Notes: generated by a model not told the origin, from the letters alone. Shown: positions 1 through 64,000, counted from the first letter of the stretch. The stretch is 64,000 nucleotides of DNA from a virus (IMGVR_UViG_3300047553_000365:32001-96000); one strand, 5' to 3'. Made by a program: numbers and translations.

Positions 1-550
1 GGCAAAGGTAGGAATATCCTTAATCATCTTAGTAACTTCTGATCTAAGTTCATCGATAGTAAGTGTTACTACATCCATATAACAACCCTCCATAAAGTTT
101 ACAATATCTTCCATGGAGGTCCAAGTAGTAAGAGGAAAGGTAGTAACATGATGATCTAGGACAAGAACATCAAACTTAGCTAGAGTATAGACATTCTTCT
201 TTTGGTCAAAGACAATGATATGCTTATAGCTACTGTCATTTGTATTTCCCCAATAGCCTAGAATGGGTAGAACGAAATACCTATCATTATAATCCATGGC
301 AAAGAATCCATCATTCATGGAAAATACAAAGGAAGTCAACAAAGGATGAGTGTTCATGTTTCTATTATTTAATGTTTTTCTTGGGGAGTTTGCAACGCCT
401 GTGCATACGATCATACACAGGCGTTGCTATTGTCCACTCCATACGATTTCCCCTACCGCATGAAAGTTGTCAGATTAACAAAGTTATTATTTCATGGTAT
501 TAATATTATTATCAAAAGAATATTATTATGATCGTGATAGGTAATAGTGT

Positions 551-2098
551 CTAGTCGTTAGTAGAATTATTACGAGTAGGAACATTAGTAATATATACCA
601 ACTCATTCATTGCACGGGTAATGGCTACATATTCCAGATTCTTTTCCTGTTCTTGTTGCCAATCCATGACAGCAAACTTGTTAGGCATAAAGTCACGATT
701 GCCTAGATTAAAGCAACGCTTCCATTCCAAGCCCTTAGCCTTATGAATGGAGGACAAAGTTACAACCTTGGGAAGTCCCTTATCCCCATAGTCTGAAAAC
801 ATGGAATCAATAAGTTTGGCAAGTTCCCAAGTAGTTGTCATTCCAATCTCTTGCGCTCTTTCAATAAGGACAATCATACATTGCATCTTATCTTCCAGCA
901 TTTGCATCTTTACACGGGAAGCCTTAGAGAATTCCTTGTCGAAATATTCCACCAACTTTTTGGTAAATTCATTGATTTCAGTAATGGACTTCCACTTATT
1001 ACACAGAGAAACCAAGCTCTTACCAATATCTCTTCCCTCAATACGGCATCCGATTCCTTGACGAATTAGGCGAAAGGCCAAAGATACAAGAGGAGCATTG
1101 TTTCTACAGATAATACCATCGTGGTCATTAAACTTATAATCTCTAAGAGCAGCCACAAATTCGTCATACTTAATGCTAGTAACAATTCCATCGATAGCAT
1201 TATCCTTGGCTTGAATATCAGGGACAAGATACTGGGCCTCCTTAATAATGTTATTACCACAGCGGTAACAAATAGGCAGAGCAAATTCCTGACAGTTGAA
1301 AGCTTCTTTAATGATATTCATGGAATCATTCTCTGCGCCAGTAAATCCATAGATGGCTTGCTTATCATCTCCAATAGCCAGAAACCTTGAAGTAGGTTTA
1401 AGCATTCTCTGTGCAATAAGTTTTCTTACTGCATTGGTATCCTGTGCTTCATCCACGATAACCCAATCATACTTAGTAATGGGAATATTAAGTAGAATGG
1501 GAAGATAGACCATATCATCAAAGTCAATCTCTTTTGTGTCCCGATTGGAAGTATTAAGGACTTGTTTGCAAACATCCAAAATAGCCCCCATTTCAATATC
1601 AGCATCAAAAGAGATATCATGATGAGCATACAAGTCCATCCATGCTTGGTCGTCATTAATAGCAGGAAGTCCCTCAATTCCAAAACCTGCCTGTTTAGCA
1701 AGACTTACCATCTTAAGGACAAATTGCAGACACTTTCTTTCCTCCTTACCCACAAGCTGACTATCTGCAATGTAATAAACCTTGGAGTTATTAACCTTCA
1801 TTCTACCAAAGGTATTTTTAAGGTTAAAGAATCCTTCTGCATGAAAGGTAGCAGCCTTGCAATTACTGATTCCCATGGCTTTAACCTTTTCTTCCAGTTC
1901 CACCGCATTCTTCTTATTGAATGTCATGGAGATAATGGAACCAGACATTTTAGCCATTCCATGTAGGGCAGTAAAAGTCTTTCCAGATCCAGCCCTTGCA
2001 ATTGCAATAGCATTTCCTTCCCCCCTTTCTATCCAATTAAAGATATTTTGCTGATGCTGACTATATACGGTAGGGGTGGGGGCGACAGTGGTTTGCAT
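551..2098 (-). CDS. UvrD/Rep-like superfamily 1 helicase
   Basis: ARAGSGKT (Walker A), VDEAQD, YRC, SIHKAKGLEW and YVAITRA motifs; 515 aa. Confidence 0.9.
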   Translation of the reverse strand: MQTTVAPTPTVYSQHQQNIFNWIERGEGNAIAIARAGSGKTFTALHGMAKMSGSIISMTFNKKNAVELEEKVKAMGISNCKAATFHAEGFFNLKNTFGRMKVNNSKVYYIADSQLVGKEERKCLQFVLKMVSLAKQAGFGIEGLPAINDDQAWMDLYAHHDISFDADIEMGAILDVCKQVLNTSNRDTKEIDFDDMVYLPILLNIPITKYDWVIVDEAQDTNAVRKLIAQRMLKPTSRFLAIGDDKQAIYGFTGAENDSMNIIKEAFNCQEFALPICYRCGNNIIKEAQYLVPDIQAKDNAIDGIVTSIKYDEFVAALRDYKFNDHDGIICRNNAPLVSLAFRLIRQGIGCRIEGRDIGKSLVSLCNKWKSITEINEFTKKLVEYFDKEFSKASRVKMQMLEDKMQCMIVLIERAQEIGMTTTWELAKLIDSMFSDYGDKGLPKVVTLSSIHKAKGLEWKRCFNLGNRDFMPNKFAVMDWQQEQEKNLEYVAITRAMNELVYITNVPTRNNSTND

Positions 2099-2140
2099 GA
2101 TTTTCGGTTATTTTCGGGGCTGAATTGCCCTTGAGCCGCC

Positions 2141-2169
2141 ATTGAACCAAATTCCCCCGCCCCCGTCAA
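2141..2169 (-). promoter_or_regulatory. sigma70-type promoter of the helicase gene
   Basis: TTGACG-N17-TTCAAT on the minus strand, A/T tract upstream, about 40 nt before the ATG at 2098. Confidence 0.6.
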
Positions 2170-2194
2170 GTCGATTTCCGAAAAAATAATTTCA

Positions 2195-2419
2195 TTACTT
2201 CTTCTTAATTCCATCTAGTTCCTGAACCACATACTCAAACATTTTAACTTGTTGGCTTTCATGTTCCAGATCCATATTGATATATTCAAGTAGTAATTCC
2301 TTATTCTCTCCTAGAGCCTTTTCAGTCTTACGAGAAATATGGGTAGTTACTATCATACCAGTAAGAACATTGGTAATAACGATTACAATCAGTAGTATAA
2401 TGTAGGAAGAGCTTTTCAT
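2195..2419 (-). CDS. small membrane protein, hypothetical
   Basis: Start moved to MKSSSYIILL, 6 nt after a promoter motif; N-terminal hydrophobic helix. Confidence 0.6.
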   Translation of the reverse strand: MKSSSYIILLIVIVITNVLTGMIVTTHISRKTEKALGENKELLLEYINMDLEHESQQVKMFEYVVQELDGIKKK

Positions 2420-2425
2420 ATGGAT

Positions 2426-2446
2426 ATTATGGGTCGGTTTTAATTT
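2426..2446 (-). promoter_or_regulatory. phage promoter motif copy 1
   Basis: AAATTAAAACCG-ACC-CATAAT, 6 nt to ATG 2419. Confidence 0.75.
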
Positions 2447-2480
2447 AACTTGTAGGAATATGACCAATTAAAACCATGTT

Positions 2481-2501
2481 TGTTATATTCGGTTTTAATT
2501 A
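2481..2501 (-). promoter_or_regulatory. phage promoter motif copy 2 (atypical -10 spacing)
   Basis: TAATTAAAACCG followed by AA-TATAAC; part of a local motif cluster. Confidence 0.4.
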
Positions 2502-2558
2502 GGAAGGTAGTAATAGGTTTTAATTTAATACTATATATGGTAGGGTTGGTTTTAATTA

Positions 2559-3020
2559 CTACTGCTTATAGTAGTAATTGGGTTCTGTTTCATCAATACC
2601 ATCATCAAAATATTCTTGGGCAAGTTCTTGAAGATCATTATCTAACTCTTCATAAGAGTAATCCTGATGAGGTTCAATATTAGTAGGCTTAACATCATCA
2701 TTCTCTGCTTCTCTTCTAGCAAGCCATTGATACATTTCCAATCTAGTAGGAAATTCGTATACTTCAAATCCTCTATTAAGAGCTAGTTGAAGAGTGTCCT
2801 TAAGATCATTACTGGCAACAATAGTAGTAATGGCATTTTCTTCCAAGTCTAGAACAGCATAGCTATATGTTTCGTTAGACTTTAGCACAATACCATCATA
2901 CAGAGTTATAACTAATCCGTAGAAGTTATTATAAGAAATATGAAGTATATGACAAGCATTTTCATCAATATCCTCTAAGGCTTTCACATTAACTTTCGAT
3001 TTTTCTAGAATTCTGATCAT
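2559..3020 (-). CDS. hypothetical protein, acidic C-terminus
   Basis: 153 aa ORF on the coding strand. Confidence 0.6.
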   Translation of the reverse strand: MIRILEKSKVNVKALEDIDENACHILHISYNNFYGLVITLYDGIVLKSNETYSYAVLDLEENAITTIVASNDLKDTLQLALNRGFEVYEFPTRLEMYQWLARREAENDDVKPTNIEPHQDYSYEELDNDLQELAQEYFDDGIDETEPNYYYKQ

Positions 3021-3220
3021 TTTACTATATTGTTAAAGTTATTATATTTTCAAAGTTATTATATATTCATGATGTAATGGCGATAGTTCCTAACCATATT
3101 ATTATAATGGCTATAACTATTTCTATTGTGAATATGTTTGAATTGATTTTCAATATAGTATAAAATTATTTACTATATTTTAAACCTTTTTCTTTATTCC
3201 CCATTATTTACCTATCTTCT

Positions 3221-3270
3221 GTATTTTAGTGTATTATGGTGTATTACGGTGTATTATTGTGTATTTCCTT
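3221..3270. repeat. five 10-bp-phased direct repeats (GTATTnnnGT)
   Basis: gtattttagt gtattatggt gtattacggt gtattattgt gtatttcctt, next to an AT-rich intergenic tract. Confidence 0.8.
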
Positions 3271-3275
3271 GATAC

Positions 3276-3632
3276 TTAAGGACTTTGCTTCAGTCTTTCA
3301 TTCATATTATCCAGTATTTGCTGGTGGGCAATCTTCCGTTCTTCCTCTCTCTTTATCCTCTGTTCCATCCTATGTTTCCACATTTTATTCACCACTTCTT
3401 TCCAATTTCCCACGAAATCATCCACATTTAGAAGCAATGTATTATGGGCATTATCCACAGTATTATCCCAATACTCAATATATAGAGTATCCCCATTAAC
3501 ATAGAAACTTACATGATAAGAATACTTATCCCCCTCAAGAGACAGGTAATAGCTTACAATCTCGTCTGCTCTAAGATACATTTTATTATGTAATGTATCG
3601 TATCGTTCTACTTGTTTTCTACTAAGTTTCAT
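3276..3632 (-). CDS. hypothetical protein
   Basis: 118 aa ORF, ATGA overlap with upstream gene. Confidence 0.65.
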   Translation of the reverse strand: MKLSRKQVERYDTLHNKMYLRADEIVSYYLSLEGDKYSYHVSFYVNGDTLYIEYWDNTVDNAHNTLLLNVDDFVGNWKEVVNKMWKHRMEQRIKREEERKIAHQQILDNMNERLKQSP

Positions 3633-3970
3633 AATTTTGATTTTTGTCCTACCACTTCATAGGTGATTTCTCTTAGAGTTATGGTAAAACTAAATTGCCA
3701 AGAGGAAAGAGTAAAGCAGCATAGTTCTTCACTATATCTTACAGTTTCTCTAATGGTTGTATCTTTACCCTCTCTATAGATAGCTACAATGTCTCCCTCA
3801 TAGATATCTTGATTATTCCTATCCTTTAGTCCAATGTATTGTTCTGGTCTTTCGTGGTCAAAGTCATTGATAATATCCCAAAACTTAAAGTTATCAAATC
3901 CCTGATCGTAATCATAATAATGATACTTCTTCTCATCATTATTCCATACTCTAAATTTAATATTCTTCAT
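3629..3970 (-). CDS. YopX-family protein
   Basis: MKNIKFRVW...EQYIGLKDRNNQDIYEGDIV signature. Confidence 0.8.
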   Translation of the reverse strand: MKNIKFRVWNNDEKKYHYYDYDQGFDNFKFWDIINDFDHERPEQYIGLKDRNNQDIYEGDIVAIYREGKDTTIRETVRYSEELCCFTLSSWQFSFTITLREITYEVVGQKSKL

Positions 3971-3972
3971 GG

Positions 3973-4523
3973 TTAGTTCTCCCAAGATAAAGGACATTCC
4001 AAATGGTTATCATAGAGGTCCACATAGTTATTCCTATATTTCTCTGCCAGTTCTCTTGCATTGTTCTTTTCTGCTATCAGTCTTTCAATTCTCATAGTAG
4101 CAAGTCCAAGAGTTCCAAATATATGTTCATTTACCAAATCTTTAATATATTCATCTGTGAGTTCTTCTTCATACAGATGTTTAATTAGTCTTTTGGCTAT
4201 GTCTAATTGATAGGGTTTCATAACTTAAGTTTTCTTACTTCGATATCAGGCCATCCGTTCTTTTGTTTTCCCTTGTTAATATGTTCGGAACCTTCGACAA
4301 TGGCTATTCTTTTATATTCCTCCCATTTCATTTCTCCAAAGCTAAATTCAGACAAGGGAGCATCAAGCCATCCTTCATCATATCCATCCCATTTAATATA
4401 TCTTATAAGGTAATATTCTTCCTTCTTATTTTGAACCAGAAGAATAACATCAACTTCCTGATTCTTTTTAAAGGTCAGTTTAGCCTTTGCTTGGGTTGGA
4501 GTTAGCCATTTCATGATTCCCAT
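3973..4523 (-). CDS. two hypothetical proteins (3973-4221, 4218-4523)
   Basis: 82 aa and 101 aa ORFs overlapping by 4 nt in the minus-strand operon. Confidence 0.6.
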
Positions 4524-4945
4524 TTAATGATTGTTTTAAGATAGGCTTCTGCCCTTTGTGTAGCGGTTGCGTGAATATTAAGAAACTGGTCGTATAAGTC
4601 CACCGTTGGAGTTGTGTCTAATACCATAGCCAATATAAAAGCATAGGATTTAAGTTGTTTTTCCGATAGGGTTTTCTCTACCTCATGCATCGCATTAAGA
4701 TCATTAAGGTAGTCAGGAACATTGCATCTGTTCATTGCATCCGTGGCATCCAAAAACTTCCTTGTTATTACATCAACCACTCCACCATAACCCCTGATAG
4801 GTTCATCCCAAAATTGTATTTTTGAACCTGATGGGGTAAAAACTTGCCATAATGGGTTTTTAGACATTAGTTTATCATCGGTAGCAAAAATAATTTGCCA
4901 CCCGCACGACTCTGCAATTGCTATTCTTTGTCTTTCGGGTGTCAT
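4511..4945 (-). CDS. conserved phage hypothetical protein (possible ABA-sandwich-like); paralog of 44464-44850
   Basis: RIAIAESCGW...VPDYLNDLNAMHEVE...ATQRAEAY pattern shared with 44464-44850. Confidence 0.6.
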   Translation of the reverse strand: MTPERQRIAIAESCGWQIIFATDDKLMSKNPLWQVFTPSGSKIQFWDEPIRGYGGVVDVITRKFLDATDAMNRCNVPDYLNDLNAMHEVEKTLSEKQLKSYAFILAMVLDTTPTVDLYDQFLNIHATATQRAEAYLKTIIKWES

Positions 4946-4947
4946 GA

Positions 4948-5250
4948 TTACAATGATCCTACATCGGGTTTAAGATTGTGCTTCTCTAGAATGTTCCACC
5001 AGTCTGCGGAAAAGAAACTTCTACCATGTCCACATTCAACAATAAGTTGAAGCAGGTGTTCATAGTTCTTCACCTTATCAACTCTATCATATCTACGATG
5101 GGCATAGATACCATCCTCTCTACATTCCAAGATACATTGAGACTTGGCTTGAGTATTAAGATCTGCCCAAAGATTACCATTCTGGTAATAAATGGTTACA
5201 TACAGACCTTCTCTCAAAGGTTCTTCCAATAGTTCAAATAGTTCTTTCAT
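4948..5250 (-). CDS. hypothetical protein
   Basis: 100 aa ORF in operon. Confidence 0.6.
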   Translation of the reverse strand: MKELFELLEEPLREGLYVTIYYQNGNLWADLNTQAKSQCILECREDGIYAHRRYDRVDKVKNYEHLLQLIVECGHGRSFFSADWWNILEKHNLKPDVGSL

Positions 5251-5417
5251 GACTTTAGGGATTCAAACCAACCTACTCCCGTCATACGATTTGCGGTGGA
5301 AAGCATCAGGAATCCAATGATTCCCCAAATAAGGCCAAGTTGTGCAGATACTAGGACTACCATAGCGATAGCAGTAATATCAGCAATCATACACATAATT
5401 CTTAGGGTTAGTTTCAT
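5247..5417 (-). CDS. small membrane protein (56 aa, not in ORF track)
   Basis: Hand translation MKLTLRIMCMIADITAIAMVVLVSAQLGLIWGIIGFLML...; fills the gap with an ATGA overlap. Confidence 0.6.
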   Translation of the reverse strand: MKLTLRIMCMIADITAIAMVVLVSAQLGLIWGIIGFLMLSTANRMTGVGWFESLKS

Positions 5418-5419
5418 AA

Positions 5420-5965
5420 TTACTTCAGTTTGTTACCAGCATCAAGGATTTCTTTTACCTTATCCATTGTAAAGGTTTGGCAACCCACGACCACCTTATC
5501 CTTATAAACCTTAGCAGAATACTGGTCATTAAGAACGATATCAACGAAGTCCTGCACAACCTCAACAGCTTTGTAGGGATTGGAATATTTACCATTCTTT
5601 GAAATGATATAGACACAATATCCCCTTGTCTTTGCTTCCCCTTGAACACTTAGACTAATGCCTTCGGTGGGTTCCTTATAAATATGAAGTCCCACTTCTC
5701 CCACATCATACTTAACAAATCCATCATTATGGATAATAGTTTTACCCACAAGTTTTCTAGCTTCTTCTAGTTCTTTTCTAATATTGTCAAGAACATTGGA
5801 TTCTTCCTTTACTTCTTCAAACCTATTCTTTGAAAGAGCTGTAAGAGTTCCTTCCATATTAATGTAAAAGTAATCGTTATCTTCCCACTCCGATTCATAC
5901 ACATTACCTTCCTTAAGGGATAGGGATACTGCTGCGGAGTTTATGCATTTAATTTTCTTTTTCAT
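5420..5965 (-). CDS. hypothetical protein, paralog family A
   Basis: MKKKIKCI N-module plus LNDQYSAKVYKDKVVVGCQTF C-module; close paralog of 5968-6516. Confidence 0.8.
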   Translation of the reverse strand: MKKKIKCINSAAVSLSLKEGNVYESEWEDNDYFYINMEGTLTALSKNRFEEVKEESNVLDNIRKELEEARKLVGKTIIHNDGFVKYDVGEVGLHIYKEPTEGISLSVQGEAKTRGYCVYIISKNGKYSNPYKAVEVVQDFVDIVLNDQYSAKVYKDKVVVGCQTFTMDKVKEILDAGNKLK

Positions 5966-5967
5966 AA

Positions 5968-6516
5968 TTACTTCAGTTTCTTATTGGCATCCAGAATGTC
6001 TTTCACCTTATCAATGGTAAAGGTTTGGCAACCCACGATCACCTTATCCTTATAAACTCTGGCAGAATACTGTTCATTAAGACCAACATTAATAAACTCT
6101 TCCACAACCTTAACATCCTTATAGGGATATAGCAATCCATTCTTTGAAATGATATAGACACAGTATCCCTTTCTTTGTGCTTCCTCTCTAACACTCTGAC
6201 TAGCCTCATTAGTATCTGATGCCTTATCAATGTAAAAGTTTACTTTGGTCACTTCAAGCTTCAAAGAGCCATTATTATAGATAACAAATTTACCCACAAG
6301 TTCCTTGGCTTCTTCCATTTCCTTTCTAATTTCGTCAAGAACATTGTGGGGGGTCTTGGCTTCTTCCATTTCCACAAACCTATACTTACCATAACCTATA
6401 ACGGCTCCATTATTACGAATGTAGAAGTAATGGGTATCTTCTCTTTCAGATTCATACACTTCCCCTTTCTTAAGGGATGATCCATTGTCACATACGCATT
6501 TAATTTTCTTTTTCAT
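5968..6516 (-). CDS. hypothetical protein, paralog family A
   Basis: Tandem paralog of 5420-5965 with near-identical 3' nucleotide sequence. Confidence 0.8.
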   Translation of the reverse strand: MKKKIKCVCDNGSSLKKGEVYESEREDTHYFYIRNNGAVIGYGKYRFVEMEEAKTPHNVLDEIRKEMEEAKELVGKFVIYNNGSLKLEVTKVNFYIDKASDTNEASQSVREEAQRKGYCVYIISKNGLLYPYKDVKVVEEFINVGLNEQYSARVYKDKVIVGCQTFTIDKVKDILDANKKLK

Positions 6517-6519
6517 GGT

Positions 6520-6678
6520 TTATTTTACTTCTTCAAACAAAGACTTTAGGTATGGCACAAGGTTCCCCCTATCATTTACAACAAAGATATATAACGGAGT
6601 TTGTTTCTTGCACTCATATACCTTATTCAAGGTAAGAGAACCCCTATTGGAAGTTATGCATTTATATTTCTTTTCCAT
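6520..6678 (-). CDS. stand-alone N-module of paralog family A (52 aa, not in ORF track)
   Basis: Hand translation MEKKYKCITSNRGSLTLNKVYEC...NDRGNLVPYLKSLFEEVK; 5 nt after a promoter motif. Confidence 0.7.
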   Translation of the reverse strand: MEKKYKCITSNRGSLTLNKVYECKKQTPLYIFVVNDRGNLVPYLKSLFEEVK

Positions 6679-6683
6679 GACTT

Positions 6684-6704
6684 ATCATACTTCGGTTTTA
6701 ATGA
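6684..6704 (-). promoter_or_regulatory. phage promoter motif copy 3
   Basis: ATTAAAACCG-AAG-TATGAT, 5 nt to ATG 6678. Confidence 0.75.
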
Positions 6705-6709
6705 TTAGA

Positions 6710-7418
6710 CTATGGTTTCTTAATTGCGTGTCCAATTGTCTCTCCAACCCAAAATAGAATCATTCCCACAACCACAGGAATCATCAACACAAGAGTAAGG
6801 GGCCAAAGAATAACAAAAAACCAATTCAAAGAAAAACAATCCCTCTCTTTCCATGACATATTAGACATGGCGATTCCCATAACCACACATCCCAAACATA
6901 CCCCAACGAAATACCCGATAATCATCCAATATTCTAAGTTCATATTATTTCCAGTTATTAATTATAAGAGCAATCATGGCTTTCTAAATGCTTTACGAAT
7001 TCTTTGACCCAACCATATAAGAAAGAGAATTGACACTATGAAAATGGATACAACAATAGTAAAAGGCCATACTGTGACCAGAAACAAAGAAAAAACAATT
7101 TTTCCTGAATAAGTCTCATTATCTAATAGGTCAGGAATAATAATACCCGTAAAAATACATCCTAGGGCAAATCCTCCCAAATACACGATTAAAAATAAAT
7201 ATTCAAAGTTCATATTATTTCCAGTTATTAACTATAAGAGCAATCATGGCAATAATTCCCCCAATTCCCAAGATAGCATGAGAAAAGATAGATATAGTAA
7301 GCAAGATAGATTCTACCTCTATATTTTTACCATTATCCATATATGCCTTTGTTTTAAATCCTAGCCAGTAGGCTATAAAGAATGTTAGACAGATTACAAA
7401 TATTTGTGCAGTATTCAT
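6710..7418 (-). CDS. three small membrane proteins (6710-6943, 6974-7213, 7215-7418)
   Basis: Hydrophobic 67-79 aa ORFs; the first two are paralogs (MNLEY / MNFEY ... KP). Confidence 0.7.
6936..7250. repeat. 45-bp direct repeat (6936-6980 and 7206-7250)
   Basis: aagttcatattatttccagttattaa(t/c)tataagagcaatcatggc, one mismatch, 270-bp period. Confidence 0.9.
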
Positions 7419-7424
7419 ATCTTA

Positions 7425-7445
7425 ATTATACCCCGGTTTTAATGT
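7425..7445 (-). promoter_or_regulatory. phage promoter motif copy 4
   Basis: ATTAAAACCG-GGG-TATAAT, 6 nt to ATG 7418. Confidence 0.8.
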
Positions 7446-8102
7446 TTATTTTTCTTTCTCTTTTCTTTTAAACTTAGCAATTCCTAAAAAGTCCTGCGGA
7501 TCAGTAAAGATATCCTTACCTCTCTTAAGCTTCTTAAGTTGTTGTTTTGTAGGTAGAACATAGATACTAAAGCATTTCTCATTACCCGTTTCATTATTAT
7601 ACCAAGGAATCTTCTCAATATCCGTAATGCTTACAGTTTGCTTATGGTTCTTTAGATAGGCATGAAGATCCTTAAGGTTATATTTTTTGGAAGTTAAACC
7701 TGCATCAATATAATCCCCATATTCAGGAATGGGAATCTGTTCCCCTTCAAGAGTCCACAGAGTATGATCGTAGGAGCAACAAAGAATGATCTTCTTAATA
7801 TCAATATCCTCTGGATTAAGGTTCACAAAATTCTTTCCGCAATTATCCCACCAGACTTCTACTTGTAAACAATGAAAAGGATTCTTTGTCTTAAGATACT
7901 CCATATCAGCATCATACAGAGGAAACATGGGAATGTTTTTACCATCGTATTCACACTTTCTTTTCGGACCAATATAAGTAAGATTCTTTTCCGTTTGCTT
8001 ACCATTCACAAAAGTAATGTCCATGCGAATACTTGGAGAAATCTTATACTTAAAGACTTCCGTAACAGTTTTGGTCTTAGTGACAGGAATTTTGGTTTTC
8101 AT
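7446..8102 (-). CDS. hypothetical protein
   Basis: 218 aa ORF in operon. Confidence 0.7.
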   Translation of the reverse strand: MKTKIPVTKTKTVTEVFKYKISPSIRMDITFVNGKQTEKNLTYIGPKRKCEYDGKNIPMFPLYDADMEYLKTKNPFHCLQVEVWWDNCGKNFVNLNPEDIDIKKIILCCSYDHTLWTLEGEQIPIPEYGDYIDAGLTSKKYNLKDLHAYLKNHKQTVSITDIEKIPWYNNETGNEKCFSIYVLPTKQQLKKLKRGKDIFTDPQDFLGIAKFKRKEKEK

Positions 8103-8278
8103 TTCTTCTTAGTTTTCTTTCCTTGACATGGATCACAACGCAATCTTTCAGGCCCAACTTGTGCAACTCTTAGTCCACAAGTCTTACATACATAGGGAAT
8201 AAATGTCATCATTCCTATTGTGGGAATTTTACCCTCCACGCGAGGAACCTGCTTAAAGTTATGCCCTAGATATCTCAT
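8099..8278 (-). CDS. small Cys-rich (zinc-finger-like) protein, 59 aa, not in ORF track
   Basis: Hand translation contains CKTC and CDPC; overlaps both neighbours by 4 nt. Confidence 0.6.
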   Translation of the reverse strand: MRYLGHNFKQVPRVEGKIPTIGMMTFIPYVCKTCGLRVAQVGPERLRCDPCQGKKTKKK

Positions 8279-8592
8279 GAGTTAAATTCTTTCTCTGTTG
8301 CTTCAATGGCATTTGCCAGTTCATTAAGAATATTACAGACTGTCTTAGTGGTTTCAGACATATACTTAAGGTCATATTTCTCTGCCCTTTTTCTTAGATT
8401 CTGTGCCAACAACATATTATAACCCTTTTTTTCAACCTTTGTAAACCTATAAGATTCAAAACAATGTTCTCTACGATCCTCTGCCTTAATTGAATAGAGT
8501 AATTGGCAAGAATCATGAGCATAAACATCATAGTCATTACCCTCAATGAGTAAATGCTCCAACCCCTTGTTATTGATACATTTAACTTTCAT
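8275..8592 (-). CDS. hypothetical protein with family A N-module
   Basis: MKVKCINNKG...EGNDYDV...FESYRFTKV. Confidence 0.65.
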   Translation of the reverse strand: MKVKCINNKGLEHLLIEGNDYDVYAHDSCQLLYSIKAEDRREHCFESYRFTKVEKKGYNMLLAQNLRKRAEKYDLKYMSETTKTVCNILNELANAIEATEKEFNS

Positions 8593-8595
8593 GAT

Positions 8596-9084
8596 TTAAA
8601 GTTGTGTTAATAGAATTGTTTCCAATGCTTTAAAGATGGCAGGTAACTTAACATTGTTAATGTTGTCAACCATTTCCTTATCCATAATATCATTCTTGGC
8701 GGAAGTTTCCGTATAATGATATCCACCACGACCAATAACTTCCGCTGCCTTTTTTAGAGCATAGGCGGAAAGAATAAGGTCACAGAATTCCCAAAGCCTT
8801 TCTTTAATAGCAGGATTAAGTTCATAATCCTCCAAAAGAGCATCATACATACACATATTACGATTCTCTCTTACAAGATGATACTTGTCCCCTTCTTTAA
8901 AAACCCTATCCTTCTCAGCATAGTTTTTAAGATGATAATGACAGTTTCTATTACCCATCCAACCCAAGGCCCAATACCAATCGCATTGCCATTCAGGAAG
9001 AGTTAAATAGATACTCTCTTTAGTTTGTTTATTAACTCCAAAGAACACCCTTTCCTGTTTCCGTTGATAGTTAAGGTTTTGCAT
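8596..9084 (-). CDS. hypothetical protein
   Basis: 162 aa; ATG 6 nt after a promoter motif. Confidence 0.7.
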   Translation of the reverse strand: MQNLNYQRKQERVFFGVNKQTKESIYLTLPEWQCDWYWALGWMGNRNCHYHLKNYAEKDRVFKEGDKYHLVRENRNMCMYDALLEDYELNPAIKERLWEFCDLILSAYALKKAAEVIGRGGYHYTETSAKNDIMDKEMVDNINNVKLPAIFKALETILLTQL

Positions 9085-9090
9085 GTCTTA

Positions 9091-9111
9091 ATTATACCCC
9101 GGTTTTAATTA
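9091..9111 (-). promoter_or_regulatory. phage promoter motif copy 5
   Basis: TAATTAAAACCG-GGG-TATAAT, 6 nt to ATG 9084. Confidence 0.8.
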
Positions 9112-9114
9112 CTA

Positions 9115-9842
9115 TTAGTCTGCTAGGGAATTAATAAAGTCTTGGGCTTCTTTTCTAGATCCCCAATATTTCTTATCCCAAAGAATGCTCCATGTTCCTG
9201 TATCCTTTCCTAGATATAAGTAGGTATGATTAGGTTCTGAAGTCCAAATATAATAGTTACCATTCATGTTATCAATATGGGGAATTCTACCAAGAACAGT
9301 CTTGGGCTTATCATTCTGTTCTTCCACGGTAACTTTTGTCCTAGGTTCATATGCCACCACCCTTTGGGCAGTAATCATACCACATTCATCACATTCTAGA
9401 AATTCTGATCCCCTATTAAAATTGGATAGAATATTTCTCTCAAATGTTCCATAGTTGGGTTCAGTAGAATAATGAGAATATTGCCTACCACAACATTCAC
9501 ACTTAATAATGTATTTAAATTCTTTACTCATGTCCTTGATTTTAAAAGAGTTCCGAGATATTTTATATATTCGGAGAAGTCATCAAATTGATAGATAGTA
9601 TATCCATCATCCAGAAGTCTAGTGATAAGAACTTCAAACTCCTCCTCATTGTAATCTATATCCACATCATTAAGGATTAGATCCAGAACAGACCAATGAG
9701 CAACACCTTTATTTGTAGTATTACCATGAATAAGGTGAGGGTTACTTTGTTCATCAATTGCAATAGTATATTCATTCTGGTCAGAATCTGTGATACTAAT
9801 CTGTTTAACGATATGAGTCTTGTTGTTTATGATTTGTTTCAT
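9115..9842 (-). CDS. two hypothetical proteins (9115-9531 with CECC/CDEC zinc-ribbon motifs; 9528-9842)
   Basis: 138 aa and 104 aa ORFs in operon. Confidence 0.6.
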
Positions 9843-10387
9843 AGTTGTTCTTTGTATGCTTTAAGAATCTCTTCAACTTGTTTAATATCAAAGGTTTGGC
9901 AACCCACGATTACTTTATCCCCCTCCACAATTGCATCATACTTATCATTAAGCTTTACAATCTTATGAGGGACTTCATAAACATCCTCAAAAGGAAGGGA
10001 TCGCGCACCATCCTTTTCAGTAATATATACACAATAGCCATGTTTCTCAGTATGTTCTAGAACAGAGACAGACTTATATCCATCCACTTTACCATCCAAG
10101 TCGATCTTTACTTCTTTCACAACAAAAGAGGTTCTGCTATTGCCTCTTACTCTCTTGCCCACAAGCTTACAGGCTTCTTCATATTTCTTCTGAATCTCTA
10201 CCAATTTAGGATGCATATTAGTATCATTGTCCATTGGTTGAAAGCGATTGCGATTATAATAATTCCTCTTTCCCCTATCATTTAGGATAGTATAATACTT
10301 ATCACATTCATCCAAGACTTCATAAATCTTACCAAGGGTAAGTTCATCCGATGCACCATATCTATCAAAGCATTTTACAGTTTTCAT
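9839..10387 (-). CDS. hypothetical protein, paralog family A
   Basis: Start moved to MKTVKC; C-terminal KLNDKYDAIVEGDKVIVGCQTF. Confidence 0.75.
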   Translation of the reverse strand: MKTVKCFDRYGASDELTLGKIYEVLDECDKYYTILNDRGKRNYYNRNRFQPMDNDTNMHPKLVEIQKKYEEACKLVGKRVRGNSRTSFVVKEVKIDLDGKVDGYKSVSVLEHTEKHGYCVYITEKDGARSLPFEDVYEVPHKIVKLNDKYDAIVEGDKVIVGCQTFDIKQVEEILKAYKEQL

Positions 10388-10388
10388 A

Positions 10389-11351
10389 TTAAAGGTCAAG
10401 TAGATTTTGAATGTCTTGTTTGGTAAACACTCCCTGCCCAATGGTAACAGATTTAAGGGGTTTACAGTCGTCAAAATAATCGGTAATCATGATATGATAA
10501 ATAGCCTTCAGTTGGCTCTTACTAATCTTGGCACAACCAAACTTAAAATAGTTTCCCTTATCCTCTGCGGTATATCCATTGATAATCACCACAGGTTTAG
10601 GACGAGTATCATAGGATTCTTCATTAAGATTATCAGGATCAAGAGGATATCCCCCTGTAACACCATCAGGCCAGTTTGCATCCAATGTTACATAATAGCC
10701 ATACTTTTTAAAATATTGTTTTTTATGAGGGTTATTATTCGTTCCTGCACAATCGAAATGAATCTTAAATCCCGTCACAGAAGAAGTAGAAATATTCTTT
10801 TCTCCAAATCGAGACTTAATAAATTTACCAACAAGAGAGGATGCATATTCCACAGTCTCTTGCAGCTTAGGGTATTTTTCTTGTTTAGTATTCATAGGTT
10901 CGTCTTTCACAATTTCAAGGTAATAAAGATCATTATATCCGTGTGCTGAACTAGTAGATAAATGAGGGTTATCCCAAGTTTTATCCACAGTAGAAGAATA
11001 GCAGATAAAGATAACATCCTTAGCACTCCATCCCCATCCTCTAGGAATATACTTATATCCTTGTGGTAGAACAGGAGGATCACATTTAATTTTAGGATCA
11101 AGGTCTTTGGCTTTCATAGTATTAGGTTCGTCTTTTACAATTTCAAGGTAATAAACATCTTCCTGTCCATTAGCTCTCATAGAAAAATTATCATAGGACG
11201 GATTACACATCCAACGGTCAGTAGAGATAAAATAACAAAGATAATTAACATTTTCTGCCGTCCACCCCCATCCTCTAGGAATATACTTATATCCCTTCTT
11301 AAGAACAGGAGGGTTAAATTGAATTTTAGGATCAAGGTCTTTGGCTTTCAT
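10389..11351 (-). CDS. hypothetical protein with tandem 78-aa duplication and a family-A-like C-terminus
   Basis: MKAKDLDPKI...YYLEIVKDEP present twice (ATGs at 11351 and 11117). Confidence 0.75.
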   Translation of the reverse strand: MKAKDLDPKIQFNPPVLKKGYKYIPRGWGWTAENVNYLCYFISTDRWMCNPSYDNFSMRANGQEDVYYLEIVKDEPNTMKAKDLDPKIKCDPPVLPQGYKYIPRGWGWSAKDVIFICYSSTVDKTWDNPHLSTSSAHGYNDLYYLEIVKDEPMNTKQEKYPKLQETVEYASSLVGKFIKSRFGEKNISTSSVTGFKIHFDCAGTNNNPHKKQYFKKYGYYVTLDANWPDGVTGGYPLDPDNLNEESYDTRPKPVVIINGYTAEDKGNYFKFGCAKISKSQLKAIYHIMITDYFDDCKPLKSVTIGQGVFTKQDIQNLLDL

Positions 11352-12190
11352 ACTTCATCAATGCTTTGAATTTCAAACTCATCCATATATTCTTCCGAAT
11401 CCACAAAGGATTCTGAATGATTAACATTCAGAATGGTAATCTTATCACTATGAAAGACATTACCCTTAATGTTTTTAATATGTTCTTCCAAGGCAGTTTC
11501 ATCTCCATCAAATTCTACCTCAACAATATTATTCTGCCAAACTTTAATCAACTGGTCAATGTTTATTTCGTATTTCATGGGTATAGTATAGGTCGGTTTT
11601 AGTTACTTGGTAAGAACAATGAGAACAATCATGGCAGTAATAAATAGGAAAAAGCCAATGACGGGAATTAGTAAAGGAATCCATAGAGGAGAATAAATCC
11701 ACTTCCAATTCCATTCTACCACTCCAAGAATCTTAAGAGCAATAAAGGCAATTACAATAATCAGTAGTATAATTCCAATAGCCATATTAAAGAAATCTAA
11801 GAGTTATAGCAATACCTGCACAAAAGATGCCACAGACAAACATAAGGGCAATAAGAATTGGCCTAAACATTTTCTCATCAAGAGTTACATCCTCATAATC
11901 CACAAATCCAAGTAAGTAGAAGATAGGAGCAATGATGCCAATCAATCCCGCAATCTCAATAGAATGTTGTAGAATATTCATGGGGTTACTCTCTTCCAAA
12001 ATGCATGAAGCTTCTTATCATCATAGAAACAATCTGCATCAGTTCCAGTAATGGCATTATACATTTCAGGCGACACATGAAACAACGCATTCATTGTGAG
12101 TTGTCCTTGCCTAAGATACTTAACATCTTCATTATATTCAAGAATCTTAATATGAAGTGCCAGCAATTGAGATTGTGTAAGCTTTTCCAT
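11348..12190 (-). CDS. four small hypothetical/membrane proteins (11348-11578, 11603-11785, 11787-11999, 11978-12190)
   Basis: Contiguous 60-76 aa ORFs; two are hydrophobic. Confidence 0.55.
11585..11605 (-). promoter_or_regulatory. phage promoter motif copy 6
   Basis: TAACTAAAACCG-ACC-TATACT, 6 nt to ATG 11578. Confidence 0.75.
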
Positions 12191-12334
12191 TTTTGTGATA
12201 GTTTAGAAAATTGGGGTAGTATCGGTGTCACTACCATATTCCGAGAGGGACTGCCTCTATTATGTCAAAGCCCGTATTTTGTTTATTTGTCTCAGTCAGC
12301 TTAACGCAATGTTAGTGACTTATTTATGTATTTA

Positions 12335-12583
12335 TTATTGGGCTTTAAGATTTGCAAGGCGCATTTTAGCACGCACAATTTCAAGTTTAAGTTCCTTAAC
12401 CTTAAGGTTCTTCATAACTTCAATATAATCAGATTGCGGAGGAATCGCAGTAACAGAATCGGCAAACAGAATGTTTACCACACAGCAATTAAGGTTTGCT
12501 TGATTAACTGCCCTACGGCTAAGTTGCACAAGAGTTTCCTTCTTAAGAGGTTGAATGTCAATACTTTTGATTGGAGTCTTCAT
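12335..12583 (-). CDS. hypothetical protein
   Basis: Start moved to MKTPIK, 6 nt after a promoter motif. Confidence 0.6.
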   Translation of the reverse strand: MKTPIKSIDIQPLKKETLVQLSRRAVNQANLNCCVVNILFADSVTAIPPQSDYIEVMKNLKVKELKLEIVRAKMRLANLKAQ

Positions 12584-12589
12584 GCCCAC

Positions 12590-12610
12590 AGTATATCCCG
12601 GTTTTAATTA
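12590..12610 (-). promoter_or_regulatory. phage promoter motif copy 7
   Basis: TAATTAAAACCG-GGA-TATACT, 6 nt to ATG 12583; first TAA is the upstream stop codon. Confidence 0.8.
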
Positions 12611-13006
12611 ATAGTTACCGAAGTAATAGATTCCGTCATTTTCTTCATATTGTTGGTATTTTGGATAAGGAATAGGTTCTGGTTCAGGTTCCTCTGAATA
12701 GATTAGATATCCTTCCTTATCATAGAGATACTTATATTCCTTTTTACCATCAAGAATATATTGATACCTAAGAATGCCAGTATCAAAGTATCTATACTTC
12801 TCTATGAAAGTCTTTCCACTAGTATGCTTAACAAGATTATTATTCTTATCATACTTCCAAGTCTGCTCCATACCAGTAGATGAAAGAGTCCTAGAAACAT
12901 TATTCTTATCATCGTATTCAATCCAACGCTCGTAGTTCGGACCTTTACGATGAATCATTCTACCCTTTTCATCTCTGGTAGTAACTGGAAGTTTGAAGCT
13001 AATCAT
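12608..13006 (-). CDS. YD/RHS-like repeat protein
   Basis: Repeated (E/K)YD-x-x-(N/G)-(N/Y)-(V/L) units: EYDDKNNV, KYDKNNNL, LYDKEGYL. Confidence 0.5.
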   Translation of the reverse strand: MISFKLPVTTRDEKGRMIHRKGPNYERWIEYDDKNNVSRTLSSTGMEQTWKYDKNNNLVKHTSGKTFIEKYRYFDTGILRYQYILDGKKEYKYLYDKEGYLIYSEEPEPEPIPYPKYQQYEENDGIYYFGNY

Positions 13007-13364
13007 AATTCAATAACCTTCTTGGAGGAAATCTCCCGTTAGTAATACCTACAACCTTACACCATTTCTTAAAGCTTTTACCATGAAACTCAAGTTTTCC
13101 CTTCTCATCATAGAAAGTTCCTCTTTCATCATAGTCTAACTTATGAGCAAGTTCATGTTTCAATACCCATTCAAACAGAGGAAAGTATTCCAAACATTGA
13201 TTGCTAATTCTTATCTCATTCGCATCATCAGCCCAAACATACTGCCCAAGGTTGCACTTACTATTATCAAGAACATCATGGAAGGTGACTTTTGTATCAG
13301 CCACCTTCCATTGCTTAAGAGTTAAGCGAGCATAAAGCTCTGCTTCTTCTCTGGTAATTCCCAT
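12999..13364 (-). CDS. SprT-like zinc metalloprotease domain protein
   Basis: LKHELAH and HGKSFK motifs; start moved to MGITREE. Confidence 0.7.
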   Translation of the reverse strand: MGITREEAELYARLTLKQWKVADTKVTFHDVLDNSKCNLGQYVWADDANEIRISNQCLEYFPLFEWVLKHELAHKLDYDERGTFYDEKGKLEFHGKSFKKWCKVVGITNGRFPPRRLLNYD

Positions 13365-13365
13365 A

Positions 13366-14495
13366 TTAATAAGGATTGCTATTACTCTTGCAGAAGTTAC
13401 CAGCAACAATCTTACCATACTTCTTTTGAACAAACTTTCTGCCATTCAAAAGACTATGGGTAGTCATAAGCATACCACCCTTTGGTTTCTTGAACACTTC
13501 CGAACGCCATGACGACTTCAACGGTTTATGCGAATTGTTAATCATTGTTTTGGTTTTCTATTAGTTTACCTTCAGGGACTTCCCTATCAGTAAGAATTTT
13601 AGCAGCAGCCTCCACTACATCACGAATAGACTTGTTTTCAGTTCCGAAAACAGTATATTCATAAGTTTGAAAGCCATCACTAATTCTTATTACCCATTTG
13701 ATTGAGTAATCCTGATTAGGATTTTCCATAGGTGTATTATAGGGCGGTTTTAATCCCCCATATCTTGAAGGGGACGCTTAGAATAGTTCTTGCGTTGATT
13801 ATGCTTACTATTCTTATTATCCCATCCAGTATCGCAGCATTCACCCTTGAATACTTTGTTACCATTTGTCTGCATATCCTTAAGTGAAGGATATCCATGT
13901 TTCCGTGCTTGTTTTGTATTGCTATTTGCCATATGTTTGTTTTGTTTGTTTACCAATCGAGAAGTAGAATTTTTCCCCCATATACACAGAGGTTATCATA
14001 GTGACTATCCACATATCTTTCATCAATAGCTCTAGGACATTTATAGATACTTTCATTATCTTCCCCAATAACCTTAACCTTTGGTTGAATGGTTAGAAAG
14101 TATTGATATTGCTTCCAACAATCAGTATCATAATGATAGACCATTGTGGGAATTCTATGAGACTTACTAGGAATAGATGAAACATTATAAGCCAACTTAA
14201 TAACTTGTCTATGTCCAATAAATGTCACCCCTGTAGAATGACAAGGATAAAATCCAAGTCTCTTAAACTTATTCTCATACTTCAAAAGCTTGTTATAAAG
14301 ATCACTCTCATAGATTTGAGGAGTATGTTTTTTAGGATTAGGAATAGGAGGATTAAGAATCTGCTTAATAAGCGGAGCCAACATTTTATCCATGAGTTCC
14401 ATTGCATCGACAATTTGTTTGTCCAGCTTCTTAATTTCTCCAAATCCTGCAACTTGTTTGAAATGTTTCATTTGATTGTAATCATTTGTGGCCAA
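13366..14495 (-). CDS. four hypothetical proteins (13366-13545, 13538-13729, 13750-13956, 13950-14495)
   Basis: Contiguous ORFs; 13366-13545 found by hand translation (59 aa, basic). Confidence 0.55.
13736..13756 (-). promoter_or_regulatory. phage promoter motif copy 8
   Basis: ATTAAAACCG-CCC-TATAAT, 6 nt to ATG 13729. Confidence 0.8.
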
Positions 14496-14905
14496 TCAGG
14501 TTTAATAGTTCCATTCTTACTATTAGCCAAGGTTATATGAAGTCCACGATATCTATCACCATCTTTAATTCCTAGAGCGGCTTTAATTCCTTCAATTTCT
14601 CTAGAATAGACTTTAAGATAATACATGATGAACCCTTTTTTGTATCCACCTTCGATGATATATGGGTCATACTCAAAGTCCACAGATTGTTTATGATATC
14701 CCTTTGCAGCTTGCCAGTCGATTTCATGTTTATTAACTACATTGTTATAGATTGTAATATGCGCTCCATGCATAGGAGTATTCATTTTAATCCAATACCT
14801 TTTGGAAATAAACCAGTAGTAATAGTTTACAAAATCCCTAGAGATATCCACCACAATCCTATTATGGTCTTTCTCTACTGAAATTTTACCACTAGCTTTC
14901 AACAT
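14468..14905 (-). CDS. 2H phosphoesterase superfamily protein
   Basis: Two HxT motifs (GAHITIY, GLHITLA) about 80 aa apart in a 145 aa protein. Confidence 0.7.
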   Translation of the reverse strand: MLKASGKISVEKDHNRIVVDISRDFVNYYYWFISKRYWIKMNTPMHGAHITIYNNVVNKHEIDWQAAKGYHKQSVDFEYDPYIIEGGYKKGFIMYYLKVYSREIEGIKAALGIKDGDRYRGLHITLANSKNGTIKPDWPQMITIK

Positions 14906-14910
14906 TCCTT

Positions 14911-14931
14911 ATTGTAGTCCGGTTTTAATTA
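14911..14931 (-). promoter_or_regulatory. phage promoter motif copy 9
   Basis: TAATTAAAACCG-GAC-TACAAT, 5 nt to ATG 14905. Confidence 0.8.
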
Positions 14932-15261
14932 ATCATAATCCCAAGGATCAATTTCTTTCACCCTACCTTTTTGGGGAATCTTATCAAACTGTTCAGTATT
15001 AATAAGATCACGGGTAGCGGCTCTATCTTTCTTTTTAGTATATCTTTTAACAATTTTAGAAAGTGCCGTGGATTGTTTGTTATTAGAAGTCCAAGTTTCT
15101 GCCAAATTGATAAGTTCTCTTGAAGTATAAGAATACTCTCCACCTTCAAAAAGGTTGTGTTGAATTTTGTAAAGATTTTTATTAACTTTACGAATGTTCA
15201 CACACCAAGAACAATTCTCCTTAACAAGTTTTATTGCCTCTTTAATATTCATTTGCGGCAT
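14929..15261 (-). CDS. hypothetical basic protein
   Basis: 110 aa; stop codon is part of the promoter motif. Confidence 0.6.
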   Translation of the reverse strand: MPQMNIKEAIKLVKENCSWCVNIRKVNKNLYKIQHNLFEGGEYSYTSRELINLAETWTSNNKQSTALSKIVKRYTKKKDRAATRDLINTEQFDKIPQKGRVKEIDPWDYD

Positions 15262-15773
15262 TTGAATTTAAGTTCTCCTCCACACAAGTTACAAGAATAA
15301 ATTGTCCCCCTTCTAATCCTATTATGCCTAATAGAGCTAAGATGATGTTCCTTACACTTACACTCATAGACATAATTCCTACCACCCTTAACCTTAGTAA
15401 CACTAATGTCATAGTTATGACAACGGCTAGGTTCAAGACCATAAACCTTAATCATAATATCTTGCCAAGACTTACCATGAATGTCCCGGCGACCACCCTT
15501 GTATTGATAACCATTAACTTCCTTATCAATCCAATGAGCAACTTCATGAGGAACAGTCCTATTAAGGAAATCCTCTTTATGATGCTCTGCGAAATCCAAT
15601 TGGAACATAAGTTCTTTCTTGGTAAAGTTACAATAACCACCCCAAGTTCCTTTACGCTTAAAGATGATATTGTTTGGGCGAGAAAACTTTCTACCATAGA
15701 AGTCTTCTGCTTGTTTGAAACATTGTAATACTTTGATTACAATTTGATCTTTCATGGGAAGTGTATCGATCAT
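15249..15773 (-). CDS. sprT: SprT-family zinc metalloprotease
   Basis: TVPHEVAH, HGKSW, C-terminal YECKC...H...YSCNLCG zinc ribbon. Confidence 0.85.
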   Translation of the reverse strand: MIDTLPMKDQIVIKVLQCFKQAEDFYGRKFSRPNNIIFKRKGTWGGYCNFTKKELMFQLDFAEHHKEDFLNRTVPHEVAHWIDKEVNGYQYKGGRRDIHGKSWQDIMIKVYGLEPSRCHNYDISVTKVKGGRNYVYECKCKEHHLSSIRHNRIRRGTIYSCNLCGGELKFKCRK

Positions 15774-15779
15774 GCCTAA

Positions 15780-15800
15780 AGTATACCCCGGTTTTAATCA
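15780..15800 (-). promoter_or_regulatory. phage promoter motif copy 10
   Basis: ATTAAAACCG-GGG-TATACT, 6 nt to ATG 15773. Confidence 0.8.
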
Positions 15801-16514
15801 ATTAATTGTGGATGGTAAATCAACGAAGCCTCTCCAACTGCAATATACCAATAACAATTCTTTTCTTTAGGATGTTTTACAAATACATTAGATTCATAAA
15901 CTTGTTCAAACATGAATCGTTCACAGAATGGTTTAGGATTTTCTGGATCAAGTTTGGGAGCATTAATCAAATCATCCACAGAAATCAAATCATCCTTGAT
16001 TTGTTCTGTAGTATTCTTATTAATATTCTCTACCCAATCCTTCCATTCAATTACTTTAAACATAGTGTTAGTTAGTTAGATATTTTTCAATCCATTCATC
16101 TGTCATAATTTTTCCCTTACTAAGTTCATTTATTTTAATACAAGAATGAGTCTTACCATCCAATCTGGACCCCTCTTTACAATTATACCTCACAATTTGA
16201 AATCCGAATTTTTTCAAAAATTTAAAGACTTCTTTTTTTCTGCTAAACCATTTAAATAATTGCACGGGACCACGAAATCCAAACTTAAGATCTTCTATAT
16301 CAAAATGTCCAATATGAGGAATATCCCTTTTAGGTCCGGGGTGAGTTCTTGTATTATATACATCCACATTAAAAGTTTTTAATGCGAGAGAAACAAGGGT
16401 GCTACCGTATTTCTCATCCAAGATCTTATATTCTTCACTATTCTCACTAAATTCGTGAGTATAGGGGCCAAGTTTACTTTTCTTATGTTCTACTCTGTAA
16501 AAGTATTTACTCAT
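15794..16514 (-). CDS. two hypothetical proteins (15794-16063, 16068-16514)
   Basis: 89 aa and 148 aa ORFs in operon. Confidence 0.6.
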
Positions 16515-16515
16515 T

Positions 16516-16929
16516 TTAGTTAGATGCTAGACGAAATGATTTAAGATAGCGAGCAAATTGAAGATCCTTATAAATTTTTGGTTGCAACCATTCCAGATCA
16601 GGATCATTCTCATACTTAGAAATATCCATACCATAAACATCTTCTGGCACAATAAAAGCTATTGCACTTACAGAGTTATTAAGATCAGGTTCTTGGAATG
16701 ATGCGAAGTCCATCTTAAACTTAATAAGTTCTCTTTCTCGTTCAAGCATATCATTGGAACCACCACCATCCAAGACAATAAAGGTCTTATGGTTTTTAGC
16801 AAACTCTTTATAGAGTTTCTTATTACCATAATCAAGTTGATATTCCACAGCAGCATGTCCTACCTGAATACCTTTTTGTATACCACTAAGGTTATACATC
16901 ACAAAGAAATACATTCTAAGTCCTTTCAT
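16516..16929 (-). CDS. peptidyl-tRNA hydrolase II (PTH2)-fold protein
   Basis: MYFFV...LSGIQKGIQVGHA...IVLDG...FQEPDLNNSVSAIAF pattern. Confidence 0.65.
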   Translation of the reverse strand: MKGLRMYFFVMYNLSGIQKGIQVGHAAVEYQLDYGNKKLYKEFAKNHKTFIVLDGGGSNDMLERERELIKFKMDFASFQEPDLNNSVSAIAFIVPEDVYGMDISKYENDPDLEWLQPKIYKDLQFARYLKSFRLASN

Positions 16930-16931
16930 AA

Positions 16932-17489
16932 TTAAGAGAGTCTTTTAACAAACAACACAATATTATCCTGACTAGGAATTTCCACATCAATATAAGTTTC
17001 AAGCAAATCACCCAATGAAATAGAATAAATTCTCATTTGATCCTTAACATGAGTAATATTTCCATTAACATAACTATGCACAAGTTCTTCCAAGGTAGGA
17101 GGATTGTTATACAGCAAACGCTTATAATCTTCTGCATTAACTTTAGGACAATCCTTTCCTTCCCATTCCTCGGAAAACTTATCAATAGCTTCTTCCAAAA
17201 GAGAAAAGCAAGTATAATCTGCAACCGTCTCAAAAGGTTCATTACCAAGAACGATGAGAAGCCACAAAGTTTCCTTGGGATAATCAGGATGCTTAATAAA
17301 AAGCTCTGCTGAATCCACACCACTAATCAAATTAGTAGCTAGATTAATCTTCTCATCATTATTATTACCAACGATGAATTCATCTTCATCCCCTCCATCA
17401 TTAACTTTGTAAAGTTCAAAGTTATATTCCTTAACAAGAATATTCAGGAGAGACTTAACAACTGGAGTCCAATTATTGTAAGTTTTCAT
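16932..17489 (-). CDS. hypothetical protein
   Basis: Start moved to MKTYNN, 6 nt after a promoter motif. Confidence 0.65.
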   Translation of the reverse strand: MKTYNNWTPVVKSLLNILVKEYNFELYKVNDGGDEDEFIVGNNNDEKINLATNLISGVDSAELFIKHPDYPKETLWLLIVLGNEPFETVADYTCFSLLEEAIDKFSEEWEGKDCPKVNAEDYKRLLYNNPPTLEELVHSYVNGNITHVKDQMRIYSISLGDLLETYIDVEIPSQDNIVLFVKRLS

Positions 17490-17495
17490 GCCCAA

Positions 17496-17516
17496 AGTAT
17501 AGGTCGGTTTTAATTA
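17496..17516 (-). promoter_or_regulatory. phage promoter motif copy 11
   Basis: TAATTAAAACCG-ACC-TATACT, 6 nt to ATG 17489. Confidence 0.8.
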
Positions 17517-17520
17517 CTGT

Positions 17521-17937
17521 TTACTTGGATATTTTTAGAATCAGTTGATATTCCGTATACTCTTCATTGGGACCAAACTTATCATCCTCGATTGTTTCAA
17601 TTCTGTGAAGTTCAAGCTTACCCTTAGTCCAATCATTGACTGTAGTGTAGTCGGTATAATGTTTAGTCACATCCTTATTAATATAAAGAGTTAGTCCTTC
17701 ATGCGTAACTTCTGCAAACTTTGGAATAATAACTTCATCCCTAACAACATTCGTAACAGTATTAGGGGCGAATAAACAAAAGATAGTTGCCACAATAGCG
17801 TTTAGCATGAGTCCTAGGATAATACCGCACACAAAATTTGCAACAGTATCACCAACATCCTCATACATACATGAAAGTATACATAAGTAAAAGACAATCG
17901 CAGCCACTATAAGGTATGTAATTTCGTAACCAGTCAT
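17521..17937 (-). CDS. membrane protein, hypothetical
   Basis: Two N-terminal hydrophobic helices. Confidence 0.65.
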   Translation of the reverse strand: MTGYEITYLIVAAIVFYLCILSCMYEDVGDTVANFVCGIILGLMLNAIVATIFCLFAPNTVTNVVRDEVIIPKFAEVTHEGLTLYINKDVTKHYTDYTTVNDWTKGKLELHRIETIEDDKFGPNEEYTEYQLILKISK

Positions 17938-17954
17938 ATTATATTATTCTAATG

Positions 17955-18027
17955 TAGGGGCAGTAGGATTTGAACCTACGACCCAAGGATTATGAGTCCT
18001 CTGCTCTAACCACTGAGCTATACCCCT
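17955..18027 (-). tRNA. tRNA with CAU anticodon (Ile2/lysidine type or Met)
   Basis: 73-nt cloverleaf AGGGGTATAGCTCAGTGGTTAGAGCAGAGGA-CTCATAA-TCCTTGGGTCGTAGGTTCAAATCCTACTGCCCCTA; CCA not encoded. Confidence 0.9.
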
Positions 18028-18033
18028 ATGTTA

Positions 18034-18835
18034 TTAATTAGTGCAAACACGCTCACGCATAATTTGAAATACTGTTTGCTTAAGAAGATCACTACCAATA
18101 CTCAATCCTAAAAAATTAACACTCTCTAGTTCATGCACACGGTCAAGAAAGGTATCCAATTGATGCCTTTCATCTTCCTTAAGACCTTTAGTATCAAATA
18201 CTCCAATAGGTGTAGTTGCTCTAATAAAATACCTGTTTTCCCATCCGTCTACTCTCCATTTCATAGTCATATTATTTGTTTGGTTTATGTTTCTTTAACA
18301 GCTTTAAACAAAGTTTTCCTAATTCATCATCTCCAAAGTGTTGTTTAATTATATGCGACACTAAAGCTTTTTCACTTTTCAATCCATTACAAACCCAAAG
18401 TTCTCCCTTCTTAGAATATCCCCAAGTTCCTCCCCAAACATTAGGATCACACTTATGGAATTCGTATCCTGCAAGTTTTACTATTTCTTCGTATGTCATA
18501 GATTACATTTTCTGTAAAACTTCCCGAACCCTTTCCGCAGCTTCCAACTTAAAATTAACCCCATCTTCAAAATCAATAAACCAATCCAACAAAAACAATT
18601 CAACTGCTTGAAACATGGCCAAAGAATCAAGATCAGTAGAGAAACAACAAAAGCCACCATTACCATATTGCGCTCCAATTTCTGCCAATTTATGTTCGCA
18701 GTCTCCTCTACGAATAATGTAAACATTAGAAGGATCAACATCCCACAAAATCCCCAACAATTTCTTTAGGGCATCTTCTGGTTGATAATTTTTATATTGT
18801 TCAACAAAATTATTCATATTAGTTGTAGTTTTCAT
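18034..18835 (-). CDS. three small hypothetical proteins (18034-18270, 18272-18499, 18503-18835)
   Basis: Contiguous ORFs after a promoter motif. Confidence 0.6.
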
Positions 18836-18841
18836 AGTCTT

Positions 18842-18862
18842 ATTGTATCCCGGTTTTAATTA
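18842..18862 (-). promoter_or_regulatory. phage promoter motif copy 12
   Basis: TAATTAAAACCG-GGA-TACAAT, 6 nt to ATG 18835. Confidence 0.8.
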
Positions 18863-18868
18863 CTTAAG

Positions 18869-18943
18869 TGGTGTTACATATTGGAATCGAACCAATCACC
18901 CGTCAGTTATAAACCAACCGCTCTACCAATGAGCTAATGTAAC
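18869..18943 (-). tRNA. tRNA-Ile(UAU)
   Basis: GTTACAT acceptor, AGCTCATTGGTAGAGC D arm, GTTGG-TTTATAA-CTGAC anticodon arm, ATTGGTTCGATTCCAAT T arm, encoded CCA. Confidence 0.85.
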
Positions 18944-18957
18944 ATTTATTATTACAG

Positions 18958-19086
18958 TGGCATGGGTGGGAATCGAACCCACACGCCCTAAACGGGCAAC
19001 GGATTTTGACGATTAATATAATATTGTTTCAACTATATTAATCGGTTTAAAAAGTCCGTAGCGTCTACCAATTCCGCCACCATGCC
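18958..19086 (-). tRNA. tRNA-Leu (UAA or CAA) interrupted by a 44-nt insert in the anticodon loop
   Basis: GGCATGG/CCATGCC acceptor, TGGCGGAATTGGTAGACGC D arm, ACGGA/TCCGT anticodon stem, long variable arm, GTGGGTTCGATTCCCAC T arm; 129 nt minus 44 = 85 nt. Confidence 0.85.
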
Positions 19087-19097
19087 ATTAACTCTAT

Positions 19098-19253
19098 TTA
19101 GTCTGCCTCATCTACAATGAAGACAGAAGCATAAGATTGAGTCTTAGGGTCTTCATAGCTTACACCATAGGCAGGATTGCAATCCTTAAGGGCAGCACAG
19201 TTACTAAGAGTAATTGCACCAATCATAATTCCAATATATTTCAACGTTTTCAT
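19098..19253 (-). CDS. small putative lipoprotein (51 aa, not in ORF track)
   Basis: MKTLKYIGIMIGAITLSNC: basic N-terminus, hydrophobic stretch, lipobox-like LSNC. Confidence 0.6.
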   Translation of the reverse strand: MKTLKYIGIMIGAITLSNCAALKDCNPAYGVSYEDPKTQSYASVFIVDEAD

Positions 19254-19265
19254 ATTTATTTTATT

Positions 19266-19445
19266 TTAGCAGTTATACCATTTATTACAACATTTACATT
19301 TAAAAGTTCCTCCAAATACAGGGTGTGCAGACTCCATAATATGTTTACCAGTTTTAGTAACTTCACACACTGTATTGATTTGTCGGCTAGAAGTAGGATT
19401 GAACATACTTAGAATAATTTCACCAATGAGTTTCAATATTTTCAT
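19266..19445 (-). CDS. small Cys/His-rich protein (59 aa, not in ORF track)
   Basis: Hand translation ...CEVTKTGKH...FKCKCCNKWYNC. Confidence 0.55.
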   Translation of the reverse strand: MKILKLIGEIILSMFNPTSSRQINTVCEVTKTGKHIMESAHPVFGGTFKCKCCNKWYNC

Positions 19446-19449
19446 AGGT

Positions 19450-21170
19450 TTATTTCTTGTAGCCTTTCAGTAGTTCTCCAATATGTTCAAGAACCAATTT
19501 AGCTTCTTCGATAGTAAGACAAACCATTCCACCATTATAGTTCATCTTTTGAGACTTGTCAATCTCAAAATTTGCAATAGTAATTCCATCACCCCCAACA
19601 TCTTTACGAAAATTCTCAATAGAAATACCATAAGTCTGTCCCATGAAGATTTTAATTTCCTTATATACTTCTGGTTCCATAATTTTATTCTTCAAATTGT
19701 CTTACATATTCGTCTGCCATCATAGATATAATGGTTACTTGCCATGTTAGGGGAAACCACTTATCCCTAATCAACTCCCAAAAATCCTTTGGCCACCTAC
19801 CATATTCACACAGATATTTCCATGCTTTAATATGTTCAGGATTCTTAATATCAAAATAGTCTACGATTGATTCTTGCATATTACAGTTTGTTTAATTCTT
19901 TTCTTATTTTAGTGTTACAAGGAAAACAATGTTCACATGGAAAAAAACCCTTTGGAATAGTTTCCGTTACTGTTCCTTCCACCTTTAAACATTTACTATG
20001 TTCAGCATGATATACCCTAACACCCCAACGAGGAGTTGCAATTGCTTTTGGGTTATATTTTAATTTCATAGTTTGTTAATTTCTTCAAACGCTTTCTCCC
20101 AATTGTTTGTATCCATTAGAACGGAGATAGCGAGTTGGTCATACTTACCCAAGGTCTTGAATTTGTCAACAAATTCCTTTGCCTTTTGTTCTGCAAGTTC
20201 CGCAGATTCATTTACAGTAAGTGTAAATAGATTAAGATTGTTAATAAGTTTCGGTGACATGGTTATAGTATACCGTGGTTTTAATTACTTGGTAAATGCT
20301 CTGATAGAATACAGAGAGATACTAAATAGGATTGCAGTTCTAATAACATAGAGTTCAACATATTGTAGAGAACATCCGATACAATCCAAAATACCATTAA
20401 CATAAGGTTCCTTCATAAACCATGCGATTAAAAGAATGGAAGGTAGACCAATAATTGCAGGAGTAGATTCTGGCTTCTCATCAAACTTAAGTAGTTTAGA
20501 GAATGTCCAAACACCAAATAGAAAGACACTCAAGCCTGTAAGATAACCCCATAATGCATAGTCAAACAAAAATCCACCACCTAACATAATTGGTAGACCT
20601 GTCCACCAAGGAAGGTTAAAAAGATAACTAAGTATTTTCATAATTAATAAGTGTCTTTCTGAGTCCTTCTATTACAGATATCATCTTCCCATTCATTATG
20701 TTTAGGAACATGATTCTCAACTGCTTCTTCCCTTGTGTTGGCAAATTGCCATACCCAACAAGCAACATCTAGCTTCTCAAAAGCATCTTTCCAAGATTCA
20801 TTCTCTTCAAAAGCAACAATATTGCCATCATTTTCTTCGATTGTAATGTATCTGTTCATAATTAATAAAGATTTTCAGAATATAATATTCCCGTTTGCCC
20901 ATCATAACAGAGTTTTCTAATTTGTCCATTTTTTTCTGCAACTGCCCAAGCCTCTTCTCTTGATAAGAATTCACCAAACTGATTAATAAATCCTTGTTTC
21001 TCTACTTGATATTTAAAATTATCCCCATAGATTCTTCTACCTGTTTCTCTCATATCTGGTGAAAAATGTCTAACTCCCGAAAGAATTAACCCATCTTTCA
21101 TCATCATAGCTGCACATACTATGATAGAGTCAGGCTTTACTAAACCTTTTTCTGTCCAATAGTCTTCCAT
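19450..21170 (-). CDS. run of seven small hypothetical proteins (19450-19695, 19685-19879, 19881-20069, 20066-20260, 20285-20641, 20644-20859, 20862-21170)
   Basis: Contiguous ORFs of 62-118 aa; 20285-20641 is multi-pass hydrophobic. Confidence 0.6.
20267..20287 (-). promoter_or_regulatory. phage promoter motif copy 13 (CCA variant)
   Basis: TAATTAAAACCA-CGG-TATACT, 6 nt to ATG 20260. Confidence 0.75.
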
Positions 21171-21180
21171 AATTTTAAGG

Positions 21181-21213
21181 GGTAGCAGTAACCCACTCCT
21201 AGATTACTGCTAC
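21181..21213. terminator. intergenic hairpin, possible terminator or processing site
   Basis: ggtagcagtaa / ttactgctacc perfect 11-bp inverted repeat; no clear U-tract on the minus strand. Confidence 0.45.
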
Positions 21214-21243
21214 CGTTTTACTCCCCACCACTTGTATTACAAG

Positions 21244-21738
21244 TTATTCAACATCTGTAGGAATTCCAAGAATGTTCTCTGCCTTAACATTGAAACATTC
21301 CTTAACTTCCTCAACTTCTCCCATAAGCTTCTTTGCATCACTACCAGTAAGATAGGAAGCAAACTGTTCCTTACTCACTTCTGATCCATCAACATAGTAA
21401 TGGGTCTTAGTCCTATTACCCACAGAAGGGTAAAGACGAATGTAATCCACTCCCTTATGTTCGATGATATAAGGGAATTGCTTCCATTGTCCCCAAGGAA
21501 GTGCGCCAACTTCTCCCCTAGTTCCTTCTTCAATTCCCTGCTTAACGCTGGAAAGGTTAGCATAATCAATACCAGCCCTTACAACACCTTCTGATACCTT
21601 TTCAAGAATAACATTCTTAAAAGAAGCAGCAGGTTTAGGTTGAGACTTCCAGCAAACCTTTACAAAGTTACCCTTTGCAGACAGAATCTTATTCTTAATT
21701 GCATCGGCACTCAATGACATATTAGTAGTATCGCTCAT
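21244..21738 (-). CDS. hypothetical protein
   Basis: 164 aa; ATG 6 nt after a promoter motif. Confidence 0.75.
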   Translation of the reverse strand: MSDTTNMSLSADAIKNKILSAKGNFVKVCWKSQPKPAASFKNVILEKVSEGVVRAGIDYANLSSVKQGIEEGTRGEVGALPWGQWKQFPYIIEHKGVDYIRLYPSVGNRTKTHYYVDGSEVSKEQFASYLTGSDAKKLMGEVEEVKECFNVKAENILGIPTDVE

Positions 21739-21744
21739 ATCAGT

Positions 21745-21765
21745 ATTATAGTTCGGTTTTAATTA
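21745..21765 (-). promoter_or_regulatory. phage promoter motif copy 14
   Basis: TAATTAAAACCG-AAC-TATAAT, 6 nt to ATG 21738. Confidence 0.8.
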
Positions 21766-22483
21766 GTAGTTTCTATTAGCATTCACAAGACCATCAAACC
21801 ATGATTGGTCTTCCATAGACTTAGTAGCATTAGGACAAGTCCTAGAGATAAAAACATTAATATACTTACTGGTAGTTTTACTATGTTTGTAACCAGTAAT
21901 AACAACTCCCCTGCCGGGAATAAATGCAGCAACAGGAGTAGAGTAAGAATAAAAGATAACGCTTCCATCATTAAGATGAATGTCCGTTTGATTAGGAGAA
22001 ACATTAATAACTTTCATGGCCCTATTGTATCCCGGTTTTAATTACTATTCTTTTTCTATTGGAGTATGCACATTAACACAGTAAATCAAATTGTCATTTC
22101 CTCTACCACTATTTCTATATTCAAATGATCTACAAAACTCGTATCCTTTTTCTTTCCACATTTTACCAAGGAATTCATTTCTTTCATTCACATCATCAAA
22201 CTCATAGTAATTAGTAGTCACAGAGGTTTTTCTACCTTTGATAAATATCCAACTACTACCTGTATGTTGAAAGGTTAAGGACATATTAATATTCGTAGCC
22301 TTTATATTTTCTATAAGTATCAAAACATTCGGGATCTTGTTTGGCTTTTCGCCTTTCTTCTCTGATCTTACTTTTCTTTAAATATTTACGATACTTTGAT
22401 TGTTTATGTTCTCCCCCTTTTTTGGGAGAATCAAAATATCTTTCAATTTGTTCTGACATAATAGTGTAATTAATGGCGATCAC
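21763..22483 (-). CDS. three small hypothetical proteins (21763-22017, 22045-22323, 22286-22483)
   Basis: Contiguous ORFs. Confidence 0.55.
22024..22044 (-). promoter_or_regulatory. phage promoter motif copy 15
   Basis: TAATTAAAACCG-GGA-TACAAT, 6 nt to ATG 22017. Confidence 0.8.
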
Positions 22484-22551
22484 GGCAAGATTCGAACTTG
22501 CAACCTAATCCTTAGAAGGGATTTGCTCTGGTCCTATTGAGCTACGCGACC
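22474..22551 (-). tRNA. tRNA-Arg(UCU)
   Basis: GGTCGCG acceptor, AATCC-CTTCTAA-GGATT anticodon arm, GCAAGTTCGAATCTTGC T arm, encoded CCA. Confidence 0.9.
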
Positions 22552-22560
22552 ATGTTAATA

Positions 22561-23094
22561 TTATTTATCCTCAATATTGAATTTGTCACGAAGATCATTC
22601 ATAAGTTCAACTGCTTCAAGGGTAGTATCCTCTCCACTTTTAATATACTCCAAGGCTCTAGCAACAACATTCCTTAGATTACTAACAGCCTTTTTAACAT
22701 GAGTATACTCCTCATTCGTGTCACAGATATAAAGAGAGATTTTTTCCAATTCCTTAAGACTTTCGATTTTTCCATACCAGATTTTTTCTATTGTTTCAAT
22801 AACCCTTTCTTTAACCCTTTCATTCCATCCTGCAACTCTATTAACCCTAGTGCTTTTAAGGACACCCTTATTAGTTCTAGTATTAACAGCACAGATACGA
22901 ATAGCATCTGCTCCACACTTACGAGAAACCCCATTAGTAATGGAGGAATAAACCAACACCATAATATCAGGATTCTTCTTACTAGTGTAGGAATAGACAA
23001 TCTCATTTCCTGACTTATCCTTTGTCCAACCTTTAGCGTGTTGCAAAAGGCCATCAAATTCTAATTCAGTAATGGTAACATAGGTCTTGCTCAT
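22561..23094 (-). CDS. hypothetical protein
   Basis: Start moved to MSKTY, 6 nt after a promoter motif. Confidence 0.65.
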   Translation of the reverse strand: MSKTYVTITELEFDGLLQHAKGWTKDKSGNEIVYSYTSKKNPDIMVLVYSSITNGVSRKCGADAIRICAVNTRTNKGVLKSTRVNRVAGWNERVKERVIETIEKIWYGKIESLKELEKISLYICDTNEEYTHVKKAVSNLRNVVARALEYIKSGEDTTLEAVELMNDLRDKFNIEDK

Positions 23095-23100
23095 GCCCAA

Positions 23101-23121
23101 AGTATACCCCGGTTTTAATTA
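23101..23121 (-). promoter_or_regulatory. phage promoter motif copy 16
   Basis: TAATTAAAACCG-GGG-TATACT, 6 nt to ATG 23094. Confidence 0.8.
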
Positions 23122-24027
23122 ATCTTTCTTTCTCTTAACAATTTTACCAGTTTCTTCTCCCCAAATAATAAGAGGACATTCACGCTTGTAAGTCATTTTA
23201 ACAGTCTCCCCAATGAACTTGAAGATTCCACCAATTCCCCCAAAGAACCCACAGATAACCCTATCTGCTTTGGTAATATGATCGGCAGTTACAAATTGAT
23301 CTAGAACATTCCACAGAATCTTAATACACACTACAAAGATAGCAATACAAAGAATAATAATTGCAGCTTGAAGGAATCCCAAGATATGCATTGCACAGAA
23401 AGCATACATCTTATAGACTACAAATAGAATAGCAGCCACAACCACAGGAATCAAACACTTAACAACGATGGCAGCATACTTGGAAATAGTATTGATAGCC
23501 TTACGCTTAAATGCTTCTCTTTTTTGGTGTTTCTCCATAGCCTTTTTTCTAACCTCATCAAGTTCCGCCATTCTTTTCTTGGCAATAGGATAATGGGTTT
23601 TCTTCCAATTAGTATTCGCCTTAAACCATGCAGCATATCTAGAAATTTCGTCTGAACCATAATTATAATAAAGATAATTAAATAGTCCATCGAAAAGTTG
23701 TGCATTGTTTTTATATTTTTTAAAACATTCAACAATTACATGAGCAGGTGGTTCAAGTGGGGTATTCAACTTGGCTTTAAGTTTCTCGTATTTACTAGTT
23801 TCCATCTTATCCGAGAAATCCGCCAATGGTTTGAGAGAAACTATATAAAGAAGTTTGGCCACAAAGACAAAGGGCAAACAAATAAGGGCAAGCCAAGTCA
23901 TCCAAAAGAACGGACAATAACCCATATAAAAATTCGGCGCATCAATACCAAAAGTGTAAAGTTGAATTTTACACATCCAATGATTGCAATCCAGTTTCTT
24001 TTCTTTCTTTCTAATATCTTCGTTCAT
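23119..24027 (-). CDS. membrane protein, hypothetical
   Basis: 302 aa with several hydrophobic segments. Confidence 0.7.
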   Translation of the reverse strand: MNEDIRKKEKKLDCNHWMCKIQLYTFGIDAPNFYMGYCPFFWMTWLALICLPFVFVAKLLYIVSLKPLADFSDKMETSKYEKLKAKLNTPLEPPAHVIVECFKKYKNNAQLFDGLFNYLYYNYGSDEISRYAAWFKANTNWKKTHYPIAKKRMAELDEVRKKAMEKHQKREAFKRKAINTISKYAAIVVKCLIPVVVAAILFVVYKMYAFCAMHILGFLQAAIIILCIAIFVVCIKILWNVLDQFVTADHITKADRVICGFFGGIGGIFKFIGETVKMTYKRECPLIIWGEETGKIVKRKKD

Positions 24028-24028
24028 A

Positions 24029-24268
24029 TTATTCGTTTTCTTTTTGTTGTTTAAGTTGTTGTTCCATTAATTCGTTTTGTCGTCTAAGTTCTTCCACCAT
24101 CTGTTTTTGTTGTCTTACCGATTCAATTCTAGGACTGATATAAGTAAGATCTCCCCCACTATACATGGAATAAACCACAGTAAAAATTAGGGAAAAGAGA
24201 GTCAAACATATCAATGATGTAACAATTATTTCCAGTAGTGTATATCCTTTTTTCATTTTGTCAAACAT
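24029..24268 (-). CDS. prepilin-type N-terminal cleavage/methylation motif protein
   Basis: MKKG-YTLLEIIVT followed by a hydrophobic helix (class III signal, Glu at +5); coiled-coil C-terminus. Confidence 0.7.
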   Translation of the reverse strand: MFDKMKKGYTLLEIIVTSLICLTLFSLIFTVVYSMYSGGDLTYISPRIESVRQQKQMVEELRRQNELMEQQLKQQKENE

Positions 24269-24775
24269 TTTTGTTTTGCGTATTCAAGAGAAGCAGCCCT
24301 AGCCATTGACCATCCAAATTTGTTAGGAATAAATCTACCAATGACTGCATAGTTTTCGTCAAGAAAGTGAGGATCAAGAGTTTCAAACTCTGTATGAATT
24401 CCTGCCAGTAGCATTAGCTTATGGCCATTAAATGTAATACAGCCATGATACTTTGCTTCCACAATAGTATTACCATTACAATGAGATATTGTAACAATAT
24501 CAAAATTGTGTGGGTCTGGTTTACAGCCCATAGCAATCATCTTAATATCAGGAGCCATACTTAACAATCAATGGATGAAGTTCTTTGCGAACAATTGTGC
24601 TATTATAATATCCACGAATCTTTTCTCCCTGAATATTACGAAAATGATTTGACCTAGCATCAGTGGATGCAATGATATTATCGAATAGAATACCAGCGTA
24701 TTCCAATCTAACACTATAATCTTTTCTAGTAATAAAATACCAGAACTTAGTAAGCAAGCGAACGATTAGTTTCAT
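24253..24775 (-). CDS. two hypothetical proteins (24253-24567, 24548-24775)
   Basis: ORFs in operon. Confidence 0.55.
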
Positions 24776-25487
24776 ATTTTTTATTGGTTTTTGTTTCGAC
24801 TACAAATCCAGAAGTATCTTTCTTAGCTTTACCCAATGCTACCAAACCAGCAACAACATTCTTGGGATCTTTAAACCTAAGATCATGTTTAGTGGCATCA
24901 ATAACTTTCTTACCCATATAAGTTTTGGGAAGCTTATCCTTAAACACCACAGCAACATTAGCCCCACAGCCAAGGACAATTGCAACAGCATTGTCATTAT
25001 TCTCTGCCTTGGAGAATGTAAGGTGATAATTTTTAGGAAGTTCCCCCATGATGTAGCGCATCATTCTCTTATCATTCTTAGTGTAATCATAGAATTGAGT
25101 AGTGGGAAAATGCTGCATAAGAGATTTACCTTGATACTTAATTGATTCCCATGCAATATCAGAAGTAAGGTTCAACCTAAAGCAAATCTTTTCTCCCCTA
25201 CGCTTTGCAGTCCTAACCTTATTACGGACTTCCTTATAGAGTTGAGCCATAAATGATTCACGATTTTCAAAGAACCATTTAGTTTTCTTAATCCGTGCTT
25301 GTTGCACAATATCGTATTGACCATAACCAGCAGTATTAAGGCAAGATTCCTTGCAGCCCTTACTTGCATTAGGACAAACATCATGACCAGACAAATCCGT
25401 AGGTGCAAGATGAAGACCAAATGTTCTCCATCCATACTTTTCACCTTTAACGATTTTAGTATTACTTCTGCTAATTAGCTTCGTCAT
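24747..25487 (-). CDS. Gp88-like phage protein
   Basis: VCPNASKGCKESCL, FRLNLTSDI, QFYDYTK and YHLTFS pattern of the gene-product-88 family. Confidence 0.7.
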   Translation of the reverse strand: MTKLISRSNTKIVKGEKYGWRTFGLHLAPTDLSGHDVCPNASKGCKESCLNTAGYGQYDIVQQARIKKTKWFFENRESFMAQLYKEVRNKVRTAKRRGEKICFRLNLTSDIAWESIKYQGKSLMQHFPTTQFYDYTKNDKRMMRYIMGELPKNYHLTFSKAENNDNAVAIVLGCGANVAVVFKDKLPKTYMGKKVIDATKHDLRFKDPKNVVAGLVALGKAKKDTSGFVVETKTNKKYETNRSLAY

Positions 25488-25493
25488 GGCCCC

Positions 25494-25514
25494 ATTATAA
25501 GTCGGTTTTAATTA
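25494..25514 (-). promoter_or_regulatory. phage promoter motif copy 17
   Basis: TAATTAAAACCG-ACT-TATAAT, 6 nt to ATG 25487. Confidence 0.8.
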
Positions 25515-25521
25515 ACCAAAC

Positions 25522-26065
25522 TTAACAGCCAAAGTATACAATCCCATCTTCTTCACAAAATATAAATGGAAATTCTTCCTCTGGATCATGCTCTGTGCAT
25601 TTCCTAAAGAACTCATAGTTATCTAATGGTATTGTTCTAGCCTCATCCACCTTGATATAAATGGGTTTATCATTATAGTCACAGTCTGTTAAGAAGTCCG
25701 CAACCTGCCCATAATTATTCAATCCCTCAATCTTATTCATATTAATTAGTTGTTGGTTTATTATCTAAATCCATAAAAAACTTTCTAATAGAAGTGACAT
25801 AGAACATCTTAGTTTGATTGGCGATATTCGATTTAAAAAGAAATGACGGCATATCAAAATCATTCTCATAAGCGAACACCGTAGTATTGTCATTGATTCT
25901 GCCAATGAAACTTGGATCGCTCTTAGTGATCGCCTTGTCCTTTAACACCTGACAGAGATTGGCGATAGCTTCATCGCTAGACTTCTGATTTGAAAGGAAT
26001 ATAAAGCCAAGATGTTCCAAGTAATTAGCCCTAACCTCATCTAATGTGATGTTCGCAATATTCAT
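25522..26065 (-). CDS. two hypothetical proteins (25522-25740, 25742-26065)
   Basis: ORFs downstream of the array terminator. Confidence 0.55.
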
Positions 26066-26164
26066 GTGTATGTGATATACGGGACCGCTTATGTCATACC
26101 ACGCACACAAAGTTATTATAACTTAATGAATTTGATATTTTAATAAGTTTGTTATAAAAATGAA

Positions 26165-26194
26165 AGTGGTGTAGTCTTTCACAACTACACCACT
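26165..26194 (-). terminator. intrinsic terminator closing the ncRNA array
   Basis: AGTGGTGTAGT / ACTACACCACT 11-bp stem followed by TTCATTTTT on the minus strand. Confidence 0.8.
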
Positions 26195-26212
26195 CGTTTA
26201 GGTATATCAAAC

Positions 26213-26333
26213 AAATCTCTTTTTTATTATAGAATCCCGTTCTACCACTAAACTAACCGCTCCATAAGGAGGGTATTGGAATCGAACCAATGACTGGATT
26301 TTGGATTAATAATGTTACTTGCTGTAGAGATTT
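26213..26333 (-). ncRNA. array unit F: YrlA/Y-RNA-like RNA with permuted tRNA module
   Basis: AAATCTCT/AGAGATTT closing stem, ACAGCAAG box, T arm ATTGGTTCGATTCCAAT, acceptor-like hairpin ACCCTCC-TTAT-GGAGCGGT, D arm TAGTTTAGTGGTAGAAC. Confidence 0.8.
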
Positions 26334-26337
26334 TATC

Positions 26338-26484
26338 AGAAATCCATCTTGTTTGCTTCCCTGCGTCTACCAGTTTCGCCATCCCCAACGTTTATTTATA
26401 TAAGTGTGGGGAGTAGGACTTGAACCTACAGGTGATCTATTGATCGCGGGACTTTACATTGCTATTATTTGCTGTTGAATTTCT
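26338..26484 (-). ncRNA. array unit E: YrlA-like RNA with permuted class II (Leu-like) tRNA module
   Basis: AGAAATT/GATTTCT stem, ACAGCAAAT box, variable-arm-like GATC-AATA-GATC, T arm GTAGGTTCAAGTCCTAC, TCCCCA...TGGGGA acceptor-like stem, D arm TGGCGAAACTGGTAGACGCA. Confidence 0.8.
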
Positions 26485-26488
26485 TATC

Positions 26489-26611
26489 AGAACTTGTTTT
26501 TTTCTTTTTTCATGCTGCCACTACACCATACGCTCCGCTAGGAACGTAGCAGGATTCGAACCTGCGCCTCTTGTTTACATACAATTAGATAATATTTGCA
26601 GTTCAAGTTCT
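26489..26611 (-). ncRNA. array unit D: YrlA-like RNA with permuted tRNA module
   Basis: AGAACTTG/CAAGTTCT stem, ACTGCAAAT box, T arm GCAGGTTCGAATCCTGC, TACGTTCC-TAGC-GGAGCGTA hairpin, D-like TGGTGTAGTGGCAGCA. Confidence 0.8.
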
Positions 26612-26615
26612 TATC

Positions 26616-26678
26616 AGATTACATTTTACTTGGTTTCATTTATCAATTGAATAGTATATATTTGCTGTATTGTAATCT
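26616..26678 (-). ncRNA. array unit C: short stem-loop RNA
   Basis: AGATTACA/TGTAATCT stem, ACAGCAAAT box, A-rich loop; GATA linkers on both sides. Confidence 0.7.
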
Positions 26679-26682
26679 TATC

Positions 26683-26739
26683 AAGTCTCGTTTTTTCCTA
26701 TTTTGCTAATTGGTTTTTTATATTTGCTGGTTGAGACTT
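26683..26739 (-). ncRNA. array unit B: short stem-loop RNA
   Basis: AAGTCTC/GAGACTT stem, CCAGCAAAT box, A-rich loop. Confidence 0.7.
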
Positions 26740-26743
26740 TATC

Positions 26744-26796
26744 AGAATAGTTTTGTTTCCTTTCTTAAATGTAGAATATATTTGCTGGACTATTCT
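26744..26796 (-). ncRNA. array unit A: short stem-loop RNA
   Basis: AGAATAGT/ACTATTCT stem, CCAGCAAAT box, A-rich loop. Confidence 0.7.
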
Positions 26797-26800
26797 TATA

Positions 26801-26882
26801 GAATAAAGGATTCAATACTTGGGATTACCATCATTTCGCAGCAAGCTTAACTGTATCAGGGTTCCTTTTCAAGCCTTTATTC
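26801..26882 (-). ncRNA. array leader unit G: 82-nt stem-closed RNA
   Basis: GAATAAAGG/CCTTTATTC 9-bp stem; joined to unit A by TATA; contains CTTGCTG instead of CAGCAA. Confidence 0.6.
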
Positions 26883-26894
26883 ATGGCGTAATAC

Positions 26895-26923
26895 TATTTA
26901 TCACAATAGCATTACGGTGTCAA
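26895..26923 (-). promoter_or_regulatory. possible promoter of the ncRNA array
   Basis: TTGACA-N17-TAAATA, 12 nt upstream of unit G; the -10 is non-canonical. Confidence 0.45.
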
Positions 26924-26955
26924 GTAGTTAGTGTTATGAGCAGTAAACTACTGAC
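26919..26955 (-). terminator. hairpin downstream of the TROVE gene
   Basis: gtca(a)gtagtt ... aactactgac imperfect inverted repeat. Confidence 0.4.
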
Positions 26956-26967
26956 AAGGTGCTTAGG

Positions 26968-28620
26968 TTAAACTTCGACCATGTTTAGAATCTCTTGGTC
27001 AAGAGCTTCTTCCATGAGTTCGTAAGTGGTCTTAATCTTGCCGCTAAGGAAAGAGATAACGGATGCAGAGTATCCACCGAAGTAATACACATTAAGCGCA
27101 TTCTTACCAGTTTCAAACTTCTCACCAGTTCCCTTACCATAGTAGTTACTTTGGAGATTCCAAAGAACGATTACAAATTCATCAACATATTCCTTAGAGA
27201 ATCCTGCATTTCTAAGAGTAGTGCGAGCAGCATCCACATTAGTCTTATTCAAACTAGCAGGATTAAACTCACTATCACTAATGCACAGAATTCCACGGGG
27301 GAAATCAGATTCGGGAGTTCCTTGTTTCTTCATCTTGCAGAACAAGTTAATAACACTTTGGAAGTTGGTTGAACCAACAAATCCTGACTTATCATTCTTC
27401 CACTTGGAAGTAGGAGAATGACCATTCCACTTGTGAAGCTTTGCATCAGAATTGAATTCAATCCAATGTCCTGCGAAAGTTCCAGTAAGGAATTCACTAA
27501 AGTAAAGAGCAAGAGCCTTACCAATATCATAGCAAGTAGACTTAGTTCCAGTAGCAATGCTACCCATAGAACCAGAAGTGTCACGCACCACGATTAGGTT
27601 GGTATAGTTTTCACCTGCCTTAGCCTTATCAACAAGAGTTTGAAACTGCTTATCAATAGTAAGTTCCTTGTTAGAATCCCCTTGCCAATGACCTTCAAAG
27701 AGTTCATGGACAAATCCAGTATACTTAACAGCAGTAGTCTCAGGCTTCTTAATCCATTCAGAATACTTCTCACTAAGACCTTGATTCTTAAGGAACTTGC
27801 TCTTAACAAGAATCGACAATGCACGACCATGAATCTTACTAAAGTCGATATCCTTAAACTTACCTTGTGAGATAAGCTTTTGCCAATCGTGTGCAGATCC
27901 ACTAGTCTTAAGCTTACGATACTTCTTGTAGTTAGCAGGAGAAGTCTTGCTTCCAAACAGTAGATAACAAATCCACTTAGCAATTTGATTATTAGACTGT
28001 GCATCCACAGTAGTAGCTTGAGACTTAGCCTTGATTTGTGGAAGATACTTCTTCACAAGATCGCAGGTCTTATCATTATTAAGTGCAGCCAGAATCAGTT
28101 CACCAAACTTATCCCAATCCAATTGACGGTTTTCCCATCCATTGTAACTAAGATCATATTGCAGCATGGTAAACACATCATGCCATGAACCCACAGAAAC
28201 AAACAGCAGAATGTTATTCCAGAAAGAATCAGGAGAAACAGTGTGCAGCCAAATCATACGCATGATAGCTTCATGCTTAAGTTCAGTTCCAAGTTGAGGA
28301 TTCTTAGTCTTACTACCATCAGGCAGACTAACAATACGAGGAATGGTTCTAAGGAACAAAGTAAACTTTACTGCCTTAAGAGGATCTTCACCCCAAAGAG
28401 TAGATGCATCAGCAGCAATCTCAGAAAACTTGCGGGGAGTCTTGTAATTACCAGCCTTAGTAAATTGATCGACTAGCGTAGAGCCTGAAGATTTAAACTT
28501 CAATGCTCCATTACCAGAACGAGTCTTATTCGATTCTGCATTGGCATTAGCAAGAAACTCATTAACTTTTTTACGAGTCACTTTACGCACGGTTTCGGCT
28601 TGTCTTTTATTCTCAAACAT
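26968..28620 (-). CDS. TROVE/vWA protein (DUF2828-like, Ro60-related RNA-binding protein)
   Basis: N-terminal SGNGALKFKSSGSTLVDQF and GSWHD motifs; C-terminal vWA MIDAS VVRDTSGSM, GSTNF, CISDSEFN; 550 aa. Confidence 0.8.
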   Translation of the reverse strand: MFENKRQAETVRKVTRKKVNEFLANANAESNKTRSGNGALKFKSSGSTLVDQFTKAGNYKTPRKFSEIAADASTLWGEDPLKAVKFTLFLRTIPRIVSLPDGSKTKNPQLGTELKHEAIMRMIWLHTVSPDSFWNNILLFVSVGSWHDVFTMLQYDLSYNGWENRQLDWDKFGELILAALNNDKTCDLVKKYLPQIKAKSQATTVDAQSNNQIAKWICYLLFGSKTSPANYKKYRKLKTSGSAHDWQKLISQGKFKDIDFSKIHGRALSILVKSKFLKNQGLSEKYSEWIKKPETTAVKYTGFVHELFEGHWQGDSNKELTIDKQFQTLVDKAKAGENYTNLIVVRDTSGSMGSIATGTKSTCYDIGKALALYFSEFLTGTFAGHWIEFNSDAKLHKWNGHSPTSKWKNDKSGFVGSTNFQSVINLFCKMKKQGTPESDFPRGILCISDSEFNPASLNKTNVDAARTTLRNAGFSKEYVDEFVIVLWNLQSNYYGKGTGEKFETGKNALNVYYFGGYSASVISFLSGKIKTTYELMEEALDQEILNMVEV

Positions 28621-28626
28621 ATTAGT

Positions 28627-28654
28627 ATTTTAGTTTATTTTTTCGATTTGTCAA
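28627..28654 (-). promoter_or_regulatory. sigma70-type promoter of the TROVE gene (leaderless)
   Basis: TTGACA-N16-TAAAAT, 6 nt to ATG 28620. Confidence 0.6.
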
Positions 28655-28685
28655 TAGGCTTTTCGATTTTTTCTTTCGATGCCAC

Positions 28686-28706
28686 AGTATATTACGGTTT
28701 TAATTA
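28686..28706 (-). promoter_or_regulatory. phage promoter motif copy 18
   Basis: TAATTAAAACCG-TAA-TATACT; about 60-nt leader to the TROVE ATG. Confidence 0.75.
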
Positions 28707-28717
28707 CTATCTTATTT

Positions 28718-29458
28718 CTAATATAACCATAAATCTTCCTCACTTGTAATAGCACCAAACAAGAAATCATTAATAGAAAGGTAATCAGTTAGGTTATAAT
28801 TATCACCTTTAGTTGGCGACCACCATGACCCATTTCTTTGTTGGTCAGAGCATTCATCCTCCCAACTGTGTCCAATCTTTTTAAGCATTTCTTTTTGATC
28901 TGCTCTACCTTGTCCATGTAATTCTTTAGGAGAAAAATGAGACAGGCAAAACATAGAGATACTATTTCTTTCCCAATCCTTAACTCTCCATAGAAAGACA
29001 TTGGCAACATCTTCTTTCGGACATTGAAATGCTCTAGCATCAAACACAGCAGGATTATATGATCCGATATTAAATCTACCATTATCCCAATTCAAACATG
29101 TCCAAGTTTTATTGAAGTAGGCAGTCATTAGTGCAGCAGTAACAGATTCAATCTTATTCTGTCTACCACCGAACCATTGTTGAGTTTCAATACTACCACT
29201 ATCATCCAACACAAAAGTTACTTCATCACTTTGAACATACAATCCTTTACAGTTTTGCATTTCCTTAGCAACATACTTAGCAGAAATAAACATAGCATTG
29301 ATTAACTTCGTATCAAAAGGTTTATCGCAACCTTTAGTCCAAGTATGAAATGCCTTACCATCTACTCTAACAAGGATAGGAACCTTGGGAGTAAAGTAAT
29401 GTTCACTGATAGATTCGTAGTGTTTGATTCTATCACCTAATGTATCTTTGCTATTCAT
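28718..29458 (-). CDS. thg1: tRNA(His) guanylyltransferase Thg1-like 3'-5' polymerase
   Basis: RVDGKAFHTWT, YVQSDEVT, FDAR and WRVKDWERNSI motifs. Confidence 0.9.
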   Translation of the reverse strand: MNSKDTLGDRIKHYESISEHYFTPKVPILVRVDGKAFHTWTKGCDKPFDTKLINAMFISAKYVAKEMQNCKGLYVQSDEVTFVLDDSGSIETQQWFGGRQNKIESVTAALMTAYFNKTWTCLNWDNGRFNIGSYNPAVFDARAFQCPKEDVANVFLWRVKDWERNSISMFCLSHFSPKELHGQGRADQKEMLKKIGHSWEDECSDQQRNGSWWSPTKGDNYNLTDYLSINDFLFGAITSEEDLWLY

Positions 29459-29492
29459 TTTTAATAATTTCTGCTACATTTATAATGGAAAA

Positions 29493-29630
29493 GGTGGGTG
29501 GGATATCCCAATAGCTTCATATACCTACTGAATCGAACAGTCCTTATATCATTATAGAAGAATGATATCGTGCAATTACTAGTATTTTTAAGCCCGTGAA
29601 CACTCAAGTATAGAGGCTATTGCCACCCAT
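29493..29630 (-). ncRNA. tRNA-like structured element upstream of thg1
   Basis: Outer stems GGGTGG/CCACCC, CAATAGC/GCTATTG and TATAC/GTATA; hairpin ATATCATT-CTTCTAT-AATGATAT; T-arm-like ACTG-TTCGATT-CAGT. Confidence 0.55.
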
Positions 29631-29639
29631 TAAAATTTA

Positions 29640-29981
29640 TTATTGAAGTTCATCAAGGTCTTGATATTCTTCCACGGTGTAGGTGAACTCAATATTGTCA
29701 GGATTAACATCCTTAAAGTAACGAATAGCCCTGTCTTGAATTCTAGTAAGAGCATCCAACACAATCACCCTGCGTTCAGGAACTTTAGGAAGTTGATAGC
29801 TGTCTGCCATAGCTCTAGCCATAGCAATCTTCAAACCATCTGCTTTATTAAAGCGATCATAGACGGTATTAAGAAGAGAGAAGCCATAACGAACTTCATC
29901 ACCATTACGAACTGCGATAACAACACCACGGGGTTGCCTAGTCTTTTCATCGCGAATGTATTCTTTAATTACGGTTTGCAT
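29640..29981 (-). CDS. hypothetical protein
   Basis: 113 aa ORF after a promoter motif. Confidence 0.7.
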   Translation of the reverse strand: MQTVIKEYIRDEKTRQPRGVVIAVRNGDEVRYGFSLLNTVYDRFNKADGLKIAMARAMADSYQLPKVPERRVIVLDALTRIQDRAIRYFKDVNPDNIEFTYTVEEYQDLDELQ

Positions 29982-30009
29982 ATATGTATTTTGTTTTTGT
30001 TGTGACCAT

Positions 30010-30030
30010 AGTATAGGTCGGTTTTAATTA
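30010..30030 (-). promoter_or_regulatory. phage promoter motif copy 19
   Basis: TAATTAAAACCG-ACC-TATACT; short leader to ATG 29981. Confidence 0.75.
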
Positions 30031-31128
30031 CAAATCTATTTTGTGAAATTGATAATATAATCCAATTTGTGCAGCAATCATAAGTATAAAGGCAGTAATA
30101 ACCCATCCAGTAGGAATTAGAAATGCTGTATCTCTATACATTGTCCAATCATGCGGTCTAAAATCTCTTCGCACAATTCTCTTGATATCAGGAATGATAT
30201 CATCATTCACGGGTTTATCAAGTAAAAGTGTTTGTAAATTTTGCTTTACGAGTTCAGACTTTGACCATCCGAAAACATAACACCATTCCGCAGGTTTAGT
30301 TGGTTCTCCACCATAGCAGATAACGATATCATTTTTCTTACCATTCTTCCAATATGCTTGTAGATTCTTAGCCTGTTCAATTCCATTAGGAAGTTTAACT
30401 AGAATAAGGTTAATATGTTTTTCCGCACCCAAGGCAGCATTCATCTTATCCCAATCCCAAATAGTCATTTCCGTATTACCTACTAGACGAGAAGAACAGA
30501 AGGTATTATTTTCAGGATATGAAAAGAGTCTTAACTTTCTTGCTTCCTGTTCAGAAATATCTTTATATGAATAAAGGTTTTCAGTTCCAATCAAAGGGTT
30601 TTGCCAACTGTTTGTTAATGTAACAGGATAGTCACAATACTCTGGATCGTCTTTAACATAGCTGAAGTAATCATTTCTATCACCAGAATCATAATCAGGT
30701 CTATGTCCCGGCTTGGAAACTATACCATGTTTCTTGGAGATTTGTTTAAAGAAGTTCTCTGATATACTAATATCTCCAATAGTAGTTTCAACCCACCACT
30801 TAGGATAATGCGTTTCATGTCTAGTCACCCACCTAGTATGAGTTTCAGTATTTCCCTCACTATCAGTTGTAGTGTATGTTTCAAGTTCCTCCCATTCTGC
30901 TTCCCATCTTGGAATATGAACAGCAGTTACAACCCTACCAGATAAAGTCTCTGTGTCAGATTTAACACTACATTCCGATACTCCAAGAACAAACATGATA
31001 AGGACTAGAGCAGTTCCAACACTAACACCAGCCTCTTTAATACTGATAGTTGAGAACTTCATCCATGAAATAACCCCCGCAATAACGGGGATTATCATTA
31101 GAACAAATAGCCAGTATCCGTAAGTCAT
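30028..31128 (-). CDS. membrane protein with large extracytoplasmic domain
   Basis: Two N-terminal and one C-terminal TM helices; 366 aa. Confidence 0.75.
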   Translation of the reverse strand: MTYGYWLFVLMIIPVIAGVISWMKFSTISIKEAGVSVGTALVLIMFVLGVSECSVKSDTETLSGRVVTAVHIPRWEAEWEELETYTTTDSEGNTETHTRWVTRHETHYPKWWVETTIGDISISENFFKQISKKHGIVSKPGHRPDYDSGDRNDYFSYVKDDPEYCDYPVTLTNSWQNPLIGTENLYSYKDISEQEARKLRLFSYPENNTFCSSRLVGNTEMTIWDWDKMNAALGAEKHINLILVKLPNGIEQAKNLQAYWKNGKKNDIVICYGGEPTKPAEWCYVFGWSKSELVKQNLQTLLLDKPVNDDIIPDIKRIVRRDFRPHDWTMYRDTAFLIPTGWVITAFILMIAAQIGLYYQFHKIDL

Positions 31129-31129
31129 A

Positions 31130-31687
31130 TTACTTTACCCATTCGGTGTTATCTTCTCCAGTCCTAAAGTTTTCCTTAGTTTCAGCAGAAGTTACAATAA
31201 CCACTTCAATCTCTTTCTTTCCAAGGAACTTCAAAATCATTCCAGTAGGAAACATATTAATCATATCATCTGCTTGTCGTTTAATTTCCAATAGACGAGT
31301 CTGGGAAAATTGCCAATCCTTACGACCTGCCACAACAATGTTTTGTAGGTTCTTAAGAGTTTCAATTCTCTGAATAGATGGCACAGCTTCCGTTACCATT
31401 CCAACAGTTACCAATGCACCATCCCCAGCAGTATTACCCCCACGCGCATTAGCATAACCAGTAATGATATTAGTTAGTGCTTCCACTTCCTTATCGGAAA
31501 CATTTGCAGCTTCCTTAATTTGTTTTCGGGTATTATCCAAAACATTTTGGTTATCTACCTGAGTTGCTTTTGCTAGATTTTCCAATCTGGTATAACTATT
31601 AAAGCTACCAATTACTGAAAATAGGAGAATGATTCCAAGTAGAAGCACACCCCCCACGACTGTTCCTGCGATTATTAGTTTATTCAT
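31130..31687 (-). CDS. membrane-anchored helical protein (LemA-like)
   Basis: N-terminal TM helix, SFNSYTRLENL, helical body; 185 aa. Confidence 0.5.
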   Translation of the reverse strand: MNKLIIAGTVVGGVLLLGIILLFSVIGSFNSYTRLENLAKATQVDNQNVLDNTRKQIKEAANVSDKEVEALTNIITGYANARGGNTAGDGALVTVGMVTEAVPSIQRIETLKNLQNIVVAGRKDWQFSQTRLLEIKRQADDMINMFPTGMILKFLGKKEIEVVIVTSAETKENFRTGEDNTEWVK

Positions 31688-31693
31688 ATGTGT

Positions 31694-31714
31694 ATTGTAT
31701 TTCGGTTTTAATTA
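31694..31714 (-). promoter_or_regulatory. phage promoter motif copy 20
   Basis: TAATTAAAACCG-AAA-TACAAT, 6 nt to ATG 31687. Confidence 0.8.
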
Positions 31715-32185
31715 AATTTTTGCAAGTTTGTTTTTAATTTCTACTAACCAAGCATCGTAGTTATTAAACACTGGAATTCCGTAACGCTGACAAACAATGT
31801 CTACATTACCCTTTCTCCAGAATTCATCAGGACAACATACAACCACTGATCTAGTATTTGCATACAGTCCAAGTTCCAGTAATGAAATAGGAGACTTAGT
31901 ATTAGGATCAAAATACAAAGCAATAATGTCTGCCTTATTAAGATGATCTAATTCCCAAGTTACCTGTTCATAGAATTGTGGATTGTTGAGTTCTTGTTTC
32001 CAAGAAGAATCCCAATCGTCTCTACGAGGATTGAAAAATAGAATGTCATATCTCTTAAAATCATTAAGAATTTTGGATTGCCAATTTTCAGCAGCTCCCA
32101 TTTCAATAGAACCTGCTAAGAAAATAGAAGGCCATCTACTAGACTTCTCAGGGATAGCTCTGTTCGGTGCTTGTATTTCTTTCAT
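31712..32185 (-). CDS. nucleoside 2-deoxyribosyltransferase-like protein
   Basis: IFLAGSI, NPRR, QVTWEL and TKSPISLLELG motifs; start moved to MKEIQAP. Confidence 0.85.
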   Translation of the reverse strand: MKEIQAPNRAIPEKSSRWPSIFLAGSIEMGAAENWQSKILNDFKRYDILFFNPRRDDWDSSWKQELNNPQFYEQVTWELDHLNKADIIALYFDPNTKSPISLLELGLYANTRSVVVCCPDEFWRKGNVDIVCQRYGIPVFNNYDAWLVEIKNKLAKI

Positions 32186-32189
32186 ATCA

Positions 32190-32495
32190 TCAGATAAATT
32201 GTTTAACGATTGCTCCAATAACGATTGCGGCAGTAGGTTTAGCAATACCAATAGAAACGGTATGAATCACCGATTCCAGATAAGACCTATCATCCTTCAA
32301 ATCTTCTTTTTTAATTTGATAAGTAAGATATTGTGCAATCATAATTACTCCAATAGCCTGTGCAACACTAAGAGGACTTAGAGGAAACATAGGAACTAGA
32401 AACCATTCCCACAATAGAGAGAATGCATATCCACTATATATGGTGAATAGAACATATAGAACTACTCCAAATACGATTTTAAGTAATGTTTTCAT
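32190..32495 (-). CDS. small membrane protein
   Basis: Three hydrophobic segments. Confidence 0.65.
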   Translation of the reverse strand: MKTLLKIVFGVVLYVLFTIYSGYAFSLLWEWFLVPMFPLSPLSVAQAIGVIMIAQYLTYQIKKEDLKDDRSYLESVIHTVSIGIAKPTAAIVIGAIVKQFI

Positions 32496-32499
32496 ATGA

Positions 32500-34107
32500 T
32501 TAAAAGTTCTTTGCTACAGTTGCACGAATCTCTGCCAAAGTGTATTCCTTGGTAAGCTTACCATTAGAGAACACTTGCTTGAATGCACAGTTCTTAACTT
32601 CATCCCAAGTTGCTTGATCCTTAAGAATAAAGTTACCATCATCTTCATAGACAGCAGTAAGACCCTTTGCGGATTTCTTAAGACCACTATCAGTCTTAGG
32701 ATCTTTAAAGATTTCAATGCCCACAGTCTTACCACCCTTAAGGACTTCTCCATAAGTAGACTTAACTGCAAATCCATGAGTATCACGGGTAATGATTGCA
32801 TCAGGAGTAACAGCCCCTTGATAGGTAAAGCTACCAATACCATACACAAGGTTAGTGGATGCAAATCCCTTAGCAGCAAGACGCTCACAAATTTCCTTGG
32901 CACGATCAATAGTAATACTATCTCCGTAGATAGCACCAATATGAGAATCAAGTTGCTTATAACCAGTAGAAGTAGTAGTTCCACCGAAGATTTCCCACAG
33001 ACATTGGATCATACCTTTAATTTCATTTTCGGTAAGATCAGCCCTTTCTCCAAGCTTTCCATTGTCGTTATATCTGTATGCGCCATTAGGCATTTTGATT
33101 AGATCGTATTTGTTCCAATCATCGCTTTCAAAGTCTCCAATAGTATATCCAGTAACAATCTTCACTGGATCACCACTATCAGGACGAATAACAACCTTAC
33201 CATCACGATTCATGATGATATCTTTAAGTTGCTTACAGATACCATTAACGGGATCAACAACATTCCAGAAGTCCCAAGTATCACTAACAATGCTAACAAT
33301 TCCAGCAGGATAGATTTCAGAAATCAAACGCTTAAAGGTTCCAACTTCATCTTCCAATCCACCCATACACATAACGCTGTGTTCCGTAGCACTAACACTA
33401 CCACCCACAAGTTCTTTATCACTATCAGCACCATAGTATTGCTCCAAGAAATCAATAGCAGGAACAGTATCAGTTCCAGTAAAGGATAACAAGTGAGCAG
33501 CACCCGACATAGTAGCAGCCTCTAATCCAAAGTGACCACGAAAACTAAAGTCATGACCCTGCCAAGGAACAAACTCAATCATTTCAGGATTGGTTTTCTT
33601 AGCCCAAGTATTAAAGATCTTACGATAGATCAATGCAGTAGTTGCGCTAGTGCATGGACCCCAAACAGTTGTGCTAATAATAGTTTCAATGGCATTAGTA
33701 AACCAGAAGAAACGAGGATCAGTATTATACATCACAAACATTGGAACACGAAGATTAACATTAGAACCTTCTGGCAATGCCCAAATCTCAAGAGGAATAT
33801 AACCCAATGCATGAAGATCACGAATATGTTGCTCTCCAATACCATTAGGCCCAAGGTAGTTATTCAGTCTACGAGTATAAGCCTTAACAACTTCTTCAAC
33901 ATCCTTTTGGAAGAAGTTCTTATTCCAGTCATTAATCAAATATTCCTTAATGAAATATTGCAGACCGAAAAGAATAACCTTGTTAAGTCCTTGAACACGA
34001 CTACCACGGGCAGTCATATTAGAAAAGACCATTTGGCTATTACTAGGGTATTGGCGGCGATGGTCACACTTGTAACCATCATATAGTAGATGCGGGTTGT
34101 TTTTCAT
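32500..34107 (-). CDS. nadV: nicotinamide phosphoribosyltransferase-like protein (Nampt/NadV; probable NARP1 Namat)
   Basis: DGYKCDH, HDFSFRG, ATEHSVM, SIVSDTWD, IRPDSGDP, IYGDSIT and KKSAKG motifs. Confidence 0.92.
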   Translation of the reverse strand: MKNNPHLLYDGYKCDHRRQYPSNSQMVFSNMTARGSRVQGLNKVILFGLQYFIKEYLINDWNKNFFQKDVEEVVKAYTRRLNNYLGPNGIGEQHIRDLHALGYIPLEIWALPEGSNVNLRVPMFVMYNTDPRFFWFTNAIETIISTTVWGPCTSATTALIYRKIFNTWAKKTNPEMIEFVPWQGHDFSFRGHFGLEAATMSGAAHLLSFTGTDTVPAIDFLEQYYGADSDKELVGGSVSATEHSVMCMGGLEDEVGTFKRLISEIYPAGIVSIVSDTWDFWNVVDPVNGICKQLKDIIMNRDGKVVIRPDSGDPVKIVTGYTIGDFESDDWNKYDLIKMPNGAYRYNDNGKLGERADLTENEIKGMIQCLWEIFGGTTTSTGYKQLDSHIGAIYGDSITIDRAKEICERLAAKGFASTNLVYGIGSFTYQGAVTPDAIITRDTHGFAVKSTYGEVLKGGKTVGIEIFKDPKTDSGLKKSAKGLTAVYEDDGNFILKDQATWDEVKNCAFKQVFSNGKLTKEYTLAEIRATVAKNF

Positions 34108-34116
34108 ATTTTTATT

Positions 34117-34326
34117 TTAGAGTTTTTTATTAAGTATTTGTTTTTCGTGTTGAAGCATTTTAAATCTTTGAGAATATGCCCATCTGACAATCTTCAAATC
34201 TTTATTCGTAAGACCATTATTAAGATTCGATGTTAGACAGTCCATAATCAGCTTTTGGTTTTCTTTTAATTCTTGTCCAGATTTATTCAAACCTTCAAGT
34301 TTTTTCAGTATCTCGTCTCGATTCAT
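34117..34326 (-). CDS. hypothetical protein
   Basis: 69 aa; ATG 6 nt after a promoter motif. Confidence 0.6.
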   Translation of the reverse strand: MNRDEILKKLEGLNKSGQELKENQKLIMDCLTSNLNNGLTNKDLKIVRWAYSQRFKMLQHEKQILNKKL

Positions 34327-34332
34327 GTGGTA

Positions 34333-34353
34333 ATGATATCTCGGTTTTAATTA
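34333..34353 (-). promoter_or_regulatory. phage promoter motif copy 21
   Basis: TAATTAAAACCG-AGA-TATCAT, 6 nt to ATG 34326. Confidence 0.8.
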
Positions 34354-35045
34354 CTCACTATCTTCCTCATCATCTTCATCTTCATCAATATATTCAAGCT
34401 TACCAGTAGTTGATTCTCTCTATAATATTCAGGAATTTCTTCATACTTTAACATTACTGCAAATCTAATAGGATCATCAATTTCGATTTCAATGATTTCT
34501 CCATCCTTAATAATAAAGTGTCCATAATTACTACCGATATCTTCATCGGCATACTTCACTTCAATACTTTCTTCTGGAAACATCTTAGACAGCTTTTCAA
34601 TTACTGGTCTAGGAGTTGCCCACGCAGTATCAAATTTAACATGATCCCCATGATTAACAAAGTCATAAGCATTCCACTTAGTTCCCCAATTATCAATACT
34701 CCACTCATACCAAGAAGTGTAACCAGTTTCCTTCTTGGCCTTAATCATATTGATAAGATTTTCGATTCTCTTATCATCCCAATTCTTAATCGCACCATCC
34801 TTTAAGGAATTGATCTTATTAGAATAAGCAATATTTTCAAAAATTCCACCATCCTTTATCTTAAGTCCATCAAACAATACTTCGACAATATCAACAGCAT
34901 GAAATTCACACTGAACATCTTTAAGGATTTTCGGCATGGGTATGATCTTGCTAAAGTCCACACATTGAGTTCCATCCTCTTCTGAGAGTAATGCATTCAA
35001 CACATTCTCGGAAGCTTTAATTATAGTAGTAATATGGTTAGGCAT
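34347..35045 (-). CDS. YubB/DUF1281-like ferredoxin-fold protein, possible frameshift near 34411
   Basis: MPNHI start, DFSKIIPMP, WYEWSIDNWGTKWNA and FDTAWATP motifs. Confidence 0.75.
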   Translation of the reverse strand: MPNHITTIIKASENVLNALLSEEDGTQCVDFSKIIPMPKILKDVQCEFHAVDIVEVLFDGLKIKDGGIFENIAYSNKINSLKDGAIKNWDDKRIENLINMIKAKKETGYTSWYEWSIDNWGTKWNAYDFVNHGDHVKFDTAWATPRPVIEKLSKMFPEESIEVKYADEDIGSNYGHFIIKDGEIIEIEIDDPIRFAVMLKYEEIPEYYRENQLLVSLNILMKMKMMRKIVSN

Positions 35046-35058
35046 AATTTTAGTTTTC

Positions 35059-36018
35059 TTAGTAAAGTGGAAGGCAGGTAAACCTATCAGTAAAGGTATA
35101 ACAGAACTTACCCCAATTCTTTTTACTGTTGGTAGTATAGTAATAGTCAAAGTTTTCTACAATCTTTTGAACCCCCTCTACACAATCAGCATGAGCAGTA
35201 AACAACATCAGCTTACCACAATTCTTCTCACGAAGTTTCTTAGCAAGACCAATGAAGGTTCCACCCATGCAATTAATATCATCAACAATGAGAGTATCCA
35301 GTCTTCCAAGATCATCAGCTTGCACAAAGAAATCCTTAAGACTTCCATCCTTAACATCACGAACCTTTTCACAACGAATAAGTTTAAATTCACAGTTGGT
35401 AAATTTATTACTAAGGTGTTGAATAATTTTACCTACCCGTTTTCCAGCACCAGCATCAGGTTGAACAATATTAAATCTTTTAACTATCGCATCCTTCTTG
35501 GCAATATTAATATACCCTTGCATCGGTTTGAGACAATCCTCAATAACCTTTTCAACATATTCCAATTCATCCTTAACAACAACATTGTTAAGCAATGCAG
35601 GAACAACTTCACTATGCGGACAAAAGATTTCCACACTAGCAAAGCCACAGCCATTAATCATATCAGTAAAGACTTTACAAGTCAAGGGTTCTCCCATATT
35701 ACAAACCCTATCTTGTCTTGCAGCAGGAAAGTAGGGAAGAATCAAATGAATATTCTTAAAGCCCATTCTACGAGCAGCATCATTAGCAAGAATGATTTGA
35801 AATAGATCAGCAATATTATTATAGCGTTGAGTAATAATCAAATCGCCGGGATACTCCACAATAGTAGTAATTTGCAAATGAGGTTCACCCCCCTTAAATT
35901 CAAAATACTTATAATCCAAAACCTTAGTATCAGAAATAGTAGGAGTAAATTCCTCATCTAAATTAATCTGATAGGGAGTAGTTTTAGTTTCCCAATTTAC
36001 ATGAATATGATTTTTCAT
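35059..36018 (-). CDS. prs: ribose-phosphate pyrophosphokinase-like protein (probable NARP1 Adps)
   Basis: FKGGEPH, PYFPAARQDR, PDAGAGKR and IVDDINCMGGT (PRT) motifs. Confidence 0.88.
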   Translation of the reverse strand: MKNHIHVNWETKTTPYQINLDEEFTPTISDTKVLDYKYFEFKGGEPHLQITTIVEYPGDLIITQRYNNIADLFQIILANDAARRMGFKNIHLILPYFPAARQDRVCNMGEPLTCKVFTDMINGCGFASVEIFCPHSEVVPALLNNVVVKDELEYVEKVIEDCLKPMQGYINIAKKDAIVKRFNIVQPDAGAGKRVGKIIQHLSNKFTNCEFKLIRCEKVRDVKDGSLKDFFVQADDLGRLDTLIVDDINCMGGTFIGLAKKLREKNCGKLMLFTAHADCVEGVQKIVENFDYYYTTNSKKNWGKFCYTFTDRFTCLPLY

Positions 36019-36020
36019 AA

Positions 36021-37029
36021 TTACTTACATTTTTCTTGTTGAGTCTTACTATTATAAAAGTTGAGTGCTTCTTCGATCAGATAAACACGGGGAGCAACTT
36101 TAATTTGCACACAGTCTTTAGCATTATCAATAACCTTACAAACACCTATCCCACTAATTACCACTATAGCGAGAAGGACTATAGCAAACAAAGGTTCCAA
36201 TCCATCAATAGAATTTTTATTATCTTTCCACATCCAACAAAGAAATTTCTTACCATAGTAGATAGTAAGGGGAACGATAATCAACGAAATAATACCACTG
36301 ATAAGACATTCATAAAATCTCCAAGTCAAAAACTCTTGCAGAACAATAGGAATTTGTTCAAGCATAAAATTAGTGCCAGCTTGAATTGCTTCCACTCCAT
36401 TCTTAATAACGGTTTCCGCCCCTTCAATACCTTTTTCCAATGCTTTTTCTACTGTAGGATTCATGATTGTGTTTGTTTTATATAGTGAATTATTTCGTTT
36501 TGTTGACTCTTAGAATGAAAATCTTTTGCTCTTTCTCTTATCTCAATAATTGATCTACAGCTTTTATAACGCTTAATAAAGGATATATGAAATACACAGC
36601 CTGTTTTATGGAAGTGTATTGATTCTCCTATTACTGTATATCTTTCGTTCACACACTACTATAGTGCGGTTTTAATTACTTATTCTTTGGATCATAGATA
36701 ACAACTTCATAGTTAGTATAGCTATCAAATCCCCAAGAATTACGATGAGTTGTCTTTTTAACCTGCAACATTCTATCCAAATACTTAACATCAGTTACAA
36801 TCTGTGTTGGAAAGTTTTCAGAGAGAACAATAATATCGCTCTTAGTTTGAAATCCTTTTGCCGTTTCATACTCAATCTTCGCATCCCCAAAACCAGCAAC
36901 AATAGATAGCATTAAATTAACTCCAAATAATACAAAACTTAAAACAAATCCTAATTCACTTCCTTTACGAAATGCGTAAATTACTACTAGTAAAAGAAGA
37001 CCTGTGCAGACTAAATGTATAATATTCAT
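36021..37029 (-). CDS. three hypothetical proteins (36021-36464 TM, 36461-36652, 36676-37029 TM)
   Basis: ORFs in operon. Confidence 0.6.
36658..36678 (-). promoter_or_regulatory. phage promoter motif copy 22
   Basis: TAATTAAAACCG-CAC-TATAGT, 5 nt to GTG 36652. Confidence 0.7.
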
Positions 37030-37053
37030 ATGTTTATTTTGTTTATAAAATGG

Positions 37054-37087
37054 GGGGTGATGATAAGCAACCACCTATCATCACCCC
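37054..37087 (-). terminator. intrinsic terminator after rIIB
   Basis: GGGGTGATGATA / TATCATCACCCC 12-bp stem followed by CCATTTT. Confidence 0.7.
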
Positions 37088-37108
37088 GATTACTAACCTC
37101 CCCCTTCT

Positions 37109-38116
37109 TTACAGATACACAACCTCCATGCCAATCTCATCATCATATTCCCAATCATACCACAAGTCTTGAAGAATATTGAAGGCTACTTCCTTAGTGA
37201 TATAACTAGGAGATACACTATTTTGCACCTGCCTAATAGTCACTTGATCGACACCAGCATCCTTCTTATTCTCAAGATAGGTTTGCACCTTCTTAGTGTA
37301 TGCTTGCAATTCAGATGAATTCTTCTCATCAGTCTTATCAACTTCAAGAACATCTTGTCCCTTCTCATCAACAACAGAAGTTTTGATTTCGTGTGTGAAT
37401 TCTGCAACAACTTCATACTTACAAACACGACACTTTTGGAAATTGCAATCCGTTGGAACGGACACAACATCTTTAGGATTGACCTTAACTAACACAGTCT
37501 TGTTAGCAAAGGTAGAACCATAATCAAAGCTACCACAATGCAGACCAAAGGAACAATGCTTATTACGATCATCATCCACATGACTACGGGAAACTTCAAT
37601 GACTTCTCCCACGCCATTATAGATATGACCATGTTCATCAACCTTACCCTTAATCACCTTAGTTTCCTTATTACCAGAAGCGGAGTAGTAATCATCACGA
37701 ACTCCCTTATAGGCAACAAAGCAACCATCTTCAGTAATTGGCAGTTCCTTATAAGAAAGGAAGTCAGTCAATTCTGCAATAGATTGAGCAGAAGGATTGT
37801 CCTTAAGATTCTTCCAAAAGTTCTCAAAGTGTTCAATTGGAAGACCATCACGAATAATGGACTTAATCTTAGTTGCTAGTGCCTTGGGAAGCTTCTCCCC
37901 TTCATAACTAACATCATCTCCTGCGACCACAAATCCCTTATCGTTAAGCTTACGAGCAGGATTTACAATATCAAGGACAGCCTGTTCTTGCTCATCCTTG
38001 GGAAGTTCAAAGACCTTAACAATACTTGCGTATTTAGGATCAGTCTTTTCAACTCTAACTTTCTCACCACTCTCAAGAATGATGATGATTGCGCTTGCGT
38101 TTGTAATGTATTTCAT
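37109..38116 (-). CDS. rIIB: RIIB lysis-inhibition protein
   Basis: NPS...LPITEDGCFVAYKGV, CSFGLH, VKVNPKDVVSVP and KCRVCKYEVV; adjacent to rIIA. Confidence 0.85.
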   Translation of the reverse strand: MKYITNASAIIIILESGEKVRVEKTDPKYASIVKVFELPKDEQEQAVLDIVNPARKLNDKGFVVAGDDVSYEGEKLPKALATKIKSIIRDGLPIEHFENFWKNLKDNPSAQSIAELTDFLSYKELPITEDGCFVAYKGVRDDYYSASGNKETKVIKGKVDEHGHIYNGVGEVIEVSRSHVDDDRNKHCSFGLHCGSFDYGSTFANKTVLVKVNPKDVVSVPTDCNFQKCRVCKYEVVAEFTHEIKTSVVDEKGQDVLEVDKTDEKNSSELQAYTKKVQTYLENKKDAGVDQVTIRQVQNSVSPSYITKEVAFNILQDLWYDWEYDDEIGMEVVYL

Positions 38117-38139
38117 AGCTTTGTATCTGTTTCGTGTTT

Positions 38140-38160
38140 ATTGTATCTCGGTTTTAATCA
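38140..38160 (-). promoter_or_regulatory. phage promoter motif copy 23
   Basis: ATTAAAACCG-AGA-TACAAT; short leader to rIIB ATG. Confidence 0.75.
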
Positions 38161-38172
38161 ATGTCAAGTAAG

Positions 38173-40155
38173 TTATTTCAGGTTCATAATCTTCCTAATG
38201 TCCTCTCTGGTAAGATTCTTTGAGGCATAAGAATGGCGAATTTGACGCAGAATTCTACCTCTGCAAGAATCTTCCGAAAAAATTCTACGCATAACTTTAT
38301 CAATCTTATCAAGTTTTTGTTGTCTAATATTGCTATCAGTATATTTCTTAATAGCCTTGGCAGTTCTAGGAGAAGCAGCCCCCAGACAAATATCCTTAAT
38401 CCTTGATTCAACTGCTTCAAGTTCTCTTTGTTCTCTGTGTCTTTCTCGGATTTCATCAGCCTTTTTATTATACTCTTTACTTCCATATTCAATCCATCCT
38501 GCTTCCAGAAGAGATTCAATCATGGCTTTACTATTAGTATAATAATAAAGATTATTAAATCCGTAAGTTGCCTTATTAACAATGGTCTTATATTCCAGTT
38601 CATTAAGATCCGTAACTTGGTCATACCAATCATCGGCGGTATAATCAACTTTAACATTAGGATTGTTCTTAAGAAAATTAGCGATTCTCTCATCAGAATG
38701 TTTAATGAGTTCTTCCGCATTCATAGTATTCTTCCAATTACTATTACGGAAGTAGACAAGAAACTTAGTAGTATCCTTGGCAGTAGTTTGAAGCTTGGGA
38801 AGCTTCATCTTCTTAACATCAATAAAGTCGCAGTCAGTGATATCAATATTCTTATCACCAGCAGCAATCTTAGCAGCCATGTTATTAAACTCTACCTCAG
38901 AGATATAAAGGAATCCTTCATAGTCTAAGCCTTGAAGATTCTTATAGTAACTAATAAGTCTCTTCTTCCAAGAGTTGGTATTCTTAATATCAGGAATGAT
39001 ATGAATAGGCTTTCTCTTACCCACAAGGTTCTTCATTCCATTATAACCATATTGATTAAGTTCCACCATCTTTACGATGTGTCGAGAAGTATAATGAGTA
39101 AGAGGAAAGAGTTGCGTATAGTTATGGGAGAAATATTCCAAAGTGGAAGTCTTACCAAAGGGAACTTCCTGTGTAAGAACTGCACCAAGCTTAGGACAAG
39201 TAATAAGTTCCTTCTCCTGCGCCCTAACTTCATCAATAAACTTAGTAATCTCTACATAAACCTTAGTATTAAGAGCAGTAGATTCAATACGCTCACGGCT
39301 AATGGGAAGAGTAAGCTTACCAATAGGAACATCAATCACAATAATGTGTTCCGATTCCACAGAGAAGGAATAATTTTCGTAACCATAGATCACTCCCCCC
39401 ATTCTAAGGTAAGGATTGTTATAGGTCTGCCTATCGGGAATATCACTAGCCTTGTAAGCTTCAATAGTAAAGTCTCCAATGGTCTTGGTATGCAATGGAA
39501 TTGCAGGAACCGTAACAGTATTGTAAACGATTTCCTTAAACTCGATAGGACTAGTAAAGGTTCTAACGAACTTCTTGGTAGTGTTAATGAAGTTAGCAAT
39601 ATCGCTATTCTTAACATCCACGGAAACTTCAATACCTTGCTCCGTAGTGGGTTCTTCTGAAACCTTATAGATTTCTCCAATGGGAATACCACTACCACTA
39701 GCTCCCAAGGTGCAGACATAAGTTGCCTTAACACCGTTATGGTGACTCACAACATAGTAAGTATCACTATAACAGAATGCAGCCTTACCACCGATACCAA
39801 ACCCACCAATAGAGTTATTCTCTGCGGACTTAGTAGATTCAAAGTAAACAGCAAAGATATTACGAACATCATGTTCATTCAATCCCATTGCATAGTCGCG
39901 CACTCCCCAAACATAACTACCATCACGACTTTCAATAAAGACATTAATGGGTTGAGTAATTCTATACTTAATATGCTCATCCCGTGCATTAGAAATATAC
40001 TCACGAACAACTGCAAGAACCTTATCAGAATAAATCTTATCCCGCATAAAGTATTGAGCCATTTCCATGCCCTTCATGGACATACCCATAATACTCTTAG
40101 AACTCTGCAAGTCCTCAGATACAAATGTTTTCTTAGTGATGATTCCTGTTTTCAT
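38173..40155 (-). CDS. rIIA: RIIA protein (N-terminal GHKL ATPase)
   Basis: IYSDKVLAVVREYISNARD, VRDYAMGL and STK...IGGFGIGGKAAF motifs. Confidence 0.85.
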   Translation of the reverse strand: MKTGIITKKTFVSEDLQSSKSIMGMSMKGMEMAQYFMRDKIYSDKVLAVVREYISNARDEHIKYRITQPINVFIESRDGSYVWGVRDYAMGLNEHDVRNIFAVYFESTKSAENNSIGGFGIGGKAAFCYSDTYYVVSHHNGVKATYVCTLGASGSGIPIGEIYKVSEEPTTEQGIEVSVDVKNSDIANFINTTKKFVRTFTSPIEFKEIVYNTVTVPAIPLHTKTIGDFTIEAYKASDIPDRQTYNNPYLRMGGVIYGYENYSFSVESEHIIVIDVPIGKLTLPISRERIESTALNTKVYVEITKFIDEVRAQEKELITCPKLGAVLTQEVPFGKTSTLEYFSHNYTQLFPLTHYTSRHIVKMVELNQYGYNGMKNLVGKRKPIHIIPDIKNTNSWKKRLISYYKNLQGLDYEGFLYISEVEFNNMAAKIAAGDKNIDITDCDFIDVKKMKLPKLQTTAKDTTKFLVYFRNSNWKNTMNAEELIKHSDERIANFLKNNPNVKVDYTADDWYDQVTDLNELEYKTIVNKATYGFNNLYYYTNSKAMIESLLEAGWIEYGSKEYNKKADEIRERHREQRELEAVESRIKDICLGAASPRTAKAIKKYTDSNIRQQKLDKIDKVMRRIFSEDSCRGRILRQIRHSYASKNLTREDIRKIMNLK

Positions 40156-40161
40156 GCGCTC

Positions 40162-40182
40162 AGTGTAGGTCGGTTTTAATTA
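40162..40182 (-). promoter_or_regulatory. phage promoter motif copy 24
   Basis: TAATTAAAACCG-ACC-TACACT, 6 nt to ATG 40155. Confidence 0.8.
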
Positions 40183-41109
40183 ATTATCTTCCACCCATCG
40201 TTGATTGATCTCAACTGCGGCATCCGTAATAAGCTTTGCAGTAATTTCTTGCATATTTGTATTAGAATCTTGGCTACCCTCCCCAGAAGGTTTAATCCAT
40301 ACTTTACGAGAACGACCCATATAGTAATTTAGAACAGTCATAACAATGTAGCACTTCAAGAAGTGATTATGCTTATCTTTATCTTTCGCTTCTTTAAGAA
40401 TAACTTGTTGGGCATGTTTGTATCCATATCTAATATCCATACCTCTAAAAATATCCCAATAGTCAGGCATTTTGTAACCTGTTTGTTTGAGGGAAATACT
40501 CAAACTGGTAAGTCCTGCCAACAGCATAAATCTTGACATAGAATCATCCTCACTAATTTTGATTATTGCTTGTCTAACATTCTCAAAATCAGATTCAAAA
40601 TCCTTATAGTATGCTTTTAAGGTAGTATAGTAGTCTTCATCCCCATTTTCCTTTTTAGGATTATAGGAAAGTCCTACACTTTCCAATAAGGAATCAAGAA
40701 CATTTTTCTTAATGATGATATGTGTAAATCTTAATTCGTCTTTACCATACTTTCCATTTTTAACATACAACCTGCCTTCATGATCTGCTTCCAAAACTTT
40801 ATAGATATCAAGATCATCCACTTTAACAGGAACATCATGGTATTTATTTTCCCCTTGCTCCATCTCCACAATATTTTCTTTAAGAAAGTCAACAATGTAT
40901 TGTGATTCAGGGCTACATTTTTCAACCCCACCATAATCATCATATTCACCCTCAAAGAAAAGAGGGAATGGAGTATAGTAAGTATCACAATAACAATGAT
41001 CCCCGTCTACTCCCTTATAAGGACTTTCTACCAAAAATAAGCAATACACTTTATCTCCTGCCATAACAGGAAGATTAGTAATTGCACAAGTTCCATTCCA
41101 GCATCCCAT
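40180..41109 (-). CDS. hypothetical protein
   Basis: 309 aa ORF beginning MGCWNGTCAITNLP. Confidence 0.75.
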   Translation of the reverse strand: MGCWNGTCAITNLPVMAGDKVYCLFLVESPYKGVDGDHCYCDTYYTPFPLFFEGEYDDYGGVEKCSPESQYIVDFLKENIVEMEQGENKYHDVPVKVDDLDIYKVLEADHEGRLYVKNGKYGKDELRFTHIIIKKNVLDSLLESVGLSYNPKKENGDEDYYTTLKAYYKDFESDFENVRQAIIKISEDDSMSRFMLLAGLTSLSISLKQTGYKMPDYWDIFRGMDIRYGYKHAQQVILKEAKDKDKHNHFLKCYIVMTVLNYYMGRSRKVWIKPSGEGSQDSNTNMQEITAKLITDAAVEINQRWVEDN

Positions 41110-41121
41110 ATTATTAGTTTT

Positions 41122-41613
41122 CTATTGGTTAATCCATTCGGGTTTGTTTTGTTTCCAGTTATGAAGATGTTTCTTATCGTGGATATAGTAAAGACGATAA
41201 CAATGCACAGGATCAGATTCATCAAAGTCAGGCATAGTGCGACAAATAGAATCTTGACTAATAGCAATGGCAAACTTGGTAAGACCCTGTGTAGGGAATG
41301 TAAGCTTGTTCATATTGAGAACACACCAATCTAAAACATCTTGGCTTTTGTGACGCTTACCATATCGTGCAGTATATTCATGAAAGGTAGCATAAGAATG
41401 CCTAATAAGCCAGAGCATATTTTCTTTAGACTCACGCACCCAAATAGAACTAGGATGATTCTGGTGAGACTTTTTATAAGGCGCATCAATACCTTGTAAT
41501 TGAAATGCGGTGCATAAGAGTTGTGTATGCTCTAAGCCCATCTTACTAATATGACGATCAACTTGCCATTGTGCAGATTGCACAGGATCATTAGATAGGC
41601 AGAAAATGTTCAT
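41122..41613 (-). CDS. pyrimidine-dimer DNA glycosylase / endonuclease V-like protein
   Basis: MNIFCL...DRHISKM...Q, HQNHPSSIW, Y..RYGKRH pattern. Confidence 0.75.
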   Translation of the reverse strand: MNIFCLSNDPVQSAQWQVDRHISKMGLEHTQLLCTAFQLQGIDAPYKKSHQNHPSSIWVRESKENMLWLIRHSYATFHEYTARYGKRHKSQDVLDWCVLNMNKLTFPTQGLTKFAIAISQDSICRTMPDFDESDPVHCYRLYYIHDKKHLHNWKQNKPEWINQ

Positions 41614-41619
41614 GGCCCT

Positions 41620-41640
41620 ATCATACCCCGGTTTTAATTA
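41620..41640 (-). promoter_or_regulatory. phage promoter motif copy 25
   Basis: TAATTAAAACCG-GGG-TATGAT, 6 nt to ATG 41613. Confidence 0.8.
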
Positions 41641-41654
41641 AACCTTTTTAATGG

Positions 41655-41688
41655 GAGAAACTATAATGTTACTGGCATCATAGTTCTC
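41655..41688. terminator. intergenic hairpin
   Basis: 13-bp stem with one bulge and 7-nt loop (GAGAACTATGATG...CATTATAGTTTCTC on minus strand). Confidence 0.4.
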
Positions 41689-41706
41689 GATTCAATCACT
41701 TCAAGT

Positions 41707-42184
41707 TTAGTAAGAAGTGATTCGGCTGTTGCGAATTTCGCAAGTAAGATCACGGGTATCAACATTAACCCATTCTCCACCGTGTTGATTCTTACGAATA
41801 AGAACCTTTGATTCTCCACCCAAAAGATGGAAAGAACCGTCAGGATTGCGAACCATGCTTACTTGATAAACCTTGGGGTTTTTTCTTTGGTCACGGTTAC
41901 GCAGCCATTGCTTGTTTTTTCTGTTTGTGTTTCTCATATGTTTATTTTTGTTTTTTTATATAACCTTCTGCTATTAATAGATCATCTACAGAATCTAGAA
42001 AACTTTCTACATTAATATCTATTAATAAGTTTTCCAATAAAGAATCAAGTCTGTCTAATTCTTTTTCGTATTTTTTCTTATCAACAGGATTGTCAATAGA
42101 TTCTATTTCTATAGCTATCTGGTTAAGTCTTTCTTTTACTGATTCAATTTGACTATCAATACGGTTCCAATCTTCTTGTCCCAT
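41707..42184 (-). CDS. two small hypothetical proteins (41707-41937 basic; 41942-42184 coiled-coil)
   Basis: ORFs in operon. Confidence 0.6.
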
Positions 42185-42187
42185 GTA

Positions 42188-42850
42188 TTAATTAGTCCGC
42201 TCATCGTGATGGTCAATCATTTCTGTGTCTTTTGTTGACATAATATCTTGAATATCATCGAACGACCATATCTTACCATAATCTATTCCAACGTCAAGTC
42301 CTTTTCCTAAAGGAAATTCAGGTCTACGTTGAGGATCATTTAAATGACTATGGCCAGATAAGTTCCAAGCCCCCCTATGACTCTTATGAAAGATTCGATA
42401 AGGAAAGTGATTAAGAATTACCATCTGCTTACCAACGTGTATTTCCAGATGATTACCCATAAATTCCACATTGGCAATTCTTAAGGGATAAACTTCAATA
42501 TCATCCCTACCAAATTGTTTTAATACTTCAGTCTTATAAATACGATACATATTAGATTCATGGTTTCCCCACAAATATCTAATAGTTCTACATTTAATAG
42601 ACTTCAGCCATGACATACAGAGTTCGTCCGTAGCATTTAAAAATCCGTCTCCAAGAAAGTAAAGAATACCATCTTCAGGAACAGTATTATTAATCATGAC
42701 CAACATCTTCTCTGCGGAATCCTGTGCGTTTAAATGTCCACGGGTTTCCCAGATTGGAGTAGGCCAATTAGGATTATGATAGGCATGAAAGTCACTACTA
42801 AAGTATAACTTACTCTTTTCTTCCCACTTGTGTTTTATTATTCGATACAT
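42188..42850 (-). CDS. calcineurin-like metallophosphoesterase
   Basis: SDFH, LGDG, WGNHE, NHFP and GHSH motifs. Confidence 0.85.
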   Translation of the reverse strand: MYRIIKHKWEEKSKLYFSSDFHAYHNPNWPTPIWETRGHLNAQDSAEKMLVMINNTVPEDGILYFLGDGFLNATDELCMSWLKSIKCRTIRYLWGNHESNMYRIYKTEVLKQFGRDDIEVYPLRIANVEFMGNHLEIHVGKQMVILNHFPYRIFHKSHRGAWNLSGHSHLNDPQRRPEFPLGKGLDVGIDYGKIWSFDDIQDIMSTKDTEMIDHHDERTN

Positions 42851-43082
42851 GTTCTTTTAAGTATTCTACGATATCATCTGTTCCTGTCAGTCTACCAGTA
42901 ATCTCTCCATTGTCAAATGTAATTAGAACGGGGGTAGACTTAACATTTCGCTTTTTAAATTCCTTGGGGTTGTCCTTGGAGTTAAAGTATTCCACTTCAA
43001 GGTTGTTCTGTTCCAGCTTTCTTTTTAATACAAATCCTAAGCCCTCCCAAATATTTAAAAATAATATATAATCATTTTTCAT
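42810..43082 (-). CDS. thioredoxin/glutaredoxin-like fold protein lacking CxxC
   Basis: NVKSTPVLITFDNGEITGRLTG resembles the Trx cis-Pro region; no cysteine. Confidence 0.5.
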   Translation of the reverse strand: MKNDYILFLNIWEGLGFVLKRKLEQNNLEVEYFNSKDNPKEFKKRNVKSTPVLITFDNGEITGRLTGTDDIVEYLKEHVSNNKTQVGRKE

Positions 43083-43089
43083 ATATTAA

Positions 43090-43356
43090 TCAACATCTGG
43101 GGGTGCATCTCTTACAAGGACAGGAGATGAAGTGAATACAGGATTGTTTAGTTACCTTATCTACACCAGTCCCATTACAACGCTCACATTGTTTATGTAA
43201 ACAATCATTATCTTCATTACTATTTGTCCAAAGAGGTTTGAAATCTTCGAAAGGATCTATCTTATTATCACTTCTCACAAATTCTGAAAAAGTGATTTCT
43301 CCCCTTCCTATAACTTCACTGAGTTTAGGTAATTTATCTTTATCTATATCATTCAT
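43090..43356 (-). CDS. small zinc-finger protein
   Basis: CLHKQCERCNG...CIHFISCPCKRC. Confidence 0.6.
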   Translation of the reverse strand: MNDIDKDKLPKLSEVIGRGEITFSEFVRSDNKIDPFEDFKPLWTNSNEDNDCLHKQCERCNGTGVDKVTKQSCIHFISCPCKRCTPRC

Positions 43357-44435
43357 ATATTAAGTTTGTTTTCCATATATTTTTGAACGAGCTTATCATC
43401 AATGAAGGCTTTGTCAAGCATAGTAAATGCCATGCTTTTCTCTATTCCAGTTCGGAATCTAGTTTGAATTGCTATGGCTTGATCCTTACGAGTATCTAGC
43501 TTCTTTATGTAAGTATCCAACTCATATTCGATATCTTCAACATCCTTACGAAAGTCATTAAAGGCATTCACAACATCTTGCATATAGTCCTTACACTTCT
43601 CTGCAATTTCGTGATCCATAGTATCTTCCACATACTTATAGAATTCGTCATAAGTAGTAGGACGATGAGATTCCATGAAAACACCAAGAACTTGCTTTAC
43701 CCCCTTAACACCAGTAGCAAGAGCATGAAGAGACAAATACCAATCTGCTTTACACTTACGAAGATATTGACCACATTCTGAATACAATACAACACCTTCC
43801 TTACCTTCCCACATCTTTACATCTTCAATACAGTCATGTATAGAATCAAACTCATAACGCTTAGGACGATTCATATACCATGTATCGGCCAATACATCCA
43901 AATAAGATTGAGAAGTCAATTCACCAGTTTCATTGTTTATGATGCCGATAAGTGACAGAGTAGGTTCCTTAGCATTGTTAATAACAATGACATTACTAGG
44001 AGTAGTCCATTCGGTAAGAATCGAATAGTAGTCAGAAAACAGAAAAAGATTGTTTACGAATTTAGAATACTTCTTCTTAAGAAATTCTATTTCCTTACCA
44101 TTTACCATCTGTTCTGCATTAACAGTTCCACGGGTTCTGTGTATGATTTCTTCATTGTGGCATCCCCAGATAAGCAGAGAACCATCCATCTTTTCAATTG
44201 CAGTAAATCCCCCATTGGGAAACTTATTCAAATCAGGCTTTTCAGACCAGTTAAAGAACTTATTAAATCCACGGGAAATAACCTTATGATCGGACTTACG
44301 CACAATCATAGAACGAAACTTAAGATTGTCTTCAGTCCAAGTGCAACGAATATCATTAGGAGTAATAAGGACACAATCATCCCCTCCTATGACACAATCT
44401 TTAAAGTTGAAATTTTCTGTATCGGGCAAATTCAT
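43353..44435 (-). CDS. T4 Rnl1-like RNA ligase
   Basis: GFNKFFN, EKMDGSL (motif I), EW, EGVV and KCKADWY motifs. Confidence 0.85.
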   Translation of the reverse strand: MNLPDTENFNFKDCVIGGDDCVLITPNDIRCTWTEDNLKFRSMIVRKSDHKVISRGFNKFFNWSEKPDLNKFPNGGFTAIEKMDGSLLIWGCHNEEIIHRTRGTVNAEQMVNGKEIEFLKKKYSKFVNNLFLFSDYYSILTEWTTPSNVIVINNAKEPTLSLIGIINNETGELTSQSYLDVLADTWYMNRPKRYEFDSIHDCIEDVKMWEGKEGVVLYSECGQYLRKCKADWYLSLHALATGVKGVKQVLGVFMESHRPTTYDEFYKYVEDTMDHEIAEKCKDYMQDVVNAFNDFRKDVEDIEYELDTYIKKLDTRKDQAIAIQTRFRTGIEKSMAFTMLDKAFIDDKLVQKYMENKLNI

Positions 44436-44441
44436 GTAAGC

Positions 44442-44462
44442 ATAGTAAGTCGGTTTTAATTA
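44442..44462 (-). promoter_or_regulatory. phage promoter motif copy 26
   Basis: TAATTAAAACCG-ACT-TACTAT, 6 nt to ATG 44435. Confidence 0.8.
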
Positions 44463-44463
44463 C

Positions 44464-44981
44464 TTATTCCCAAAGTCCCATTACTAGACCATAAGCTTCT
44501 GCCCTAGTAGATGCATTACACATCCACCAGTAGGAACATCCTTGATATCCAACAGCCCTTAGATAAAGATATTCTATCTTTTCTTGATACTCTTCAACCA
44601 ATTCTTCTTCGTTCCACATTGTTAATTCTAATTTTCTCATGGAATCAAGACTTTTAAAATAGTTGGGAGGTATAACTCTCTTCTCTCCATTAGGGGTAGT
44701 TCCTCTTAAACAGAATTCTCCCCGTTTAAGTTCAGTCCATCCTAGATGTTCTAGAATCTTAATTCTCTTTTCCTCCGTAGTCATAATCAATTTATTTGAT
44801 ATATAGTAGTATTTGTAATCCAATAGGCGGAATGATAACTCTTTTTCCAAAGTTTTTTGGCCTTATTCTCTGCGGATTTTTCTGTCTTGGCGGATACATA
44901 ATACTCCGACCACCCATCACAAAGATCATATCCATTATACGATTCGTGATATGTTAAAAATTTAACTGTCCAATTTTTCAT
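44464..44981 (-). CDS. two hypothetical proteins (44464-44850, paralog of 4511-4945; 44787-44981)
   Basis: ORFs in operon. Confidence 0.55.
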
Positions 44982-45418
44982 AGTAGTGGTAAGCGGTCGG
45001 TTACTCCCTCAAATTTATTATCCCAATGTGGACCGATTGCAATACAAGTTTTAGTAGTTACTCCATTAAATTCAGTAGCACCATTATCTTCAACCATATG
45101 AACAATTAAACCAGCATCAAGGGCTTTCTGATAAACAGCAACCAGTTCTTCTTCGCTTTCTACATAGACACAGATTTTACGAAAAGAGTTTCTAAGCCAA
45201 TGAGAAATTTCATCAACATAAATATCTGAAACAAAATCTGTGGAGAAAAAAAATGCTTTGGAACACCAAGGGGATTCGCCATCATCGTCTATAATTTCGG
45301 AATCAAGACGCATTCTCTTAGTCAAAAATGCCATAGACGCATGACAGGATTGTGCTGCAAGCTTGCCCTTACGCATATTCAAATCCTTACGGATAACTAT
45401 GATTTGTTTAGTATTCAT
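44978..45418 (-). CDS. peptidyl-tRNA hydrolase type 2
   Basis: KQIIVIRKDLNMRKGKLAAQSCHA, KICV, DNGATE and TCIAIGP motifs. Confidence 0.9.
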   Translation of the reverse strand: MNTKQIIVIRKDLNMRKGKLAAQSCHASMAFLTKRMRLDSEIIDDDGESPWCSKAFFFSTDFVSDIYVDEISHWLRNSFRKICVYVESEEELVAVYQKALDAGLIVHMVEDNGATEFNGVTTKTCIAIGPHWDNKFEGVTDRLPLL

Positions 45419-45624
45419 TCCCAAGAAATGGTAATAGGTTTCACATGAAGATCCTCAATTTTTAAATTTTTTGTAATTCTATATTTTGCTCCTGCTGCTT
45501 CATTAGGATCTTTATAAAGATCATTAAGATCAAGCTTATCAGAAAACCACCAGCTACTACGAACACTATAAAAGAATTCTCCCCCAGAATTTGCTAGTGC
45601 ATAATATACAATTTTCTTTTTCAT
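45415..45624 (-). CDS. hypothetical protein
   Basis: 69 aa ORF with ATGA overlaps. Confidence 0.55.
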   Translation of the reverse strand: MKKKIVYYALANSGGEFFYSVRSSWWFSDKLDLNDLYKDPNEAAGAKYRITKNLKIEDLHVKPITISWE

Positions 45625-46220
45625 TTTCCTTTAATTCTATCGTGCTTATCACAATCATCAAGTCTAGCAGAAAGATTATCTGCCAAATGTAATACCCATG
45701 CTTCCTTAGTAGCAGGAGCCACAGGACTACCCCATTCTCTCATACCATGATGAGATAAAATATTATGAGTTACGTTTTCAATTCTAAAAGGAAATACCGT
45801 ATCTTCATATATAGGATTGTTAATAATTCTATCAACATGTCTTTCCCACTCAATTGCGGATCTTGAAATATGATGAATTGTTCTAGCATGATTATCATGT
45901 TTCCCCCACACTCCATCATCATCCTTTTGATAATCCCAGAGTTTACCAAAATCATGCCAAATAACACTAACAAAAACTTCGACTTGATCGAAATGATTAT
46001 CATCCCCATAACTTTTATGAGTTGCCCATATACTTCTGGCTAACATCCAAACTTCATAAGTATGTTTAAGTAATCCCCCATCACCATAATGATGATGTTC
46101 AGGTTTACCTGCACCAGACCAAATTCTAAAGTCTTCATCATTTAAGACTTTATTTACAAAAATCTCCACCCCATAAACTCTGGCCTGATTTTTCAATTCT
46201 TTAATGTAATCTATATTCAT
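45621..46220 (-). CDS. HD-domain phosphohydrolase (YhaM-like)
   Basis: HHHYGDGGLLKHT, WHDFGK, ILSHHG, WGSPVAP and HLAD motifs. Confidence 0.85.
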   Translation of the reverse strand: MNIDYIKELKNQARVYGVEIFVNKVLNDEDFRIWSGAGKPEHHHYGDGGLLKHTYEVWMLARSIWATHKSYGDDNHFDQVEVFVSVIWHDFGKLWDYQKDDDGVWGKHDNHARTIHHISRSAIEWERHVDRIINNPIYEDTVFPFRIENVTHNILSHHGMREWGSPVAPATKEAWVLHLADNLSARLDDCDKHDRIKGK

Positions 46221-46221
46221 A

Positions 46222-46726
46222 TTATTTTTTTTCCTCATCTAGTGTCCAGTAATATTCCACGGTAGTTCTATTTGATTCAAACACAAATGGAGACTCCACA
46301 CATTTCAAACGAATAAAATCTTTCTTAAGATCAACATACTCTAACATCGCTTTAATCCCTTCAAGTTTATGAGTATATATTCTACCCATAATTAGAGGCA
46401 TTGTATATAAATAGAAATTCATATTCAAATTAATAAAAATACTTATCTTGGTCAAGCTGTTCTTGAATATAAGATGCTCTTTTAAGAATACCTCCAACAG
46501 CGTTTTTTAATTCTTCTTCCGATGGGTCTGTAATATTTGATGCAATAGGTTTTTTTATCTTATCATACTCAAGATCCAACCATTCTGATAAAGCTAAAGA
46601 CTCTGAATATTTCATATTACCATCCTTTTCAAAAGTGAATCCAATGGATTTAAGAAAATCCATTCTCTGATAATATTTTTCGCAATCAGATTCTTTCCAA
46701 ATTTTTATAAAATCTTTTTTATTCAT
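46222..46726 (-). CDS. two hypothetical proteins (46222-46497, 46430-46726)
   Basis: ORFs in operon. Confidence 0.55.
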
Positions 46727-46740
46727 TGGTTTGTTATGTT

Positions 46741-47091
46741 TTACTTTAGTAAGAAATAGGTTCCAAACAGAGTAGCATAGTGAATTAATTGGTCAATACC
46801 CACACAATCCCAGAATTGCTTATTAGGATAGTGTTTAGCATTGTATCGGGAAGTAATAGCATCCGTAAGAAAGTGTAAAATGGTATTAGATTGCACCCAG
46901 ATCAACGCACAGACGATTGAAGCAAATGGTAGGATAAGTCCCGCAATAGCCAATCCAGCAAGGTATACAAGGACATGGACGCTTAATGCATTCCAGTTCT
47001 TACTCTTGTTTTCTGCCATCCATCTAGTCTGCAAAAGCCAATCAAAGGTGGTATGCATTGCCAGTATTGTTAATATTTGTAAGTATGTCAT
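46741..47091 (-). CDS. DUF3307-like membrane protein
   Basis: HTTFDWLLQTRWMAENK, HFLTD and DQLIH motifs. Confidence 0.75.
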   Translation of the reverse strand: MTYLQILTILAMHTTFDWLLQTRWMAENKSKNWNALSVHVLVYLAGLAIAGLILPFASIVCALIWVQSNTILHFLTDAITSRYNAKHYPNKQFWDCVGIDQLIHYATLFGTYFLLK

Positions 47092-47291
47092 AATGTTTTG
47101 TTTAATAGGTTAGTAACTTCATCTTTCATTGAGATTAAATTTTCTAATGCGTTGGTTAAGGCTTCTTCATCAGACATTCCTTCTCCAATAATCATAAACC
47201 CATCATGATGTTTTTCATCATATTCCTGTCCCTTTATAATAACTTGTCTTGTGCCACAAGGCCATCCTATCAATGCAATTTTGTTATTCAT
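47088..47291 (-). CDS. hypothetical protein
   Basis: 67 aa ORF in operon. Confidence 0.55.
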   Translation of the reverse strand: MNNKIALIGWPCGTRQVIIKGQEYDEKHHDGFMIIGEGMSDEEALTNALENLISMKDEVTNLLNKTL

Positions 47292-47734
47292 GGGTTTAAG
47301 AGTTCGGGATTTTCAAAAATGTTGCCAACAACTTCATACCGACCCATTGTTTGATTCAGTGGATACTGTTCTTGAAAGATAGATCCCAAAATAGAATGAT
47401 TTAATTCATGTAAGTGATAAGAGGGGGAGTGCATTTTATTTAAAGAAACTGCTACAGCAAATCCAACTTCTTCGTATTTAGACCAAACAACCAATTGAGG
47501 ATTTCCCCAATCTTCATCTGATGTTTCGTTAATAATCAAGTCTCCCTCATAAATCTCTTTTCCATTTTTGTCTTTTAATCCTGTGTATTGTTGAACTATT
47601 TGATCCCTACACTCATATTCATACTTAGATTTTTCTCCAAACAATACTTCACCATCAAGAGAAATTAAGAAATCTCTGCCCGTAGACCATTCTTTTTTGG
47701 ATTCATCCCATAATCTAAATTTAAGTGTTTTCAT
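47288..47734 (-). CDS. YopX-family protein
   Basis: LKFRLWD...QYTGLKDKNGKEIYEGD...EVVGNIFENPELL. Confidence 0.9.
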   Translation of the reverse strand: MKTLKFRLWDESKKEWSTGRDFLISLDGEVLFGEKSKYEYECRDQIVQQYTGLKDKNGKEIYEGDLIINETSDEDWGNPQLVVWSKYEEVGFAVAVSLNKMHSPSYHLHELNHSILGSIFQEQYPLNQTMGRYEVVGNIFENPELLNP

Positions 47735-48162
47735 AATCCAAAATAAGGAGTATTTTCTACTTGTTTTAAAATTTGAAGCTCTCTTTGGGCTTCCTCTTCC
47801 AACATATCAGGAGTCTCAAAAATGTTACCAACTACTTCATCACCACCGGGAATATAAAATCCTCCAATTTCATCAGATTCAATATTTTTTCCCATTTCAT
47901 ATGTAGGATCTTCTTTGGAGTATCTTACCACTCTAATAGACCAATCCCAAACACCACGACCATAGTGTATATAGCTCTTAACAAGATCCCCCTCATATAC
48001 AGGAACCCCTTTAATATCTTTAAATCCAATATACTGTTGAATAGTTAGACCCTTAACATTAGCAAAGAACCACCCCAATCTATTCCTTCCTTCTGTAGTA
48101 AAGGAATAGATAAATTTATTTTCCTTGGGATTCCAAGCTCTGAATTTAAGTTCTTTACTCAT
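47731..48162 (-). CDS. YopX-family protein
   Basis: LKFRAWN...QYIGFKD...YEGD...EVVGNIFETP. Confidence 0.85.
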   Translation of the reverse strand: MSKELKFRAWNPKENKFIYSFTTEGRNRLGWFFANVKGLTIQQYIGFKDIKGVPVYEGDLVKSYIHYGRGVWDWSIRVVRYSKEDPTYEMGKNIESDEIGGFYIPGGDEVVGNIFETPDMLEEEAQRELQILKQVENTPYFGL

Positions 48163-49241
48163 TATCTTACAGCAGCAGGAATATAGTTAAGGTTTGCAGT
48201 AGACAGATTTTGAACCTTAGTAGATGCATAGAGAGAAAGATCGGAAATAGTGTGTGCATATCTACGATAATCCAATGCGCTATCTGCTTCAATCTTAGTC
48301 TTTCTGTGTTTAATTCTAGCATTAGTAAAACGACCATCCCATGCATAAGTTTCATCATCTCCCGTATTAGACAGATAATTGAACTTGGTCTTATTCAAAA
48401 GGTGTCCGTTATTATGGTGCAAGTCGAGAACTTTGTCAACCCATAATTCCTTTTCCTTGGCATTTCTAGGATGTTGAAACAGGAATTCCGTAGCATCCCC
48501 CCAAAGCTTACCACCATAAGCCTCATCCCAACAAAATTCTCTATAACCATAGAAAATATCAGAAATAAGCTTGTTAGTAATATCTTCAGGTCTTTTACCT
48601 TTTTCAAGGTAAACTCGCAATGCTCCACTATCATACAAATGAAGACAATCCTTAGATACGGACTTAATACGAGTATACATACCTTTGGGATATTGCTTAC
48701 TCTCATGCAGCATAGCTTGGTCATTGAAGTGTCTAAACTCACGAATGACAGAGTATTCCAATGCTCTACGAACTTCATTATACATATCCTCCACGGTCTG
48801 TTCGTAGGTTTCCTCAATTCGTCTGACCCTATTAGAATGGTTTAACGAATTTGAACCAGCAAAGTAATTCAAAAGACTAAGGGTGTAGAAGTCGAAAAAT
48901 TTAGTAATACAATTAGGAAGCTTTTCAGGTTGAAAATTATCCTCTTCATCCCATTCATCCTCAATTTCGACAGTCCATTTAGAATCTAGCTTCTTAGCAT
49001 TCTTATTCTTACCAACCTCTACCGCCGTCACATTATACTTAACAGTGGGTTTATGCTTAATATGCTTACCACCCGCCACACTCTTCGCCTTTGGTTTTGC
49101 TTTAGTTTTCATATCTGGTTTTTCTTCGATAGGGGCATTATACCCGGTTTTAATTACTTCTTCCTTTTCTAAAAAGAATAGATTCGCTCCTGTAAGGACT
49201 TTTAACAACATTTCATCAGGTTTCGTATTCATATCATTCAT
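48162..49241 (-). CDS. hypothetical protein (true start may be internal MKTKAK)
   Basis: 359 aa ORF with an internal promoter motif at 49137-49156. Confidence 0.7.
   Translation of the reverse strand: MNDMNTKPDEMLLKVLTGANLFFLEKEEVIKTGYNAPIEEKPDMKTKAKPKAKSVAGGKHIKHKPTVKYNVTAVEVGKNKNAKKLDSKWTVEIEDEWDEEDNFQPEKLPNCITKFFDFYTLSLLNYFAGSNSLNHSNRVRRIEETYEQTVEDMYNEVRRALEYSVIREFRHFNDQAMLHESKQYPKGMYTRIKSVSKDCLHLYDSGALRVYLEKGKRPEDITNKLISDIFYGYREFCWDEAYGGKLWGDATEFLFQHPRNAKEKELWVDKVLDLHHNNGHLLNKTKFNYLSNTGDDETYAWDGRFTNARIKHRKTKIEADSALDYRRYAHTISDLSLYASTKVQNLSTANLNYIPAAVR
49137..49156 (-). promoter_or_regulatory. phage promoter motif copy 27 (2-nt spacer, intragenic)
   Basis: TAATTAAAACCG-GG-TATAAT. Confidence 0.55.
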
Positions 49242-49752
49242 GTTTGGTTTCTAAAAATGCTTTAACATCTTTCTCAAAGGTGCAATCAGGAAAATTAACA
49301 CCATAGTAATCATCAACCTGAAGGTAGTTACCACCCCCAAGTTTTATACCTATATACTGTAGCTTCTCAAAGTTCTTATGAATGGGAAGATTGTCAATCA
49401 GAACATTATTAGGATTTGCTAGTTTAGAGGGAATGACATAACCACCACCATAAGCACCCCGAACATAATTGTTTTGTAGGTCTTCCATTGCATGAATGGT
49501 TTGATATGTGAAATCAAATTTACCCAAAACATTTATCTCCATAGCATAGTGTCTCATGGCAGCAGTAAGGATGAACACCTTATCTTTACCAACTAATTCT
49601 CTTGCAAATCTCAATACTTCTTTCGCTTCTGGTCTTATGATAGTATAATATACTCCATCGGCCAAAACAATAGTAAAATGCTCTTGTTCAGGCTCATCAA
49701 TACTAGAATAGACCAAAGTTTCATCTAGGTCAAAAAATACATTCTCTATCAT
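49234..49752 (-). CDS. HAD-superfamily (FCP1/NIF-like) phosphatase
   Basis: FFDLDETLV motif I, ILTAA and LIDN; adjacent to the kinase gene. Confidence 0.8.
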   Translation of the reverse strand: MIENVFFDLDETLVYSSIDEPEQEHFTIVLADGVYYTIIRPEAKEVLRFARELVGKDKVFILTAAMRHYAMEINVLGKFDFTYQTIHAMEDLQNNYVRGAYGGGYVIPSKLANPNNVLIDNLPIHKNFEKLQYIGIKLGGGNYLQVDDYYGVNFPDCTFEKDVKAFLETKHE

Positions 49753-49753
49753 A

Positions 49754-50158
49754 TTACAGTTTAAGTGATTCAATAATGCTTTCCTTCTGTCTAATCAAAG
49801 TTTCTTCAGGAACATTGTGAGTATTCTTACCACCGTGACGATTTTCCATCACAATAAAATGCACAGGAATACCACGGGATCTTGCAGTAGATGCATAGAA
49901 TTCAAAGTCCTTAGTTTTAGTATTGGTATTGGCAATCACGATGTTCTCAATAGAATCATCATCCAATGCCTTAAGAAACTTATCCTTACACCAACCATGT
50001 GCCTTGGGAATGTCCTTAACATTCCAGTTATAGAAACCATAGGTTTCATAATACCAATCATCTGCGGTGCAGATAACTTTAGGATCTGCAATAAGATTGG
50101 AGAAGGTAGACTTACCGCTACCACTCACACCACGAATGATAATAACACTCTTTTTCAT
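49754..50158 (-). CDS. polynucleotide kinase-like P-loop kinase
   Basis: IRGVSGSGKST, ADD, NTN, RHGG...HNVPEET; 134 aa. Confidence 0.85.
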   Translation of the reverse strand: MKKSVIIIRGVSGSGKSTFSNLIADPKVICTADDWYYETYGFYNWNVKDIPKAHGWCKDKFLKALDDDSIENIVIANTNTKTKDFEFYASTARSRGIPVHFIVMENRHGGKNTHNVPEETLIRQKESIIESLKL

Positions 50159-50164
50159 GCGCCT

Positions 50165-50185
50165 ATCATATCCCGGTTTTAATTA
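50165..50185 (-). promoter_or_regulatory. phage promoter motif copy 28
   Basis: TAATTAAAACCG-GGA-TATGAT, 6 nt to ATG 50158. Confidence 0.8.
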
Positions 50186-50189
50186 CTAC

Positions 50190-50994
50190 TTATTTCCCTC
50201 TTTTGATCTTTTCCTTACGAATAGCCTTAGATTCTTTTTTATTAGGAATATGAGGAAGTCCTTCCAAAACATCAATAAAATCCCCCACATTAACAGCCAT
50301 ACGAATCGAAGGATATTCTATTCCACAATATTTTATATTGGGAACTATAAAAACTATATTAGATTTACGATCATAACCATTAATACCAATAGGCTTTTGA
50401 TTTAAAATATACCTAGGATTAAAAGTTAAAATTTCTTCCTTGGTAATTCTGGGAAGTTTGATTCTTTCATATTCATCCCACCCAAGGCTAACTAAAACAT
50501 CTATAAGTTCTCTTTCGGTGTTCATACTACAACACAATTTTAATTTTAGAAACTTTATTTAAAATTTCCTCTCTAATTTTATCTACTGATATCTTTGGAG
50601 GATTTTTCTTTTTATAATCACTATCATCATAACTACCCCAAGAACACCCATAATAATAGGGTTCCCCACTTTTAGTCTTATTACAACAAGGATTATACTT
50701 TTCAGCTATTTCCATAAGTTTGAATGTATAATGATAGAAACTATCAAAATTCCAAACATCATATTCGAAAGAGGACGCACTACTATATCCTTCTTCTCTG
50801 GCAAGAACCATTATCTCTTCTTCCTTCTTTTCTTGTAGTTCCTTATTATTAGGCCACTCATGTCCCCAAATATCGTTTTCATCATTTCTATTTGAAAACA
50901 TAATACCAGAGTAATAGTAAATATTACCACTTTTATCAAACTCATATATTTCCATATGAGTTTCATCAACTTTATGTTCTATCGTTATGCTCAT
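50190..50994 (-). CDS. two hypothetical proteins (50190-50537, 50527-50994)
   Basis: ORFs in operon. Confidence 0.55.
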
Positions 50995-51548
50995 GATATT
51001 AGCTCTAACTTATTAATCTCTTTCATAACATCATCTTCGGAAAGATGATATAAATTATAAATTGGTATATTTCTACTTTTTGCAATTCTCATGGCTTGCC
51101 CTGTTCCTCCTACATCGGTTCCATCATGTGTCCAACATATAACAAAACTACTATCGGGTTCATTATTCACATAACCACAAATTTGTCTATAGTTTCTAGC
51201 ATGAAAATAACCATCTGGAACATTAGGTTTTCCCTCCTTATTTATAATATATGATCCTCTAGGATGGAACTTTACTACAGATTTAAAAGCCTCTTCATCA
51301 TAATCAGATAAAATCCTATATGTATGTTGAGGATGAGAATCTTTAAATTTTTTGTTAAAATTATTCCAAGGCAACCATATTTGTGCATCACAACCCTTAA
51401 CACCTTTAGCAAATGCTTGATCTGCGCCCTCGGCATTACCTGATCTTAAAGTATATCCCATACATTCAAGTTTACCTGCAATACTAGTCATAGTCTTAGA
51501 AATATCATCAGGAATAGTCCTAGATCCTATACCAGCATAATACTTCAT
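50991..51548 (-). CDS. DprA/Smf-related SLOG-domain protein
   Basis: YAGIGSR, LRSGNAEGAD, HARN and GGTGQA motifs. Confidence 0.8.
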   Translation of the reverse strand: MKYYAGIGSRTIPDDISKTMTSIAGKLECMGYTLRSGNAEGADQAFAKGVKGCDAQIWLPWNNFNKKFKDSHPQHTYRILSDYDEEAFKSVVKFHPRGSYIINKEGKPNVPDGYFHARNYRQICGYVNNEPDSSFVICWTHDGTDVGGTGQAMRIAKSRNIPIYNLYHLSEDDVMKEINKLELIS

Positions 51549-51549
51549 A

Positions 51550-52188
51550 TTACTTCTTAGTTAAAGGGGTGGCACTACTAAGTTGATTATTTTCAATCAA
51601 AAACACTTCACCATTCTTAGGACTTTTATACGATTCAAATTCTTCAACAGTCCATCCAAAAAGATACATGAGATACACCTTGTTGAATTCACCATGAGAA
51701 ACCACAATGTTATTACTAGATGCATTATTAAGAAGATGTTGGTGAAAGATCATAGCTCTCTGATAACAGTCAGCAAAACTTTCTCCCCCATCAGGTCTAT
51801 TATAGAAGTTGAAATCATGTTCAGTATGAAGTTTATTAAAGGTTAGTTCTCTAAGCTTTCCCCATTCCCTTTCTCTAAGAATAGGCATAGTAAAATGCTT
51901 ACCAAAAGAATACATGGGAATACCACTTAGTTCATACTTAATAACACTAGCAGTTTGTTTTGCCCTCCTAAATGTAGAGGTAAACATATTAAACATTTGC
52001 GGTGTATGAGTAGGATACTCTACTTGATTATCAAATCTATCAAGTAACTGAATAATCTTCTTTGCTGCTAAAGATGCGTGTCCCGTTCCTTTAGCAGTAA
52101 GTTGAATATCTGCATCATGTTTAGTGAAGTAAACAGAATGATCTGCATTACCTTCTGATTCTCCATGTCTGACTAGCCAAATTCTCAT
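51550..52188 (-). CDS. histidine phosphatase (phosphoglycerate mutase family)
   Basis: LVRHGESEGN, STFRRAKQT, LREREWG, GGES and VSHG motifs. Confidence 0.9.
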   Translation of the reverse strand: MRIWLVRHGESEGNADHSVYFTKHDADIQLTAKGTGHASLAAKKIIQLLDRFDNQVEYPTHTPQMFNMFTSTFRRAKQTASVIKYELSGIPMYSFGKHFTMPILREREWGKLRELTFNKLHTEHDFNFYNRPDGGESFADCYQRAMIFHQHLLNNASSNNIVVSHGEFNKVYLMYLFGWTVEEFESYKSPKNGEVFLIENNQLSSATPLTKK

Positions 52189-53255
52189 GATTCTTCTTTG
52201 ATTTGTTTTTTACCGTCTTTTCTTACACGCTTATTTTGTGGTTTTTTCCAATCTCGTAGATGTTTCCACCGTTGGACAGTTTTAACTGAACCTTTGCCTT
52301 TAGATGAAGATGCCATATCAGTTTCCTTTAAGATTAATAGGTTTTTCTCTGTCAGTAATTCTAAAGACAGGATGCGGAGTAAAGCCACCTTGATAAGTTC
52401 CCCAAGGGGGAGTCATATTATCACCAGTAACATCACAATACTTTGCAATATTAGGATACCACTTCTTGTTACTGATTAAACCAACCTTGTCCTTATGAAC
52501 AAAAATATGATAACCACCACGGGTTTCCACAACATCACAATAACCTTCGCAAAGGTCAATACACTCCATAATAGTCTTTTCATCCTTGGAGTCAAGATCA
52601 AAAGGAATATATTTTTTATTGCTACTGCAAGACCTTTGAATCTCACTAAGAATTTCCGCATGAGGATTTGCATTCTTGGAAGAACATTCCAATAGAGTAG
52701 CTAAAACGCTAATACCCTTAAGAGTAGCCTTCCATAGATCCCTAGGATTAGGAGTAACATATAATGCAAGTGCCTCTTGAGGAACAGGCTTATCTTGCTC
52801 TCCCTTAACTCTATATGCACCAAGCTTACATTCAAGCTGTGCTACCTTACCATAAAAGTATTCCTTATCGGTGGTGAACCTCTTAAGTTGTCCTTTGTCA
52901 CTTTTAATCCAAGGCATATCGTGACAATACTTCTTACGACAAAAAAGACAACCATAGTATTTCTCATTTACTTCCAGATCAGGAAGCCAATCAATAAATT
53001 CTCGGAAAAGTTTATCATCAGTAATAATTTGATAAGTTTCGCTCATGACCCCACTATACCTCGGTTTTAATTAATAAACTTCTCTGCCTCTTTCTCTGTC
53101 TTTAACAGAATTTTCTTAGAGACTTCCAACATACTAAGAGCAAATTCATCAGGAAGTTTTTTAACATGTTCTTCCCAAAATAAAACATAACCCTTGGCAT
53201 TCATTAAGCGTCTACTATAGATGCGCTTAATTCTATATTCATCATTCTCTTCCAT
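52185..53255 (-). CDS. three hypothetical proteins (52185-52388 basic; 52318-53046 with DLD and ETRGGYH, possibly AEP/prim-pol-like; 53067-53255)
   Basis: ORFs in operon; the prim-pol resemblance rests on two short motifs only. Confidence 0.55.
53053..53073 (-). promoter_or_regulatory. phage promoter motif copy 29
   Basis: TAATTAAAACCG-AGG-TATAGT, 6 nt to ATG 53046. Confidence 0.8.
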
Positions 53256-54361
53256 TATTCAAAGTCTCTAATTCCGTAAACGAACGGGAACCTAGGAATA
53301 AGCTTATCAGGAGTAAGATTGAAATATCTTACAGTTGCTTTCTTACCAATATAGTTACCCTTATTCACCCAGAGTTCTTGTAAGTAGTCTCTATCACCCT
53401 TGATATTAGAATTAAACTGGTGTCCTAATTTGTTGACAAATACCATAGCACCTGCCAATCCGCTTCTATTACCATTTCCTTCAAGAATATCCATAATAAC
53501 AAATTCATCATCTTGGAATTCCTTTCTCTTAAGAAGAGAAGCAGAACGCTTGAATTCATACTTAGTATTCTCTCTCACCATTTGACCTTCATAACCATTA
53601 TCAAGAAATTGCTCATACAGGGAATCTAATTGACTATTATTTTCCGCTAAGTATGTGGGAACAACTTTTATACCATATTCACCAAGATTAAATACCGTGT
53701 GAATGTGGTTAATTAAGTTGTTTCTTTCTGAAAATGTATTTGTATCATCGGCAATATCATACCACCAGAATTGAACCATGTTCTTACACTCATTCAAATC
53801 TTTAGCAGATGGTTTTTGTTTCTTAACCAATGAAGTGATCTTGTTAAAATCATCTTTCAGATTATGGTTGTAGAGTTCACCATCCAACACAAGGTCAGGA
53901 TACATATTAAATACATTCTCAAGACCCTCTAAAATAAAGGGAATAGTCACCCATTTCTTACCATTTCTAGAGTATGCACCTTTACGGGAAATTACTGCTC
54001 TAAGACCATCAAGCTTTGGTTGACAGTAAAGAGGAAACTTAACCTTATCCTTACGATCTTCCCACTTCTTGGCTAACATGGGTTCAACATATTGTTGAAT
54101 GTCAATACTATTGATATCCTCATGATATCCTGTATCTTTTCTTTTTTGCCATGCTGCCTGTGCTTCAAACAATGCCTGTTCAGCAGGATTTCTCTGATTG
54201 GATCTACCAAAATTTGTAACATCACAAACAGTCCATTCAGTAGTTTGTAACTTACCATCTAATTGACCATGAATAGTTCGATATATCTCACCCTCAATCT
54301 CAATAGTCCAAGTTTGAATTGCACCCGTATTTGTTCTTGAATATAGTGTAGGTAATTTCAT
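53255..54361 (-). CDS. ATP-dependent DNA ligase
   Basis: QPKLDGLR (motif I), LDGELY, YEGQMVR, LLKRKEF and RFP motifs. Confidence 0.92.
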   Translation of the reverse strand: MKLPTLYSRTNTGAIQTWTIEIEGEIYRTIHGQLDGKLQTTEWTVCDVTNFGRSNQRNPAEQALFEAQAAWQKRKDTGYHEDINSIDIQQYVEPMLAKKWEDRKDKVKFPLYCQPKLDGLRAVISRKGAYSRNGKKWVTIPFILEGLENVFNMYPDLVLDGELYNHNLKDDFNKITSLVKKQKPSAKDLNECKNMVQFWWYDIADDTNTFSERNNLINHIHTVFNLGEYGIKVVPTYLAENNSQLDSLYEQFLDNGYEGQMVRENTKYEFKRSASLLKRKEFQDDEFVIMDILEGNGNRSGLAGAMVFVNKLGHQFNSNIKGDRDYLQELWVNKGNYIGKKATVRYFNLTPDKLIPRFPFVYGIRDFE

Positions 54362-54363
54362 AA

Positions 54364-55067
54364 TTAAGATCCTGCATGTAATACTAATTCACCATTTTCC
54401 ATACTATATCCTTCCAGATAACCATGATGGCCATCGTGGTTGTTCGCAAAGAATCTAAAGATATCCTTTATGGTAGGATTGGTAAACACTTGTGATTTGT
54501 TTTCCCAATCTTCAATACGAACAGTCAATTCCCCTTCATAAATTACTTCTTCATTGGAGAAGTCTGGATACTTAACAATCCATTCAGATCCTTTATCATC
54601 ATCCCCATAATCAATCGAATCAAACATGGAAAATCTAGACCATGCATTGATAGTATACCCACCATATGTTTTCCATTGTCTAGGTGCATGTTCTCCAATT
54701 AATTCTTCCCATTCTCCGCACATCTGGTCATAAGTTCCAGTCTTAACATTTTCTAGTGGTTTTTCGTTCATTTTCTTTTGGTCTTTTGTTTAAATTTCTT
54801 AAAATCATCATCAGATATCCAATCTACATCTTCTCTATAAAATTGGAATTCTACCTTACAATATTTTGGTTTAACATAAAGTATACCGTCCCCAATATCA
54901 TCCTTGGTGAGAGTTCCAACAGTTACAAAATATTCCTCTACAGGAATTAGAGTGGTCGGTCTAATCTTTCTAGGAGAATACATAGAAATCTTAAAGGGAT
55001 CTCTTAGATAACAGATAATCCTAGGCTGTTTCAACTTGATTTTATCACCTTTTCTTAGCGTGTCCAT
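54364..55067 (-). CDS. two hypothetical proteins (54364-54771, 54768-55067)
   Basis: ORFs in operon. Confidence 0.55.
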
Positions 55068-56425
55068 TAGCTTTCTTCCTCCATGTCAGATTCTCCATTG
55101 TCTCTAGATGCACTTTCCTTAATAACGAAATCAGGATTCTTAAACTTAAATGCTGGTCTAGTAGGCTTGCTTTCAATTCTTACAACAATACCTTCATTAA
55201 CAACAGCATTCTTACTAAGGAAACATTGCTTCTTGAAATAGGTTTCCTTAAGCTTAGTAATGAAGTTTGTTCTCCAATCATCATCCACAGGAATATTAAA
55301 CAGATCCTTGGCCAGTCCGTAGTAATGAATAGGAACAGTTTCCAATCCTCTATCCACACAGAACTCAACCATAGACGGAAGAGAGAATTCGTGCTTTTCC
55401 GTAGAGCTAATATTTCTCACGACACGATAAACATAGAATCCAAGTTCACCCTTAGTTAAACCATAGTCATATCCCTTTTGAACACACTTCTCAGGAGATA
55501 CCCATCCAACAATTTCTCCATAGATAAGATAATCGTCTGGAATGCTGTCCTTAATTCTTTCGGAAATAACAGACCACACACCATTATCATTACCAGTTAA
55601 AATTCTGCTTCTAGATGCATACACATGACGATATTCTGTATTAGGAATACCTACCAAAAATCTGAATGGATTAAATCTCTTCTTACATTCCAGTTCTGCA
55701 AAGATAGCAGATGTGCCATGAAGCTTTTCAGACACAGTAATAATATCATCGGGACTAATAAGAAACATATTCTTACCCAACTGTTCAGTCTTGTAATGAA
55801 AGGCAAATTGATTACCCACAATGCTCTTTTCCGCAGAAGGCTTACGGATAGCACTCTCCACAACATTGTATGCAGAGTTAAGAACCTTTCTAACGGGTCT
55901 TGGAAATATGCCAACGATCTTACCAAAGACTTTACGACACTTATTAGGTGTGCTTTGTGTTTGATTGCTAACTTTAACCTCTGGTCTTACATACTTAGTA
56001 ACCAGTAGATCACTACCCACAGTATCAAATTCTTTACCAAGAGCAAACACAGATTCATTCACCTTGTAATATTCTGCAAGTTTGGAAACCTTAAACACAA
56101 ATCCCTGACTAGGAACTTCACGAAGTCTAATAGCCTTTACACGGCATTGCTTACCAAAGAATCCTTTGGTCTTACCATCGCTATTAAGTTCTGGTCTGTC
56201 CAGAAGATTAGCCCAAGAAAGAAACTTTTTATCAATGCAACATTCCACAGGAAAATACACCAATAGTTCCCCTTCCTGATAAGTGCCTTTTTGAATGATA
56301 ATTTCATTACCGAAAATATCAATCAGAGAAAGCTTATCAGCATTAGGATGATCCTTAATTGTTGGACACTTTACAACTGTGGCCAAATAGTTAGGATCTG
56401 CTGTTTCGGAAATAGTAAGTTTCAT
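55067..56425 (-). CDS. RNA ligase, Rnl2/DRB0094-like with N-terminal OB-like domain
   Basis: HPNADKL, VKAIRLREVPSQG, EKLHGTS (motif I), YGEIVG, EGIVVR and FKFK motifs. Confidence 0.85.
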   Translation of the reverse strand: MKLTISETADPNYLATVVKCPTIKDHPNADKLSLIDIFGNEIIIQKGTYQEGELLVYFPVECCIDKKFLSWANLLDRPELNSDGKTKGFFGKQCRVKAIRLREVPSQGFVFKVSKLAEYYKVNESVFALGKEFDTVGSDLLVTKYVRPEVKVSNQTQSTPNKCRKVFGKIVGIFPRPVRKVLNSAYNVVESAIRKPSAEKSIVGNQFAFHYKTEQLGKNMFLISPDDIITVSEKLHGTSAIFAELECKKRFNPFRFLVGIPNTEYRHVYASRSRILTGNDNGVWSVISERIKDSIPDDYLIYGEIVGWVSPEKCVQKGYDYGLTKGELGFYVYRVVRNISSTEKHEFSLPSMVEFCVDRGLETVPIHYYGLAKDLFNIPVDDDWRTNFITKLKETYFKKQCFLSKNAVVNEGIVVRIESKPTRPAFKFKNPDFVIKESASRDNGESDMEEES

Positions 56426-56937
56426 AGCGGAATACGAATTGAAGATTGGTTTTTTGTATTTGTGGGATTAAGTTTATAGACGATGAATTCAACATTGAAT
56501 AGATGTTCCATGTCTTCAAGAATAGCTTCCACTACTCTCCAAGAACCTCCTGCACGATCACAGCCCATCTTATAGGGAACACCAATCTTGATAGGAAAGT
56601 AACCATCATACAGATTATCGAAAGCTTCGCAAGCTTTAAAAATAGAATTATATAGGTGGTCATATGAACAGTTCCTATTAAGAGGATTGCCATCGCATCC
56701 AACACCAACTTGCCCATAGAGATTAACCACTAGCCTATTATCTGGCAAGGTGGCAATGGTAGAACTTCCAAGCCTATCCTCTGGTGCAGCATCCCATGCA
56801 TTATCTGCCTGTTCCACTTGGGGCCATTTAACCCTAAGTGCCAATGCAACACCACTACCCATAACTTTATGAGCATTGGCACAATGCATAGCAACATCCC
56901 AATCCCCTTCCAGAAGATCACCATCAATAGTTTTCAT
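56422..56937 (-). CDS. macrodomain (ADP-ribose binding/processing) protein
   Basis: GDLL, HCANAHKVMGSGVA, NLYGQ and PYKMGCDRAGGSW motifs. Confidence 0.88.
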   Translation of the reverse strand: MKTIDGDLLEGDWDVAMHCANAHKVMGSGVALALRVKWPQVEQADNAWDAAPEDRLGSSTIATLPDNRLVVNLYGQVGVGCDGNPLNRNCSYDHLYNSIFKACEAFDNLYDGYFPIKIGVPYKMGCDRAGGSWRVVEAILEDMEHLFNVEFIVYKLNPTNTKNQSSIRIPL

Positions 56938-56943
56938 GCGCCT

Positions 56944-56964
56944 AGTATGAGTCGGTTTTAATTA
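56944..56964 (-). promoter_or_regulatory. phage promoter motif copy 30
   Basis: TAATTAAAACCG-ACT-CATACT, 6 nt to ATG 56937. Confidence 0.8.
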
Positions 56965-58047
56965 CACTCTTTGGTCGGTTTTTATGAATGATTCTACATC
57001 GAAAGAATTTACTACATTATATTCCAGACCGGGATAATGCATTTCCATATATAAATCTAGTTCATCTCTATTTTGAGCAGCCACAAAATATGTCTTTTGT
57101 TCACTATCTTCCACAAACAATTCATAGATGGTATGAACAATGGTGTCGTAGTAAATGATTGAAAATAATTTACCCCAAGCTATTCTCCCAATATACTCCC
57201 ATGAAAACAAAAACACAGAAGCTACCATCCATAGATTTCTATGTTCAATATTAAAGACTCCTCCAAAATGAAGGACTAGGTAAAAGCTTATAATAGTCCA
57301 AAACCATGCGGCAAAATCAAAATGTGATTTATATTTGTAATATATTTTTGGATTTCCTTCAGGCATTTTTTTGTTTCTCTCTAATTTTTCTTTCTAGTAT
57401 ATCTAACTTAACAGTTATATCAGTCTTTTTAGGATTAGCATCTTCAATCCGTAGCAATGAAAAATACTTTTTCTTCAGTTCCTCAAGTTCTAGATCAACC
57501 ACAGGTTCTTTCTTTACAGCCTTTTTCTTAGCAGTAATTTTCTTTGGTTTCTTCTCTTTTTTTGCTGATTCTTCAGGCTCCATATTCAAAGTAATCTTCC
57601 TTTTTACCATAGGCAGTAAAGACTTTAACATCATCGTCTAATCTGGCCACAATGTCTTTGGTATTTAATCTGGATATAAGTTCTGCACAATCTGTTTTGA
57701 AATCATGACTCCAATATCCACACCCCCAATGTCCAATAACTCCCTCACAACATTTACAGTGAACTTCATATTCCAATACTGGTCCTAATGTTTCCAATCT
57801 ATCAATAATTTTTTCCTGAAAATCCGTAGATCCACAGAAATAGCACTTTATGGGCTTACCAATAGTATTATAGTAATCACTGACTTTCATAATCTTCTAC
57901 ATCGTAGTTGTAATCTATCTCCCAGCAGTTTATACCACAACAAGGGCATCCTGTCAACCATGCATCCCCTCCTAATTCATCAAGAGAGTAGAATCTTTGT
58001 TCTGCATGACACCATCCATCATATTCGTTTTCTTCTTCGATATTCAT
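56962..58047 (-). CDS. four hypothetical proteins (56962-57366 TM; 57359-57634; 57573-57890 zinc finger; 57877-58047 56 aa Cys-rich found by hand)
   Basis: ORFs in operon. Confidence 0.55.
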
Positions 58048-58442
58048 TTTACTGTGGTTTTAATTAAATTATTATTTTCATTAACATTTCCTATTATGGT
58101 TAATTTATCGAAAGAGTCTTGTGATGTTACAACTCTACCAACAACTTCTGGCTCCCCGTTCCCCATAGCTCTATATATGTAGGGAGTATTAAATCCACCA
58201 TTGTAGTAATCCATATGATAGAGAAATTTTACACCACTTTCAGAACTACTCAATCCCGTAATAGGATTAGCTTCTAAAATATCTCCCTCATATATATCGT
58301 TACCTTTGGAATCTTTAAATCCAGTATATTGTTCAACCTTACACCAATATAGAGGAAATGAAAAGTCTTTAAACATTTTAAGTTCTCCATATTGGTATTT
58401 TTTCTGTTGGTCATACCATGCTCTAAATTTTAGTTCTCTCAT
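58044..58442 (-). CDS. YopX-family protein
   Basis: LKFRAWY...EQYTGFKDSKGNDIYEGDIL...IIGNVNEN. Confidence 0.85.
   Translation of the reverse strand: MRELKFRAWYDQQKKYQYGELKMFKDFSFPLYWCKVEQYTGFKDSKGNDIYEGDILEANPITGLSSSESGVKFLYHMDYYNGGFNTPYIYRAMGNGEPEVVGRVVTSQDSFDKLTIIGNVNENNNLIKTTVK
58046..58066 (-). promoter_or_regulatory. phage promoter motif copy 31 (CCA variant, overlaps coding sequence)
   Basis: TAATTAAAACCA-CAG-TAAAAT; could be coincidental. Confidence 0.4.
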
Positions 58443-59284
58443 ATTCTCATTCTCACATCATCACAAATGCATTCCATAAATTCCAACTCATTCAGAATAT
58501 ATGATGCACATTCTTCTGTTACTCTTCTTTCAGTTCTATGAAAATGACCATGAAATGATTTCTTCGGTTTTGCCAGATCGAAAAGTTTATCATGTAATTT
58601 TCTTTCCATTACACATTCTTCCCAGAGTGTTTTGTCATTAACACACCAAGTAGCTATTCCATCTTTTCTATTTGGACCTAACCAACTAGGAGCAGAATGA
58701 GTTATTAGAACATCACACTCCACCACTTTACTCTCATCAAGATAAAATCGTTCATCGGGCCAATAGTCAACACCTTCAACTCTATATTTTCTATCAATGG
58801 AAATTCCTCCACCGACAAATAGAAACTTTTTACCATTGATAGTCTTTACCGTATAATCAGGTAAAAACTCAATGTTAGAAAGACATGTTATTCTCCAATC
58901 CCCATTAAAGTAATCAGGATTGTCATGATTTCCACGGATGACATACAGTTGTATGTTTCTTTCAGCCAAGACTTCATTTAACTTTGATTGTAATTCAATC
59001 TCATCACCAATCTTGCGCTTGAAACCTATACCATAATCTCCAACTTGAATTATGATACAATCTCTAAAATCTTCTTTAATGATCCTTTCTTTGAATCTAG
59101 TAAATCCTCCATGAAGATCACCAACCACAAGAACCATAGTGTAAAATGTGTAAGGAGCATTTTCCTCCACATTTTTCTTCTTTTTATTCGGGCCTACATT
59201 ATCCCACAAGGGAGATTTATTCCAAGCCTTAATATCATTCACCCTACTAGTCGGGCCTTTTCCACCATGCCATTGTCCTTTCAT
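58439..59284 (-). CDS. calcineurin-like metallophosphoesterase with N-terminal basic extension
   Basis: VVGDLHG, QVGDYG, RGNHD, THSAP and HGHFH motifs. Confidence 0.85.
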   Translation of the reverse strand: MKGQWHGGKGPTSRVNDIKAWNKSPLWDNVGPNKKKKNVEENAPYTFYTMVLVVGDLHGGFTRFKERIIKEDFRDCIIIQVGDYGIGFKRKIGDEIELQSKLNEVLAERNIQLYVIRGNHDNPDYFNGDWRITCLSNIEFLPDYTVKTINGKKFLFVGGGISIDRKYRVEGVDYWPDERFYLDESKVVECDVLITHSAPSWLGPNRKDGIATWCVNDKTLWEECVMERKLHDKLFDLAKPKKSFHGHFHRTERRVTEECASYILNELEFMECICDDVRMRI

Positions 59285-59706
59285 TGTGATAAAATTTTTC
59301 TTATAATCGGTCTTGCTCTAGCATTTGCAGAATGCACATAAAACTTAGGAATAGGGACTTCCGCAAGCTTACACGCACTCACTAAATATTGAGCGCAATG
59401 CGCTCCTGTCTTAATATCAAAATTCTCCCAATTTTCCATGAGAAATTGGGCTGCTAACTTCTTACTAGTTCTATTTTCGGCTAATTCATATGCCACATCC
59501 CACAGATCATTATCAAAACTGACAACATCAGGAATACCCACGGTATCAATGTAGTTTACAAACTCATCGTAGGATCTTACAATGTCCCACTTCCATACAG
59601 GTATACCAGAATAAACAATCAGATTAGCATCCTCATCCCACAGGTGAGCATGTTCTGGTTGTCTATCATCATCCAAGAATAGAAATCTCTTTTCCTTTAT
59701 ATCCAT
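59281..59706 (-). CDS. cyclic-phosphate-processing receiver-domain protein
   Basis: LFLDDDRQP, VRSYDEF, VSFDNDL, G..CA.YL and VHSAN pattern. Confidence 0.75.
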   Translation of the reverse strand: MDIKEKRFLFLDDDRQPEHAHLWDEDANLIVYSGIPVWKWDIVRSYDEFVNYIDTVGIPDVVSFDNDLWDVAYELAENRTSKKLAAQFLMENWENFDIKTGAHCAQYLVSACKLAEVPIPKFYVHSANARARPIIRKILSQ

Positions 59707-59996
59707 GTTAAATCTATTTCTAATTGTAAGTCTTCCGAACCTTCTGGTTTAGTGACTATTCCCTCTGAAAGAAAATAGTCCAGATAATCAAGCAGTTTCT
59801 TATTAAGAAACCATTTTGAATCTCTCTTCATTTTAGGCATTGCCATTAATACTACTAATGCTCCAATTTCTTCTAATGTTAAGCTATCGGAAGCAATGTC
59901 TAACGGCAGGGTTATTTCTTCTTTATTATCCATTTTTAAATATACTTTTGAGAATTGGCATCCATCCACCCTTCTTTTTGAATACAGTTCGGGCAA
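59697..59996 (-). CDS. hypothetical protein
   Basis: 99 aa ORF; start uncertain because it overlaps the RadA-like gene. Confidence 0.5.
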   Translation of the reverse strand: MPELYSKRRVDGCQFSKVYLKMDNKEEITLPLDIASDSLTLEEIGALVVLMAMPKMKRDSKWFLNKKLLDYLDYFLSEGIVTKPEGSEDLQLEIDLTWI

Positions 59997-60780
59997 TCGC
60001 TTCTCTTGCTACAAGCATACCAAGAGAAATCGCATAGTCAACTACTTTTTTATTACCCTTGAATTTCTTCTGAGTGGCAATAATTTTAGGAACATCATAC
60101 TTACCTCTATAGACATAGCCTGTGGAAGTAAGGTCTGCATGAAAAAGTCCTGTGACACCAAATCTATTTTTAATTACTGCAAATATTCTCTTATTAGGGT
60201 CTTCCTCATCATCTCTCAAAATCTCCATTTGAACATCTAGAAAGAATGATAACGATGGACCACCCCTAATTTCACCCTTACCGTTTTCTTGTAGAATAAA
60301 GATAAGAATACATCCATTTTGTTTGACAGCAGCAATTAGTGTTCTAATACAGTAATCGACTATTTTACTCTTAGTGATCTTCTTATCCTTACAGGTCAAT
60401 GTTTGGAATGAGTCGATAACGATCAGGTCGTTTATATAGGTGAGTTGAGTCAATTCGTCAATGTCGGTAACATTACCAATGTTGACATTATTTGCACCTA
60501 GCCTCTTGCCTGTAATAGATAGCTGTGCCTTACTCTCTTCACCAGATGCGTATTTAACACGCTTACCTAGTCGAGTGAGTCTTTCGCATATATCTAGGCA
60601 AAACGAAGTTTTACCTGCGCCAGCATTGGCGTGTATAATACAAGTAGATCCGGGCAATAGACCACCACCAAAAATGGCATCCAAGTTACTATCCCCCGTG
60701 CTTATTCTGTTTGAAAGGTAATCAGGTGCATTTACACAGGATACCCTCTCAAACCCGTCATTTTGCAGATTCAAGTTCAT
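59926..60780 (-). CDS. radA: RadA/Sms-like RecA-fold ATPase
   Basis: STGDSNLDAIFGGG, ANAGAGKTS (Walker A), YASGEES, IDSFQ and KNRFG motifs; start moved to MNLNLQ. Confidence 0.8.
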   Translation of the reverse strand: MNLNLQNDGFERVSCVNAPDYLSNRISTGDSNLDAIFGGGLLPGSTCIIHANAGAGKTSFCLDICERLTRLGKRVKYASGEESKAQLSITGKRLGANNVNIGNVTDIDELTQLTYINDLIVIDSFQTLTCKDKKITKSKIVDYCIRTLIAAVKQNGCILIFILQENGKGEIRGGPSLSFFLDVQMEILRDDEEDPNKRIFAVIKNRFGVTGLFHADLTSTGYVYRGKYDVPKIIATQKKFKGNKKVVDYAISLGMLVAREAIARTVFKKKGGWMPILKSIFKNG

Positions 60781-60787
60781 CGCGCAT

Positions 60788-60808
60788 ATCATAGGTCGGT
60801 TTTAATTA
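60788..60808 (-). promoter_or_regulatory. phage promoter motif copy 32
   Basis: TAATTAAAACCG-ACC-TATGAT, 7 nt to ATG 60780. Confidence 0.75.
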
Positions 60809-60820
60809 ATAACTTACAAG

Positions 60821-61015
60821 TTACCCAACATTCGACATATACCAATATGATATCTCTGCGTGAAAATCCTTCTCTGATTTGACTGTATCCTCTTTAAGAA
60901 AAATGTAACTGAATGGATTCTCATTATCGTAATCCGTCCACACTTCAATTACATCAGGAGAAGTCATGAGAAAGGAATAAGTTCCTATTACGCCCTCGTA
61001 TTTTACTTTTTCCAT
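60821..61015 (-). CDS. hypothetical protein
   Basis: 64 aa ORF. Confidence 0.6.
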   Translation of the reverse strand: MEKVKYEGVIGTYSFLMTSPDVIEVWTDYDNENPFSYIFLKEDTVKSEKDFHAEISYWYMSNVG

Positions 61016-61018
61016 ATA

Positions 61019-62089
61019 TTACCCTTTAATAGTATGACCCAAAGTTGCAACATTAGCAACACCATTATTAATCATTACTGGTTCGACACCGAAATATCCT
61101 TCTTTATCTACAGTAACAATACCAAAACCATTTTGCCAGTTAGGAGCAGATGCATAGATAGGATCTAAATCACACAAACATCCTAATTCCCATGCATAAA
61201 TTTGTTGGTCTTTTCTTGTTCCAATACCGGGAATTCTCTGTGCAGTCATACCAAGTCTATGAGTGTGTCCCATTAGAACAGAGTGGTAATACTTTTCTAT
61301 CATCCCTCTAGCAGAATAGCCCCCGAACTTTCTAACAACATCACCGTGGAAAGCGGCTAAATCAGGGCAAATTTCGACATAATCGCAATGGTCGATTCGA
61401 TCCTTGAATTCACCTAGGAAGATATTCTCATAACTAAGTGCTTCTTGAATCTCTGGCAATGAACCAAGCTCTCCAAGTCTTTCACTTAAGTATCTAAACC
61501 ATCTACCATCAGTTCCATTACCAGAATGGTTAGCATGAGTTTCTACAATGTGTGCATTACCTGCAACAGAAATTAGATCATTCAAGAACTTATGATAAGC
61601 GGCTCTTTCATCCAGTAGAGAATAATTGTGTCTAATATCTTTTGGATATCTTGATACTGCTAATAGATCAACGGTATCACCATTTAAAATAATTTGTCGG
61701 GGTTGCAATTCTGCAATAGTTTCCAACACAATATTGAGGGATCTTTCACAATGCTTAGGAAAGTGCATATCACCAATAACAACAACAGTATCACTTTGAG
61801 AAGTTTTTGTTGGGGTGAAGTTTGAACTTGAAACATTGATGGGCGCAAGTTGTTCTAAGAATTCCAGAACTTCTTCCTCTGTTTTTCCAAACTTAGTTGG
61901 TTTAACCCTTTGTAAGTTTTCATTAACAAAAGTGGAACCTGTTACTACATCACTACTATCTCCTGATTGAAGATAAGTCTCTACCCAATCTCTTGCAGTA
62001 GATTTAGCAATGCCAAATTCTTCTTTAATTGCGCTATATGTGTAACCACGATTTAGCCTTGCATCTATTACTTGTTGTTTTATCGTCAT
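61019..62089 (-). CDS. metallophosphoesterase with N-terminal HTH-like segment
   Basis: IGDMHFP, LNGDTVD, ANH, FHGD and MGHTHR motifs. Confidence 0.8.
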   Translation of the reverse strand: MTIKQQVIDARLNRGYTYSAIKEEFGIAKSTARDWVETYLQSGDSSDVVTGSTFVNENLQRVKPTKFGKTEEEVLEFLEQLAPINVSSSNFTPTKTSQSDTVVVIGDMHFPKHCERSLNIVLETIAELQPRQIILNGDTVDLLAVSRYPKDIRHNYSLLDERAAYHKFLNDLISVAGNAHIVETHANHSGNGTDGRWFRYLSERLGELGSLPEIQEALSYENIFLGEFKDRIDHCDYVEICPDLAAFHGDVVRKFGGYSARGMIEKYYHSVLMGHTHRLGMTAQRIPGIGTRKDQQIYAWELGCLCDLDPIYASAPNWQNGFGIVTVDKEGYFGVEPVMINNGVANVATLGHTIKG

Positions 62090-62092
62090 TTG

Positions 62093-62323
62093 TTATTGTT
62101 TGTTTTGTTTGTTTTTCAGATTTTGAAAAAATTGTAAAATATCTGCTTGTGATACTGTCTGTTCTAAGTCTCTGACTTTTTCTTGGGCTTCTTCATAACT
62201 ATTGAAGTTCCCAATAAATGTCAAGCGACCCGTATCTAGGTATTTTTGATATACATCATAAGTATTGTCATCTGGTCTTGGTATAATCCTATTGATATGG
62301 GAATTTAATCGTCTTTGCTTCAC
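62093..62323 (-). CDS. hypothetical protein
   Basis: 76 aa ORF, GTG start. Confidence 0.55.
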   Translation of the reverse strand: MKQRRLNSHINRIIPRPDDNTYDVYQKYLDTGRLTFIGNFNSYEEAQEKVRDLEQTVSQADILQFFQNLKNKQNKQ

Positions 62324-62331
62324 CCTATTAT

Positions 62332-63315
62332 TTAACCATTTTTGCTAAATTTTGAGGCGTAAAAGGTGACGGTTCTGTGCATAGCCTCGTCATGTTCCAT
62401 TAATTCAAACGAGCGTTTATAGTTAATAGAACTTATAGCATACCTAAAATCATGCCCCTGACGATCCTTTACAAACTTGATAATCGGGTCTATTTCTAAA
62501 ATTTTACCAATATCGGCAATCATTTCTAAATTGGTCATTTCCTTACCAGATCCGATATTATACACTCCTCCCGATTCCCCTATTTCTGCCAATTCTAAGA
62601 TACTTTTATTATGGTCATCTACATAGATCCACTCTCTAATGTTTGTGCCATCTCCATAAACAGGTATGGGTTTTCCATTTACTAAATTCTTAATTATGGT
62701 TGGAATTAACTTCTCATCAAACTGATTAGGCCCAAAATTATTACAACATCTAGTAGTAATAATATCTAATCCATAAGTATCCACATAAGATTTAGCAATT
62801 AAATCAGCGGCTGCTTTAGATGCAGAATAGGGACTTCTTGGATTGAGGTTAGTTTCCTCTGTGAATGGGTCAGAATTAAGCCCTAAATGCCCGTAGACCT
62901 CATCTGTTGATACATTTATAACTCTTGCCTGTGGTTGTTTTACACGCACCATTTCAAGCAATTTAGTAATACCCATTACATTGTTGTATACGAATGCTTC
63001 TGGACCAGAAATACTTCGGTCTACATGAGACTCGGCGGCAAAGTGAAAGACATAATCAAACTTGTTCTTGTTTATAACACCGTTCCAGAAAAGATTACTG
63101 TCAGGATTTAGATCACAAAGACTAAAGGATATTTCCTCATAATCAATATGGTTACATGCCATAGTGGTTGACATTTTACGATGGCCAATCCCCCATTTAT
63201 CGACATTTACTATACTTACGTTTTTATAATGTTTCTTTAAATATTCCAGAAAATTACTTCCAATAAATCCGCAACCACCCGTCACAAGAATGTTTTTGTT
63301 ATTTAAATCTACCAT
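62332..63315 (-). CDS. rfbB: dTDP-glucose 4,6-dehydratase (NAD-dependent epimerase/dehydratase)
   Basis: ILVTGGCGFIGSNF, HFAAESHVDRSI, STDEVYG, PYSASKAA and DRQGHDFRY; start moved to MVDLNNK. Confidence 0.92.
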   Translation of the reverse strand: MVDLNNKNILVTGGCGFIGSNFLEYLKKHYKNVSIVNVDKWGIGHRKMSTTMACNHIDYEEISFSLCDLNPDSNLFWNGVINKNKFDYVFHFAAESHVDRSISGPEAFVYNNVMGITKLLEMVRVKQPQARVINVSTDEVYGHLGLNSDPFTEETNLNPRSPYSASKAAADLIAKSYVDTYGLDIITTRCCNNFGPNQFDEKLIPTIIKNLVNGKPIPVYGDGTNIREWIYVDDHNKSILELAEIGESGGVYNIGSGKEMTNLEMIADIGKILEIDPIIKFVKDRQGHDFRYAISSINYKRSFELMEHDEAMHRTVTFYASKFSKNG

Positions 63316-63422
63316 ATTAATTTTATTACTATTTATTGACATTGAGGGGTTTTTTGAATTTGGAATGCCCTTCAAATATATGTTTAACATTGATTTTCCA
63401 TTTGTCAAGGCTAAATATTGAT

Positions 63423-63908
63423 ATGGACGAAGAACTTGATGACTTTGAGAACGAGATTGATAAGGATGTGGATTCAATTATATCCCAACTCAAGGATCGT
63501 AACAAATCAATGAAAAAGGCTGCTAGAGAAATGACCACTCTAAACAAAGAGGATATTGAAAAATTTATCATAGATAATGCGGCTGCTGTAGTTACGCATT
63601 CTTTAGAAATGATTGAAGATATGAAGGACATTACCATAGCAGGTGGAGAAAGTGAAGCTATTGAAGCGATGGCAGAATTAGTTAAAGCTACCACAGGTGC
63701 AATTGATTCATTGTCTAAGCTTAAACTAGCGGACGATAAAATCAAGGCCCAAAAACAATTAAAAGAAATGGATATCAATTCCAAGAAAATTGGGGATAGT
63801 GGTGTGGGAGCAAGTGGTATATACATAAGCAGAGAAGAACTCATTAAGGAGTTGGTTAAGACTTCAAGCGATCCAGAGAAGATCGAAGAACCTACAATAG
63901 ATGTTTAA
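63423..63908 (+). CDS. acidic helical protein, possibly terminase small subunit-like
   Basis: First credible plus-strand gene; helical body ending in SREELIKEL, loosely like T4-type gp16. Confidence 0.45.
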   Translation: MDEELDDFENEIDKDVDSIISQLKDRNKSMKKAAREMTTLNKEDIEKFIIDNAAAVVTHSLEMIEDMKDITIAGGESEAIEAMAELVKATTGAIDSLSKLKLADDKIKAQKQLKEMDINSKKIGDSGVGASGIYISREELIKELVKTSSDPEKIEEPTIDV

Positions 63909-64000
63909 TTACCTAATTGTCCTTTATTAGTGTTAATGGTAAATTTCTCAACATTATTACCAGTATCTACGATTATTACTGCTTTCCTCTTTTCATCGGA

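What the first reader, a model, noticed from the sequence alone, without database searches (positions are those of the whole stretch)
26213..28620. TROVE/vWA protein coupled to a seven-unit, GATA-linked non-coding RNA array
Seen: directly downstream of the 550-aa TROVE/vWA (DUF2828-like) gene, the minus strand encodes seven abutting stem-closed units of 82, 53, 57, 63, 123, 147 and 121 nt. Every junction is exactly 4 nt (TATA once, GATA five times). Stem sequences differ between units but all pair (7-9 bp), so structure is conserved and sequence is not. Six units carry an unpaired C(A/T)GCAA box 9-11 nt from their 5' end. An intrinsic terminator closes the array. Established: Ro60/Rsr TROVE proteins bind Y RNAs through a stem formed by the RNA's 5' and 3' ends and are linked to RNA repair. 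The usual bacterial Y RNA Ro-binding consensus is not evident here. Inference: one precursor is cut at the GATA linkers into a family of RNAs that load one Ro-like protein through the stem plus CAGCAA box, each with a different payload (A-rich loop or tRNA mimic). This would be a modular phage ribonucleoprotein system, possibly a decoy or repair platform against host tRNA-targeting defences.
Basis: partly seen in the sequence, partly recalled or inferred. Interest (0 to 1): 0.95.

Follow-up and report, generated by a model that had tools for sequence, protein, structure and literature searches.

The report
Phage Ro60-like protein with partner RNAs
A freshwater phage encodes a ring-shaped relative of the RNA-surveillance protein Ro60, followed by a row of six small RNA genes that share one conserved "handle", three of them carrying scrambled tRNA bodies; the same pairing sits in very different phages and I found no published description of it.

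Summary
On the minus strand, 26213-26796 carries six abutting stem-closed units of 53, 57, 63, 123, 147 and 121 nt. Each has a C(A/T)GCAA box 9-11 nt from its 5' end, the linkers are 4 nt, and an intrinsic terminator closes the array. The seventh unit (82 nt, no box) is unverified.

The 550-aa protein upstream folds like full-length Ro60: a TROVE ring plus a vWA domain, Z 19 to Xenopus Ro60. By sequence it belongs to DUF2828/DUF7788, not Pfam TROVE.

A covariance model of the handle finds significant hits only beside this gene, in six whole phage records. A strict scan finds 28 handles on the gene strand and none on the opposite strand in 9 of 11 distant phage loci. The closing stem covaries: 99% of cells pair against 63% in shuffles.

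Units 5-7 are YrlA-type permuted tRNA mimics.

Best reading: these are Y-RNA-like partners of a Ro60 paralogue, a new variant of a known kind. Binding, processing and any anti-defence role are untested.

The handle also resembles the Class I RNAs of Dictyostelium.

This scan has noted the same pairing before on other DNA: 96 notes in at least 91 genomes.

The parts
28627..28654 (-). Sigma-70-like promoter upstream of the Ro60-like gene (TTGACA, 16 nt, TAAAAT)
   Evidence: Consensus scan, 11 of 12 positions. This is a consensus match only.
26968..28620 (-). 550-aa Ro60-like protein: TROVE-type helical ring plus a C-terminal vWA domain with an intact MIDAS motif (D347, S349, S351). It belongs to the DUF2828/DUF7788 family.
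   Evidence: Pfam DUF7788 at 41 bits, above its 27.1 cut-off; DUF2828 weak at 17.5 bits. AlphaFold2 pLDDT 91.5. The top Foldseek hits are phiLo Ro60 and vertebrate Ro60. VIA-align gives Z 19.0 with 419 residues aligned to 1yvr, while vWA-only hits reach at most 10.9. The MIDAS columns are invariant in 74 homologues.
26895..26923 (-). Promoter-like element TTGACA-N17-TAAATA between the gene and the array; probably the array's own promoter
   Evidence: It is the only match to TTGACA-N17-TAARTW in the 64-kb window, where 0.14 is expected. One match sits at the same place in each of L001, L002 and L003. The second hexamer lacks the usual final T, so the standard scan did not list it.
26887..26916 (-). 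11-bp inverted repeat (one G-T pair) flanking the -10-like hexamer; function unknown
   Evidence: Read from the sequence. Repeats of different sequence flank the same hexamer in L001-L003.
26801..26882 (-). Unit 1: 82-nt stem-closed element without the box; status uncertain
   Evidence: 9-bp closing stem, z -1.1. No homologue in related loci.
26744..26796 (-). Unit 2: short handle RNA, 53 nt, 8-bp stem, CAGCAA box
   Evidence: 39.4 bits, E 7e-6
26683..26739 (-). Unit 3: short handle RNA, 57 nt, 7-bp stem, CAGCAA box
   Evidence: 54.9 bits, E 3e-9
26616..26678 (-). Unit 4: short handle RNA, 63 nt, 8-bp stem, ACAGCAA box
   Evidence: 45.6 bits. Rfam Dicty_Class_I_RNA scores 32.7 bits, E 0.0018.
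26489..26611 (-). Unit 5: handle (CTGCAA box) plus a permuted tRNA-like body. The order is T arm, then an 8-bp acceptor-like hairpin with a tetraloop, then a D arm.
   Evidence: (z -3.0)
26338..26484 (-). Unit 6: handle plus a permuted class-II (tRNA-Leu-like) body with a variable-arm hairpin, T arm, acceptor-like hairpin and a long D loop
   Evidence: The D-arm region resembles the phage's own tRNA-Leu-like gene, and the T arm resembles its tRNA-Met. Homologous units occur in L001 and L002.
26213..26333 (-). Unit 7: handle plus a YrlA-type permuted tRNA-like body
   Evidence: Rfam YrlA aligns full-length at 28.5 bits, E 0.0033, below the cut-off of 69. The T arm is identical over 18 nt to the phage tRNA-Ile gene.
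26164..26195 (-). Intrinsic terminator closing the array
   Evidence: 13-bp stem, 5 G-C pairs, T run
28718..29458 (-). Neighbouring Thg1-like gene (3'-5' nucleotidyl transferase family, tRNA 5'-end repair); context only, not shown to be part of the system
   Evidence: Pfam Thg1, E 9e-28. Also found upstream of the homologue in L001, but not in the other loci.

Best explanation
The locus encodes a phage ribonucleoprotein of the Ro60/Y-RNA kind.

The 550-aa protein is a Ro60 paralogue: a TROVE ring plus a vWA domain, of the DUF2828/DUF7788 family. The six boxed units downstream are its partner RNAs.

Each RNA is closed by a 7-9 bp stem formed by its own 5' and 3' ends. Next to that stem is an asymmetric internal loop. 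Its 5' side carries (U)(U/A)A-CAGCAA-AUA at a fixed 10 (+/-1) nt from the 5' end. Its 3' side is A-rich. A G-W-W-A follows the stem. This shared handle is the inferred protein-binding site, by analogy with the terminal stem of Y RNAs that Ro60 binds.

The interior of each RNA is a variable module. Three units have A/U-rich, nearly unstructured interiors. Three have tRNA bodies opened at the anticodon end and closed at the acceptor end, as in bacterial YrlA.

The array is probably transcribed from its own promoter-like element, and perhaps also by read-through from the gene. It ends at the intrinsic terminator and is then cut into single RNAs.

Inferred function: the modules bring tRNA-recognising enzymes, nucleases or substrates to the ring. 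This would serve tRNA or RNA surveillance or repair during infection, or act as bait for host tRNA-directed nucleases.

Shown here: the anatomy, the protein fold, the covariation and the gene-RNA linkage. Inferred: binding, processing and function.
For: Protein:
- AlphaFold2 model with pLDDT 91.5.
- All ten best structural matches are Ro60, Rsr or phage Ro60. Z is 19.0 over 419 residues to 1yvr and 16.1 to phiLo Ro60 9kop; vWA-only proteins follow at Z 10.9 or less (Foldseek).
- The profile of 74 homologues has Ro60 as its best PDB hit, E 3e-4.

RNA:
- All 7 stem pairs show compensatory changes.
- 99.1% of 231 cells pair, against 63% in shuffles and 32-42% when the partner is slid.

Specificity:
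- Model R1 gives hits at E below 0.01 only in the arrays beside the gene. This holds in the window's own 139-kb record and in five other whole phage records of 76-207 kb.
- Those hits include units that were not used to build the model.

Linkage:
- A strict scan finds 28 handles on the gene strand and 0 on the opposite strand. They lie in 9 of 11 loci from phages of Salmonella, Listeria, Enterococcus, Bacillus, Campylobacter, Cronobacter, Mycobacterium, Synechococcus and Leptolyngbya.
- The four closest IMG/VR relatives all carry arrays.

Transcription unit:
- A conserved promoter-like element and a terminator.
- A sediment metatranscriptome holds identical contigs over unit 7 and the gene. 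This is a weak hint only.

Precedent:
- Ro60 binds Y RNAs through the stem formed by their ends.
- Bacterial YrlA carries the same permuted tRNA module (PMC4201824).
- Thermus phage phiLo Ro60 binds two RNAs encoded next to its gene and joins host PNPase (PMC12135203).

Context:
- A Thg1-like gene lies next door.
- The same record carries an RNA-ligase family gene and a CCA-adding-type gene.
- Four tRNA genes lie 3.7-8.6 kb away.
Against: - No direct evidence of binding, and none of discrete mature RNAs.
- The protein fails the Pfam TROVE model and shares only about 10% identity with Ro60, so its RNA-binding mode may differ.
- The handle does not resemble the known Ro60-binding helix of YrlA or of metazoan Y RNAs.
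- Two of the 11 distant loci (an Erwinia jumbo phage and an Aeromonas phage) showed no handle within 2.5 kb of the gene.
- In several phages the units lie among tRNA genes, so linkage to the tRNA cluster rather than to the protein is not fully separated.
- The only RNA-library contig over the array covers the tRNA-like body and the 3' handle strand of unit 7 but not its 5' handle strand. If that contig reflects a mature RNA, it does not fit an intact handle.
Confidence: 0.7

Rival explanations
1. The units are protein-independent decoys or sponges. They are tRNA-shaped and A-rich RNAs that soak up host anticodon nucleases, tRNA-modifying enzymes or other RNA-binding proteins. The Ro60-like gene is merely a frequent neighbour within the phage's tRNA and RNA-repair gene block.
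For: Three units mimic tRNA bodies built from parts like the phage's own tRNAs. In Felix O1, Bacillus PBC2, Campylobacter CP81 and Synechococcus B3 the units sit within or next to tRNA clusters. The genome carries tRNA-repair-type genes.
Against: A decoy needs no shared handle, yet the handle is the most conserved part. It is also present on units without any tRNA-like part. In this window the nearest tRNA gene is 3.7 kb away, while the Ro60-like gene is adjacent. Whole-genome model searches place every significant hit beside the gene.
Confidence: 0.12
2. The elements act in cis as processing or stability signals of a polycistronic RNA operon. The stems and G-W-W-A motifs would be nuclease entry or stop sites. 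They would not be stand-alone functional RNAs.
For: The units abut with fixed 4-nt linkers. They are interleaved with tRNAs in other phages. Folding energies of the short units are weak.
Against: In this window there is nothing else in the transcript to process: the array consists only of these units. A 6-nt unpaired box held at a fixed distance from the 5' end in 62 of 64 units is not expected of a cleavage hairpin. The tRNA-like interiors are conserved between related phages.
Confidence: 0.08
3. The array is decayed or rearranged tRNA genes, or a repeat family with no present function.
For: The T and D arms match real phage tRNAs. The records of Cronobacter S13 and Synechococcus B3 annotate over-long, 'pseudo' or 'other' tRNAs near their DUF2828-type gene. 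The two S13 ones contain the handle.
Against: Covariation keeps 99% of the stem cells paired across phages of several bacterial phyla. The units share no DNA-level repeat beyond the box. The acceptor-like hairpin and T arm also covary, in 11 of 12 pairs. Decay would not preserve this.
Confidence: 0.03

Closest known systems
Ro60 (Rsr/TROVE2) with Y RNAs, especially bacterial and phage YrlA (Rfam RF02553; Chen et al. 2014, PMC4201824)
   Same: A ring protein of TROVE plus vWA fold is encoded next to its small RNAs. Each RNA is closed by a stem of its own 5' and 3' ends, and several RNAs accompany one protein. At least one RNA carries a tRNA-like module in the order T arm, acceptor-like hairpin, D arm. 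The locus is linked to RNA-repair-type genes.
   Different: The protein belongs to the DUF2828/DUF7788 sequence family, not to Pfam TROVE, and shares about 10% identity with Ro60. The handle is a single stem plus a CAGCAA internal loop, not the YrlA two-helix handle. Rfam YrlA stays far below its cut-off (28.5 of 69 bits). Six units stand in one head-to-tail array. Most units have no tRNA-like part.
Thermus phage phiLo Ro60 with Yrl1 and Yrl2 (PMC12135203; PDB 9KOP, 9L5Y)
   Same: A phage-encoded Ro60-fold protein with RNAs encoded next to the gene. It is a top structural match to this protein (Z 16.1). Binding and a complex with host PNPase were shown experimentally for phiLo.
   Different: The phiLo RNAs were defined by a CGAA motif in a bulge and lie upstream of the gene. 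There are two RNAs, not an array. The profile of this protein's family does not find the phiLo protein by sequence at E up to 1.
Class I RNAs of dictyostelid amoebae (Rfam RF01414; Kjellin et al. 2021, PMC7919456)
   Same: Length is about 50-65 nt. A short stem of variable, covarying sequence joins the ends. An unpaired motif ending in (U)UACAGCAA follows directly after the 5' strand, and its C, C, A, A positions are invariant in both. The interior is variable and A-rich. A conserved G-C pair sits near the end of the stem, and U-G follows the 3' strand. The Rfam model hits unit 4 at 32.7 bits (E 0.0018). It hits units of Leptolyngbya phage Lbo-JY46 at 39.3 and 30.7 bits. These were the best hits other than tRNA and YrlA.
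   Different: All scores are below the gathering cut-off of 41.5. Class I RNAs are eukaryotic and are transcribed singly from DUSE promoters. They were reported as absent outside Dictyostelia, and their known direct binder is an RRM protein (Rnp1A/CIBP). No link to a DUF2828 protein is known. Homology versus convergence is open.

Membership tests
Ro60 / TROVE proteins | Ring of HEAT-like helical repeats (TROVE module) followed by a vWA domain | tested here: met
   The AlphaFold2 model (pLDDT 91.5) aligns over 419 residues to Xenopus Ro60 at Z 19.0, rmsd 4.1. The ten best entries are all Ro60, Rsr or phage Ro60.
Ro60 / TROVE proteins | Sequence membership in Pfam TROVE (PF05731) | tested here: not met
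   No TROVE hit at E up to 0.01 for the window protein. None at E up to 1 for four homologues. They match DUF7788 and DUF2828 instead.
Ro60 / TROVE proteins | MIDAS motif in the vWA domain | tested here: met
   D347, S349 and S351 are invariant, and T418 and D449 nearly invariant, in 74 homologues.
Ro60 / TROVE proteins | Binds Y RNA through the stem formed by the RNA's ends | not testable with these tools
   Needs pull-down or a gel-shift assay. Only gene-RNA linkage was shown here.
DUF2828/DUF7788 family | Pfam DUF7788 (C-terminal vWA-like domain) above its cut-off | tested here: met
   41 bits against a cut-off of 27.1
DUF2828/DUF7788 family | Pfam DUF2828 (N-terminal part) above its cut-off | tested here: inconclusive
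   17.5 bits against a cut-off of 29. Full-length homologues in mycobacteriophage Archie and Enterococcus phage Porthos pass at 99 and 95 bits, and tblastn aligns them over 95% of the query.
YrlA (Rfam RF02553) | tRNA-like domain in the order T arm, acceptor-like hairpin, D arm | tested here: met
   Units 5-7. 11 of 12 T-arm and acceptor pairs show compensatory changes across 12 units from 8 phages.
YrlA (Rfam RF02553) | Score at or above the Rfam gathering cut-off (69 bits), including the YrlA-type handle | tested here: not met
   Only unit 7 is hit, at 28.5 bits. Nothing is reported at the gathering threshold.
Dictyostelid Class I RNA (Rfam RF01414) | Terminal stem, the 11-nt motif CCUUACAGCAA next to the 5' strand, and a length of about 42-65 nt | tested here: inconclusive
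   The stem and length are met for units 2-4. Six to nine of the eleven motif positions are shared. Scores are 32.7 bits here and up to 39.3 bits in a relative, against a cut-off of 41.5.
Dictyostelid Class I RNA (Rfam RF01414) | Dictyostelid gene with a DUSE promoter about 60 nt upstream | tested here: not met
   This is a phage array with a bacterial-type promoter-like element and an intrinsic terminator.
CAGCAA-handle RNAs beside DUF2828-type genes (in no Rfam family; no paper found) | A 7-10 bp end-to-end stem, CAGCAA 9-11 nt from the 5' end, an A-rich 3' side, a G after the stem, and a location on the gene strand within about 2.5 kb of the gene | tested here: met
   Six units here. 64 units in 14 loci share these features, with the box exactly 10 nt from the 5' end in 47 of them. 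They lie on the gene strand only.

The most novel reading that the evidence does not exclude
The CAGCAA-handle RNAs of phages and the Class I RNAs of dictyostelid amoebae are one RNA family. DUF2828-type Ro60 paralogues are its ancestral protein partner. Class I RNAs, reported as unique to Dictyostelia and of unknown mechanism, would then be Y-RNA-like partners of a Ro60-like ring.

One concrete lead: the bioRxiv version of Kjellin et al. (10.1101/2020.04.05.026054) lists an uncharacterised protein, DDB_G0281243, among the four proteins pulled down with Class I RNA DdR-21. I could not look up its domains.
Probability: 0.12. Interest if true: 0.9.

Novelty: new variant of a known kind. Interest (0 to 1): 0.7.

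Why it matters
Ro60 and Y RNAs are a classic but still poorly understood RNA-surveillance particle.

This work points to a second, very large branch of it. The protein has homologues in 548 phage records. A search with the Enterococcus phage homologue found more than 4,600 database proteins. This branch has its own RNA handle.

The handle works like an adaptor. One protein-binding module is fused to interchangeable payloads, including tRNA bodies in different circular permutations. That makes the function experimentally approachable in well-studied phages such as Felix O1, Listeria and Enterococcus herelleviruses and cluster L mycobacteriophages.

It may also reveal how phages guard or exploit tRNAs during infection. 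If the resemblance to Dictyostelium Class I RNAs is homology, it would give those RNAs a mechanism.

Tried and rejected
- DNA-level search of the locus against 50,697 phage records found no relative of the array, only short Thg1 matches. Relatives had to be reached through the protein.
- The first homologous-protein run timed out. A 'longer' search gave only one fused form. A 'near' search listed only close relatives, so eukaryotic DUF2828 proteins could not be reached.
- The covariance model of short units scores the long, tRNA-bearing units poorly because of the large insert. Unit 5 got 17 bits, and units 6 and 7 were not reported. These units were confirmed instead by the pattern-plus-pairing scan.
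- Unit 1 has no box, no homologue and no energy signal. It is not counted as a family member.
- Degenerate tRNA pseudogenes and DNA repeats are rejected on covariation.
- The standard sigma-70 scan did not list the element before the array. It was found by eye and confirmed as conserved by pattern search.
- Sequencing runs: only one RNA run held any of the stretch. It was kept as contigs, so RNA ends, strand and level could not be read. Parts of the array without cover in that run say nothing.
- Erwinia phage pEa_SNUABM_19 and Aeromonas phage AsFcp_2 showed no handle within 2.5 kb of the gene. I did not search their whole genomes.
- RtcB was not found in the 67%-complete record. This is no evidence that the phage lacks it.
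- Literature searches for DUF2828, for Ro-like with phage and Y RNA, and for ACAGCAA with phage found no description of this RNA family.
- Avesson et al. 2011, which describes the Class I RNA pull-down, is not held.
Full report
**Observation**

I read the minus strand from 28900 to 25900. A script looked for a box C(A/T/C)GCA(A/T/C) preceded by a stem strand whose partner lies downstream.
- 26796-26744 (53 nt)
- 26739-26683 (57 nt)
- 26678-26616 (63 nt)
- 26611-26489 (123 nt)
- 26484-26338 (147 nt)
- 26333-26213 (121 nt)

The stems are 7-9 bp and differ in sequence. The box starts 9-11 nt from the 5' end. The linkers are TATA once and GATA five times. A 13-bp terminator hairpin with a T run follows at 26195-26164.

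With stricter rules the whole 64-kb window holds 8 units on both strands. The rules were a stem of at least 7 bp with at most one G-U, the box 9-11 nt from the end, and a G after the stem. Six of the 8 are this array. Forty dinucleotide shuffles gave a mean of 1.2 and a maximum of 3.

Unit 1 (26882-26801) has a 9-bp closing stem but no box. It has no folding signal (z -1.1) and no counterpart in related loci, so I leave it unverified.

**The protein**

ORF 26968-28620 (550 aa) matches Pfam DUF7788 above its cut-off and DUF2828 weakly. It does not match Pfam TROVE.

A search of 1.84 billion representative proteins found 1,921 relatives. With 73 of them as an alignment, AlphaFold2 gave a confident model: pLDDT 91.5, pTM 0.90.

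The best Foldseek matches are the TROVE crystal structure 9KOP and Ro60 of Thermus phage phiLo, then Xenopus and human Ro60. VIA-align gives Z 19.0, 419 aligned residues and rmsd 4.1 to Xenopus Ro60. All ten top entries are Ro60, Rsr or phage Ro60. Proteins that share only the vWA domain follow at Z 10.9 or less.

The family profile finds Ro60 as its best PDB sequence hit, E 3e-4, over the MIDAS region. The MIDAS residues are invariant.

By sequence this is a separate family from canonical Ro60. Homologues annotated "Ro-like RNA binding protein" in mycobacteriophages, and "DUF2828" in Enterococcus phages, carry both Pfam domains.

**The RNA family**

The protein has homologues in 548 phage records. 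The four closest IMG/VR relatives (56-76% identity) and Leptolyngbya phage Lbo-JY46 (46%) all carry arrays of the same build next to the gene. So do mycobacteriophage Archie, with three units downstream, and Enterococcus phage Porthos, with three units upstream.

I aligned 19 short units from six phages. RNAalifold recovered the closing stem, with compensatory changes at all 7 pairs.

A covariance model (R1) gave significant hits in the 64-kb window only in the array. The same held in the window's own 139-kb record. In five other whole phage records of 76-207 kb, every hit at E below 0.01 lay beside the gene. Several of those hits were units not used for training.

On 33 model hits from 10 phages, 99.1% of 231 stem cells pair. 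Shuffles give 63% and slid partners 32-42%. There are 85 double-sided changes. One caveat applies: that alignment was fitted to the model.

I then took eight further, distant loci. A strict scan of these together with the Leptolyngbya, Archie and Porthos loci (11 in all) found 28 handles on the gene strand and none on the opposite strand. Nine of the 11 loci carried handles. Their hosts are Salmonella, Listeria, Enterococcus, Bacillus, Campylobacter, Cronobacter, Mycobacterium, Synechococcus and Leptolyngbya. The Erwinia jumbo-phage and Aeromonas phage loci had none within 2.5 kb.

Over 64 units in 14 loci the consensus is as follows:
- The 5' end reads A-G/A-R.
- The box CAGCAA lies exactly 10 nt from the 5' end in 47 units, and 9-11 nt in 62.
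- The box is preceded by (U)(U/A)A and followed by A-U-A.
- The strand before the 3' stem is A-rich.
- G-W-W-A follows the stem.

Unit lengths fall into two groups, about 50-75 nt and about 90-150 nt.

**Payloads**

Units 2-4 have A/U-rich interiors with at most a weak 4-bp hairpin.

Units 5-7 each contain three elements in order: a canonical T arm (GGTTCGAWTCC type), directly followed by a 7-8 bp hairpin in the place of the acceptor stem, and then a D arm (TAGTGGTAGA type). This is a tRNA opened at the anticodon end and closed at the acceptor end.

This is the architecture of bacterial YrlA. Rfam's YrlA model aligns full-length to unit 7, but at only 28.5 bits against a cut-off of 69. Across 12 such units from 8 phages, 11 of 12 T-arm and acceptor pairs show compensatory changes.

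Unit 6 has a variable-arm hairpin and a tRNA-Leu-type D loop. Unit 7's T arm is identical over 18 nt to the phage's own tRNA-Ile. Unit 6 resembles the phage's tRNA-Met in its T arm and the tRNA-Leu-like gene in its D arm. The modules look derived from phage tRNAs.

In Cronobacter phage S13, two over-long "tRNAs" next to the homologous gene show the opposite permutation. The tRNA ends are open and end in CCA. The anticodon arm is replaced by the handle, whose stem is capped by GACA or GATA. So the four bases after the stem belong to the motif itself. The same object exists with the chain break at either end.

**Transcription**

A near-consensus promoter precedes the protein gene (28654-28627). 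No terminator lies between the gene and the array.

Between them sits TTGACA-N17-TAAATA (26923-26895). It is the only match to TTGACA-N17-TAARTW in the window, where 0.14 is expected. One match sits at the same place in each of L001-L003. In L002 and L003 the first unit starts 12-18 nt after the second hexamer. The array therefore probably has its own promoter.

One metatranscriptome, from sediment, holds three contigs identical to the locus: one over unit 7 and two in the protein gene. DNA carry-over is not excluded, so this is only a hint of expression. Processing at the linkers is untested.

**Context**

- A Thg1-like gene lies directly upstream, as it does in L001.
- The record also holds an RNA-ligase family gene and a CCA-adding-type gene, but no RtcB in the 67%-complete record.
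- A nicotinamide phosphoribosyl transferase gene lies at 32500-34107.
- Four tRNA genes lie at 17954-22551.
- In Listeria phage LMTA-148, RtcB-type ligase genes lie 1.3 kb from the homologue.

**How it most likely works**

Established knowledge:
- Ro60 binds the stem formed by the ends of Y RNAs.
- Y RNAs gate the ring and tether partners such as PNPase.
- YrlA carries a tRNA-like module (PMC4201824).
- A phage Ro60 binds two neighbouring RNAs and joins host PNPase (PMC12135203).

By analogy I infer three things. The handle (stem, CAGCAA loop and G-W-W-A) is the protein's binding site. The array is cut into single RNAs. The variable modules bring tRNA-recognising factors or substrates to the ring, for tRNA or RNA surveillance or repair, or as bait.

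I put 0.7 on "partner RNAs of the Ro60-like protein". I put much less on any specific downstream role.

**Comparison with what is known**

The concept of Ro60 with neighbouring Y RNAs, including in phages and including tRNA mimicry, is published. What I did not find published is this pairing: the DUF2828/DUF7788 branch with a CAGCAA handle, in multi-unit arrays.
- Rfam 15 reports only tRNAs at gathering thresholds.
- Relaxed searches give only sub-threshold YrlA and Dicty_Class_I_RNA hits.
- Three literature searches found nothing.

The resemblance to dictyostelid Class I RNAs is detailed. It covers the terminal covarying stem, the (U)UACAGCAA right after the 5' strand with the same invariant C..CAA, the A-rich variable interior, and the U-G after the 3' strand (PMC7919456). 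The Rfam model scores 32.7, 39.3 and 30.7 bits on three units from two phages, against a cut-off of 41.5. It could still be convergence.

The bioRxiv version of that paper names DDB_G0281243, of unknown function, among the four proteins pulled down with a Class I RNA. I could not determine its domains.

**Earlier notes of this scan**

The scan's own index holds 96 notes, in at least 91 genomes, on the same gene-RNA pairing. I treated them as leads and repeated the key tests here. My results agree with them.

**Verdict**

This is a new variant of a known kind of system. Binding, processing and function still need experiments.

Noticed in passing
window 26207-26300 (minus strand), RNA run X16: The only RNA-library contig over the array is 123 nt long. 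It reads 26300 down to 26207 and then again 26299 down to 26271. That is a closed 93-nt k-mer path with a head-to-tail junction 26207|26299. It covers the tRNA-like body and the 3' handle strand of unit 7 and ends inside the GATA after the unit, but it lacks the 5' handle strand. It could be a circular RNA, a template-switch concatemer of an abundant 93-nt fragment, or an artefact.
   Followed up: no
window 18958-19086 (minus strand): A 129-nt tRNA-Leu-like gene that ARAGORN missed and Rfam tRNA scores at 47 bits. Its body looks normal, but about 50 nt forming an A/T-rich hairpin are inserted in the anticodon loop. It may be a small intron or a non-decoding tRNA-like RNA.
   Followed up: partly
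window 26887-26916; L001 about 4675-4710; L002 about 4660-4695; L003 about 4668-4700: In four related phages an inverted repeat of 8-11 bp flanks the -10-like hexamer of the promoter-like element before the array. Its sequence differs in each phage. It could be a regulator's site or a hairpin in read-through RNA.
   Followed up: no
L017 (Cronobacter phage S13) 4380-4622: Two genes annotated as a 121-nt tRNA-Ser and a 113-nt 'tRNA-OTHER' are normal-order tRNA bodies ending in CCA. Their anticodon arm is replaced by the CAGCA handle, capped by a GACA or GATA loop. This is the circular permutation opposite to the window's units 5-7.
   Followed up: partly
L020 (Bacillus phage PBC2) 787-909: A handle stem and CAGCAA box appear to enclose a normal-order tRNA-Ile body, including an anticodon arm. 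This would be a third way of joining handle and tRNA, but it may be a chance composite with the annotated tRNA gene.
   Followed up: no
window 32500-34107 (minus strand): A nicotinamide phosphoribosyl transferase gene (PHROG 448, E 2e-188). This is an NAD salvage function, of the kind phages carry against NAD-depleting defences.
   Followed up: no
window 55142-55741 (minus strand); own record G000 21169-21534, outside the window: An RNA-ligase family domain (PF09414, in a 466-aa frame) and a CCA-adding / poly(A) polymerase family domain (PF01743, in a 511-aa frame). With the Thg1-like gene they form a tRNA-repair-type toolkit in the same phage.
   Followed up: partly
bioRxiv 10.1101/2020.04.05.026054, section on Class I RNA interacting proteins: The four proteins pulled down with Dictyostelium Class I RNA DdR-21 are GuaB, NdkC, CIBP/Rnp1A and DDB_G0281243. 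The last has unknown function and is conserved in all Dictyostelia examined. It is worth checking whether it is a DUF2828/DUF7788 (Ro60-like) protein.
   Followed up: no
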